Shown one piece after another: positions 1-64,000 of a stretch of 64,000 bases of DNA (the stretch's first letter is position 1; every line of letters starts with the position of its first letter). Position numbers and translations under genes: made by a program. The notes under the pieces are model-generated. The model was not told the origin of the DNA. It did not search any database and was given only the letters and a program-made list of their open reading frames with translations. The stretch is taken from positions 1 to 64,000 of the forward strand of contig CDMY01000007.1 in the NCBI GenBank assembly GCA_001179505.1, written 5' to 3'. This DNA comes from Vitrella brassicaformis CCMP3155 (Eukaryota > Protista > Chromerida).

Positions 1-107
1 AAAAGCACTCTTACTCTGGGACTTACCGCCCAGCAGATCCTCTATTCAGCTAACTACAGGAAAGGTCCTCACCGGCCTTTTTCGCAATTTGTGTGACCCG
101 TTCACCT

Positions 108-823
108 CGTATCCAATGGCTAATCCCACAGAACAGCAGACGTTTCAGCAGATCCAGATCATGACGACTCGGAGGCGCCATGAGCATGAGTTTGCGACCA
201 TGTTACGGCGCCATCGGAATGAGCTCGCTGCAGCCACAGTATGACCCTAGACCCTACGGATGGCCGTGCGTCAATATTCCCTCCGTGTGTTTTGTGGCCG
301 GCTCAGAATCAGATCATGCAGGGCGGCAGCCCGGCTCAGCAGGCACAGAATGAGATGCAGACACAGGTGAGGGAGGAACAAGGAATGCAGGGGACCTCGG
401 CTGCATCTTTGTCGTGTGTGGTGTCGTCTTAGGCTTTTCACCAGGTGACCAACCAACCCACACGTCTGCGAAGCAGCAGGGAAGGCGCACGTATGCCTGT
501 ATGTATGTGTTGCGTGTCTCCTTCTGTGTTGTTGTCTGCAGGCTGTGGTTGGCTCCAATGGCAGCTTGTCTCAGCCGCGACACCCTCCACGAAGTGCACC
601 GGTCAGCGAAGCAACAAGGGCAGTGGGCGGGGAGGGAATACGCGCAGCCACGTGGGTGTTGCGTGTATCTTCCCCTTTCTGTGTGTGTTGTTTGTCTGCA
701 GACCTATGGTTTCAGCAGATCGATGAACGGTTCAAACAACTCGATACCCACTGCGCAGGTCAGCGAAACAGCAAGGGAAACCGTCCAAATCAAACCGTCC
801 TTTTGTTTGCTCCTGCCCTGCTG
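108..823. repeat. Inverted duplication, copy 1 (partner at 48274-48984)
   Basis: The sequence is the near-identical reverse complement of 48274-48984, including introns. The same ORF peptides appear on opposite strands in the track (e.g. ASIFPPCVLWPAQNQIMQGG, LWFQQIDERFKQLDTH). Confidence 0.95.
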
Positions 824-833
824 CCGCGAGTGA
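108..833 (+). CDS. Partial or truncated paralog of the phase-0 micro-exon gene at 46-49 kb (5 exons visible)
   Basis: Exons ..238, 313-366, 433-444, 542-601 and 702-758 have GT/AG flanks and lengths divisible by 3 (YPMANPTEQQTFQQIQIMTTRRRHEHEF.., IMQGGSPAQQAQNEMQTQ, AFHQ, AVVGSNGSLSQPRHPPRSAP, TYGFSRSMNGSNNSIPTAQ). The next AG (829-830) is followed by an in-frame TGA at 831-833. Confidence 0.55.
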
Positions 834-1363
834 GTGCCCTTTTCTCATACGCGTATCGATCTGCCATATCAGACAGACTGAGGGAGGAGGAGGCAATCAA
901 TGCTGTCGGGGTTTTCACCACACAGTATGGAAGAGAGCCTCTGTGTGTATGGGATGGGCTGGGGAGGGATGGGTGTGTGTGCTGTTCATAGCGAGAGAGG
1001 GAGGGGATAGCGCTCTGGCCCGTGAGAGGGTCGTGGACACGCAAACAGACAGACAAACAGACAGACAGACTTGAGACGAACGCATCATTCCTGAGCACCA
1101 TTCAATTGCACACGTGGCCTTATTCATGGTCCGGTCAAAATGTTCTCTCCACCACCGCACCGCCCGCCTCGCTGCTGCTCTAGGCACTGCACACGCCGCT
1201 CCTCGAGATGTTGGCTACGACACTCGAGAGGCGGCGTCCACACCACATAGCTAAGCAGCAAGATGGGTGCAGACATACGGCCAACGACATCCAATCAGTA
1301 CCAGCCAAGAGAAAGAAAAGGGCACCACCGACACCACACTCGGGCAGCGACGCTGTCTATCGA

Positions 1364-4300
1364 TCAGTCGTGGTGATCGGCAGGGCCTTTGGTCGCGTCC
1401 CCTCCCCATGACGGGGGGTACCACTTGGGGAAGACGCGCTTGTACAGGTACATGCACACCTGCACACACACACACACACACACGTGTGCTTGTCTTGATG
1501 GCTGAGTGCCTGGCACACGCACTGCGAATCCGTACCGTGTCAGATTGGTCGAGCCGTGAGCTGAATCGGCACTTCATGTAGCCGTGTGTGCCGAGGGGCT
1601 CGCTGATGTGCCCCCGCAAGCCCTTCTTAGTGTGCAGCTCAACTGGCTTGAACCACCTGACACACACACGACCACACTCAAGTGAGGGGCTGGGCTGCCA
1701 TGGGTTGGGTAGGGTTGTGTGGCTCACTCACTTGACGTCGTCAGGATCGAAGAACATGTACCTCACGACGGCCTTGGTCTTGTGCACTCGGAAGGGGTAG
1801 CCCGTCAGGACGATGCGCTTGATGAGCAGCCGATTGGGGTTGGCCGCCATCACGCTGCCCCACGCACACAAACGGCTCTCACCTGACACAGACACACAGA
1901 CAGACGTATGGATGGATGGATGGTCGCTCCTCTTCTGTCCGTTGCCCCAGTGACTGACCGTCTTGTGTCATTCTGAACATGAGTGCCGGCGATGGCGTGA
2001 ATATGGTGGGCGCGTAGAGGGATGCGACGCACGTGGTGCCGGGGTGCATGAACCGCTCGTACTTGAACTTGTCCTGGCTGTGCTTCTGCACATGCTGGCT
2101 GAACGCCGGCCGGCCGGGGAACCTGAGTGACCGATCCACCCCATCCACACAAGCACATCCCATCCATCTCATCGGCCCCCCCACGTCGGTCTCTGTCTGA
2201 CCTTCTGAAGCCGCAATGAAGCTCCACAGTCTCCTTTGAAGGCAGCGGCTGCGGCCCGCCACTGCTGCTGCTGCCATCCTTAGGTGGCTCGTTCACCGCC
2301 CCATCGACCCGCGTGAGGGACATGTGGAGCACGCTCACCTTCCGCTCATAGCCGAACAGAGACGACACTATCAGCGGGAAATCAGACGGATGTGACGCGA
2401 GCACCGACGCCGGCACGTTCCTCAGGTAGATGCAGCAGTAGAGGCCGCTGATGCCGCCACCGCCCCAGCCACCCACCAGGCTGCAGTCTGCCCTGAAGTG
2501 GCGTTTGTTGGAGCGCATGGTGGCTTTGATGGCCTCGAAGTCGTGGATGCGGGAGTACTCGATGGGCAGCTTTTCGTAGGGGTCCCACGCCGATGTGCGG
2601 AAGCTCTTCAGCCCACGATACTTCTGAAACCTGCAGGCAGGCAGGCAGGCAGGACTTGTGTGGTGTGTGGTGGGTGGTGGGTGAGTGGTGTGGGTGTATG
2701 AAGTTGACCGACTCACCTGTGTCTGGCGGTCTGGTCGGCTGGCGTGTCGACCTCATCGGGAAACATCATGTCCTCTCTGCTGCGTTCCTCCATCTGAATC
2801 TGCCTCAGCCTGGCCCGCTCGGCCTGCATGTCCTCGTCGGTCTCCTCGGGCATCGCCAAGCTGCTGTAGGCGTCGGATGGATCGTCGCCCTCATCCCACT
2901 CAGCCTCATGCTCGTGATGCGCGTCATCATCATGCTCGTCGGCGTGTTCTTGGTCGACATTCTGCTCGTCGTTGTCGTCGATCATGTCGTCGAATTCGCC
3001 CCCATTTTCATCTTCCTCGCGGACGGGGGCGCCAATCCTGTGTGCCTTGTGGCTCTTCATAGCCTTCTCGGCGGCAGCCATCTCCTGAAAGCGATGAGAC
3101 GACAGACAAGCGTGTGAGTGGTGTTGGCGTGTGCCTGCGTGGATGCTGCACCTGGTCTGTCGGCCACGTCTGCTCGCCGGCAAAGGGGTCGTACGGCCGC
3201 AGACACTTCCACTCCTCATCGAGGCCTGAAGACAACCAGAGCGCGCCTTGCCCCCCGTCTGTCTGTCTGTCTGTCCGTCTGTATCCCTCACTGACTCACA
3301 CACCTGCCGCGATCTCCGGCGTCATCTGCTCGAGGATCTCGGTGCCGCCGCCTGCTCCTGCATCGGTATCGACCGCCATGCCGCCCTCCTTGTGTCGCTC
3401 TTGTCTGCGGGTGGTGCCCTGTGTGGGGCATGGGTCGGGGAGCTTGACGATCTTCTCCAGCTGGAAGTCCCCATGGCCCGTCAAATGAACCGGATGCCTG
3501 ACGATGATCACACACACAACACAGACATGGCGTGACACCGGTGCCACCAGGAAGGGAAGGAATGCAGCACGCGTCGTACGTCGTACCTGACGGTGAACCC
3601 GACTCCCCTGACGTAGCCGGCGATGGCCAGGGTCTGTGTGGCTGCGTCGTACTCGACCTGGTTGCTCATGAGGTAGCCCCGGTCCTCCCGGAACTTGAGC
3701 GGCTTGGGGGTGACGTTGGCCAGATGCCGCAGCAGATTGCGCACATCCTGATCACTGTCGACGTCAAACAGCTTCCTGACCACACCAAGACGCCCATACA
3801 CACATGTCAGTCGGTTGCTCCCTCCCTCCCTCCCTCCCTCACTTGTCGTCGCCGAATTCCGAGTGGAAGTATCTCGTGACGAACCGCTTGTTCTCGGCCA
3901 CCTTCTTGGCCGACCACATCAGCTGCCCCACGCCACCCATCACACCAACAGGCGGCGGCAAACCCTGCAGCCGCAACGCCGACAAAGCCTCGTACCCATC
4001 CTCATCGAACGCCGGTCTCTCAAGCGACCCCTGGCAGAATGCGGCAACGATCACGTCGGCACACTTGGCCACGTCGAGGGCGGCATAAAGGGCGGGGGGT
4101 GGGTCGATGATTGTGATGCGCTGCTTCTTGCTCTCCCCAGGGACGGTCGGCTGGGCCCACGTCGGCAGCAGGACGGTGACCGGCTTGTGGGGAGCGACAT
4201 TGTCGAGGTCAGACACCTCACACGCCTCGAGGATGCGCCGCTTCATCGCCAGAGCATCGGCCGACCGGTGGAAGGGCAGCAGCATGACGATCTTGGGCGG

Positions 4301-4549
4301 AGGAGCCACAGCCGACGACGCCGCGCCCATCCGCTTGTGCTCGAGGATCTCCTGCCGCTTCTTCTCCCTGGCTTGCTTGGACATGTTGAGCCGGTCTTGC
4401 TTGGAAGCGGTGGGCATGGCCGTGCTCTTGACGGGCGTCCGCTTGGCGGTCCTGCCCTTCTTGTTGGCTGGGGTGGACGAGGAGCCCTTGAACGGCTTGT
4501 TTCGCTGCTTGAGGGAGGCACGGTGGGAGTGATGTGACTGCTGCTGCAT
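1364..4549 (-). CDS. TSR1: Pre-rRNA-processing protein TSR1 (AARP2/Bms1-Tsr1 family), multi-exon
   Basis: N-terminus [22 protein letters not shown]...[16 protein letters not shown]. Middle [19 protein letters not shown] and [13 protein letters not shown]-terminus [52 protein letters not shown] and LYKRVFPKW. Stop TGA at 1364-1366. Confidence 0.95.
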
Positions 4550-4665
4550 GATCAAATCAACGATGAATGATGAAAGATCACGGACGTATCTGCGTCCACT
4601 TCCAAGATCCTGACGCCGGGGAACGAGGGATTGCCTGGTAGAAGTGTCAAGCCCATCGTTTGCAA

Positions 4666-4685
4666 GGGTTACAGGGTTAGGGTTT
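4666..4685 (-). promoter_or_regulatory. Telomere-like (telo-box AAACCCTA) motif upstream of TSR1
   Basis: The + strand reads agggttacagggttagggttt. tagggttt at 4678-4685 is AAACCCTA on the TSR1 strand, about 130 nt upstream of the ATG. Function is inferred by analogy only. Confidence 0.3.
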
Positions 4686-4785
4686 GGCTAAGCTCGCAAC
4701 AGGGAGTGGAAGGACGCACCGTGCCATTCCTGTGCTTGCTACAGGTGCCTAGCTTGTTGTGTCACGTTCTGGCGCGTTCTATGGG

Positions 4786-4833
4786 GATGGATGGATGGAT
4801 GGGTGGATGGGTGGATGGGTGGATGGGTGGATG
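4786..4833. repeat. (GGAT/GGGT)n microsatellite, representative of the many intronic/intergenic SSRs across the window
   Basis: ggatggatggatggatgggtggatgggtgg... Similar (CA)n, (CT)n, (GACA)n and (CCAT)n tracts occupy most introns. Confidence 0.95.
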
Positions 4834-5542
4834 GGACTGCCGAGGAGGGCAGCTCACATGCACACAATGAATGGACTCCCCACCACGCCTCTCTACTGTG
4901 CCTCTCGTCTGTGTGTGTGCGTTTGCCAGGTCGCGGAAAGGGCGCCTGCGTTCGCACCCCGCTGCCTTGGCCATTTCGGCTGGGTTGGCTGCAATGGGGA
5001 TACCGAGCCACTGCAGCTGGTTGGCTGCGGTGGGACCGTCCGTGCACAAGTGCGCTAGATACCCCAACACACGTCATATCTCACACGTGACCAGGCCATG
5101 GAGGCCATCTAACTCACTAAGCCATATGCCTTGTGTTCTTTGTGTTGGTGTGTGGTGTTCAGGTGTGCCTGGGCGGTTGCAGCGTGTAGACAACTCGTGT
5201 TGGTCCCGAGAGAGGGCTGCACGAGACGACTGTGGTGATCAGAAACCACCCAGTCACAGACCATTCCGTGGGTGGTCTGGTCTGGACCGATGAAGGCGAG
5301 TCATCGGATGCAACAAGAGTGCGGAAGCTGGTGAAGCGGTCCGTTCGCTAGCGATGTCCTCACTGGAAATGAATCCCAGGACCTGTGCCGCCACCCCACC
5401 CGACACGCGGTGGTCAAGTCGTCCCCGTTGCCCCCACTGCCAGCCCTTCTCTCTCTCGCAACTCTCTCGCCTAGACTGCACTGCACTGCACCGAAGCAAC
5501 ATGGTATGCACAGCACAGCCGCCGACACGACACACACACGTG

Positions 5543-5581
<39 letters not shown>

Positions 5582-6229
5582 TGTGTGTGTTTGTGTGTGT
5601 GTGTGGCTCAGTGCCTTGATGGAGGTTGTGTTCAGGACTTCGGGACAGGGATCTACGAGTGCCGCCATCCGCAGACTGTGTGGTGAGCGAAAGGGACGGA
5701 GGAATGTGTGTGTGTGTGTGTGTGAGCTGCCCTCCTCGTCCCTTCGTACTTGTCGTGTGTGGTGCACCGATGTGTGTGGGTGTGGCTGTGCGTGGCGGTT
5801 GCATGCGAGAAGGACTTTCTGACGCATGTGTATTCGGGTCAACAAGCGGTTGTGAGATAGAAAGAGCTTCGGGGATTAGGAGTCGCAACCAACCTGGGCA
5901 GAAAGGCGAATCAGTCAAGCTGTACAGCCCCAAAGGTCCGCCCATATCCAGAGCAGCCCCCACGTACCACAACCCCACCCCATACAGCACCACATACACA
6001 CATAGACAGGATTCAAAATCGCCCGCATGCACATCACCCTTCGGGAGAGAGCCACGCAGGCAGACGTACAGACGTCATTTGCTTCGTTCGCAAAGCACAA
6101 AACTCACTCACACTCAGTTTAAACACACGCCCATCAAGCCATCCATCCATCAGGCCATCCACACGCACCCATCCCTATCCTACACCCACCGAAGCCACCC
6201 GGTTGGTTGACCGGATTGGATGGGCTAGT

Positions 6230-7283
6230 TTAGTTGGGCCCGATGGACTGCTCCGCCTGCGCGCTGACGAGAGGGATCTGGTCGGGCAGCTCGCCGATGA
6301 CGTTGGAAATGAACGAGTAGATGATGCACCCGCCGATGAAGAAGAACAAAAAGTTGGTCAGGGCTATCTTGACGGGCAGGTAGGTCACCAGGCCAAGGAC
6401 GAAGTTGCCCGCGATCTCGTAGATGTTGAGCAGCAAAGCCTGCTGCATCGAGAAACGCACAAACCTGCCACGGCCACAGCCACAGCCACAGGGAGAGAGA
6501 GAGAGAGAGAGAGAGAGTTTTAGGAGGCCGTCCATCGGCCGAACGTTCCCGTGTGCCCACCTGCCCACCTGCTGAAGTTGGGCTGGAACGACCCGATGGG
6601 TTGGTTCCTCGAGAGAATGCTGAGTGCGATGAAGATGATGAAGGAGACGAAGGGGGCGCTGTACAGCGGCATGAAGGGACCCGTCAGGGTGAAGAAGATC
6701 TGACCCGCAACTGGGAACTTCAGAAACACAAACCTGCTCAACAGATGAGGAGGACGACATCAACCACAGCCATGCCGCCTCCCCCCCTCTCCCTCTCTCT
6801 CTCTCCCCTTCTCTCTCTCTCTGCGTGTGTGCGTGTGTGTGTGCTTGTGCTTACGAAGCGAAGCTCCTGAGGTCGAGTGTTGGCAGGATGTAAGGGACAC
6901 ATGCGACCAGTCTATCCCGCGCACCCACACTGTACTTGCTCATGCTCAGCTCCCCCCTCGCCCTGCAAGGATGGACGTCCTTGGCCACAGGCACGACCAC
7001 CGGCGACAGAGGCAGCGGAGCCTCTCTCGCCCTGCTGACGATGTGTTGCCGCGGCACCCCTGCGGCAGATCTGGCCAACGGAGCGACGAAGGCCTGTCAG
7101 CAGTCAACCGTGTGAAGTGTTTGAGTGGCCAGACGATGGATGGATGCTTCTCTATGGACAACGTACCTGCGGCCCTCCACGGACAGTCGCCGCCAGATGG
7201 CACTGAGTATTGAGGAAGACAGTGACTATCCATGCCCAGCACAGCCGCGTGGAGAAGGCTGCTGCTTGCCTCCTTTCTCGCAT
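6230..7283 (-). CDS. TIC20: Tic20-like plastid inner-membrane protein translocon subunit with bipartite targeting leader
   Basis: Spliced reading: MRERRQAAAFSTRLCWAWIVTVFLNTQCHLAATVRGGPQ | AFVAPLARS...RDRLVACVPYILPTLDLRSFAS | RFVFLKFP...FIIFIALSILSRN..FSR | FVRFSMQQALLLNIYE...IGELPDQIPLVSAQAEQSIGPN*. These match Tic20 motifs (RL.aclPYllP, sRFvRFn.mQA.lL, G..P.IP.vs). Confidence 0.85.
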
Positions 7284-7386
7284 TTTGTCCTCAGCAAAAA
7301 TGCGAGCTTGTCTGCGAGCTCAAAATGCATCCCATTCCCTGCGAAAGCTATCACCCCCAGCGTTGCTTAGTAGATCTTGAGATGGA

Positions 7387-7922
7387 ATGATAGGCTTGTT
7401 TTCCTCCCTCGAGCTGGACAAGAAAGCGGCGGAGATGAACCTCTCTTCCGCCTTCAGCCAAGAGAACCTCGAGAAGGTGAAGGGCCGAGGACTCTCCTTC
7501 CTCACCCAAGTGGCCACGACCGTCAAGACCGGCGTAGAGCGGGGCATCAAGGAGGGCAAAGACATCGCCACCGACGTCGCCAAGGACTTCAAGCAGGGCC
7601 TGGCCAACATCGACGTGTCCACGCCCTTCAAGCCAGGCACGGCCTTGCCCCGCGGCTCCCTGCCCTGGGGCCGGTTCGAGGAGCAGTATGAGGTGGTGGT
7701 CAAGGACAGGGTGCTGCAGCTGACGGAGAGCCACGACGTGTTCATGCTGTCGGCGCCGCCCTCGTTTGCCTTCCAGATGAAGGAGCACATCGGAACGGCT
7801 CACGAGATGCTCGAGGAGGACCCGCGGCTGGACAGGGCGCGGTTTGAGCTGGTCCCCAAGCGCATCAAGGAGGACCAGTTCTGGCGCAACTACTTCTGGC
7901 GTGTCGAGCAGGTCAGTCACAT

Positions 7923-7958
<36 letters not shown>

Positions 7959-8637
7959 CACACATGGCCGTCGTTGCAGCTGCACCTTGTGGTCTTTCTG
8001 CGTGTGTTCAGGTGGTTGAGAAGGTGGAGAGTGAGCTCCGCGAGATGGGCATCCCCCATGGAGGCCGCCGCGTCACCGCCCTGCAGACGACGGACTCCCC
8101 ACTCCACCGATCGGAGGCGCCAAACCCGCCATCGTCATCATCGCAGGCAGCAGGAGCAGCAGCCTCGTCGTCGTCGTCTGCAGATGCCGACTTGATGTCG
8201 CAGCTGAGAAATGCGCTAGAAGAGGATGACATTGTCAAGGGCGACAAGGACGCGACGGCCGACAGGTGGGTGGGACGCGCCAGAGGGGCGGACTGGTCAG
8301 CGAGGCCAATGTGTGTGTGGGTTCTGTTTTGTGTGTCAGGCAAGGACCTTCGTCATCGGCATCCGATGCGGCTGCACCCCCTTCCCCTGCCCCTGCCCCT
8401 GCCCCTCCCCCTCCGCCCCCTGCCGACCAACCGCCGACCAAGGATGTGACCAAAAGTGACGAGGACGATGACTTCAAGGAGTTCATGGGGGACGACACCG
8501 AGTTCCTGCAAGCCAACGGGCCGATCGACGAGGCCAACCTCAAGGAATTCGAGGCCGAGTGGTTCGGCGAGAAGAACAATAATGCTGGTGGTGGCGCCAC
8601 TGAGAACCAAGACAAGGACGGGGAGGGAGAGGCGTAG
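7387..8637 (+). CDS. BSD-domain protein (3 exons, acidic low-complexity C-terminus)
   Basis: EMLEEDPRLDRARFELVPKRIKEDQFWRNYFWRV is the BSD domain signature (L...R..LVP..i.E..FW.nYF). Exons about 7387(or 7435)-7911, 8012-8265 and 8340-8637. Confidence 0.85.
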
Positions 8638-9089
8638 CAGAGGTGTCTGTTGGGGGCGTGGGGTGGGTGGCTCGGGGGAGGGGTTATCGCAGCATCTGTA
8701 GAGGGTCACTGGCGGCCCGCCGTCAACTGAGGGTTTTTTGTCGTCAGACAAGCGGCAGTGCGGTGGTGGTGCGGCAATTGTTTCCGATAGATGGCCATCG
8801 GTAGTTGTGTGTGTGTGCCTGGTTTGTATGTCACGCGTGTGTAGAGAGACGTAGAGAGACGCCTCGCCTCATCGGCGGCATGTCTGTCCATCGACCTGAC
8901 CACCACTAAGGATGAATGTTTTGTGCATGTGCTCTGTCTGTCAGCCATTGGCCAACGTGTCTGTCAACCACACACATCACACCTTAGTCAGGAACGCCAT
9001 CAATCACATCATAACGAATAAGTCTGTCTGCACTGCACCTCACACGACGGTCCTACTCATCCACACACGAATATATAAAGCCGACTCAC

Positions 9090-12000
9090 TCACTGGCACA
9101 GAGGCACCGCCTGCTCTGCCGGAGCAGCAGCGGCATCGGGGACCCTCACCCTGATGTGATAATCATGCTGATGCACATGCACATTCACAGCGGGCATCCC
9201 CCTCGCCCCCACCCTCATCACCCTCGCCTTCCTCGACACACTGACACAAGCAGAACACCCCACCAACTCTACGGGCGGGGCGGACTCCTCCTCTCCATTT
9301 GCCTCGACCGTGTCAGCGGCCTTGACGGGCACACCCGGGACGTCAGGGGGCGGCACTTGACTCTGCTGAGCGTCTGTCGCGTCACGATGAGGGGTGCCGT
9401 GCGAGCACGCCGAGTGCCACTCCTCTTCTGCTCGTCCTGACTGCCTAGGGTCTTCGTCGGCCGCTCCAGTCGACAGCCGCACCTCGCCCCCCCGCTGCTG
9501 ATGCAACATGTCCATCCAGCGGAGGTCTAGCATCGTGACCTCAGAGCTGCCGCCAGCCGCCAACAGGCGGAACTGGCGGGAAGCGGGGGTCACGGCAGAC
9601 TCGGGCGTTGCGACAACATGAGAGTGGGGCGTGTTAGGCCAGCGCTGCCAGCTGAGAGAGGGTGTGAAGGAGGATAGGGCAGACACCCCTTCGCCGACTA
9701 CTGGCGCGAGCACAAGCGGGGCGGATCCCTCAGTCGTCATCACGTAGCCCTTGAGCCGCTCGCCGGTATCGCTGGAAGACCTGGGCGCCACGATGAGGTG
9801 GAAAGGGGCAGCAGCATCCGTCAGGCGCGGGAAGATTTGCAGGTCCATCAGAGAAGGGTCCTCGGTGGCCGACACGCTGTATGCCGTCATGACCGAGACG
9901 CCCCGATCCTCTACCAGCACGACCAGGTAACGGGCAGTGAGGCCTCTCGCGTAGGCAGGGGGGAGGGATCGTTGCGGCGGGCCGACAAAGAAGACGTCAT
10001 CGTGGCTCTCGCCGCCATGGGCTGTGCCCCCCACCTCCAGCACCGCCCTCGCCCTATCGCGAGCGTATCGGACGCTGCATCGATCGCTCATCAGCATGAT
10101 CTCCCTGGTGGCCGTCCCTTGTGCGGTCGGCCGCAGCGCCCTCAAAGTCATGGACGCGTCGACAGTCACGTGCTCCGTCAGGCTGGATGCGTCGAGCGGG
10201 AGGCTCCTCCAGGGCTGCTGCCCGTCGATCGAGAGGCGCCCTGTCGCCCTCCGCCCAGACGCGACGCAGTAGGCTAGGAGCCTCCGTCCAGAGAGAGCCG
10301 TGGTGGGCAGGGTCGGCGAGCTGCTCATCTGCAGGCTCCCCATCTGCTGCTGCTGCTGGTGGATTTCCATGGCGACCCAGACGCCGGCCACCAGGGTGAG
10401 CTCCACTCGCCCTCGTATAGACCGATAGACGAGAAGGCCGTCACTTCGCGTGGTCTTCGTGAAGTCGCCACTGATCAGCTCGCCGCGAAGGGTCACTTTG
10501 TCGGGCGCGGCTGCGTGCTGGGCGGGAGATGGCAGCAGGAATGGTGCGTCCGGCCCGCCTGACTCGGCGGCCTCGAGAGTGTCCTCGACGAGCGAACAGA
10601 GCTGGCATGTGACATTCTTTCTCGGGAACGGGAGACCGGGGAAGGACGCCGACCCAACCGTGCCGCAGCTCACGCACTCCTGATGGGTGTCGGGGCCCCG
10701 TTGTGACGGTGTGGGGGTGAGGGGCGGCCGCAATGAGACGGACGATATGGGTGAGCTGCTGGCAGATGCAGATGCAGATGACGGGGTGCCGATTGACGTC
10801 CGGAGGTGCTGCGGCTGCCCTGGGGGAGGGGGTGGGTCTGGTCGCCTCCTTTCTCGCAGATCCATGTGGGCGATGTCGAACCGCTGCGTGTCGGATAGGT
10901 CGGCATCCTTCTCGGAGGCCGAGTAGCTGATAAGTCGCACCTTAGAGGGGTTCTTGCACAGAGCGCGACGGCGGTCACTGGGCGAAGCCAGCTCCACGAT
11001 GAAGTAGCACGAGGGGGCGGGTGCCCTGACGTTCGAGCGGTCGGCCTGTGACCTGAACGATACGATGTGTGTGTGCTCTTGCTTGGGTGCGTTGAAGATG
11101 GCTGCCTGGCTTGTCACCCACCTGTCGACTGTGGGTTTGCGCCGCAGTTGCCACACGTACGTCGCATTGCAGATGTCCTCCTGTCTGCAATTTGAGGGCC
11201 GAAAGAGCTGGCGAATCTCGTCGGCCTGACATATCAGGCAAACAGACAGCAACAGTGGAGCAGCGAGGTTTGCCTGAGACTCTCCCCTCATCTGCTCACG
11301 TCGAATCGTGTGTTGGTGCCGACGATCTCCATGCGCAGATAACACACGGGGTTGGCCTCCATGGCTCTGCGCCGCTCGTCCATCTGGTCGATTACCTCGT
11401 CGATGGTCTGGCAGCGACCGGCCGCCTGCAAAGCGCTCATGATCTGACAGACGGAAACACGTAGATCTAGATGGGGGAGGGCTGGATGTACGGGTCGGTG
11501 CGGTGGCGGTGGTCGTGTGGTACCTTTTCCTTCGCTCCGTCAGACAACCGGTGGGAATGGTTGTCGAGGGGGTCAAAGGGATCTGCACAAGCAAGCGAAA
11601 TGTGCGTGCCTGGCAAGCGGAGCATGCGTACGGGAATGCCCTGCCCACCCTCAATCAGCCACTTGTCCTTCAGGTCTTCGTGCCGTTGCGCACCGAGATG
11701 GCCCTTCTTGCTGAAGCGTGCCGGACTTGTGAGCTGCGCCTCGTAGTCCTTCCAGCTCGCACTGGGCGGCTCCAAAGAGCACCAGTTGTCGTAGATGCCC
11801 CACGCGCGTCTGACAGATACGGCATGTTCTCGCCAGTTGAACAGCCCGTAGAAGCGAAAGAACTGCAGGATCAGCGTGTCGAGGTTGTCCGTATTTAGCC
11901 ATCCCCGTGGCACATGTGGCAGGCAGTCGATCTTCTTCAGGAACTCCACCTTCACTGGGTCGCCGCTGCGCGTCTGCGTATAGGATCGGTAGATGTTGAT

Positions 12001-13374
12001 GTTGTCACGGTCTTCAGGCCTGACAAAGCGCAAGGCGTCGTCGTGCAGGTTGGGGAGAATGGGCGGAACGGTGTTCTGGCAAAGGAAGGAGGACAGTGGC
12101 GATGTGATGTGCTGCAGTTAACCGCTGCCTTCGCGTCTTCTTACTTGCAAGAAGTAGATGACCATAAGCGACAGGCCGTAGCCCTTGAGCAGATCAAGAG
12201 TGCCCGTGAGACCGCTAAGTCTCGCCCACTCCTACTCAAGACAAGACGCACAGGGTGGAGGGTGGAAGGATGGATGGATGCCGTTATTGGGCCAGCCATC
12301 GATGGCACCTTGACGAATCGCCCCATGTGTTTGACTCGGCCGTAGATGTCGCAATCACAGTAGGTCCTGATGAGCATCGTGTTGTCGAGTGCCATTGGCG
12401 AGTTGACCGACAAATCCACTTCCGTCCCTGCACACGGTTGACCAATCACACAACAGAGAGATCAAGCACACGTCTACGCCTTCCCTTGTTTGCCCACCTG
12501 AGTAGGCCATCTTCAATATGGGCACTTTTGCACTAAAGATGCGGGCGATGTCGGTGAATCGCGCTTGGACAAGGAAGGGGATCAGCGCCTCGAGCAATGC
12601 GCCACTGAGATCCCGCATAAGACCGTCCCGCCTCCGCTGCTGCTGCTGCTGCTGCTGCTCTGGCGCAGAGCTGCTGATGGAGGGGAAGGCCCTCTGCAGG
12701 AAGTCGAGGGAGATCAGGAGCGTCACATCCACATCGCTCGTCTGCACAGAAACATACATACATAAGTCATCAAGGGCAATAGACAGGGAGTGCCTTCAGC
12801 ACGCCCGCTACTGACCTTGGTTGCCATGCCGTTGGCCGCACCCCCGAAGGCTTTGCATTGGATCGTCTTGTCGTCCAGCTCAAGTCCTATGCTCTTGCCC
12901 CACTCCACCACACACCCCTCGATAATGGCGCAGACGCTCTGAACGGTGCTCCCGTAGTTGGACGATGGTGCCATGTGAATGAGCCATTGCCGCAGCCGTG
13001 GAGATTCTGCGATACCGGCATCCAGCAGCTCTATCGGCACGTCGGACATGACCAATCTGCATCAACACACATTCCAGGAGAGCACATACAGAAACAGGCA
13101 TGTGGACGGGGGATGGGATGGCTTGCTCGCTTCCTTCCTTCCTTCCTTCCTTCTGCGCGTTACCTCACATAGGCGCTTGTGCTCTCTCCCTTCTGACGTT
13201 GCCTCACGAATGCCGACACATATCTGACGGCTTTGTTGTCTCGTTTGTCTTGAACAATGCTGTCTTACGAGCCAACGAAGGCCACTCTCCCCTCCCCCTC
13301 TTCGTCCTTCCCTCTCTCAGGGAGGCGATCGAGTGAGGATCGAATTGATGAAGAACTCGCTGACGAGGAGCCAT
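9090..13374 (-). CDS. Cid1/GLD-2-family non-canonical poly(A)/poly(U) polymerase (TUTase-like) with long C-terminal extension
   Basis: Nucleotidyltransferase motif AFGGAANGMATK|TSDVDVTL. Also seen: SAKVPILKM, DLSVNSPMALDNTML, GRVKHMGRFVK, LSLMVIYFLQ, NLDTLILQFFRFYGLFNW and ACADPFDPLDNHSHRL (PAP-associated region). The 5' end is uncertain. Confidence 0.8.
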
Positions 13375-13451
13375 CTTTCGCCGGTCTTTCTTGCAAATGA
13401 CACAGATCATGGTCTACGTTCTTCCTGCACGAGAAAAGGCCGGAGAAAACG

Positions 13452-16400
13452 ATGTCTGATTCGGCGTCTCCGCCCCCACGACCCCCATCCAGTTTTCACG
13501 CTCCCTTTGGAGAGATGGCGGACTCTGAGGAGAGCTCACCAATGTCTGATGTGGTCGTCGCCATCCAGTTCCCAGCGATGGCTCCAAAGTCAGACGCTCA
13601 ACCTGGCGCCACAGGGGATACGGAGGCGAAACAAGCACATGGCGCTGCGACCGCCCCGGCCGCTCGGGAGGCAGCAAAAGTGGATGACAAGAAACCCCAT
13701 GGCGGCGAGCGTGAGGCGAAGGACGACGTTGCTGAGGTTGCTGTGAACGTGGACGTATCACTGCAAGAGAAGGCGAAGAGAGATGATGCAGCGGCTGGGG
13801 GTGCTGCGCCAAAGAAGGAGGATGACGTCCCCTTCATGCCCCTGAAGGAGGGAGATGACACTGACCCTTCTGCCATCGTCCTTCAGCCCCTTGTCGCCGA
13901 AGGGGAGCCAGTATTGCCGGTTGGAGAGACAGGCTCGAGACGGGGGTCTGGCGGGAGCAGCGCAAGCCCGGTGTGGCGGAGAAAACGGTCCATGGACATG
14001 GTCGACCCCTATCAGGCGGCTGATCTCGGTGAGTACAGAGAGACACACAGTGCAGTGCATGTGGTTCATGCCGTCATTCGTCTATATATGCTCTATCCAC
14101 AGCGGTTGCGAAGCGTCACTTGGTGAACTCCAGCTGTACTGACGCCGATGACAAGTGGATGCATCCGGTCGTCACGGAAGTGCAAGAGCTGGTAGGCATT
14201 GCGGCGCCCCCTTGCTTCAATCAATGGTCATCCATCATACCGTGTTCCCGTCTCTGTCTCTGTGTGTGTCAGGGTCAGTTTGGTGTCGGCGTGCAGCTGT
14301 ACTTCGAGTTCCTCTGGCATCTGGCTCTTGTACGCCAGGAAAAACAGAAGCACACGCACATTAACTAAGTCTGCCTCCCTCTCTTGAACAGGTGTTCTTC
14401 CTCATGTTCGTTCTCACCATACCGAACCTGACATTTTTCTCAGTCGGTCAGCAATAGCGGAAGGCCATTCATAACATGCCTCCTCCCGCGGCTTATTGGC
14501 TCTCCTCTTGTTCCATTCAGGCAACATGCTGCACGACGGCAAGGCCATGTTCAAGATCGAACGCACATTCGTACGCAGAAATGAGCGATGGAAGGAAGCC
14601 TCACGGAACACAGCTATATCAACTTCCGCTGTTTGCAGATAGCCAACATCGGCAAGCGGCCCACCATCGTGCCCGGCACGAGTCCCGCGAAGGCCCGTGA
14701 GCTGATCCAAAATAGGCCGGTGACGGTTGGCTTCTTCGACTTGGAAATCAAAAATGTGACCGTCGCATGTGGTGTCTTTGACGGCCTGGCCATACTCGTA
14801 AGATGCAAACAGAGACGGAGATCGAGGTGCATGCAAAAAGGTCATCTGTCGCGTCGTCGTGATGCAGCTGCTTTTGGGTTGGGTGTGGTGGTTCCGCCTC
14901 CGTCGCATCAAGGAGGTGGTCAAGGAAAACGATGAGGACAACGTGACCCCAGGGGACTTCTCCATCCTCTGCTCAAACCTCCCAAGACATCTCGGCGAGT
15001 GAGGATGCGTATCATGTCTGGGCGCTATGTGTGTGTCTCCGTCAACGATCGTGTCTTTTGCTTCTATGGATCACAGTGACCACAACAATTACGAGAAGCT
15101 GATGAAGAGCCACTTCCTGCAGTTCTGCGGCGGACAATGGGGCGAGCCGATTCAGGCCGTCATGAACTACGAAGCACCCAAAGACAGCGTCGTGGCGGTC
15201 AGTCACACCAACCCCACTCACTAACACACTCCGGCCACACCATATCTGATCGTGTGCACATGTCAGGTGGTGCTGGCTCGCGAGTACAACGGCCATGTGC
15301 GGAAGCACGCCCATGTGGGCCAGCTGATGCATCAGCTCAACCTGATGAAGGCGCGTCAGCGAGAGGGCGTCAAGGTGAATGAGAAGCGCATGGAGGCGAT
15401 CGAGGACAAGATCCGCAACAAGCGGGAGCACCTCAAGGCCAAGCAGAAGATCACCGAGGAGGAGAGGGAGGTCTGCATGGCCTTTGTGACGTTCAACCGG
15501 GAGGACGACAAGGAAAACATACTCGACTGGTCAGTGAGCTTGTGAAGCCTTGCTTGAGCTTCTGCCTCCCTGGAGGCGCTTATCTGTCTCTCTGTGTGCT
15601 ATAGGTACGCCTGGTCGCGTGTGTGGTTGTTGAAGTACCTCCAGCAGGAGTATCTCAAGTTCAAAGGGCGCAGGATCCGTGTGGAGCAGGCGCCGGAGCC
15701 GTCCAACATCCTCTGGCAGAACCTCGACTTCGAAAAATGGAAGCGGGCCTACCGCGTCTGCCTCACAACACTCCTCACCATCGGTGACCGGTTGACCAAT
15801 GCCGCTGCACGTGGCTCTCTGCATGCCTGTATCTCCTGCTGTCAGTGCTCCTGCTTCTCTGCGGCGGGCTGATAGCCTATAGCAAGGAGGTGGCTGCCAT
15901 GAATATCGACGTGCCCGAGGAGGGCCACGCGTGGCGCCTCACCATCAACACCCCGTCGAGGACGCAGTTCATCATCTGCGACCTCCAGTTCTTCTCGGAC
16001 TATGACTGCAGAAACCCCGTCAACGACGTCACCGAGCTGCCTGCCAATCGCGAGTGGAGCTATGCGGCGGACGGAGACCTCTTTCGGACGATGAGTGGGG
16101 TACCTGTGCCACCCTCTGCGAATGGCCTCACCTGCAATGGGGAAGGCTACTTCGAGGTGAGGAGATGTGTGTCAAGAAAGAAGAGCGCGATGTGTGTGTC
16201 TGCTGGTCCTTGCTTGGGTGCTCTTCAGAGTGACGGCAGTGAGAAGAGCGGCTGGATCTCTGTGGAGTTTGACAAGGAGATGTCCGCCAGATGTGTGGCA
16301 CTCAACGCCTCAGATGCGGTAGCACACCACACGCGGCGCCAGCCAACGGATATCTTCATTGCATCTCAAATGAGTCAATTGATCAGGTCCGCGGCATGAC

Positions 16401-18849
16401 TGCCACCGTCGAGACATGTGAGACAGTTCAAGTCGACCCAAGCGAACGTCAGTCGGACCACAGGAGAAAAAATGAGACACCACACAGACAAGACAGCGGC
16501 ATCCTTGTGTTGGATGTGTGCAACGCAGCCCCGACGTACGTGTGCACCAAGGTGCAGAACATCCAGGAGGGGTCCTTCTCCGCGGGTATCAACCGGTTCT
16601 CCTTCACGTCCCTCATGCATCCCGCACTCGAGCAATGCGGCGACGTCAGCCTCACCGACCACCTCACAATCGCAGAAGCCAAACAACTCGAGGAACGGGT
16701 CAGTCAGTGAGTTGCCGCCTCTTTCTGTCTCCATGTCGGCGCGAAGTGATCTGTGTTGTGTGTGCAGGATCAGACGCGGAGTGACTACTATGTCTCGTGT
16801 TACTGCGGTATACACAAGTTCGACATAGCGAGCGACCCCGACCTGCAGTCGATGTGCGCGTCGTACCTCAAGAACACCGTCACGCTGGTCGTCCTGGGCG
16901 TGGCGGCCGCGTGCCTCATCGTGGCCATCAACGTGGTGCTCAAAGTGACACTCAAGCAGCTCAGGTGAGTGAATCGCCACACACACCACACCACACCACA
17001 CCACACCACAAGCCATTGCCTGGATGGATGGATGGATGTGTGTCGAGTGCAGCAACTGGGAGAAGCCATTTTTTATGTCTCAGCTCCTCCGCTCGAGAAT
17101 CGTCAAGGTGTTTGTGGCCCAGTGGCTCAACACGGGCGTGATCGTGCTGCTGCTCAACATGCGTCTCGGCAACAAGAGCTTCTACCTCGGCCCCACCAAG
17201 ATCGGCGGCGAGTTCGGCGATTTTGTCCCGGAGTGGTACATCAAAGTGGGCATGTCGGTGCTGCTGACCATCATGGTCAACGTAGTGAGCCCTCACGGCA
17301 TCGCCTTCGCCATGCTGCCGCTGAGGCCCCTCTTCCGCATGTGTGGGAAGCGGAGTGCCAAGATACAGGCGGACCTCAACAAGGTGTTCACCAACCCCTC
17401 GTTCGATCTGGACGTCAGATACGCGCAGACACTGCAGACCGTCTGGGTGGTACTCATGTACAGCTCAGGTATGCACTCATTCAAAGAGGGACCAATGAAC
17501 GTGTATGGTGTGTGTATCCTTCCTTCATGTGTTGTGTTGCAGGGATGCCCCTTCTGTACTTGGCGGCGTCCGCGTGTTGCTTCTTCACTTTCTGTTGCGA
17601 CAAGTTTGTGCTGCTGTGGGGCTCCCGCCGGCCGCCTTCATTCGACCACATTGTGGCCACCACAGCCATCACGACCCTCCCACTGGCATCTGTGCTCCAC
17701 AACGTGTAAGCAATGCAGGCAGGCAGACAGTTCCCCCTGTGTCATGAATGCGTGTGTGGCAGTGTGGCTGTGTTCATGTTTGGGCACGGCACAATATTCC
17801 CATCGGACCCTTTGTTGATCGGCACGACCAAGGACCCACCTGTCGACAAGGAGGAGCCATACTCATATTTCTGGGACGGGGCTTCGAACTTGACGGAGAA
17901 CCTGCTTCACCTAAGAGACAGAGTCTTCACCATGGCCGGATTTGTCCAGTAAGTAGGGAATAAGACTGAATGGTGCGGTGTCTGCAGTGGAAAATGATAT
18001 GTGTCGGTTTTCTTGTCAGGGTGGTGATCCTGGCGGTCTTTGCCATCAGCTACGTCGTGGCCTGGCTGTCCTTCCTCTTCAGAGGAGTCAAGGTCAGACA
18101 CAGACAGACACATGGATGACTGACGCTTTTCATACCTTGATGGGCGGGACGCGTGAATGCAATGCAGCTATTCTGCACTAGCTGTCTCCGCCGGTACTTG
18201 GTGCCCAAGAAGCTATGGGAGGTGAGGTGGGCGACACCGCGCTCCGCTCCCCCACAAACACAAGGAAACGATAATGTGTGTGGATGCATATCGATCAGGG
18301 CCTGTCGCCAGACCCCAAGCACCACCACATCAGCGAGGTAATCGGCCAACACACATGGACGGATGCCCTTCTTTCGTCCGCGGTCCCACTCTGTGTGTGT
18401 GCAGGCGTACATCATGTCGCCACGGAAAGGATCCAAGGAAAGCAACCCCGACGCAGCCGAAGTCAAGGCATCCGCTTCCAAGAGAAAGCAGAGCGAAGCG
18501 AAATCAGACTCCAAGAGACAGTCTGAAGTCGCCCCAACGATCACGGAGGGCACCTTCGTGGACAACCTGCCGGTCATGACGCGTGGCGACCTGGTGGTGT
18601 CCTACCGCATGGAAGACAACCCTGACTATAAGGGGGCATGGCGTGCGATCATGGAGGCTGACACCGAGGTAAGCCCTTGTACTTTCTTGGTGGTGTCTCG
18701 CCTCCATGCTGGTGGTCTGGTGGATGCAGACACGGCGGGAATCGATGGCGACCCGGCGTGAGTCGGCGCAGACCGGGCGCGAGTCTGGACAGCCGGACAG
18801 CCAGCGGGCCCTGGAACCAGAGGCGGCGGAGGTTGAAACAAGCGAATGA
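13452..18849 (+). CDS. OSCA/TMEM63 (CSC1-like) mechanosensitive cation channel family protein, multi-exon
   Basis: GVGVQLYFEFLWHL, AFVTFNREDDKE, RIRVEQAPEPSNILWQNL, KVFVAQWLNTGVIVLL, DFVPEWYIKVG, FDLDVRYAQTLQTVWVVLMYSSGMPLLY..FCCDKFVLL. The last exon ends TRRES...VETSE* at 18849. Confidence 0.85.
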
Positions 18850-19049
18850 GGGAGGGAGTGACTAGCAGTCTGTCTGTGCGTGTGTTGTGTTCTGTTGGGT
18901 GTAAGACGGTATGATGACGGTATGTATGCATCTGCTCGTAAGCATCCTGTGACATCATGAATCACCTTCATCGACCGTTCACAGAACATGCACAAGACAA
19001 GGTCCCCCACGTCCGCTCGTACCTCTGCGAGCACCACCTATCTATCGGT

Positions 19050-22000
19050 CTATTCCTTCGGCCCTTCACCCGTTACCCCTTCCTCCTTGTCCGCACCCTC
19101 TTGTGTGTCCTGCTGCTGCGGCTGCTCCTCTCTCACAACAAGGAATGACGTGCTCTTAAGAGCAAACCGATTCCCCGCCATCGCAAGCAGGTCCACACAC
19201 GCGCTGGACCTCATGAAATCACCCACACCGATTGCCGAAGGCTCCTGGCCCTCTGGTGGCTGGTCGGGCTGCGCGTGTTGGACGAACGAGCTGATTGACA
19301 TTTTGAGGGCCAAGTCGGGGACGGAGAGAGGGTGGGATGACGGCCGCACGGCGAATTGTGTGGCGGCCATGTAAAGCTGCTCGGGCGACACCTGCAGACC
19401 GTCACACATGGCGGAGAGATCATCTGTCTCCTGTTGCTGTTGTGTCTGCAGGGGCGCCGCAAGGCTGAGTATGTGCCGCCGTAGGCCGACAGAGGGGGTG
19501 GGCCCAAGGCTGAGATAGCCCAACAGACGGCGCGCATAGACCTGACACACAGCCCCACACGAGGGGACGTGAACAGAGGACACCCGCTTGAAGTCCATCT
19601 ATCGTCAGTCTGCTCACCGTCTCAGCCCCGAGCCCATTCTGCCCCACCCCCTCTCCCTGTGGCGGCCCCTCATCCCCTTCCCACAATCGATGCGCCTTCA
19701 TGGTGTCTCTGATCGACGCGGCGGTCCCTCCCACTCCCGCCTGTGTCAGCCGAAACACATCAAACAGTAGCTTGAGTGCCTCAGCTCGCAGTTGCTCGGG
19801 AGTCGGGAATGTGGGCGTCGGCTCGGGGGTCTCTGTTTGGGACGAGGGGGGCAGGGATGAGAGGGGCAGGAGGGGGAGGGAAGCGAACTGGTCTGCAGTA
19901 AGGAAAGCCTCGGTCTCGGTGAGGTCTTCTGTGGCGCCTGTCAGCTCCGCGATGGACTTGCGCAGCTGCAAGGGGGATAACGAAACAGCGAGTGGTTCTC
20001 TGGTGGCTTCTTGTCCGGTACCATGATCAGATCGCTTGCAGATGGCCACAGAGAAGTCTGATCATCCACGAGGCCATTCAGCATGACAGTCAGCACGACC
20101 TCAGTGGCATCGACCGCACCACCACTGCAGTCGCCAGCAAACGTCTGTGCAAGCTGCTGCAGACGCCGTTCAGCATCGGGGGCACTCTCGAGCGACGCGG
20201 GCAAGAGAGACAGATGGAAGGCGCGCGAATGGGCCAGACGGTGGACCAGGAGATCCTATGGACACACGAACAACACACGCTACCGTCGTGTGAAGAAGAC
20301 ACTCGGATATACCTTCAGCTGGCTGACGGCCATCACGCCCTTGGTGATGGCTGGCAGCATCTCGTCGAAAAGGCCTCTCAGCTGGGCGATCGTCCACCTA
20401 TCTGTGTGTGAGGGCTCCACTGTCGGGGGCACTGGTGGCGGGGGCGGGAGGGCCAGGTGCTCTGTCGGTGCGAGGTATATGGTCGTGCCTTCCAGGGACA
20501 GGTAGTACGGCAGCTGCAGATATGAAAGACGACAAAAGGATTCAGAGACAGAGGAAGGTTGCTCTGAGGAGTACACATCTCATCTGACCTTTGTTTGGTC
20601 CTCGATGTGTGACTGGACGATCTTGGTCAGGGACTTGATGGCCTCGTTCTCGGCGTACACGCGAGCCACAATCCAATCATCGAGCTTCTCAAACACCTGC
20701 ACACAGACACAGCTGTCCCGTCCGACCTCCTCTCCCGCCCCCCTTTCTCACGGCATCGCTCTTCTCGCAGAGGTCCCTGAGCTCGCCTTCAGCCCAGTGC
20801 TTTATCCGCAGGACGTGATACTTGTACCTCACAGCGGCCTCCATCCTCGCCTGCTGCAGGTCCACAAAGAGCGGCGGCGGGGGCTGGGCCAGCGCCTGCT
20901 CGTCAGCAGCTGCGGCAGCTCCTTTCTTGTCCTTGGCAGCGTCCTTCTTGCCCGCGTCCTTGCCCTTGCCGGCGGGCTTTCCCTCTGGCTCAGCTGGGGC
21001 GGGGGTGAAGGGGTCCCTGAAGGGCTCCAAAGGCGCGATGAAGTCCAGCGCCTTGTTTGTCATGGCATCCAGGAAAGGGAAGCGCCAATCCAGTTCGGCT
21101 GACACCGCCAGTACCAATACCAATACCATGCGAAAAAACTGCCTTGCGCTGTGTCTCTGTCTCTTCTCACATACGTACGTTGTGTCTCATCTTGGGTGGG
21201 TTGTCCTTTGAGAGTCCTCTCTCTGTACACAGGCGCATCGGGCAGCGGGTTGCCGTCAGGCCCCGTCCATATGTCGAGCTTAGGCATGGGCGGCGGGGCG
21301 GCACCCTCAGCCAGGGCCTCTGTGGGGTCGTTGGGTCTCGATGGGATGCCCAGCTGCATGGCTGAGTAGTAGAAGTCGTTTAACAGCCGGTCGGACGCTG
21401 TGTACCTGATAAAGGACAGAATCATGTGGCCGTGTGACGAATAACGGAGCGACCAACTTGCCTTTCGAGCTCTACTTTGAGAATCCTCTGTATTTGTAAG
21501 GCGAGAATTTCCACCTGCCCCTCCACCCATCCGCTGGTCATGATGGTGTTGCGCTCGGCGACGGCCTCATCCTTCTTGCGCAGCACCACCTGGAAGAGCT
21601 CAAAGGATAGGTCAGCCGCACGCTGATGCAGCTCCTCCTACACACACGTAAACAGATTGAATTGACAGATGTGTGTATCATGAATTTGTGTGAGGCAAGT
21701 ACTTTGGTGTCGTCTTGTTTTCTCATGTCTGGGTAGCTGTCTGAGAAGCGGTTGAACTCCTCAACAAACTTGTCCACGTGCACCTATCGGGGCACCGGGA
21801 CGGGCATAATCACTGGGAAGCCAAGAGGGCGACGGATGTTTGTGTGCAAGGTGAGACCTGCTTGTCATCAGGTCTGTCGAGGAACGCCACAAAGTCTTTC
21901 TGGATGTTCGCCAGGGTCTCGCGGATGGACTCGCGGAGAGAGCGATGCCAGAGAAACACCTGAAAAAAAAACACACGCAAGAGAGCACCAACGACGCTTT

Positions 22001-25000
22001 TGCGTACGGCACGCTGCTCGACCCACCTGGCCCATGCCTTTGAAGAATCCCTCCTCCAGCTCGTGCCACTCATCCCATAGGAGGTCCCGGACGGCTGGCT
22101 CGAGGTCGCTGACATACCCTGGCAGCGACGACACATCTATCCTGTCCTCCTTCTTCTCCTCTTTTTTCTTCTCTCCCTCTGCCGGCTGGCCCTCCTCCGC
22201 ATCTCCCTCACCCTGTGCACCTGGCTGTGCCTCAGTGGCTGCGGGAGGTTCCTCTGCTGCTGCTGTGGGGGCGGGCTGTGTCTCGTCTGCCCTGGTCTCC
22301 TCTCCTCCCTCTTCCTTCGGCGGTGCCTGTGCCTCAGCCTTCTGCCTGAATCGGTCGTGGACCGTGTTGGCAAGGAGGGTGTAGGCGCTCTCGGGTGGCT
22401 CCTCGCCTGTGGGGGCGGAGGGCGCCGCGGGAAGGGAGAGGTCAACCAATCGAGGCATCTCCTGATGAGACATGCATGGTATGTATCCATTGTGTAGATC
22501 GATCGACGCTCACACACCTCGTTGCCAAAGTGATCGAGAAAGGTGTCGATGGCCTCCTGCTCCACATCGAAGGCGTGACAGCGGTCAACCATCGTGCCCT
22601 GATATACATCAAGACATGCATGTGTGAAATGGCATTGGGCCGACAGCGTGGCGAACTGACCATGGGGTTCTGGGGGTCTTCATAGGGCAGCAGCCTCTCG
22701 AAGGCAAGCGGCTTGTGGGATGGGGGCTCGCCCTCCACCACCACAACATTACCTGTCTCGGGGTCGATTCTCCTCCCCAGCGCAGTGCGAATGACCTCCT
22801 CAGTCGGTATCTTCACACGGACATGGAAGTCAGCCCCGCCTTCACGCCTCACCGGTGGAGGCACGGGCATTGGAGGCATCGGCTGAATCAGCGCTGCACG
22901 CCTCTTCTCCCTCTCAGCGACGGACAGTGGCCGCCTTGACGGCAGAAGGAAGCCCGAGAGCCTCTCTTCAAGAGTGGCGTATTGCTCAAAGGTGCTGGGG
23001 AAGCCGAGGAGAAGCCAGCCATGAGGGACGAGACCGTGGAGAGGCTCGATGCGTGTGACAGGGGCAGGCTCGGGGGCGCCTCCCTGAGAGCCACAAAGAC
23101 AGAGCCACTGCTCTGTTGCTTCGCGGGTGGCTGATGTGTCTCCTGACCTTCTTCTTTTTCTTTGGGTCTTCCTTGGGTGGCGGGGGAGGAGTGGGGTCGG
23201 GCACAAAGCCTGCTGGGAAGAGTGCTCTGACTTTGGTGACGACCAAGTCAGCGTACAGCTCATTCGGCACCACCCCGCCACTGCAAAGACACGGAAACAT
23301 GGATACAATGTCACTCATGAGCAAATCCACCCAGTTGGCTCACCTCGATAGACTTTGGTGTGCCTGCTCGCCCAGCTCCTTCAGCCTCTGCGCTTCTGCT
23401 GAGAGCTCTTGTGGCTCCGCTGGCGGCTCGTCCTTCTTGCCACTCTTGCCCTTGCTGTTTGCCTCTGCAACGGGTGGCACATCCCCCTGGTGCTCGTGGT
23501 GCCCCGCCAGCGTGAGCGCCTCCGCCAGGATAGTTTCGGGTTTCAGCAGGGAGAGGCCGAAGCGGTCGCAGAGATACGAGGCGATCATGCCCTCGCCAGA
23601 GAGTGGCTTGGCGGTGAGTATGAGTCTTATCGGCACGTCTGGCACGTCAGGTGCAGGAGGGTCGGGGGGCGGCGGGAACTTGTGTTCGATCAGCGATGCC
23701 ACGATCACACCCAGTCGGTACAGCACCGGCTCCCCGCTGGGCTTGACTTCAATAGCATCCGACAGCGCCGTGACGACAGCACCGACCTGAATGAAACACA
23801 CAAGAGACTGCATTCCTCATGTCTTTGCCTCGTTTGTGGCGTCCCCACCGCGGCGTCCCTCTGCATAACGGCCTTGGCTTCCTCCGCCGCCTGCAGGGGC
23901 GGCGCGACCATCGCCCACTGCCCCCGGCCGTCAAGGTAGGCCCGCACTTCAGCGCTCTCCACCACCCCCAGCGACCGAATGACGCGAGGCTCCTCCATGC
24001 CCTCAGCTGAGTGAAGAAGGAGAATAAACATACATGACAATCCGCGTGTACGTATTCATCTTCATCCTCTTCTCACATCTGTCCTCAATCGCCGGTGGCT
24101 CGGCGAGAGGGAATCGGGATGTTTTGCGAGTCTGTGCGGCGTCGAGAAGACTGGGCAGGGGTGCAGTGAAGCCGATGAGTGAGGGCTCGGGCGGCGATGG
24201 GACCGCCTGGCCGTCGACGAACAGTGACATCCACTCGCGCCACAGCTGACTGTCCACGGCATGCTGCATGGGCAAGACAACAATACACACATCACATTGA
24301 TTGCGATGGTACACACATTACGCCCAAGACGACAGACAAGATATCGAGACACGTAGAGGCATTGTGGCCAGGTATCGTGCTGACCGCATCGGTGGTTTGT
24401 CGTTGGTAGAGGGCAGCGTTGACGACGCTGAGGATGAGATCCAGTGTGTCCTCACACGCAGTGGCGTGACGCATCTTCTGGTCGGCCTGACACATCCATA
24501 CATTGTGCTCGTGTGGACACAGCACAAGAGAGGAGCTGCCATACGTACTTTGCGATTCCTGTCGAGCTCTCGGTAGTAGGAGGCCTCCTGCTCTGTCTGC
24601 TGCCTCCGGGCCGCTTCTGATGCCCTGGACCCCAACATGCAACACCTTGATGTTATGGGCACACGCAGAGTGAGTGTCTGAGTGCTCGCTCACTCCAGCA
24701 GTTTCCTGTCCATCTGGAGTGCCCACTGTGCGTCCTCCTCCCTCTTCTGCTGATACTGTCTCCCACGCAGCTCCCGATTCTGCCTGAAGACCTCCTCGTG
24801 CCGGCGGATCTTCCACACCTCGTAGGCCAGCTCACGTTCTCGCTTGGACTGACGGTTAACCTGCTCGAGCAGCATCTCCTCGAACCCCTTCCTTTGCGCC
24901 AGCTCCTGGGCCTGCTGCTGCTCCACCAGCACTTTGCGGCGACGCCGTTCTCTGATGGAGCGAGACGGACGGGAGGAGGTGGCAGGTCTGTTTGCTTGTC

Positions 25001-26487
25001 CTTTGCTTGATGTGTGCTTGCCTTTCTCTTCGCGCCTGGTCGATGGCTTTCTTGTTCTCCTTGATGCGTCTGAGGCATGCAGGCCACACACGTTCGTGTG
25101 TCTCGCGCGTCTGTGTGTCGTCACCTCACTTCATGGTGAGGTCAGAGGTGACTTTCATTTCCTTGTCGGTGGGGAGCCGGTCGATCATGGTCTGAAGCAG
25201 CTCCAGCCCAGTGGTCACCTCAGTGCCCGCTTCACCCTCCTCCAAACTGATGGCACACACACACACACACACACACGCGGATAATGGCGCACTGGGGCAA
25301 TTAGATGTGTTCTGCTATCACCCTCTCGGCACAGTGTCGATGCCGATTCGCTGGAGGTTCTCCTCGAAGGACTCGATGCCGCCGCGCATGTCATCCTCAG
25401 CAGCCTGACGCACCTTGGCCATCTTGCTGCCCACACAGGGAACACAAAAGTCAACGATGAGTGGGACGCCCTGCTCTCTGTTCATGTCATGTCTCACTCT
25501 TTGTGCTTGTCTTGACGCTTGCGCTCAAAGCGGACGCCCTCAAACTCCCTGCGTACATAGATGTGTACACGTGAGTAGTCAGGTGAAGGATCAAGCAGGC
25601 TTTTCACTCAGAGGACGGACCTCTTTGCATTTGCGATCTGGTTTTTCTGCCACTGGTGCCAGCCCTCTTGCTCCCAGAGCTTCTTGAACTCCTGGTTGCG
25701 CTGGAAGGTCGCCAGCCGCTGGTCGCGGAACTCACGGCGGTTCTGGTCTATCATGTCGCCTATCATCCTGACGAACAGACACACACAGATTGTCTGTGTT
25801 GTGCCCGGGTGGGGCACTTTTCGTGTGTTCACTTTTCCTTGATAACGGCCTTTTCCTCCATGTCGAGTCTCTCGTCCTCGTATTTCTTGAGCAGCAGGTC
25901 CATCTTGAGCTGGTAGTTGGGCATGGTCAGTGTCCGCAGCCTCGAGTCGACAAAGTTCATCGTGTGGGCATCATACTGACGCAGACAGACACCCCTTCAT
26001 CCCAGACATGCAGGTGCCCCTCCCTCTCTCCCCTTCCACCTTTGGCTTGGTCAGTCGAATCGATTTGGTTGTGCCCATACCGCCCTTGGCCATCCCCTCC
26101 TTGCTTTGCTCGGCCTGCCGTTCGAGGGCCATCTTGAGCCGGTACAGCAGCCGTAGGGCGGCACCCCGCTGCCTCTCCATGACGCTGCGCATGGCTCGGG
26201 TGTCGAACTTGATCTTGAGGGAGCGGAAGGTGGGCTCCAGCTTCTTGAAGTTGGCCATTTTGGCAGCGGCAGTGGAGCTGCACACACCAAACACAGTGCA
26301 GGCATGTGGCCCCCTTTCGTATGTGGGTCATTCACCTGTCGCTGAAGCCCTGGAAGTCATCCTGCTGATGAAACTTGTGCAGGAGCTCCCCGAGCAGATA
26401 GCCATTGGCGAAATCATCCTCGAAAGACCGAATTGGGCGTGAGAGGCACACCTCATGCTCCAACCACGAGGACAGTAGCTGTGACAT
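19050..26487 (-). CDS. SPEF2: Sperm flagellar protein 2 (SPEF2/KPL2/CPC1-like central-pair protein), multi-exon
   Basis: N-terminal CH-like domain MSQLLSSWLEHEVCLSRPIRSFEDDFANGYLLGELLHKFHQQDDFQGFSDR|..AKMANFKKLEPTFRSLKIKFD..AALRLLYRLKMAL. It is followed by a coiled coil and an adenylate-kinase-like segment (IRTALGRRIDPETGNV). Confidence 0.88.
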
Positions 26488-26583
26488 GCTTCGCTGTGTG
26501 CTGAGCTTCAAACTTCAAGTTGTTTGCATGCACAGTCTCGGGGGCCTGGGGGGGCGCGAGCGCGCAGCGTCGTGCGGTGAAGG

Positions 26584-28898
26584 ATGGGAGCGCAGCCTAC
26601 TAAGGCGGGGTCGCCGCAGGCGGCCTCTAACAGGAGGCAGCTCGTCTTCCAAGTGTGTTCTCTGTACAACTTCCCTTCAAAGAGCGTCACGGAGGTACGA
26701 GCAGGCCAGCAGATGGATAAGGGAGGCCAACCACGGCCCATGAAGAGGGTCCCGCACACACACGAGGGACCATGTGTATGTCCATTGGTTCTGCAGGAAT
26801 GGGTGCTGCGTTTCGATAGCGATTCGTCTGTGGGTTATGTGTTGCCAACGCGTGGAGTGCAGTCCATCCCGGTCACGCGCATCGCTGACAGGCTCAAGTG
26901 CCAGATTTGCAGGTGAGGGAAACCATACATAGATCCATCCATCTGATCCATGGCTCTTTTCCCTTCATCAGAGTGCGCGCTGACAGCTATTTCTACCGTG
27001 AGCCCGAGGCTGAGCAGACCGCCAACTCGAGCCCGACGGCCAAAAGATCTGCCAGAAGTGCAAAGGCCTTCCCTGCGCTCGATTCCAGTGCCGATGCGCT
27101 GCCCGAATCATCGGGACGCATCGACGTCAGGACATGGATGGACGGATGGATGGATGGATGGCATCCGTCACTTCTGTATGTGTGTATGTGCATGTCAGCT
27201 GGGCGAGGGGTCTGACGTTACTGTGGTGATGGAGCTGGACCTCGATATCAACTACATCGACGCACACCACATGGGTAAGAGAGCAGCGGAAGGGATAACG
27301 CATCCCCTGACTGAGTGCTTGGTTGACGTCCGTTGCTTGTCGCTGCACATGTGCCTTCCGTTCAGGTTTGATATATCGTGAGTGGATAGGTTTCCCTAGC
27401 GATGAGGTGTCGTCTGCCGCGTCCCCCTCTTCCACGGCTGCTGCTGCTGCTGCGGCGGCCACGCAGCCCTCCAAGCTCATAGATGACAATCCAGGCAGCG
27501 GAAACGGGTGAGAAATGGCATGAATGGATGAAAAGCCTGTTCATGACTGCTCTTCTGTCCCTTCAGTGTGAGTTTGGCGCATGCGTTGACGGCTGGGTCG
27601 CGTCCTGACATCCCCAAGATGATCGTATCGGTGAGCTGAGACCACCAAGCTGTGCAACAGGGGGGAAACAAAGAACACCGACGGCATCCTGGATTTCGCT
27701 CTGTCTCCACAGATTCAGCTGCCGTCATCTCCAGCAAAAAGTGCCCGACTCGCAGAGGGGCTGACATGCACCAACACACCTGTATGCGTCTTTTGTGTGT
27801 GCAGTTAGTGATTTGTCCATCGGAAAGTTCTCTGCCGGCCGGTCGGAGCGTACATGTGGGATGGCCGGGCAGCACCCTGCAGACGCCAAGAGTAGGCACT
27901 GTCGACATTCCCATCTCCCACAGCAATCGGTACACGTGTCTCTACCTCTCCCTGCTGCAGATTCTTCGTATCTGATGAAGATCCTGGCCAAGTGGGCGGA
28001 GAACCAGGAGGTCAGGTACCAGGGGAAGAAGAGAGTCGCATAGCAGTCAGTGTATGGCTTCTTCTTCTTGTACTTGACTGTATGCAGGCTGCCGCTCGCT
28101 CGTTGCAGGACGCGTATGAGAGTTTGAAGGAGGTGTCGCAGATACAGCAGGTGCGCTAATGCATTGGATGGGCACATGGATGTCCACAATAGTATGTCTC
28201 CTCTCCCTCTTCCCCTTATCGCAGAAGAATCGCAACCTACAGGATCTCATCATAGAGCGGGTAGCACTTCGAACACGCCGGTGCAGTCCTTCCTCTCATT
28301 CCTTCTGTCGGTGTGTGTGGTCGTCAGGACCAAGAGATTCAGTCTCTCCGTGCCCAGCTGGAGCGCGCCAATGAGGCGGCCAGGCGTGCGAGCGCAGGGT
28401 CTGAGAGGGCCTCGTCGCTCTCCCTCTTCTCGCGCACCAGCGTCGTCAAGGGCAAGACGCAGCAGAACAAACCCAACGGCAAGGCGGCGGGGGGATACCT
28501 CGACGACTTCGCCGACAAATACAAAGACGGTAGGCCACATGCACACGAGGCACACAGCCATCCCTCTCTCTACGCGCGTCTCATTCATTTTGTCTTCAGA
28601 GGACCGTGCTGCCCGCTCCAGTGGCACCCAGAAGGGCCCGGCGCCCAGCGGCACATTCGACAGTGAGCATGGCCAAGATGTTCCTGCTGTTGCCGGGCCC
28701 AAGAGCGACTCAGATGCGCTGAGCAATCCTGAGGTGGGGACGGGTGTGCAGCTGCTGACGGGCGGGTCATTCGGCAGCTTCAACCTCATGAGCCACATCC
28801 GGGCGCATCACGCCAAGGGGCAGAGTCAGGGGCAGGTCAATGGTGCTGCTGCTACCGCAGACAACGGCACCGCAGCGCAGAACGGCAGTGCCAGATAG
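26584..28898 (+). CDS. Hypothetical multi-exon protein (MGA N-terminus, possible myristoylation; C-terminal coiled coil)
   Basis: A chain of GT-AG-bounded coding exons: MGAQPTKAG..YNFPSKSVTE | EWVLRFDSD.. | LMKILAKWAENQE | KNRNLQDLIIER | DQEIQSLRAQLERANE.. ending NGSAR*. No family was recognised. Confidence 0.65.
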
Positions 28899-29001
28899 AT
28901 AGACATCAGCAGTGTACCATGAATGTCTACTTCTGAACGCTGCATGTTTACACTGCGATCGGACTGAGAAGTTGCTGATGAACTGATGAATTGAGGAGAG
29001 A

Positions 29002-31386
29002 ATGGAGGCATCGTCAGCTGCCGATGACGGCAAGGAGGCCAAACGCGCTGAGAGGAAGCGCAAGATGGATCAGCTGGCTGCCAAGATGCGGGCGAAACAA
29101 GGGAAGGCGGAGGATGACGATGATAGCGGCGGGGAGCAAGGCGAAGGCGATGAGGATGACGACGGTAGCTATGAGGAGAGGCCCAGGCGCAGACCACACA
29201 GAACTGCCACCGACGCGCCCAGAAAGATGGGCACAGCACAGGTATGAGCGGCACGACATCGATTCATTAATTGTCCTTTGTTTTCTTTGTATCACTGCAT
29301 CAGTTTCTATCGCACGGCAACGACCTGAGGCGCAAACGCAACGAGGAGGAGGACTGCTATGGCGATGATGACGATGACTTCATCGATGGTACGCACAGTG
29401 AATGGACGCCATTGCATATGCACTCATGGACGCTGTGGTTGGTTCAGATGACGATGATGCCATCGAGTACCACGATAGCGAAGAGAAGAAGAAGCGCAAG
29501 AAGCGTGGCGGCAAGGCGAGGGAGAAGCGCCGCGCCGCCACGACCAACAGGGGCGGCCGGCTCAAGCAGAAGAAGCGGCGTCGGAAGGACAGCGACAGTG
29601 AGGACTCGTCGTCAGGGGATAGCAGCGATGAGAGCGGGGAGAGCGGGGGCGAGGAGGGCGAGGAGGGCGAGGAGGAGGGAGAGAATGATGATGACGATGT
29701 GGATGAGAGGGCCATGTACATGCGGTCGCTGCATGAGGAGCCCGACAGGCGCAGGGGGGGATGTGATGAAGACATCGACCCCAGAAAGGCGTTCAAGAGG
29801 TACACCCACTGGCTTCCATCCACATATGTGATTGATGGGCCTGTCTGTCCGCTGTGTGGTGTGTGTAAGGTACGTGGAGTATCTGTGTCTGCTCACGCTG
29901 TCGCCCACATTCGACTACGACGCATATGAGAAGCAGCTGCAGCAGGAGGAAGACGACGATGTCGATGGTCAGCCGCTTATGCTCACATATGACTTATGCA
30001 TAGTGTGTGTTGGCCATGTGTGGGTTGGCGCAGATGAGAATGATGCACCCAAGGGTCGGGCGTACTACACAGTAGCAGAGCAGCGCGTCGAGGACAAGCT
30101 GCGCACCCTGCAGCACTCGCAGCTGGAATCACGCTTCACCAAGGACGTCACGGACCGGCTGTGTCGCCGACCGCAATTCTTCTACTACCAATTGGGCCGC
30201 GCACAGATTGACCGCCTGTAAACAAACACGGCTCAAGAGAGGCAGGCCTGGGTAACACTGCATTCATTCACGAGAGCGTGGCCGCCCCTTGTGTGTTGTG
30301 TGTGTGTGTGCAGGAGGGAGATGCGTGAGAAGTGCGTTGCCTGCCACCGTAGCCGGCCGCCTCCCAGCCGCAGCATCCTCATGAACGGCACCCAATACGA
30401 CTCTGGTGGGGCAACTGACTGAAGCCAATAAAGCTCCATACATGGATACACACACTCTGCTTTTCTGGCATGTGCGTGGTGCGTGTGTGCAGAGGCGCTG
30501 TGGGAGGGCGACATTCGTCCGTTCATGGGCAGGCAGAGCAGAATGAGAACAAGACCACTGATGCATCCAACAGCTTCCATTGCACCTTTGGTATTTATTG
30601 CTGCAGAGGCTTTCCAGCTGCCGTGGCTGGGGCAGGCAGCATTCCCTGACGACCAAGGTAAGGCGTCCATCAGCCATCCATCCATCCATCCATTCCTCAT
30701 TCCATCCGTCAGACCCCTTCAAGTCCGACGATGGTGAGGGCGATGCCATGGACGGTGCTGGTGACCCTGCGACCATTGCATACCCCTTCTACACCCAGGG
30801 CGCACGCTACTCAAACCCATACGACATGCAGAGTGAGTGGGCTGCGTGTGGTGTGCATCCATCGACCTTCCCACCCATCCGTCCGTCGTGTGGCTGTATG
30901 CCTCTGCAGACGAGTACACGCATGTGGCTCACCCAGAGGACAACGCAGAAGATCGGATGCTCGTCGGTGAGTGAGCCAAACACCAATCCACCGACCCACA
31001 TGCAGCCGCTGTGTCTGCGTGTCATTTCGTTCAGGGTCGACGTGTGGCGACCGCATGAGACGGTGGCACTACCTGCAGCACTACAAGGCCAAGCTGCTGT
31101 GGAAGATACACACCGAGCTGGAGAGCATGTCGTCAGAAATGCGCAAGAAACCTCTTAGCGCGGCCAAGACCGTCCGCACGGTAGGCAGCTGAATGGATGG
31201 ATGGGCGGCACACGGAAGAAGACACACCACCCCGCACATGATATGTGTCTGTGTCTGTGTGTGTGTGTGTGGTGGGTGTAGTCGCATGGCGAGGATTGGT
31301 GGAAGGAGTACGAGGCGTACTGTTCATTTGGGGCGGAGCATGGCGAGAAGGGGCAGCTTGCCACCGACACATGGATGGACGCATGA
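29002..31386 (+). CDS. CCDC82/DUF4211-like protein with acidic/basic low-complexity N-terminus
   Basis: AFKRYVEYLCLLTLSP, EDKLRTLQHSQLESRFTKDVTDRLCRRPQF, EKCVACHRSRPPPSRSILMNGTQYD and GSTCGDRMRRWHYLQHYKAKLLWKIHTEL resemble DUF4211 (C.AC.R...G..Y; G..C..R...YH.L.H.K). The family call is from memory. Confidence 0.6.
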
Positions 31387-31693
31387 TCCAGTTCTGTAGC
31401 TGACGGGGCAGGCGTAGCATTCATGCATTCATGGGACAGGCATGTGCGATGCATGCTTCATGCCATCCATCCCGGCAGTGTCTGTCAATATGTATAGTTG
31501 GTTCACGCATATATCGATCACACACCTCCAGCTGTACAGACAGAGTAAGCTAACGGCAATCAATCGAAAACTATGCCCCACCATGCCTGACGACACAAAC
31601 AAATCGGACCAGACATTCACATGACTTGCCACTCCTCTCTTTCACAATGTACAACTGTGCTTGTCACCCACTCACCGGTATTGGTTGTCTCCC

Positions 31694-33217
31694 TCACTGC
31701 TGATACAACGCCCACATCTCGATGTCGGTGGCGGTGAAAGAGATGCTGCCCGCCAAAGTGCCCTTGCCCTCACGCTCCTCCGGCCCTCGGTACCCCTGCG
31801 GCAACCACTCCTTACTCACCCACACGTTGCAACGATGGAGGTTCTTTTCTCGGCCGCCACTGACGCTGTGCCCCAGCCAGATACAGCCCACCCCGTCCCC
31901 CACATTGATGGCCAGACTGCCATTGGCCTGATCGGTGGATGGCACCACCGCCTCGCTCCCTGCGATGAACACAGCCTGGTCGCCTGCAGGTAGGGGTATC
32001 TTGGTGGGAGTTTCGAAGGCGCCGCTGATGCTGTAGAGCGACACGGGGCAGCTGGTGATCGTGTATGATGTGTTCGTCCGGCTGTGTGAGGGAGCCCTCG
32101 ATGGTAATGGCGAGGAGGTGGCTCTCGCCGTGGCGAATGAGGATGAGCGGGCGGCCGTCTTGTCGCTTGAGGAACTGTCGATACTGCCAGCCGTGACGTG
32201 ACGCCCTGAATGAAGGAAAGAAGGCGCATGTCAGTCATGTGTGGTGTGTTGTGGTCTCAGCACGTACTCACTTGTATCGCAGGCTCATGCTGCTGAAGTA
32301 TGTGAAGCCGTTGAGCCGTCAACCAACGGCGCGTATGTCACTATGTTGGGATCCTGTGTGTAACACAACAACACATGTATGTGCACATGCATGACGCACA
32401 CACCCTTGTCTGTCTGTCTGTCTGTCTGTCTGTCGCATCTCCCTCACCGATCCCTCCCTGCACAGTTGAGATGCGATGCGCTTCAGCTTCACACACGAGC
32501 TCTGCACACACGACACACACCACAAATAAATGAGATGCCCCACATGGAGTCAAAGCACACAATCAATGAGAGTCCTTACACAGGGGAGTATGGCGAGATT
32601 TCTGTACATTCGACGCTGCATGAGGTACATCTGCCGTCCTAGGTTCCCCGTCTTCGACGCCAGCTCTTGTTCGTCATCATGCAGATCGACTTGGATGCGC
32701 GTCATGTGATCGTCCTGGGCCTGCTGCTCTCCCTGCAGCTCACCGATGAGCAAACCATAGCTCTGCAAGCAAACAGACAGCAGGAGTGTGGTCACCGATC
32801 GCATCCATCCATCCATCCATCCATCTGGACATACTTACCTGTACTTGTTGCTTGAGTGCCTCCGTCTCTTGCTCAAGTGCCTGCCGAGCAGCGGTCTCGC
32901 GGTCCAGCTCCCTCTTCAACAACCCAGCCACCTGCACACATACACACACACACCACTGCACCGTAGACACTGTTGGTCGGTGCACCAAAGTACCATGGTC
33001 GTATGGTCGAGGGCTGCCTGCTGCCGCTCGAGCCGGTCCTGCATGCGACTCAGCCGCTTGTGATACGCCGCCTCCGCCGCGACCATATCTACAATCCTCT
33101 GCATACAATGAATGGATCAGAAGCACACATGACTCCTGACATCCATCCATCCATCCATCCATCCATCCATCGATTCACCTGCTGCACCTGGCCCAGCGCC
33201 TGCTGGATGTCAGCCAT
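31694..33217 (-). pseudogene. Coiled-coil plus TLDc-domain protein with an apparent frameshift in the TLDc domain
   Basis: LRYK|ASRHGWQYRQFLKRQDGRPLILIRHGESHLLAITIEGSLTQPDE continues in a different frame as TSYTITSCPVSLYSISGAFETPTKI...GTLAGSISFTATDIEMW (TLDc C-terminal LAG..F....E.W). The shift is at about 32070-32075 and could be an assembly error. Confidence 0.6.
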
Positions 33218-33385
33218 GCTCAGGCCATCACAATCACCACCCTGCCATGAGGGAACCAAAACGGGGAGGCCATGTGTCCCTCTTCTGTCGGCCGCCGTCG
33301 TTTTCTCTTGCTTGTATGCTTACCGCAGCTGTTGTCGATTGACATCCGGACCCCATGCCGCTCTCCTCCACTGCCTTCGCCGCAG

Positions 33386-36300
33386 ATGCACCGAAAGCCA
33401 ACCGATCCGATCCGGCGCAGGATGAGCGTGCAGCCTCGTGCCTGTGCGCCGCATCCATCGGAGGTAAGATGTGGGGAAGGACGACAAACACCGCTTCTAT
33501 GGTCCATCCATCTGTGTTCTCTCTCTTTGCAGATGTGTGACGTTGACGATGAGATTCGTGCGGTCCAGCAGGAGCTCAATGACGCCAACGAGCTCCTCAA
33601 CACGTACCGCTCTGTCCCATCCAGATCAGCAGACCATGAAGAGCAGCAGCAGCAGCAGCCCGCCCAGCCATTGCCCACAGATCACGATGCCCAGCCCGGA
33701 CCGCTCCCCCCGTCCATCCCTCCCCTCTCCCTGCCCATCGCCACCAACCCGCCAGGACACGGCAGCAGCCAGTGGTCATTATCATCTCGGCTCGACACCG
33801 CCCTCAGAGACCGCGACAGACTCAGGAAGGAGCGGCAGCGTGTCCGCGATGAATGGCTCAAGCAGGTGCGGGCCCAGTCGGTGCGTGAGGAGCGGCTCAG
33901 GGCGCGGCAGAGGGAGCTGACTGCGGCCATGGGCGAGCTGGAGAAGAAGCGGTGGGCTGCGGTTGAGAGGGGCAGGCGTGAGGAGGCCAGATTGCAGAGC
34001 AAGTTAGCCAGATTACGCCGGGAGAGGAGGGTGGAGGGGGCCGCCGCTAGTGACCAAGGGGATCCATCGCAATCTGATCAGCACCAGCAACACCAGCAGG
34101 GGCATGATGAACAGAAGCGACGTGAGCATATAGATGTTTGGCTGGCTAGACATTTCATTGCCTGCCTGGTGGTGTGGATGTCAGCTATCTCATTGCATTT
34201 CCTCTTCTGCCTGTGTTCAGGCCTTGAAGAGGAGCTGAGGGCCAACGAGGCTGCTCTCGCGGAGATGCGCCAAGCACACACAAGACAGCAGGAGGAGCGC
34301 CAAGAGCAGCTGAGGACAGTCCAGAAGAACATAGAGGCCCGCATGGGCAAAGTGCGGTCCGCCGAGAGCTTCCTCACACAGCTGAGATGCGAGTACGTAG
34401 TACGGCAGGGCCGAGCAAATCGTAAGTGTCAAATGTGTGTGTGTGGTTGTGGTATCAGGCATGCAATCGTCGGTCGACAGATGGAGCTCATGGAGGCCGT
34501 GCGCAACACACAGCTGCCGCAAGAGTTTGCCGAAAAGACAAAGGTAGGTCAGGCAGGGTGGATGGCCATTTAGCGCCCGTTCCCCTTGTTACCTGTTTCC
34601 ACTAGGTGTTGGCGAGGGCCATATTAAGGACGCGCGACGGAATAGAGGAGGCCACCGCCGCCATGCGAGAGCTCCAGAGCACGGCAAATGATGCAGACGA
34701 TCGTGATGACGAGCTGGCCCACTTGGCGACCACACTTGAGCGGCGCAGAGGGCAGCTGACACACCTGGAGTCACAGTAAGTGACCCACATACACATAAGG
34801 CATCCGCAACGAACCCACCATCATCCCTCTCCCTTCATCCATGCCATGCAGGCTCTCAGAGCTGGAGAGTGACCGTGCTCAGCAGGAGCAGCTGATAACC
34901 GATTGGCTCGCAACAGCCCGTACCCAGCGCGACAAGATCGCCACGTCGTTCCCTATCCACTCACAACGGCTGAGAGGGCTCACGGGCAACGAGGTGGCAG
35001 GCGAGTGCGGCACTCTGCAGGAGGCTTCCACTGCTTCGTTGAGGGGTTTGGAGGGGCTGAGAGAGAGGCTGGAGGGGGAGGGGAGGGAGGCCAATGGGAG
35101 ATTCGAAGACCAGCAGGGAGAAATGGAAGCGGTAGGGAAGACAAGACACGAGGGCATCAACCCATTGCTCCCTGTTTGTCTGTTGCGATGTGTCTGTCCT
35201 GGATGGTCCAGGTGATTGGGCAGATCCGGTCGTCCATAGCTCAGGAGGCGCAGCAGCAGCAGCAGCAGCAGCAGGAGGCCCCACCTGCCCCACCCAGGCG
35301 CCCCCTCAGCCGGCAGAAGATCCAGACATCCGTGAAGACGCTTTGGTACGGCACTCATGCCTACCCCCAACAAACACACACATGCCAGTCCCCTTCCCCT
35401 TTCTTCAGCTCTCGGTCAGTCCGGTCCACGTCGATGAGCGATGACAGCCGGCCCTCGTCAGCATTGTGTGCAGCCATCCAGCAGTGTCGTGACGACCTCA
35501 GGAGATGCCAGGATGGTACCAAGGACGCCATCAAGGCGCTGAACGATGAGGAGGCGCAGCTGAGGGATGCACTGGCACAAGTGGACAAGGCGCTGAGACA
35601 TGAAGGCGGAGCCAGACGACGAGAGTGTGAGAAGGTGAGCGTGCGGTGACGACGATAGACGAGACGGACGGTAGGGACCCGACTTGTGTGTATGTGTGTG
35701 TCAGGATGGTCGTTTGGAAGACCTGGATCTCCAGCTGCAGGAGGTGGAGGCGCAGCTGACCTCCCTCAACCCCTCTGTATCCCTCCCCGCCTCGCACCGA
35801 CCACCCAGGTCCTCTCGGTCGTCACACCAGCCGTCCTCACGCCCCTCTGCCGCCCCTTCCCCATTCCCGCCCCTCTCTGCCCTCTTCCATCCGGGCATCA
35901 ACAGCGACTTCGCAACCTTCCTGTCCAGTGTCTATCTGCTCCTGGCGGATGAGGGCGTGCCCGTGTTGGTCGATACCAGCAGCAGAGGTGGCAGCATCAG
36001 CAGCAGCAGCAGCAGCAGTAGCAGCGTCGAGTGGTCCGAGAGGCGGCTTCACTTGTCGCGGGACTTGAGGCGGCTGTCGTGGGGTGGAGAATCGTTCTGG
36101 CTGGTGGATAGCCTGGAGAGAGTGTATGTGCCGCAGAGCGTCCGGCGGCTGGTGGAGGCCGCCAGCCTCGACGCGGCAGCGAGGCCCGTGATCCGGGAGG
36201 TCGGTTCAGCCATCGATGGCGCCAGAGTGACGACAGCACGACGGAGAGAGGGCGAGCCGAGAGCGGCATACCGTGTGCAGGTACGCATTTCATCCCATCC

Positions 36301-36632
36301 ACACACGCACACACGACCGTCCGTGTCCGTCCGTCTGTGTCTCTGTGTGGTTGGGTTGTCAGCTCCACTGTCGGTCCCACGCCCCCGTGTGGCTGGCCAC
36401 TGACGCCATGTCGGATTTTCACATCGTGACGCGGGCCATCAAAGCCCTGCTGGCCGCTGTTGGTCGTGGCGGGGGCGATGGTAACCCAGGCCGATTCCAG
36501 GAGGGGCCGCGGCTGGATGAGTATCGTCTGCTAGTGGACAGGGCGCTGTTGCAGGCGAGAATGGTGACTATGGTGCCACCACTTAGGGAGGGAGAGGGGG
36601 AGGGGGAGGGGGAGAGGAGTGGCAGCAACTGA
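33386..36632 (+). CDS. Hypothetical long coiled-coil protein with C-terminal PH-like domain
   Basis: Heptad-rich exons (DEIRAVQQELNDANELL, LEEELRANEAALAEMRQ). C-terminal WSERRLHLSRDLRRLSW...DFHIVTRAIKALL resembles a PH domain strand and terminal helix. Confidence 0.65.
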
Positions 36633-37286
36633 CCGACATATACCTGCGTATGGGATATGCTTGGGTGTGGGTGTACAGTTCATTGACCTGTGTGTGCAAA
36701 TGACGTGGACCAACATGATTGCTCGTTAACATTCTGTCCACTTGTTGGCTGCCAATCATCTTGAGTGTGATGTCCACACACAAAGGACGTACGCTGACCT
36801 GACACCCTCTCCGTCGGCCACTGGACGCAGCGGTGGTGGGCACCCTCACGGACAGAGTGAGAGCTTCACACTGTCCGCAAAGGTATCCATACCGCCGGCA
36901 ACACCGGCCGACGAGAGAGAGAAAAAGTCAAAAGACATACAGAACCCACGAGCTCATTCCCCTCTCTCTGTCAACTGGCCTTGTTGGCTTTGATATAGGT
37001 AAGCGTCACACAGCTGTCCCATCCCGCAGTTTCCCCTCCATGTGCGTCCGCTCTCGGCGCGACATAGCCCACAGGCCAGATGATGTCTGACCGACCTGTG
37101 CGCTCGACACGGAGAGAAAACATCTCTCAGGTTTATAGAGACACAAAGACAGGTATACATCAACACACAGAGCAGAGCGGTGCAAAAACTCACTCGCCGT
37201 CGTCTCATCTATCTCATTACACACTGACCGCATTTGGCAGAAAACGTTACAGCAAACTATGGCCACCCACCAGTCCCATCAGTCAG

Positions 37287-38263
37287 TCAGTGTGTGCCAT
37301 TGGTGGCCTCAGCACCAGCATCGGCATCAGGCTCGGGTGCGGCATCTTTGATGCGATTGTAGAGGTCGGGGTCGCCCGTGGCGATGGCGCACACCTCCAG
37401 CACGTGGCGGGCTATCGCGGGGACACCCACCTGACACACACACACACACATAGACACATCCACACATAGACACATACACCATGGGAGGCGGAGGGACGCA
37501 ACACACCATAATAGATGCAGATGCGTACGTACCATGTGTTTGCACTGAGCGAATATGGTGGGGCCGCCTTGCCGCATCTGATTCGCCTCCCTGTCCATCA
37601 CCTACATTCATCCCATCCACAACCCATCTGCACTGCACATGTGGCTGGCTGGTTGTCCCTCCCGACCCTCTGTCTGTCCACTCACCCCCAGATCAGCCCC
37701 AACGGCTTCGGCGAGGTCCGTCTTGTTGATGACGAGTAGGTCAGACTGGGTGATGCCAGGGCCGCCTTTTCTTGGCACTTTGTCGCCGCCAGCCACGTCG
37801 ATGACGTAGATGATGAAGTCGGCCAGCTCGCGGCTGAAGTTGGCGGCGAGGTTGTCGCCGCCCGACTCGACGATGACCATGGCGGGGTGGTAGCACTCGG
37901 TCAGCTCCTTGACCGCCTGAAGGCAAAGCACACATGTACACATCACATGGCTGGCTGGGATGGACGCAACGCACTCATTCATTGCTGCCAGTGTCAGCCT
38001 ACCTCCATGTTGAGGGCATAGTCTTCACGGATCGCTGCGTGGGGGCACCCACCGGTCTCAACCTGAGAGAACGCATGGCATGGCGTGGCGTCACACACAC
38101 CCTCCCTCCCTGGCTGCACACATACGGCTCTCATTCGTTCCTCCGGGAGCGCCTTGTTCTTGACGAGGAACTCCCAGTCCTCCCGCGTGAAGATGTCGTT
38201 GGTCACCACGGCAAGGGACACCTGCTGCGACAGATACCGACACAAAGCCAGCACCAGAGCTGC

Positions 38264-38295
<32 letters not shown>

Positions 38296-38626
38296 GCAGC
38301 CCGCTGTGTGGGTGGGTGCCGTGCATGGTACGTGCCTGTTTTGCCCGACCCCACAGGTCCGCCGATGCCCACGGTGAAGGCGCGTGCCGACCAGTCCCTC
38401 CTCGACAGAGGCCCGTCCCGGCTCAAAAACTCCCCAGGACCCTCCATGTGCTCATGCTGCACACAGCCAGCCAACCAAACACCACACGAGTCACGGAGAT
38501 CTGTAGATCTCTCTTCCCCAATGAGTCCGTACCTACCGTGTGTCCATGTTCGTGTGAGTGGCTGTGCGCGTGGCCGTGGGTGTGGCTGTGGTTGTCGTCG
38601 GAGCCGTGATGGTGGCCGTGGTCCAT
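37287..38626 (-). CDS. ureG: Urease accessory GTPase UreG with His-rich N-terminus
   Basis: [29 protein letters not shown]; [15 protein letters not shown] (P-loop); [12 protein letters not shown]; [14 protein letters not shown]; [54 protein letters not shown]. Confidence 0.97.
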
Positions 38627-38826
38627 CGACCCGCTTTGAATGAAGGGCACCTGCGACCAGAGGAAGGAGGCGATGAATGAATGGATGCGGGTGAAGGTAC
38701 CTCCGCCATTCGACTCATCCCTGCCGCTCACCTTGCCATGGTCATTGGCGGTCTGCATCTGTTGTGTTCCTCTCCCCACATGCGAGCTAAGCTCGCAAAC
38801 GTGGTGCGTCAGGTGAGCATTGATCC

Positions 38827-41800
38827 ATGGGCAATACGCTGCCGAGCTCATCTGGCAGCCGCGGCTACGAACTCGATGTCCGCACCTTTCTGTTCGAGTA
38901 CCCAGATGTGGTCTTCCAGAACCTCCTCGCCTCCAACCGGCTCTTCCGCGTCATCCGCTGCCTCCACGAGACCGACGGACCGGTCGTCGTCAAGCTCTTC
39001 GTCCGACCGCCGGAACCGCTGCCCTCGCCAGGGCCCGACAAACACCATCTGCCGGAGGATCTGGAGCAGATCCAGCAGCAGCTGCTCGCCATCAAGAGCG
39101 CATTCTCGCCGCAGATCCATCCCAATGTGTTCCCCTTCCAGCGGGTGGAGCTGTCCGACCGGTCCGCCTGCCTCGTCCGGCCGTTCTTCGCCCACAACCT
39201 CTACGAGCGGTTCCACACGCGGCCGTTCCTGACGCCTCTGCGGCTGCAGTGGGTGGCCTTCCAGCTGCTGGCCGGTCTCTGCCAGGCGCACTCGATGGGC
39301 GTGTCGCACGGCGACCTCAAGACGGAGAACGTGCTGGTGACGTCGTGGCTGCACGCTTACCTGGGCGACTTTGCGTCGTTCAAGCCGGTGTATCTGCCCG
39401 AGAACGACCCGGCGCTCTTCTCGCTGTTTTTCGAGTCGGAGAGCAGAAGAAGATGCTACCTCGCGCCAGAACGGTAAATGGTGAAAGGGACACAGACGAC
39501 ACACATGCCAGCAGAGGGCCCAGTGTGTGTGTGTGTGTGTCAGTCTGTATAGCTCTCCCCAGGAGCTTAAGAGCTTCAGCCTCTCCCTGTCGGCCCGTTT
39601 GCGGATGGATGTCTTCTCGATGGGCTGCGTGCTCGCCGAGCTCTTCTCCGAGGGCACCTCCGTCCTGGACCTTCCCCAGCTGCTGCAGCTGCGTGCCAAC
39701 GCCCTTGACCCCACCAACTGGCCCGCCGTCACGCGACTCACAGACGACACCGTCCGGGGCCTGCTCGTCCGGCTCATGCTGCAGAAAGACCCCGCTAAAC
39801 GCACCGACGCGATAGCGTGCTTCGAGGCCTTCTGCAGGGACGTCTTCCCCAGGTGTTTCATGACGGTGCTCTTCCCTCTGTATGTGTTGCTGCTGCACCC
39901 GCTCTACCAGAGCCCCGACATGAGGGTGGCTCTGGTCCGCGAGAACCTGCCGGCCATCTTGGAGGGGCTGCTGGGGGCTGAGGGCGGGGCGAGGGAGGAG
40001 ATCCGGCAACGGGTGGATGAGCAGGTGCCGGAGATCGACGCCCTGACGACTTATCAGGTGTGTGAATGGATTTATGAGTACACGGACGGGAGGACAGTCA
40101 GTCGTGTGGACGGACGCGGCGTGTCTGGTTGTGTTGGGAAACAAATGCAGATCCTTCTCAATGCCGCATCGATCGCCCCCGCAGTGCTCGACAGCCGCAT
40201 CCTGGGGGCAGCCTGGGCCAAGGAGCATACCACCAACAGCAGCGCAGACCACACAGACTCCCAGGACGGCAGCAAGGGCATGCGCGAGGCGTCACCCTTC
40301 CCACACCCAGTGCTGGACCAGGAGAGGGGCGAGGAGTTCTCCAGGCGGCTGGTGGACCTCTGGCGCAAGACCGGCAAGATGTTTCTGGATGCCGAGCAGT
40401 CCCCGGGCACCGCCCAGCCGATGGCCCGTGACGCTGTCGACGCCGCCAGGGCATCCCTCTACGACGTCTTCTTCCGCCCCTCCCAGCCCCACAACGCACC
40501 ACAGCCGCCGCCCCCGCCCCCCTCTCTGCACGCGAGGCCGTGTGTGTGCCCAAAGGACGACACCGTGACCATCCTCGTGGGTCTGCTGTGCTCGTGCGTC
40601 GCCCACGTCAGCTCGCCCCGGTGCCGCGCAGTATGTGTGGGAATGCTCCGGTGCCTGGCGCCCTACAGCACGTCGCCCTGCCTGCTGGAGCTGACCATTC
40701 CCTGCGTACTGCAGCTGCTCAACGACCCTGTGGGCGTCATCCGTGCGGTGACCGTCGAGTGCGTGTTGGAGGCGGTGGGCCAGGTGGAGGAGGTGCCTGC
40801 GGGGGACGCCCACCTGATGACCGAGTACGTCTTCCCCAGTCTGCTCAACTGTGTGGCGTCGCCGCAGCTGCTCGACGGCACCATGAGCGGGCCGACCAGT
40901 CTGCAGCTGCAACCCAACTTTGAGCCATCGCTGCGCCGGTCTTTGGCGCGGAGTGTGGCCGCTCTAGCCAAGGCGGGGGTGCTCTTCATCGAGAAGGAAC
41001 TGCAGCGGAGGTCAGACAGACAGTGGGTGGGGAGATAGGGAGAGTGCGCGTGTGACACGTGTTGTGTGTTGTGGTGTGTGTGTTCAGGAGTCGGCTGAGC
41101 AGCTCGACCCCCAGTGCATCGGCGGCCGTGGCGGAGGAGAGGACGGATGCCGCCGCCAACAGCGACACCTTCGACGGTATGCAGCAACCTACGTGGTGTG
41201 TATCATTTCAATGTGTGTGTGTGTGTGTGTTGCAGGGCGTTTGGCCCAGCTGCGTGAGCTTGTGAGGCAGCTAATCCAGGGCCTGCTCGCCGGGGACGAC
41301 CCCAACGTCAAAATAGCCCTACTGGAGACGGTGGGTGAGTTGGCGGAGTTTCTGGGTCGGAAGGAGGCGCACAACTTCCTGCTGCCGTACCTGATTACCT
41401 TCATGAACGACCCCCACGGCAGCGTCCGTGCCCACTTCTGCGAACACCTCCCGGCCGTCGCACCCCTAGTCGGCGCAGTGGCCGTCGAGGGATTCATCTA
41501 CCCCTGCTTCGACCAGGCCCTCATCGACCCTGAAGAGGAGGTCAGTTCAGCCGGGAGACCTTCTCTTAAAGTCTTTCGTCCGAGACACGGCACAGAGTGC
41601 GTGTGGTGTGGTGTGTGACGGGTGTGGTGTGCAGGTGGTGGAGGCGGGTTTGAAGGGTTTGGCGTCGATGGTGTCTCAGAAGCTGTTCCGGCAGAGCCGC
41701 ATGCTGAGCATCGCCAGGAGCGTGGCGCCGCTGCTGCTGCACCCCTCGTCATACCTCCGACAGGCCGCTTGCACACTCATGCAGGCCATCGAAGTATGCG

Positions 41801-44635
41801 AGAAACACACAGAGACGCACGCAGGCAATCACATGGTCGATCCATCCATTGATTTCTCAGGTGGAGCTGTCTCCGGCTGGGAGTCTGGCGCTGCTGTACC
41901 CGCTCATCCGTCACGTGCTCACCAAGCGGCCGCCTTTCCCCACACACGGCGCGCTCGAGCGGTACCTCAAGCCGCCTGCCTCACGGAAGGCCCTCTTCCG
42001 AGCCGTGCAAAGTAAGCTACCTACCAGCACCCAAATGGACACAACCGCTTCGGTCCACTTGTGTGTATGTGGTTCGTCTGTCCGCCCATCAGCCATTCGC
42101 GAGGAGATGTCTCAGGGCAGCGTGCGGCACACCAATGAAGAGGGAGCCACACAGCCACAACCCGCACCAGCAGCAGTCACGGATCAGGAGCTGTCGGCGA
42201 GTGACAGGGAGGCGGTGGAGGTGCTGCGGCCCTTCCTGCAGGGGGTGCTGACCCTCCAGAGCTCGCGCTACCCCAATATGCACCTCTACGGCGTTGGCGG
42301 CATGTCCCCTCTGCCCGGCAGCAGCCACTCGGAAGGGGACGCACGGACCACATACGGCATGAGGACGGTGTCTCGTGTGCCCCCGCACACCCTCCCCTGC
42401 GTGCAAGCCTCCCCCCTTCACGCCAACTTCCCCACACGCGTCCGAGCGGAGCTCGATGACTTCTGCCGCATCCCACCACACACGCCGGCAGCAGCATCTG
42501 ACCACACCTCGCCCCCCACCATCCCGCCCTCTCTCCCATCCACCCCCTCCCTCCCGCCATCGAGCGAGCCCACCGAGCGGCCCGCCGCGGCCCCTTTAGC
42601 CAACGTCAAGGCCAGCACACGGCGGCCGCCTTGTGTCGACGAGAGTGGCAACTGGATCGACTGGCGTCTCGACTCACTGGAGGCGCCCACACCTCCTCTG
42701 GACCTGGGCGTCCTCACCGGGCTGGATGGGTCGCCCTACTCGCTGTATGCGCACCTGCCGCCCCCTCCATCCCACCCGCCCCCGCCCCCCACCAGCCACC
42801 CACACAGGGACAGCGACATGTCGACAGCCGACGGCCGGGGGCCGTTCGAACGCGCGGCGACGGCCGGGGTGGGCTGGTTTGTGTCCACCAGTGGCGACCT
42901 TCTCTACGATTGGGACGGTGAATTGGACCCATCTGAACGGCCGGGAGAGAGGTCAGTGTCTGGCCCTTCGCCGCCTTCCCTCATCCCCGGCATCCCGGGG
43001 TATGTGACGGCCCCATCAGAGGGGAAGGAGGCCCGCGAAGCTGAGGGGATGCTCCTCTCGCCCGTCTCACACGCATCACAGCCTTTCTCTCTTGAGATCG
43101 GTGCGCCGTCGATCAGCGGCGCGATGGCTGGGGGCAGCATGGTGGGACTGAGCACGTGGCGGCCCCAGGGGCTGCTGGTGTCGACTCTGTACGAGCACGA
43201 GGGCGGCGGGGGGTGTCCCGTGACGCACATTGACGTGACCGACGACGGGCGCATTCTCGTCTCGGGCGGCGCCAACGGCCGCATGAAGCTGTGGAACTGC
43301 GCCTCACTGGAGAAGGACGTGAGCGTCACGTCAGTCAAGACGTTCGCCCTCCCCAGGGGCACCTCCCTGACCGCTCTGAGGACCATCCGCAACACCAAGG
43401 GCGCGGCGGTGGGCGGCTCTGACGGCATCGTCAGGCTCTACAAGCTCGAGGTGGCCAGGGGCGGGATGGCACACGAGGTCGCCGCCATCAAGACCTCAGC
43501 AGAAGGATCGGCCGGTGGCCAGCCCTCCACCTCTGCTCTGTCGATCGCGGCCATTCAGCACTTCGACACTGATTTCGAGAGTGTTGTGGTGTTTGCGACG
43601 GAGGGGGGCGTGCTGCAGGGGTGGGACCTACGGGCGCCCCCTCACAGGGAGACCTCACTGGGCTTCCACCTGACTACGCCCTTCTCGTGGGGCAACCTCT
43701 ACTCGCTCTGCCTGGCCCCCGACAGCAGGTGGCTGTGCGTCGGCACACTCGGCGGCGTCATCGCCCTCTATGACCTCCGCTTCCTGGCCCCCATGCGCGT
43801 GTGGCGGCTGACTTCAGCGCTGCCCATTCTCTCCCTCGCACCGTGCCGCGAGCAGCTGCAGCAGGCGGGCGTATTCGCTGCTCTCGGTGGGGCCAACAAC
43901 GAGGTGGCTCTATTCGACCTCGCGAATGGCCGGTGCGCCACTCTGTTCCGCACCAACGCGCCCAGCAGTGAGAGCGGCGAGGGACTGGGCAGCCAGGTGC
44001 CCACCCTGACGGACATCAGTGCTCTGGAGCTGTCCGCTTCCCCGCCATCCATCAACGTGACGCCGGCCAACCGGTCCCACGGGCTGCACACGCTCTCTGT
44101 GGACGTGATGCAGTCGAACCTCCGCCACGCCTTCCACTCGAGCCACAACGTCCGCAGCATCTGGGCGCCTCCCCCCTCCCTCCAGACATTCATTCTTGCC
44201 GGCGGAACGGACAGGAAAGTCCGATACCTCAGCCTGGAGCGGTGCACGAGCGACTCGTACGTCGTCATCGGGGGGCAGGGGAGCGGCGGGCGGGATGCAG
44301 CAGCGGCGTCGAGCTCATTTGCGTCCTATGCGGCGACCAACGTCGACAGCACTCTGGTGGTGCAGGAGTACACTCAAGGGGGCGGTGGTGGCTCGAGTCA
44401 CGGAGGCGGATACGGCAGGCAGGACAGCGATTTGTATGGCGAGGGCGAGATGATGAACGAGGGCGGCATGGCGCACACCGGCCGGTTTGAGGGGCTGGGC
44501 GACGTGAGCGAGATGGGCCCGATGCCGCCGTCGCCGCATCACAGGGACGCCATTCTGGACGTCAGAGTGATGAGTCTGTCGAGCCATCTGATGATCACTA
44601 GCGGGCGGGACGGGCTGGTCAAGATATGGAAATGA
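38827..44635 (+). CDS. VPS15: PI3K regulatory subunit 4 / Vps15 (kinase-like, HEAT and WD40 domains)
   Basis: MGN myristoylation start; VVVKLFV; HGDLKTENVLVTSW..LGDFASFKPVYLPENDPALFSLFFE..RRRCYLAPER; MDVFSMGCVLAELF; HEAT region FLLPYLITFMND; WD40s WRPQGLLVSTLYEH and ITSGRDGLVKIWK*. Confidence 0.96.
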
Positions 44636-45930
44636 GTAGAGAAGAGGCAAGAGAAAAGGCGAGTAGGTTTGTGTGTGGCATGGATCCATAAGTGCACACT
44701 TGGGTGGGTGTGGTACGTGTTTGTTTGTGTTGCATCCATCACATCAGGGGGAGGGGCAGGGGGAGAGAGAAGGGGGACGCTATATGTCGTATCGATCGAT
44801 CGCATTCATTCTTCCTTTGATCTGTGCAATGGCATGTCGGCTGGCTGCGTAGGGGGAGGCGGGTGGGTGGCTGCGTCTTTCTATCGCTCATTGCCCATGG
44901 CATATGCCTACGCATCGACACTGACATATGTAGAATATATATGCTGTATTTTGCGACCACTGCAAAGCGACGGAAAGACGAGCACGGTGCACTACCATCA
45001 CTCTTTGCCTGCAGCAGCGCCCTGTCCACCAACAGCCGTGGTGCATACGAGAGAGGCAGAGAGAGAACAGAGGACATCGAATAGGAAATGCAGCCAGCGA
45101 TGAAGACCTGATCAATGGGGCTTCACACATTGGTCGAGAAATTGGATGAGAGGCTGGTGGTTTCGGGCACCGAAGCGACCCGCCAGGATGCTTGAGTGCA
45201 CACACCATCCCTCATTCGATCAGAGGGCTGTCTGTGTGTGTGTGTGTGTGTGGATGTGTGTGGTGGACACATGCACACACAGCCACCGACTGTGTGGCAG
45301 GTAGCTCGTTATGGATAATCCACGCCGTTGATGTGTCCCTTGTATGCAGCCGTCGTTGACAAAAGACAAAAATCCGTCCAACACATACACATACACACAC
45401 ACATCAAAGCACGAGGGGGGTTCTGTCAACAAAGAGAAGAGAGAGGGCTTCTGTCTGAGTCGTCGTGTCTTGTTCGCTTGTCCCTGCCACCCAACTGACA
45501 TCACCGACATCATCGAGACACGACACGGAAAGTGATGCAGGCAGACCCTCCGTCTGTATCGCCTGGGATACCGCTCTTTTTGCCTCTGTCTGTGCCTGTG
45601 TCTGTGTCTGCGTCTGCGTCTCTGTCTGTCTGTCTGTCTGTCTGTCTGTTCGAGCCACCGTCAGTTCTTCATCACGTACTCGCCCACAGGTGGTCAAAAG
45701 GGTGGTGCAATGCCAAGTCAGAAAAACAAAGGAGTCAGGCGTCGCGTAGCCAACTGAACTGCCTGTGTGCCTAAACAGAGCCGAATGGAAGGAGGTCACA
45801 CCCAACTACAATCCATCCATCCATCCATGTGGTGTGGATGGATGAATGAGCGTGTGTGTGATGGTGTGTCTGATTGTGTGTGAGTGTGTGTGCGTGAGTG
45901 AGTGTGCGGTGTGTGTTATGATATGGGGCC

Positions 45931-48900
45931 TCAATCCTTCCACACAGCTTGGTCGCCTCCATCCACCGCCGCCCTCGTGTCGTCAATCGCCGCACCCGAT
46001 GCCGAAGTCAGCACCTGGTGGGGGACGCTCGACAGGTTCATTACCACTGCACCATCACACACACCAGAATGCAAAGGCGTCCTCGCACATCCAAGTCTGA
46101 CAAGAACTGACCCCTTGGTGTTGTGTTCGTCATGGCTCCGCCGCTCGAGGCCGACGATGTTGAGACTGAAGCTCCCGCCTGCACACACACACGGACATTG
46201 GAATGTGCGTACCTATGTGGTGATGTGCTGTGCTGTGCTGTGATGCGATGCGATCTGATGTTCATCCGACTGACCACGGCGGCCTGCACCTGGGACTTGG
46301 CATAGGCCGGCACAGCCTGCATCAGGTCCGACTGCACGACAGAGACGCATATGTGACGAATATGTGTGGCTGTCTGTCCGTGTCTGTGTGCGGAGCCGTA
46401 CCAGTGCCGGGAGCCCCGCCTGAGGCGGGGGCTGCAGAGGGCGATAAGGCATCGACACTCCCGCAGCGGCAGCGGGTGCAGAGCTCTTGGCCTGACGCAG
46501 GGAAATGGACAGTGGCGTGATGTGGTGCAAGTGGGAAGCGATGTGGGTGACAAAGGGGGTCTGTACGCGTGGACGCAGGAGTATCTTGGGTACAGCTTCG
46601 GCCATCGGAGAGTTCTGGAACGCGCCAACAAGCCCCTGAGTGCCATGACAGTAGGAGAGAGGGAGACACACATGCAGATTCGGTCATGTGCACACACACA
46701 CTCAGAAACGTACCTGCATGTGTACGAGTGGAGGGGTTGGGGGTCGCGAGGGAGCCCCCGGCATGTGCATCGGCACAGCTGCAGCCGCCGCCGCCGCCTC
46801 CGACTGACACAGTCATAGGAACGGAGAATGCGTGTGCTGTGCTGTGGTGGGCTGAGGGTGGGATTCATCTATGTCTGGATGCCCATGCGCACCATAGACA
46901 GGGAGCTCCCGTACGAACTTGACTGACACACAGGGAGAGAAAGAGTGCATACGTCAGGTGGGGTGGGTGGGTGGGTGGAGCTCACTCACCATTGGACTCG
47001 TCGGCGCGAAACCAAAGCTCTGACACGGTTCAGAGAAAGAGAGGGACCGCCTCAGTGTATTGGGGGAATGTACCTGAGTTGTGTGTGCTGGCGAGTGCGA
47101 TATTGACGAGGGCGGGCGAGACGGGGCGCCCGCCGACGCCGACAGGGCCTTGGCGCCACCTCCAACCATACCATTCTGACACAAAACACGCAAGCAAACA
47201 GAGAGAGAGAGGGGGGGGAGAGATGAGCACGCCTTGTTCTCCACACAGATGTGCATAGAGTGCGTGGCGTTATACATTCATGATGCTACTGTCGCCAACA
47301 CGGATCTCAACCTCAGGCATGCCCTGACAAGAGAAGAGAGATGTGTACGGTGGATACACCATCAAACCGTGCTGGGGGATGCTTACTGCTCCCGCGGCCC
47401 CCCAGTCCCCGCCGCCCCACTGGCCGCCAAGATCTCCCATATCACCCCATCCCGGATACTCGTCATCCCCGCCTCCCTGCTCCTCCTCTTGCTGCTCCTG
47501 TGGCGTCTCAGGCAACACACCAGGCGGCATTAGAGGCATCATCATATCACCACCACCACCACCGGCAGCCGCCGCCGCCTGTGTACACACATACACAAAC
47601 AGCATCCGTCCTTTTCGTCCGTCTTTCACCCGCTCACCGTCGACATTTGATTGTTGTTGAAGCCGTGCGGCATGACGACCTGGCTCGATTGCTGCCGCTC
47701 CTGCACCGCCTGCGGCTGTACACACATCAACACGTGCCTGATGTGCCGTGTGCTCTCTTTGTTCGTTTCTCACGTGCTGAGTGGGGGTGTAGGGGGGGTT
47801 GTGTGTGTGGGGGTTCGTGTAGCCTTGCGATTGGGACTGCCCAGCAAAACTGACCATGTGCTGGACAGCAACAGAGAGCAAACGACACCAACGCATGAAT
47901 GCAGCCAGCCGTTATCCACATCCCTTGTCGATCTGCTGACCTGTGCCCCAGCCCCTGCAGGAGGGTGTGCTGCAAATGAGCTGGACGGGCCACCACCAAA
48001 CTGAGACACACGCATGAATTTTCCAATGTTCCCCCCACGCCCACCCATCTTTGCCCACCATGGGAGACGATGCGTTTATGAAGGGTTCCTGCTCATAGCT
48101 GGAGGGGATTGATGGGAATGTCGGCGAATCGAACGCCTTCACACAACAGCACATATCAGCAGCGTCACACGCACACACACATGGATGTGTCCGTCTGTAG
48201 CCCCACCGGTGCAGGCGGGCGTGGCGGGGGGGGGCTGCATGGCACCGAACGGGTTCAGCGCCAACGAGTTCTACAGCAGGGCAGGAGCAAACAAAAGGAC
48301 GGTTTGATTTGGACGGTTTCCCTTGCTGTTTCGCTGACCTGCGCAGTGGGTATCGAGTTGTTTGAACCGTTCATCGATCTGCTGAAACCATAGGTCTGCA
48401 GACAAACAACACACACACAGAGGGGAAGATACACGCAACACCCACGTGGCTGCGCGTATTCCCTCCCCGCCCACTGCCCTTGTTGCTTCGCTGACCGGTT
48501 CACTTCGTGGAGGGTGTCGCGGCTGAGACAAGCTGCCATTGGAGCCAACCATAGCCTGCAGACAAACAACACAGAAGGAGACACGCAACACATACATACA
48601 GGCATACGTGCGCCTTCCCTGCTGCTTCGCAGACGTGTGGGTTGGTTGGTCACCTGGTGAAAAGCCTAAGACGACACCACACACGACAAAGATGCAGCCG
48701 AGGTCCCCTGCATTCCTTGTTCCTCCCTCACCTGTGTCTGCATCTCATTCTGTGCCTGGTGACTGCCGCCCTGCATGATCTGATTCTGAGCCGGCCACAA
48801 GACACACGGAGGGAATATTGACGCATGCCATCTGTAGGGTCTGAGGGTCATACTGTGGCTGCAAAGAGCTCATTCTGATGGCGCCGTAACATGTCCGCAA

Positions 48901-48985
48901 ACTCATGCTCATGGCGCCTCCGAGTCGTCATGATCTGGATCTGCTGAAACCTCCACTGATCCGTGGAACTGGCCATTGGATACGC
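45931..48985 (-). CDS. Low-complexity (Q/M/P/G/S-rich) protein gene built from at least 19 short symmetric phase-0 exons
   Basis: Exons 48985-48854, 48779-48732, 48665-48654, 48555-48496, 48395-48339, 48270-48181, 48136-48059, 48000-47941, 47715-47638, 47578-47360, 47323-47276, 47175-47074, 47019-46990, 46922-46893, 46803-46714, 46635-46594, 46491-46402, 46331-46275 and from 46178. All have AG/GT flanks, are stop-free, and have lengths divisible by 3. The stop is at 46041 or 45931 depending on the last donor. The 5' end may extend into the gap. Confidence 0.75.
48274..48984. repeat. Inverted duplication, copy 2 (partner at 108-823)
   Basis: Reverse-complement match to 108-823. It contains the five 5'-most visible exons of the micro-exon gene. 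Confidence 0.95.
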
Positions 48986-49044
48986 CTGATGCAGAACCAC
49001 CAACATTGCAATGCTCCCATCATCCATCGCCCCCCCCCCCCCCC

Positions 49045-49343
49045 NNNNNNNNNNNNNNNNNNNNNNNNNNNNNNNNNNNNNNNNNNNNNNNNNNNNNNNN
49101 NNNNNNNNNNNNNNNNNNNNNNNNNNNNNNNNNNNNNNNNNNNNNNNNNNNNNNNNNNNNNNNNNNNNNNNNNNNNNNNNNNNNNNNNNNNNNNNNNNNN
49201 NNNNNNNNNNNNNNNNNNNNNNNNNNNNNNNNNNNNNNNNNNNNNNNNNNNNNNNNNNNNNNNNNNNNNNNNNNNNNNNNNNNNNNNNNNNNNNNNNNNN
49301 NNNNNNNNNNNNNNNNNNNNNNNNNNNNNNNNNNNNNNNNNNN
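49045..49343. other. Assembly gap (N run) flanked by poly-C
   Basis: 299 N, with C runs on both sides. Confidence 1.
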
Positions 49344-49576
49344 NCCCCCCCCCCCCCTCTGCAATGGCAACTCACCTCGAACGGGTCACTTGAGCGGAAC
49401 GACGCTGAGCTCTCGCCAGAAATCTTGCGTTCCGGCGGACCAGCAGGCGGCCGTGGCGGCCGAGAGCCCGACATGAGACCAAAACCAATCCAAGCAAAGC
49501 AAAAAGACGGTGTGGGCAAAAAGTTGAGTAAAGGTTTGCTTCCTCCAAGCTTTTTGAGCTGCGAGCTGTCGATCCT

Positions 49577-49815
49577 GGAGCAAAAAGACAGCTTTCTCCA
49601 CCAAAAAGATGGCTTCTTGAGCAAAAAGATGACTCGCCATTGCAAAAAGATAGATCATCCATCAAAAAGACAGCTTTTTGACCCAAAGAGATGACTGCCT
49701 CCACCAAAAAGACAGCTTTCTGACCAAGCAGCCAACTTGCTGCTGCCGACAGCCTTCTCATGCAGCATGACAGCCTTCTGAGACACAATGACAGTCTTTT
49801 GACCAGCCTGACAGC
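49577..49815 (+). repeat. Degenerate ~21-nt tandem repeat encoding decayed LxQKDSF-type heptads (frameshifted relic)
   Basis: Units ctggagcaaaaagacagcttt, ctccaccaaaaagatggcttc, ttgagcaaaaagatgactcg, ccattgcaaaaagatagatca, tccatcaaaaagacagcttt, ttgacccaaagagatgactgc, ctccaccaaaaagacagcttt and others. Several units are 20 nt, which breaks the frame. Confidence 0.75.
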
Positions 49816-50706
49816 TGCTCGGCCACAATCACACCCTTGCAATGAGAATGACGACTTTTTGACCATGAAGCCAACATCTGCTTGTCGGCACACACAGACA
49901 ACGTCACTGTCACCACTTTGGTCACCACACACAAACAGACACAGACACACACACCGATAAGGGATAAATCGGCACTCATGCGCGCACCGTCTCTTCGTTC
50001 CGCCGCTTGCTTCCGCGGAACTCACACACTGGGCAACACTACTCTACCCAAATGAAACACCCACACACACACACATCCATCCATCCACACCCACCCACAG
50101 ACGGACGGACAGATAGATAAATAGACTGATAGACTGACTGTCCCTTCTGACCTATGGGCAAGATGGGGCGGGCTGTGTGCTGCCTGCCTGTCTGCCTGCC
50201 TGCCTGCCTGATGGGCTGGATGGAGTGGACTCATCTATCGACAAGAAAGAATATGTCTCTCAGGCAAAGGCCCAGGCAATTGCGGAAGCACAAGCGCATC
50301 ACACGACATGAATGACACCATGACACCAGATGTAATCTAAGCACAGACTAATATTAGACACGCGGGCTAACTGATCAACGCTTCAACACCGAACCAATCA
50401 ACGACCGAGCGGCGTCGCACTCCGTCGACACCTTGCGAGCGTATCTCATCAGATCATCCACGCCTTGCTTCCACTGCCACCCACTGCCTCCTCTCTCGAC
50501 GACTGCACTGCGTTGCGCACCGCCGTCGCCATCGAAAGTCACCTCCACACTGGACAAGGTAAGCATCTTGACAGAGACTCGTTCGCACAACCACTGCGGG
50601 TACTTCTCGCGGAACCGACGCCTGAACTGACTCATCACCCGCTTGCCCTCCTCGCTGTCGGCCGGAACGGGGCCATCCGTCCCCGTCGACTCAGTTGTTT
50701 GCTGTG

Positions 50707-51639
50707 CTATGCTGCCAGCCGGGACGAGCATGGAGGGCGCGCGAGCGGACGGACTGAACGGATCGTTGGGGATGCGATCGACGGGAGGGAAGGAAGACGG
50801 ACTAACAGCACCGGTGGACGACGAGGACGGACCGAACGAGGTATGATGGCGTCCACCTGTCCCGTAAAGCACCCGTCCGCGAATTCAAACCTGCGTATGA
50901 GCTGCAGCAAAGGTGTCAACAGACTGCTGTGTGTGGGAGGCATTATGTGCATGGGACGAGCGTACCACCAGCTCGGCGCCGGGATACAGCAGGTCTGAGT
51001 CGACGGAATACATAAACCTGACTCCAGAACAGAAGAACAGTCACGTTGTTGCTGCGTCTAAGCTGCTCTCGACTCACATGAAGATGTAGAAGACCGTACT
51101 CGGCCTCGTTGCCAGGCGTCCCGCACCAATCGAACACGCTATCGGCACCAAACAGCTCGTCAAACACCTGCACCAAGACAGACAAGCCAAGATGGGAAGG
51201 AAAATCTTGCCCCGCTCTGCTGTGTTGCCGAGCGCCGCTTCTCACCAGTGCGATTGCAGCTTCGACGGCTTCCCGACGAGCCTTGCCTCGCCGGGTGGAC
51301 GTGGGCGGTTTGTTGGTGTGGGGAGTGCCCTCAAGGACAATGTAGCACTTCTGGACACCCCGCCGCCGGAGGTAGAGCAGCAATGGCCGCGTGTGGCGCT
51401 CGATGATGAGCTCGGCGAGTGCGTCAAATGGGAGCCGCCGAAGATCCTCCTCGCCAAAACCATGATGTCGGCGGAGATGGGCAAAACCGGTATGAAACAG
51501 CTTGGGACCCTGAAGCGCACCAGGAGGTGTCTGCAGTGTTCCCCCGCAAAGCGCTGAGTGGAAGAGGCGCTGACCTCCATTGCGATAGCGGCGGGGATGG
51601 GGGCATCAGCAGCTTGAGCAGCGCCATTCCGCTCCACAT
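50707..51639 (-). pseudogene. XPG/FEN1/Exo1-family (PIN-fold) nuclease-like relic
   Basis: Motifs in the family order: LSALRGNTADTSW; LLLYLRRRGVQKCYIVLEGTPHTNKPPTSTRRGKARREAVEAA; TPGNEAEYGLLHL; MYSVDSDLLYPGAELVVR. The first motif is in a different frame from the second (199 nt apart), so there is a frameshift or an unrecognised intron. Confidence 0.5.
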
Positions 51640-51830
51640 ACAGGTGGTTGCTGCTTGCGGCTTTTACAGACAGCTGATGTCACTCCTTTGAGGCCCATCT
51701 ACGGAACCCGATTGCAGCAGCGGTTGGGGGACGAGAGAGCGGTTCAGACGCCATTGCGAGCTGCGAGCTGCAGGTTGAGCCTGGTTGTGAAATTCTGGTG
51801 TGCGAAGAGAGCGAAGCCACGCACGCCACC

Positions 51831-52892
51831 ATGTCAAGCACCCTCACCCTGACGAGCGGGAGGGGCTTTTTTTGGCGCGATGCAGACGCCGCCGTCCTTG
51901 GCAGAGGTCGGGGCGGCCGTGTGTTCCGCTGGGACGGGGAGGACGGCATCAGCGGCGAGGCGGGTAAGGCCGCCATCAAGGTGAGAGGCGTCCAAGCGGA
52001 GCTCAAGGAGGAGGAGAAGAAGGCGCTGGCACGGGAGATGCAAGTGGAGGCGAGCAGGATGAACGAGGTCGGCCACAAGCCTCCTTTCCTGCCCCTCCTC
52101 TTCGCCGACACGGACCCACTCGCGGCGCCGACCTTCATAAGAAAGAGCGGGAACCCCATCCCCTGCGTAGCCATCGGGATGCCACTGCTGGGAGGTGAGT
52201 GACTGCACACATGCACTGACTGCACTGATGGGAGGGGGGAGGACAGAACACGGGAGGACCAGCTGGTGTGTGTGTGTGTGTGTGTGTGGTCAGAGGAGAG
52301 GTGGATAGAGATGAGCAAGCTGCTGTTTGAGACTGAGCACAAGGAGGCGTTGTTCAATGTGCGGCTGCTGGCGAACAAGACTGGGAGGACGCCCAGCGAC
52401 CGGCTGGCCATCCGCGAGGGGCTGCTGGTCATCACTCGAGCGGTGCGCGAGGCCATTCGAGGACACAAGGAGGCGCTCAAGCACAAGATGCTCTGCATCG
52501 ACCACTTCCTCAACAATGTGTTCATCGAATGGTCCGCCCTGCTGGGTGACGACTCGCCATCCCGCCCCTTGGCCTGCCAGCCGGCCTCCACCTGCCACAG
52601 CCGCTTCATTGACGCCGCCAATGTCGTCAAGATGCAGCAGCCAGGACCCGCCATGACCCCCACCACCGACGCCCCTCCCCCATCCCCTCCCGCACACCTC
52701 GCACCCACCTGCGCCCTCGTCCCCCTCACAGCAGCCGCCAAGCAGGCCGAGCAGCAGGCGCCCGCGGGCACACGGTCCTTCCGGCCGCCCGAGCTGATCG
52801 CGGTGTACGTCGCGCAAGCCAGATGGCAATCCCAACGCGGAAACCTTTGCGGGCCTGACGGAGGGATTGACAGACGCTCAGCGCGAGACCAT
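51831..52892 (+). CDS. Divergent eukaryotic-type protein kinase, 5' copy (interrupted by a junction and a gap)
   Basis: gccaccATG at 51831. Gly-loop VLGRGRGGRVFRW, beta3 AAIKV, alphaC MQVEASRM, intron after PLLGG, catalytic-loop-like LCIDHFLNNVF, FIDAAN, FRPPE. The frame is lost at about 52813. Confidence 0.6.
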
Positions 52893-53192
52893 NNNNNNNN
52901 NNNNNNNNNNNNNNNNNNNNNNNNNNNNNNNNNNNNNNNNNNNNNNNNNNNNNNNNNNNNNNNNNNNNNNNNNNNNNNNNNNNNNNNNNNNNNNNNNNNN
53001 NNNNNNNNNNNNNNNNNNNNNNNNNNNNNNNNNNNNNNNNNNNNNNNNNNNNNNNNNNNNNNNNNNNNNNNNNNNNNNNNNNNNNNNNNNNNNNNNNNNN
53101 NNNNNNNNNNNNNNNNNNNNNNNNNNNNNNNNNNNNNNNNNNNNNNNNNNNNNNNNNNNNNNNNNNNNNNNNNNNNNNNNNNNNNNNNNNNN
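52893..53192. other. Assembly gap (N run)
   Basis: 300 N. Confidence 1.
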
Positions 53193-55223
53193 CCTGCCCC
53201 TCCTCTTCGCCGACACGGACCCACTCGCGGCGCCGACCTTCATAAGAAAGAGCGGGAACCCCATCCCCTGCGTAGCCATCGGGATGCCACTGCTGGGAGG
53301 TGAGTGACTGCACACATGCACTGACTGCACTGATGGGAGGGGGGAGGACAGAACACGGGAGGACCAGCTGGTGTGTGTGTGTGTATGTGGTCAGAGGAGA
53401 GGTGGGTAGAGATGAGCAAGCTGCTGTTTGAGACTGAGCACAAGGAGGCGTTGTTCAATGTCCGGCTGCTGGCGAACATGACTGGGAGGACGCCCAGCGA
53501 CCGGCTGGCCATCCGCGAGGGGCTGCTGGTCATCACTCGAGCGGTGCGTGAGGCCATTCGAGGACACAAGGAGGCGCTCAAGCACAAGATGCTCTGCATC
53601 GACCACTTTCTCAACAATGTGTTCATCGAATGGTCCGCCCTGCTGGGTGACGACTCGCCATCCCGCCCCTTGGCCTGCCAGCCGGCCTCCACCTGCCACA
53701 GCCGCTTCATTGACGCCGCCAATGTCGTCAAGATGCAGCAGCCAGGACCCGCCATGACCCCCACCACCGACGCCCCTCCCCCATCCCCTCCCGCACACCT
53801 CGCACCCACCTGCGCCCTCGTCCCCCTCACAGCAGCCGCCAAGCAGGCCGAGCAGCAGGCGCCCGCGGGCACACGGTCCTTCCGGCCGCCCGAGCTGATC
53901 GCGGTGTACGTCGCCGAGATGGAGGAGTACGCGCGCAAGCCAGATGGGCTTCCCTCCGGGGAAACCTTTGATGGCCTCTTGAGTGGCGTGCCGGCCAATC
54001 AGGGCGAGACCATCACCGCCAACGTGCGTCAGCTGGCCGAGCGGCTGAGGGAGCAGTTCAAGAGCGACGGGGAGCTTGTGGGCGAGGGGGAGAAGGAGGG
54101 CATCTGGATGGGGCCGCCAACGATTGTCTGGGGGCTGGCGGCGCTTCTGCATAGTGTGGTGCGGGGACACACCCTGACCCGGCACCTCATTGCGAGGCTC
54201 ATCGTGAGGGCCGGGGTGATTGAGAAGGCGGTGTATGATAGGGCGCCGCTGTTTCGGGAAGACACTCTGCGCGGGCTGGACTGGGACGCCGCACTAGACG
54301 AGGTGACCGGCACCGATGGCCGCCCCACCATCGGCGAGGTGGACGACTGCCCCCTCAACGCCTTCTACGGCCTGCCAGGTCTCGAGTGGGTGGAGGAGTG
54401 GCAGTCGATCCTCTCGCGCGCCGCCAAGAAAGGGCTAAGCCGCCGGTGCGTCGACAGGGGGACGCTCGAGGAGCTGGCGACGGCCGTAGAGACGGCACTG
54501 GAGCTGCTGGAGGCGGATGCCGTGGGGGAGAGCGCATCTGCGCACTACCGGGTGGACATCCCCACTCCCACCACCGGCCTCACAAACACCCCACAGCAGC
54601 AGCACCAGCAGAAGAGCAGCCCGCCCGCACCAATGCCCGCCCCCACCATGCCGACGCCGATGCCGTGCCGCCCAGCTCAGCAGCAGCAGCACCAGCAGAA
54701 GAGCAGCCCGCCCCCACCAATGCCCGCCCCCACCATGCCGACGCCGATGCCGTGCCGCGCAGCTCAGCAGCAGCAGCACCAGCAGAAGAGCAGCCCGCCC
54801 CCACCAATGCCCGTCTGGCCGCCCTCATTCCCATTCCACAACCCCGCACCAGCCGTCAACCCCACATATCACCATGCCCAGCGCGTGCAGCCCCCCGCCA
54901 ATCCTTTCCAGCCATGGAAGGCGATGGTGGTGGAGCTGCCGTGGCACCCGGGCGCCTTTGAGGGGTGGCGGCTCAACTCCCGCAGTGGGGAGTGGGAGCT
55001 CTGGGAGCTGGAGGGGAGGAGGGTGGACGAGAACGGCGCTTGGCTGGACACATGGGCGGTGCGCACAGAGGACCAGGACGCCAACACCCGCCTCCTCTCG
55101 CTGCTCTCCACTGCGTCAATTGCGATAGACGACGCCAGGGCGGCCATCAAAAGGGCGGCGGAGGAGGCGGCTGGGTGGATAGCCACTACCACGACACACC
55201 TTTTCGGGTGTGGCGGGCAGTGA
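53193..55223 (+). CDS. Divergent protein kinase, 3' copy (end of exon 1 plus complete long exon 2, Pro/Gln repeats, Trp-rich tail)
   Basis: 53193-53913 nearly duplicates 52088-52813. The exon from about 53394 is open to the stop at 55223 (the 616-aa ORF), with the CIDHFLNN, FIDAAN and FRPPE motifs. Confidence 0.65.
54594..54812 (+). repeat. 87-nt coding tandem repeat (QQQHQQKSSPPxPMPAPTMPTPMPCRxAQ, about 2.5 copies)
   Basis: Units start at 54594, 54681 and 54768. Confidence 0.92.
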
Positions 55224-56157
55224 CGCCCACGCACCCACCCGCCCACATGTCTCTGTGGTACTCGGATGACGACCCCGACAACCATGACGACCACAGAGGG
55301 GGGGAGGGGGGCGGACGCGGCCATGACAGGGAGCTGCTGCTGCGGCAGGAAGTGTTGGTGGCGGTGGTTGGGAGGGGTCTGGTTTGGCCAAGATGGATGT
55401 AGACGAGGGTCACGTTGGTGTGGGTTGTGGGTGTGGGTGTGGGTGTGGAGAGGGGGAGAAGCCCAACGTGCGGCGTGTGAATCTGGATGGAGAGATGTGG
55501 GCCGCCATCCCGGAGCGCATCTCTCTTGCCGTTGGTGTGTCCGTGTGGGTGGGGTGGCTGAGCAGAGCGGCGGCGTCTTGACGAAGAGTGGCATTGCAGA
55601 GGTCCTTCGTGCCTGACGACCGCGACAGACGTCTCGACAGGTTACATATCTGAGGGTTGTTCGTGTCGAGAGGGTATGCGTCGACTGGGAGACGGTGTGG
55701 TCAAAGGACTTCGTCAGCAGACGCGACGCGAGGTGAGTGAGCCATATCCCGTGCAGTCAGCCTCAATACATACCTGATGCCGACTGACTGACTGACTGAC
55801 TGCCCGCTCTGCTCTGCTGTGCTCTGCTCTGCTGTGTGTGTGGCCACAGGTCTGTAGTACACGGTCGTCTGCATTCGATTGCCAAGGCCCCCCAATCTCG
55901 GTGAGATCCCCGAGATTCATCAGCCGGGTGGCGATGAGGGCGGGAAGCCGGACTTCTCGCTCGTGCGTGTGAGCAACGAGGCCCTGGTTAACGGTCGCGG
56001 CGTGCCGTTGTTGTTCAGCCCGTGTCAGTGGGTGTGTCGGCTGGAGGTCATGATGTACCCTGGTGGTGAGGGCCGCGAGGATGACTTCTGCCTGTCCAAG
56101 CAGGAGGGCGGGCGGCGCACCCTTCGTCAAGACGGCGTCCCGTGCCAACCTGCAGCC

Positions 56158-56457
56158 NNNNNNNNNNNNNNNNNNNNNNNNNNNNNNNNNNNNNNNNNNN
56201 NNNNNNNNNNNNNNNNNNNNNNNNNNNNNNNNNNNNNNNNNNNNNNNNNNNNNNNNNNNNNNNNNNNNNNNNNNNNNNNNNNNNNNNNNNNNNNNNNNNN
56301 NNNNNNNNNNNNNNNNNNNNNNNNNNNNNNNNNNNNNNNNNNNNNNNNNNNNNNNNNNNNNNNNNNNNNNNNNNNNNNNNNNNNNNNNNNNNNNNNNNNN
56401 NNNNNNNNNNNNNNNNNNNNNNNNNNNNNNNNNNNNNNNNNNNNNNNNNNNNNNNNN
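56158..56457. other. Assembly gap (N run)
   Basis: 300 N. Confidence 1.
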
Positions 56458-57329
56458 TGGTTGGGAGGGGTCTGGTTTAGCCAAGATGGATGTAGACGAG
56501 GGTCGGTAACGTTGGTGTGGGTGTGGGTGTGGGTGTGGAGAGGGGGAGAAGCCCAACGTGCGGCGTGTGAATCTGGATGGAGAGATGTGGACCGCCATCC
56601 CGGAGTGCATCTCTCTTGCCGTTGGTGTGTCCGTGTGGGTGGGGTGGCTCAGCAGAGCGGCGGCGTCTTGACGAGGAGTGGCATTGCAGAGGTCCTTCGT
56701 GCCTGACGACCGCGACAGACGTCTCGACAGGTTACATATCTGAGGGTTGTTCGTGTCGAGAGGGTATGCGTCGACTGGGAGACGGTGTGGTCAAAGGACT
56801 TCGTCAGCAGACGCGACGCGAGGTGAGTGAGCCATATCCCGTGCAGTCAGCCTCAATACATACCTGATGCCGACTGACTGACTGACTGACTGCCCGCTCT
56901 GCTCTGCTGTGCTCTGCTCTGCTGTGTGTGTGGCCACAGGTCTGTAGTACACGGTCGTCTGCATTCGATTGCCAAGGCCCCCCAATCTCGGTGAGATCCC
57001 CGAGATTCATCAGCCGGGTGGCGATGAGGGCGGGAAGCCGGACTTCTCGCTCGTGCGTGTGAGCAACGAGGCCCTGGTTAACGGTCGCGGCGTGCCGTTG
57101 TTGTTCAGCCCGTGTCAGTGGGTGTGTCGGCTGGAGGTCATGATGTACCCTGGTGGTGAGGGCCGCGAGGATGACTTCTGCCTGTCCAAGCAGGAGGGCG
57201 GGCGGCGCACCCTTCGTCAAGACGGCGTCCCGTGCCAACCTGCAGCCTCTGGTGCCCTACTGCAAGCACTGCAGCACCGAGAACCTGACCACCGTCAGAG
57301 ACGCCATCCCATCCCTCAGTGCGCAGCTG

Positions 57330-57629
57330 NNNNNNNNNNNNNNNNNNNNNNNNNNNNNNNNNNNNNNNNNNNNNNNNNNNNNNNNNNNNNNNNNNNNNNN
57401 NNNNNNNNNNNNNNNNNNNNNNNNNNNNNNNNNNNNNNNNNNNNNNNNNNNNNNNNNNNNNNNNNNNNNNNNNNNNNNNNNNNNNNNNNNNNNNNNNNNN
57501 NNNNNNNNNNNNNNNNNNNNNNNNNNNNNNNNNNNNNNNNNNNNNNNNNNNNNNNNNNNNNNNNNNNNNNNNNNNNNNNNNNNNNNNNNNNNNNNNNNNN
57601 NNNNNNNNNNNNNNNNNNNNNNNNNNNNN
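57330..57629. other. Assembly gap (N run)
   Basis: 300 N. Confidence 1.
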
Positions 57630-58785
57630 GGATGTAGACGAGGGTCGGTAACGTTGGTGTGGGTGTGGGTGTGGGTGTGGAGAGGGGGAGAAGCCCAACG
57701 TGCGGCGTGTGAATCTGGATGGAGAGATGTGGACCGCCATCCCGGAGTGCATCTCTCTTGCCGTTGGTGTGTCCGTGTGGGTGGGGTGGCTCAGCAGAGC
57801 GGCGGCGTCTTGACGAGGAGTGGCATTGCAGAGGTCCTTCGTGCCTGACGACCGCGACAGACGTCTCGACAGGTTACATATCTGAGGGTTGTTCGTGTCG
57901 AGAGGGTATGCGTCGACTGGGAGACGGTGTGGTCAAAGGACTTCGTCAGCAGACGCGACGCGAGGTGAGTGAGCCATATCCCGTGCAGTCAGCCTCAATA
58001 CATACCTGATGCCGACTGACTGACTGACTGACTGCCCGCTCTGCTCTGCTGTGCTCTGCTCTGCTGTGTGTGTGGCCACAGGTCTGTAGTACACGGTCGT
58101 CTGCATTCGATTGCCAAGGCCCCCCAATCTCGGTGAGATCCCCGAGATTCATCAGCCGGGTGGCGATGAGGGCGGGAAGCCGGACTTCTCGCTCGTGCGT
58201 GTGAGCAACGAGGCCCTGGTTAACGGTCGCGGCGTGCCGTTGTTGTTCAGCCCGTGTCAGTGGGTGTGTCGGCTGGAGGTCATGATGTACCCTGGTGGTG
58301 AGGGCCGCGAGGATGACTTCTGCCTGTCCAAGCAGGAGGGCGGGCGGCGCACCCTTCGTCAAGACGGCGTCCCGTGCCAACCTGCAGCCTCTGGTGCCCT
58401 ACTGCAAGCACTGCAGCACCGAGAACCTGACCACCGTCAGAGACGCCATCCCATCCCTCAGTGCGCAGCTGCAGCAGGCCAAGGCAGGCACGCTTGTCGA
58501 GTGGAGGGACAACGGCAGCATATCCCTGACCAACAGCCACCCCCATTGCCATGACCCCTTTCACCACGTCGCGTGTGCCTCTGACGAGGACGGTGGCCAT
58601 GCCGCCACTTCCCTGCGACACACAACTGGCACCGTCAAAATGCCGCGACAACAACAACAGCAGCAGCAGCAGCAGGCACCCCCTAAGCCACCCAGCTTGG
58701 CTGTCCATGCGTCCCCGTTCCCTGCCCATCGTGACGGCATGACCACCACAGTCCATCATCCGCCGGCAGCATCCCCGCCGACACG

Positions 58786-60700
58786 ATGGAGGTGCTGTGG
58801 CGGCATGGTGTGGTCCGTTTGATGCGTAACGCGTCAATGGATCTGGTGGCTGCGGTACTGCGCGGAGCGGCCATGTGTACCAAACAGCTCGGGCCGTGGG
58901 CCAAGTTGATGTGCGCAACCTTCAGAGGGTACGTGAGGGAGCCTGGAGGCACCAGGCAATGGCTCATGTGTGTGTCTCCTGTGTGTGTGTCTTGGCAGGT
59001 GGGCCATGTCAGTCGTCCGAGCCAAGCCACGATGGGCGGGGGAAGGCCGTTCCGGCCGTATCCCGTCCATCACCCGTGGATGGCGCAGGACAACACACAT
59101 GCCCTCCCTCTGGTTGCCGAGCAGCGCTCTACCTCCATCTATGACCACCCGAGCGCCTGTGAGATCGCCCAGAGACTCGTCACACACGACGGCAGCCAGC
59201 TAGATGCCGCCCTGGTCGAGCGGCTGCAGTTCATCGGCCACACGCTGTTCCGCGAGGGCATCAGCCGGCAGTGGCAGAGGTGGACGCCGGAGCAGAGGGC
59301 ATCGGTCAAGGCGGTGCTGCTGTTCTACCCCACTCACCTGCCGGCCGACCGTCTTCGATCGCCCATTGTGCGGCAACAGTGTGCAGCTGGGCAGCTGGAC
59401 CTCCACCAGTACATCCGAGCCAGACACACGCCAGACGCACCATACACAGCTGAGGTACACCCATGGAGAGACAGGCACACTCAGTGGTGGTCGATCATTA
59501 TGTGTTGTGTTTCGTGTGGTTGGGTGTGTGTCAGATGAACGAGGTTGCGATGCAGGTGGCGTACATCCTGAGTGAGTTCCTGGAGACGTCAGGCGACGTG
59601 CTGCTGCAGAGGCTCCCCGTCGACACCATCGCCGTGCTGTGGCGGCATGGTGTGGTCCGCCTGATGCGTAACGCGTCGATGGACCTGGTGGCTGCGGTGC
59701 TGCGCGGAGCGGCCATGTGTACCAGACAGCTCGGGCCGTGGGCCAAGTTGATATGTGCGACCTTCAGAGGGTACGTGAGGGAGCCTGGAGGCACCAGGCA
59801 ATGGCTCATGTGTGTGTCTCCTGTGTGTGTGCCTTGGCAGGTGGGCCATGTGAGTCGTCCGAGCCAGCCCACGATGGGCGGGGGAAGGCCGTTCCGGCCG
59901 TATCCCGTCCATCACAGATGGCTCAGGACAACACACATGCCCTCCCTCTAGTTGCCCAGCAGCGCTCTACCTTCATCTATGACCACTCGAGCGCCTGTGA
60001 GATCGCCCAGAGACTCGTCACACACGACGGCAGCCAGCTGGATGGCGCCCTGGCCCAGCGCGTGCAGTTCATCGGCCACACGCTGTTCCGCGAGGCCATC
60101 AGCAGGCAGTGGCAGGGGTGGACGCCGGAGCAGAGGGCATCGGTCAAGGGAGTGCTGCTGTCCTACCCCACTCACCTGCCGGCGGACCGTCTTCGATCGC
60201 CCGTCTTCAGCGGCAGGGCCGAGGGCACAACTTCCCGACTGGTTCCTCGCCGAATAATTCACCAGTAAGCCACAGGCCCACACCCACACCCACACAGACA
60301 CACGCGCATGCCGTTCTCCTTTTCTCAGGTCTGCTGCTGGTGCGGATATTCCGTCTGGGCGACCCCCCCTCCTCCCGCCGATGAAGGAGCGAAGGCCCTA
60401 AGGGCCATCGACGCCGTCGCCACCGACCTGACATCGACGGCTACGGGTGCGGGCAGTGACGTGCCGCTCTGTGTAGATGCGCACGGCATCAGCTGGACCG
60501 AGAGGGTGGCGCAGCAGGTGGAGAGTGAGGAGATGGACCACCGTGTGGAGCCGGGGCGAGTGCGCGCGTACGTGAGGAGGGGGTGGATGTCGGGGAGGGG
60601 CAATCAACGGTGTGTAAGCACACCCGACCATCAATCATGTCAGGATGTCAGTGTAGACATTGGCATTTTTGGTGGGTATGTGTACTTTCTGGTTGCGTGA
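58786..60700 (+). pseudogene. Tandemly duplicated gene fragment with karyopherin-beta/exportin-like N-terminal HEAT resemblance
   Basis: 58792-59364 repeats at 59634-60202 (period about 840), with substitutions and a net 4-nt loss that frameshifts copy 2. The peptide AEQRSTSIYDHPSACEIAQRL...LQFIGHTLFREGISRQWQRWTPEQRASVKAVLLFY..RSPIVRQQ resembles the IBN_N region of exportins. The duplication is certain; the family call is tentative. Confidence 0.4.
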
Positions 60701-60939
60701 CTGACTTATTTGTGAATGGCTTTTCATGTCATGCGGTGTTCCCGTCTGTCTTTGCCACCTGACCTGACCTGACCGGCTCTAGCCAGGCGTCCCGTCCACC
60801 GAGAGAGGAGAACAGCCGTTTGTTTGCTGTGTGCTTTGGACACTAATCTGATTGATCCCACTCACTCACTGACTGACTCACTGACTGACTTTCTCGTGAT
60901 GGTACGTACGTCAATGTGCGTGTCCGCGTGTGTGTGTGT

Positions 60940-61800
60940 GTGTGTAAGGATCACTTACTACCTCCCAGGCAGGCAACCACGCAGGCATCACACTCGCTCC
61001 ACACACCGGGCGCGTTGGCACGCAGGTGTTTTGCCCTTGCGGGAGTGCAATCAGTTCCTCCGCATCCGACTCACTTTGCCGTCCATCCGTGCTGTTGCGG
61101 GTTTTGCCGACACCAGCCGTCCGTACTCGGCATCGCTCTCCTTTTCTTATCCCGACCGTACAGTACGTCGGCGGCACGGCAGCCATTTGAGTATTGGCGT
61201 GACAACTTGGCTCTCTGTATGTATGTCTCCTTGGCCACCTCATGTGTGTGTTTGTGTGTGTGTGTGGTCCTTCATTTTTCATAGCTGCCGCTGACAGCGC
61301 ACTGTCCGCACTGTTCGCCGTCACTTGTTTGCAGTGCATCACCCCATCAGCTGTACTCGCACCCGTCACTGACCCCATCAGCTGTGTGTTTGTATGCACT
61401 CGTGCCCGACTTCTCGTGCAGTGCAGGGGCTGCTCGGGTGTTCTGGTGTGTGTGTGTGTGTGTAAGGAGCACTGCTCCCTATCAGGCAGGCAGGCAGCCA
61501 CGCAGGCATCATACTCGCTCTACAGACAACCCGGCTCACTGCGGAATGGCGGGCAGGTCTTTTGTCCCTCCGGCAGCGCATGTCCTCCTCGTCTGGCTGA
61601 TTTTGCCACACACAGGAGGGAGGAGCCCCCCTCACCCCCCACTGCAACATCGCTCGATCTAGTCTCATCCATCATGTATGCGTGCATGTGTGTGTTTGTG
61701 TGTGTGTGAAAGGCTGTACTCACTATCTACCGGACAGCACAGGCAGGCATCGCACCCAGGCAGGCAGTCTCCACGCACAACCGGGCTGCGCACCCCGAGT
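60940..61800 (+). repeat. Three degenerate ~80-90 nt units, each following a (TG)n tract
   Basis: Units start near 60945, 61460 and 61705. Each has a caggcaggc..acgcaggcatc core and ends near accggg/acccgg. Confidence 0.55.
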
Positions 61801-62855
61801 GTATGCACGCGGGTGTTGTCTTGTGCCCTGCTGGACACAAGACGAGCCCACCCCCATGCTGCTGCTGATTTGCTGAAGTTAATCCACCCATCCATCCATC
61901 ATCTTGCTGCTATGTGTGCATCTCCCGATGCAGTAGAGCTCGGTGCGCTGTTCTCGTGTTCGTTCGTTGGTTTCTGTCTGTCTGTCTGTCTGTGCGTGTG
62001 TGTGTGTGTGTGCATGGCTGCAGGGATGTCATGTATGTGCAACTGAGCAGGGATGTCTGTGTGTTTTTGATGCTCTTATGCGTTGCCATGCCGCGGACGC
62101 ACTCGCTGTGTGCATGTGTGTGTGCTCTGGGCGGTTCTGTTTGCCGTTGCACTGGCAGCATTTACAACGAAGCTGGCCGTCTCCGGCTAAGCCCGCAGAC
62201 GGGGGTCTTTGACAAACGACACCGCAGGCCAAGATCTGTGTAGTGACGTGCTTCAGACGCGCTCACGCTACGTCATAATCAAAGGAAAAGTCGATCTCAT
62301 CTGAGTCGGTCACGGCAGTCCACACCACTGGGAGGGAACCAAACACTCTCACGAATATAAAATGTAAGCAGCGATGTGATGTGTGACCGGCCGGCACAGT
62401 TCCACACACACGAACTGCAATCCATTCAAGTACATCACCATATCATCCGACCGACTGCTATAGCGGGGGGTAACCTGCAGGCCCTGCAGGCAAGCAGACC
62501 GCCTCACTCACATGCAGACCTGGTGACGAGAAAGAGACCAAGAAGGTGCGTTGCGCTGTCTGTCTCTCTCCCTCCGGCTGGGCTGTGCTGTCCTCACATT
62601 CATGAATGAGGCCGCCACGCTAACGCTGCCTGACTGCCTCGTTATCCAACAGGCTCTCTGGCAGACGTCTGTTACAAATGACGCTTGCGTTGTCGACAGC
62701 TGATGGCTATTTTGCGTGGCCAAGGGAGCAAAAGAGTCGTCCGGATATAAAATGTAGGCACCGATGAAAGACACCTGCAGACACACACCGGCACGGAAAT
62801 GAAGGAGACATTATCGAACCGCTGGCTGCCCTGCCCAGGATGCCCACCCACTCAC

Positions 62856-64000
62856 TCACTCACTCCATCCCCTCCACCTCGCCGAACTTGGCGGCCAGCG
62901 GGCAGCAGGGCCGACCACTGGAGAGTGGGCGGCCGTCGGGCGCGACGAACTGCTCCATGTGGTCCTGCCACTCCAGCACGGCCAGCGTCTCCTTCCACAG
63001 CACTTGCGAGTAGCTCTCCAGGGCCGGCCGCAGGCTCCCCCTCTCAGCACGGCGTTAAGCAACACGCACAGCCCCCACTTGATAGTCGGCGCGCCCACCC
63101 ACACGGCCTCCTCCTCCCCCTCGCCAACCAAGATGCCGTCGGCCCTGAGCTGCTGCTTCAGCTCGCTGGCGGCGATGAGGTCGCTGTCCTCCTCATTCTC
63201 GGCCTCCTGCTTGACGGCGATATTGAGGAGCACCGATTCCGGCGGCCGGAACCCCGGGGTGCCCTCTGGAGCCTGATCGGCGGCCAGGCGGCGGGCCAAC
63301 CGCAGCGGGATGAGGGCGCTGGTGGCCGGGTCGAGGAAGGGCGGATTGGGGCTGGTGGTGGACTGCACCTTGACCGTGTTGGCGAGGTCGATGAATCTCA
63401 CCGACCCGCCAACATCAGCCGGCTGCTGGGGCGATGCCGACCGGAGGGCCGACCACTTCAGAAAGACGTTGCTCCAGGCCGGCCTGAGCGGCTGCGATGT
63501 GGCCTTGGGTCATGAGGTCCAGGGCATTGGTGACGACCAGTAGGTCTTGTGCCACCGCGGCCCTCTTCTGGGCCGTCCTGCCGCTGTACCGGTCGGCGAT
63601 GACCTCCACGCTGTACTCGGCCCGCAGCGGCTGCGACAGGTTGTACTTGGCCTGCTCGTCCTTAGTGTCCAGCAGCAGATCCCGCTGCTCCACAAACTCC
63701 TCTGCAACAGACGTCGAACCACACAGACAAGATAGAGAGGGACAGCCAGTCAGTGGGACCGTTGCCTGTGTCGTACTGCGTGTGTTGCCTCACACACCTG
63801 TCACTCGAGGCATGCCGATGACCACACAACACAGTCCACAAGGCCATCCCACCTCGGGCATCGTGTGGCGTCGGCGTCCTCGAAGAGGAGCTGCAGAAAC
63901 AGCGGGTCGCCCTCATCCTGGCGCATGCGGTCTGCCTCCCTCTGCAGCCCCGGCCCTAAACGCCGGCAGTCTGCGGCACCGTAGACCACCTTGACGACGG
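62856..64000 (-). pseudogene. Frameshifted paralog of the divergent kinase (5' end runs off the window)
   Basis: VVKV..LQREADRM..PLFLQLLFEDAD, an intron at the same position and phase as in the 52 kb gene, QDLLVVTNAL, then a frame change to SNVFLKWSAL..RFIDLANTVK..GFRPPE..GILVGEGEEEAVWVGAPTIKWGLCVLL. A further frame disruption follows. Confidence 0.7.

Follow-up and report, generated by a model that had tools for sequence, protein, structure and literature searches.

Our analyses point to a real, lineage-restricted gene of Vitrella brassicaformis, with about 22 exons and a product of about 556 residues, which grew through the copying of phase-0 exon-intron cassettes, aided by CAG and ATG codons at exon ends, an account to which we assign a probability of roughly 60%. 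The gene occupies positions 49474 to 45931 on the minus strand of the window (the 64,000-nucleotide stretch of contig CDMY01000007.1 that was analysed), starting with an ATG at the former position and closing with a TGA at the latter, and its coding sequence in the 22-exon model amounts to 1671 nt, or 556 codons. Exons were placed on this strand by their length, their AG/GT borders and the open frame. Introns 1-20 are all in phase 0 and intron 21 is in phase 1, the length of every exon from 1 to 20 is divisible by 3, the median exon measures 72 nt, and sizes among the cassette exons vary between 12 and 192 nt. Introns 2-21 are 44-102 nt long, and each kb of coding sequence carries 12.6 introns on average; for the genome of V. 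brassicaformis, a chromerid alga, the reported medians are 7 exons and 6 introns per gene, with introns totalling 16.4 Mb (PMC4501334, supplementary file 11). The elements of the model, in the order of the gene, and a partial paralog are listed here.

49376 to 49474, minus strand: putative exon 1, carrying the start ATG; 99 nt, with an open frame and a GTGAG donor.
49045 to 49344, no strand: assembly gap of 300 N in intron 1, with homopolymer C/G on both sides; it may hide sequence.
48854 to 48985, minus strand: exon 2, 132 nt; predicted helix, covered by the paralog protein P0001 at 80% identity.
48732 to 48785, minus strand: exon 3, 54 nt; its acceptor matches a P0001 junction.
48654 to 48665, minus strand: exon 4, a micro-exon of 12 nt, the four residues of which are found in the annotated P0001.
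48496 to 48555, minus strand: exon 5, 60 nt; present in P0001, with homologous flanking introns 4 and 5 (z 11).
48339 to 48395, minus strand: exon 6, 57 nt; identical in the paralog, with a donor motif common to introns 5 and 9.
48181 to 48270, minus strand: exon 7, 90 nt; the first exon past the duplicated block, with an in-frame alternative acceptor at 48234.
48059 to 48136, minus strand: exon 8, 78 nt; it comes after the 44-nt intron, the shortest, and its final ATG is followed by GTGGG.
47941 to 48000, minus strand: exon 9, 60 nt; CAG acceptor and GTCAG donor.
47774 to 47860, minus strand: exon 10, 87 nt; open frame from a CAG acceptor to a GTGAG donor.
47638 to 47715, minus strand: exon 11, 78 nt; intron 11 is without any non-phase-0 alternative.
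47387 to 47578, minus strand: exon 12, the longest, 192 nt; an acidic Trp/Gly patch, and a GTAAG donor with the best score.
47276 to 47323, minus strand: exon 13, 48 nt; strong pyrimidine-rich acceptor and weak GTATA donor.
47074 to 47175, minus strand: exon 14, 102 nt; a short Pro-rich motif common to exon 17.
46990 to 47019, minus strand: exon 15, 30 nt; for intron 15 only one splice-site pair is possible, a phase-0 one.
46893 to 46922, minus strand: exon 16, 30 nt; size and Met ending as in exon 15.
46714 to 46803, minus strand: exon 17, 90 nt; intron 17 is without a non-phase-0 alternative, with an in-frame alternative acceptor at 46614.
46594 to 46635, minus strand: exon 18, 42 nt; the next intron (102 nt) is in frame, stop-free and Arg-rich like other introns.
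46402 to 46491, minus strand: exon 19, 90 nt; CAG acceptor and GTACG donor.
46275 to 46331, minus strand: exon 20, 57 nt; the top-scoring pair for intron 20, a phase-0 one, reaches 17.5 bits.
46112 to 46178, minus strand: exon 21, 67 nt; phase-1 end, with a GTCAG donor one base into a codon.
45931 to 46046, minus strand: exon 22, 116 nt; open to the TGA stop at 45933-45931 and unique in the genome.
108 to 823, plus strand: inverted partial paralog of exons 2-6 and their introns, annotated as CEL91588.1 (P0001), at 96% DNA identity.

The first-pass annotation had described a chain of symmetric phase-0 exons between 48985, where exon 2 begins, and 45931, where the TGA stop ends, and at the level of the gene model this chain is real, as judged from the scoring of frame-compatible splice-site pairs for introns 2-20. 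All frame-compatible GT-AG pairs were enumerated for these introns and scored by leave-one-out matrices, with and without exon positions. With both matrices the best-scoring pair is in phase 0 for every intron from 2 to 20, and the best non-phase-0 pair always scores lower, the margins being small for introns 2, 7 and 8 only; for intron 3 one frame-compatible GT-AG pair alone exists, and it is the pair that gives the 12-nt exon 4. At the 3' end of the model, reading through exon 21 leads to a stop 23 codons later. At the 5' end, exon 1 is tentative because an assembly gap follows it. Most of the exon lengths first proposed also stand, with the following revisions: the 87-nt exon had been left out, exon 3 is 54 rather than 48 nt because the annotated paralog supports 54, and for exon 12 we prefer 192 to 219 nt because the longer choice (donor at 47360) leaves an intron of 36 nt. 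The alternative borders of the corrected exons all remain in phase 0, as had been proposed, and exon ends are indeed often CAG (six exons) or ATG (three exons). Downstream CAG codons offer several introns alternative acceptors in the same frame, so that a few borders could move by one or more whole codons.

Bare phase-0 threading proves little. When the region was simulated 300 times with a Markov model, an all-phase-0 GT-AG path could be threaded through 167 of the copies (56%), and the real DNA also allows such a path with only 8 introns. As phase-0 threading is this common by chance, the case for the gene rests on evidence that threading does not force. Threading with at most one non-consensus site was achieved in 2 of the 300 simulated sequences, and the real DNA allows it. 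Read in the model frame, exons 7-22, which are not covered by the paralog, contain 1 Cys, 7 Arg, 23 Met and 28 Gln, where frame-open shuffles lead us to expect 11.7, 54, 4.7 and 12.6 respectively, and not one of these observed values was reached in any of 2000 shuffles. Read in the other two frames, the same exons would contain 24 and 17 Cys, 87 and 41 Arg, and 5 and 1 Met; introns translate into random-looking sequence whichever frame is used, and the 8-intron read-through path adds 42 Cys and 71 Arg. Splice signals are canonical, with a G at donor position +5 in 17 of the 21 introns and a C at acceptor position -3 in 18, and intron lengths fall evenly into the three classes modulo 3. A frameshift or a stop makes seventeen of the introns necessary, while four (introns 12, 14, 18 and 20) could be retained in frame; the translations of these four are intron-like and Arg-rich. 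Synonymous codon usage, scored after training on the neighbouring WD40 open frame and weakly informative as a measure, separates the frames weakly, the model frame being best in 13 of 22 exons and one antisense frame scoring equally; GC3 is 0.67 in the gene versus 0.79 in the WD40 gene. On balance, the main locus is very probably a real protein-coding gene, with the model and frame given here.

The partial paralog offers a separate view of the 5' part of the gene. Its similarity to the gene stops exactly at the exon 7 acceptor, and the junctions of its product P0001 (106 aa) are the model junctions for exons 2-6, the 12-nt exon included; moreover, the annotated product contains all of the paralog's exons. 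The annotation behind P0001 was produced by Augustus with RNA-seq intron hints (PMC4501334), and hence the 12-nt exon is likely backed by spliced reads. Gene and paralog differ by one indel of 6 nt in exons and by three indels of 1 nt each in introns. Differences number 16/314 in exons and 5/395 in introns (p = 0.003), and the amino acid is altered in 12 of the 14 changed codons; the exon excess of changes depends on one 21-nt patch, without which p = 0.26. A DNA search of the whole genome (the 72.7-Mb assembly, in 1064 contigs), together with searches using exons 2, 12 and 22, returned the gene and one partial copy only.

The claim that the product is of low complexity, mostly disordered and without a known domain holds on the evidence of composition and of a Pfam search with ten exons, which returned no match. 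In the first version of the model, A (74), S (71), P (64), G (61), Q (43) and M (32) dominate the 565 residues. The charged-residue fraction of the protein is 0.115, its net charge is -14, and its composition is of a disorder type. A hydropathy scan detected no hydrophobic segment in the model protein and a hydrophilic N-terminus, the first 30 residues having a mean hydropathy of -1.23 and the top 19-residue window reaching 0.78, values that depend on hydropathy only and on a tentative exon 1. AlphaFold2, applied to P0001, predicts a helix at residues 4-45 with a pLDDT of 90-98, and confidence is low beyond it. The product can be modelled as a predicted N-terminal alpha-helix followed by a long, probably disordered and weakly acidic tail in which A, S, P, G, Q and M abound. 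A search with exon 2 among 1.8 billion representative proteins found P0001 and two unrelated repeat proteins, with no relative outside Vitrella and no match to the main-gene product itself, and a protein atlas search with P0001 gave no match. The main-gene product was likewise absent from word searches (queries of 275, 213 and 73 aa), which covered products of 40-481 aa, the model product being about 556 aa long. We rejected an FG-repeat nucleoporin, of which the 3 FG dipeptides in 556 residues are too few to be typical, and set aside a reading based on endocytic motifs, for which one NPF, one DPF and one acidic Trp patch are too thin a basis. The product may instead be an orphan disordered protein with one helical handle, perhaps of a scaffold or condensate-forming type.

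Traces of how the gene may have grown are visible in its introns. Alignment of introns 4 and 5 gives z 11 and that of introns 5 and 6 gives z 7, the median intron pair standing at z 1.0. Introns 4, 5 and 6 share motifs at both their 5' and 3' ends, with a weaker 5' copy in intron 9: specifically, introns 5 and 6 carry a 19-nt 5' motif, of which intron 9 has a diverged copy (73-77% identity). In the 72.7-Mb genome both this motif and intron 5 are confined to the gene and its paralog, and an introner (mobile intron) family was rejected on this ground, the privacy of the motif indicating local copying rather than the spread of mobile introns. Peptide similarity from exon to exon is weak (pairwise z of at most 4.9), with recurring Met or Gln exon endings, and short motifs common to exons 14/17, 15/16 and 6/16 are statistically weak. 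A further bias concerns codon ends. Within the coding sequence, AG|G sites are distributed 23:6:4 over phases 0:1:2, and CAG|G sites 16:2:0, the phase-0 bias of the former arising because CAG serves 37 of the 43 Gln codons. Once real junctions are removed, 19 of 29 AG|G sites are still in phase 0. Under an AG|G bias of about 0.66-0.7, the probability of finding 20 of 21 introns in phase 0 is roughly 0.002-0.006, such chance figures being calculated with assumed phase-0 shares of 0.4-0.66.

Neither local copying nor codon bias is enough alone, and we therefore favour old, serial cassette duplication combined with codon bias. Under this proposal, a short phase-0 exon and its intron would have been copied in tandem repeatedly, lengthening the gene, and each exon-intron copy would have inherited the phase of its parent, giving uniform phase 0. 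As a secondary cause, the abundance of CAG and ATG codons would place splice-site-like sequences at the ends of codons. The duplications of the array would be old and serial, and the introns would have diverged since. Given that homology is seen in introns 4, 5 and 6, and weakly in 9, only, we extrapolate from these to a duplication origin of the entire array. It follows that the loss or doubling of any internal exon would leave the reading frame intact, which makes the gene tolerant of splicing errors and of further changes in length.

Several alternative explanations deserve consideration. The model might be wrong, the region being decayed or non-coding GC-rich DNA, or a true gene with far fewer introns: more than half of the simulations (56%) can be threaded in phase 0, an 8-intron thread is open in the real DNA, codon usage is weak, GC3 falls at 0.67 against 0.79 in the WD40 gene, and the main-gene protein is unmatched in databases (with word searches covering 40-481 aa). 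We consider this improbable, however, as the depletion of Cys and Arg and the excess of Met and Gln were matched in 0 of 2000 shuffles, 42 Cys and 71 Arg would enter the product along the read-through path, only 2 of 300 simulations can be threaded with at most one non-consensus site, and the annotation of the paralog agrees with the junctions. If the gene is accepted as real, its introns could still have been gained independently at splice-site-like ends of Gln (CAG) and Met (ATG) codons, without any duplication of exons. Indeed, the skew of AG|G and CAG|G sites towards phase 0 (23:6:4 and 16:2:0), the nine exons ending in CAG or ATG, and the fact that most introns share no sequence (median pair z 1.0) would all be anticipated from such gains. 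Yet even with a phase-0 bias of 19/29 the probability of 20 of 21 remains about 0.002, one exon-intron duplication or more can be seen directly, and a mobile intron family was not found in the genome, so that we regard independent gain as a doubtful explanation of the array.

A further possibility, and the one raised in the first-pass annotation, is a combinatorial cassette system of the Schistosoma micro-exon-gene type, in which subsets of exons are spliced to generate protein variants. Schistosoma micro-exon genes are described as having exons of 3-81 bp, introns of up to 5 kb and secreted products, and as forming a superfamily (bioRxiv 10.1101/2023.06.21.545858), and fast exon change is also reported for micro-exon genes (PMC4350168). 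The Vitrella gene resembles them in its symmetric exons, in the presence of a few very short ones, and in possible fast exon change between copies. A combinatorial system could be supported by the fact that internal exons 2-20 are all multiples of 3, by the three exons of 12-30 nt, and by the greater divergence between gene and paralog in exons than in introns (p = 0.003), with 12 of 14 codon changes nonsynonymous. However, the likeness fails on exon size, intron size, signal peptide and family size: just 3 of the 22 exons measure 36 nt or less, such micro-exons forming 4% of the coding sequence (72 of 1671 nt), and the median exon is 72 nt, the introns are short (44-102 nt), hydropathy detects no signal peptide at what is a tentative 5' end, and the gene is single-copy apart from its fragment, with no gene family. 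In addition, the excess of exon changes is lost without the 21-nt patch (p = 0.26), and the annotated product of the paralog keeps all exons. Combinatorial splicing of this kind is conjecture pure and simple, and we judge a system built for it very unlikely. The broader proposition of a working cassette system, in which skipping, copying and fast exon change diversify a disordered protein in a free-living apicomplexan relative, as an independent, non-animal counterpart of micro-exon genes, appears equally unlikely.

We thus return to cassette duplication aided by codon bias, for which parallels can be found among animal genes of a different type. Fibrillar collagen genes are composed of 54-bp exons that start with whole codons and encode a strict Gly-X-Y repeat, and their exon arrays are thought to stem from the tandem duplication of an ancestral exon and intron. 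Like them, the Vitrella gene strings together many short exons with lengths divisible by 3 and encodes a low-complexity protein, but its exon sizes range over 12-192 nt, its peptide repeats are barely detectable, and its host is a unicellular alveolate alga. In tropoelastin, which encodes a low-complexity or modular protein, all or nearly all introns are in phase 1; the Vitrella gene is similar in that its introns nearly all share one phase and each exon forms a cassette, and differs in that its array is in phase 0. With 20 consecutive phase-0 introns and traces of exon-intron duplication in part of the array, its layout would, by analogy, match that of same-phase cassette genes of the collagen and elastin type.

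Such a layout is known from repeat-built genes, collagen among them; nothing observed indicates that here it serves to make protein variants, and we do not regard the gene as specialised for that purpose. The gene says little about protein diversification until its isoforms are counted. Should transcripts confirm the model, it would provide a clean phase-0 example, from a protist, of an intron-dense gene for a disordered protein built by the copying of cassettes.

Comparison of the main gene (a 22-exon minus-strand model) with the truncated, inverted copy of its exons 2-6 (window 108-823 (+) against 48274-48984 (-)) revealed a greater density of differing positions in exons than in introns (16/314 exonic versus 5/395 intronic, p = 0.003), with the amino acid altered in 12 of the 14 changed codons. 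Eight of the changes between main gene and copy fall within a 21-nt patch (48951-48971), and when this patch is removed the excess of exonic over intronic changes is not significant. The features considered here, together with the regions compared at the copy's upstream edge, are as follows.

95-112, plus strand: copy's upstream edge, compared for 11-nt identity with the next but one
1853-4687, minus strand: exons with RIBIOP_C and Tsr1 G-like domains, from a ribosome-biogenesis gene of the Tsr1/Bms1 type
49376-49390, minus strand: end of the main gene's putative exon 1
41708-44632, plus strand: WD40-repeat open frame, 975 codons
56807-57256 and 57949-58398, minus strand: two 150-aa open frames with identical translations
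49045-49344, 52893-53192, 56158-56457 and 57330-57629: the four N gaps of the window, each exactly 300 N

Immediately 5' of exon 2 in the copy, an 11-nt string is identical to the end of main-gene exon 1 and runs into exon 2 with the intron absent, and the AG acceptor before exon 2 is missing; possible explanations are microhomology at a breakpoint, loss of an intron and coincidence. The copy adjoins the Tsr1/Bms1-type exons. The WD40 frame is convergent with the main gene, ending ~1.3 kb from the latter's 3' end, and its GC3 (0.79) is well above that of the main gene (0.67).

Since C15 runs lie on either flank of gap 49045-49344, a homopolymer is suggested as the cause of the assembly break. 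Each of the two 150-aa frames adjoins an N gap, and the pair is explained either by recent tandem duplication or by an artefact of assembly.

Immediately 5' of the putative start codon, a 21-nt unit is present in ~10 copies (49579-49860), within an intergenic stretch that is unusually long (~900 nt, against a genome median of 92 nt); these repeats may constitute a promoter or 5' UTR array.
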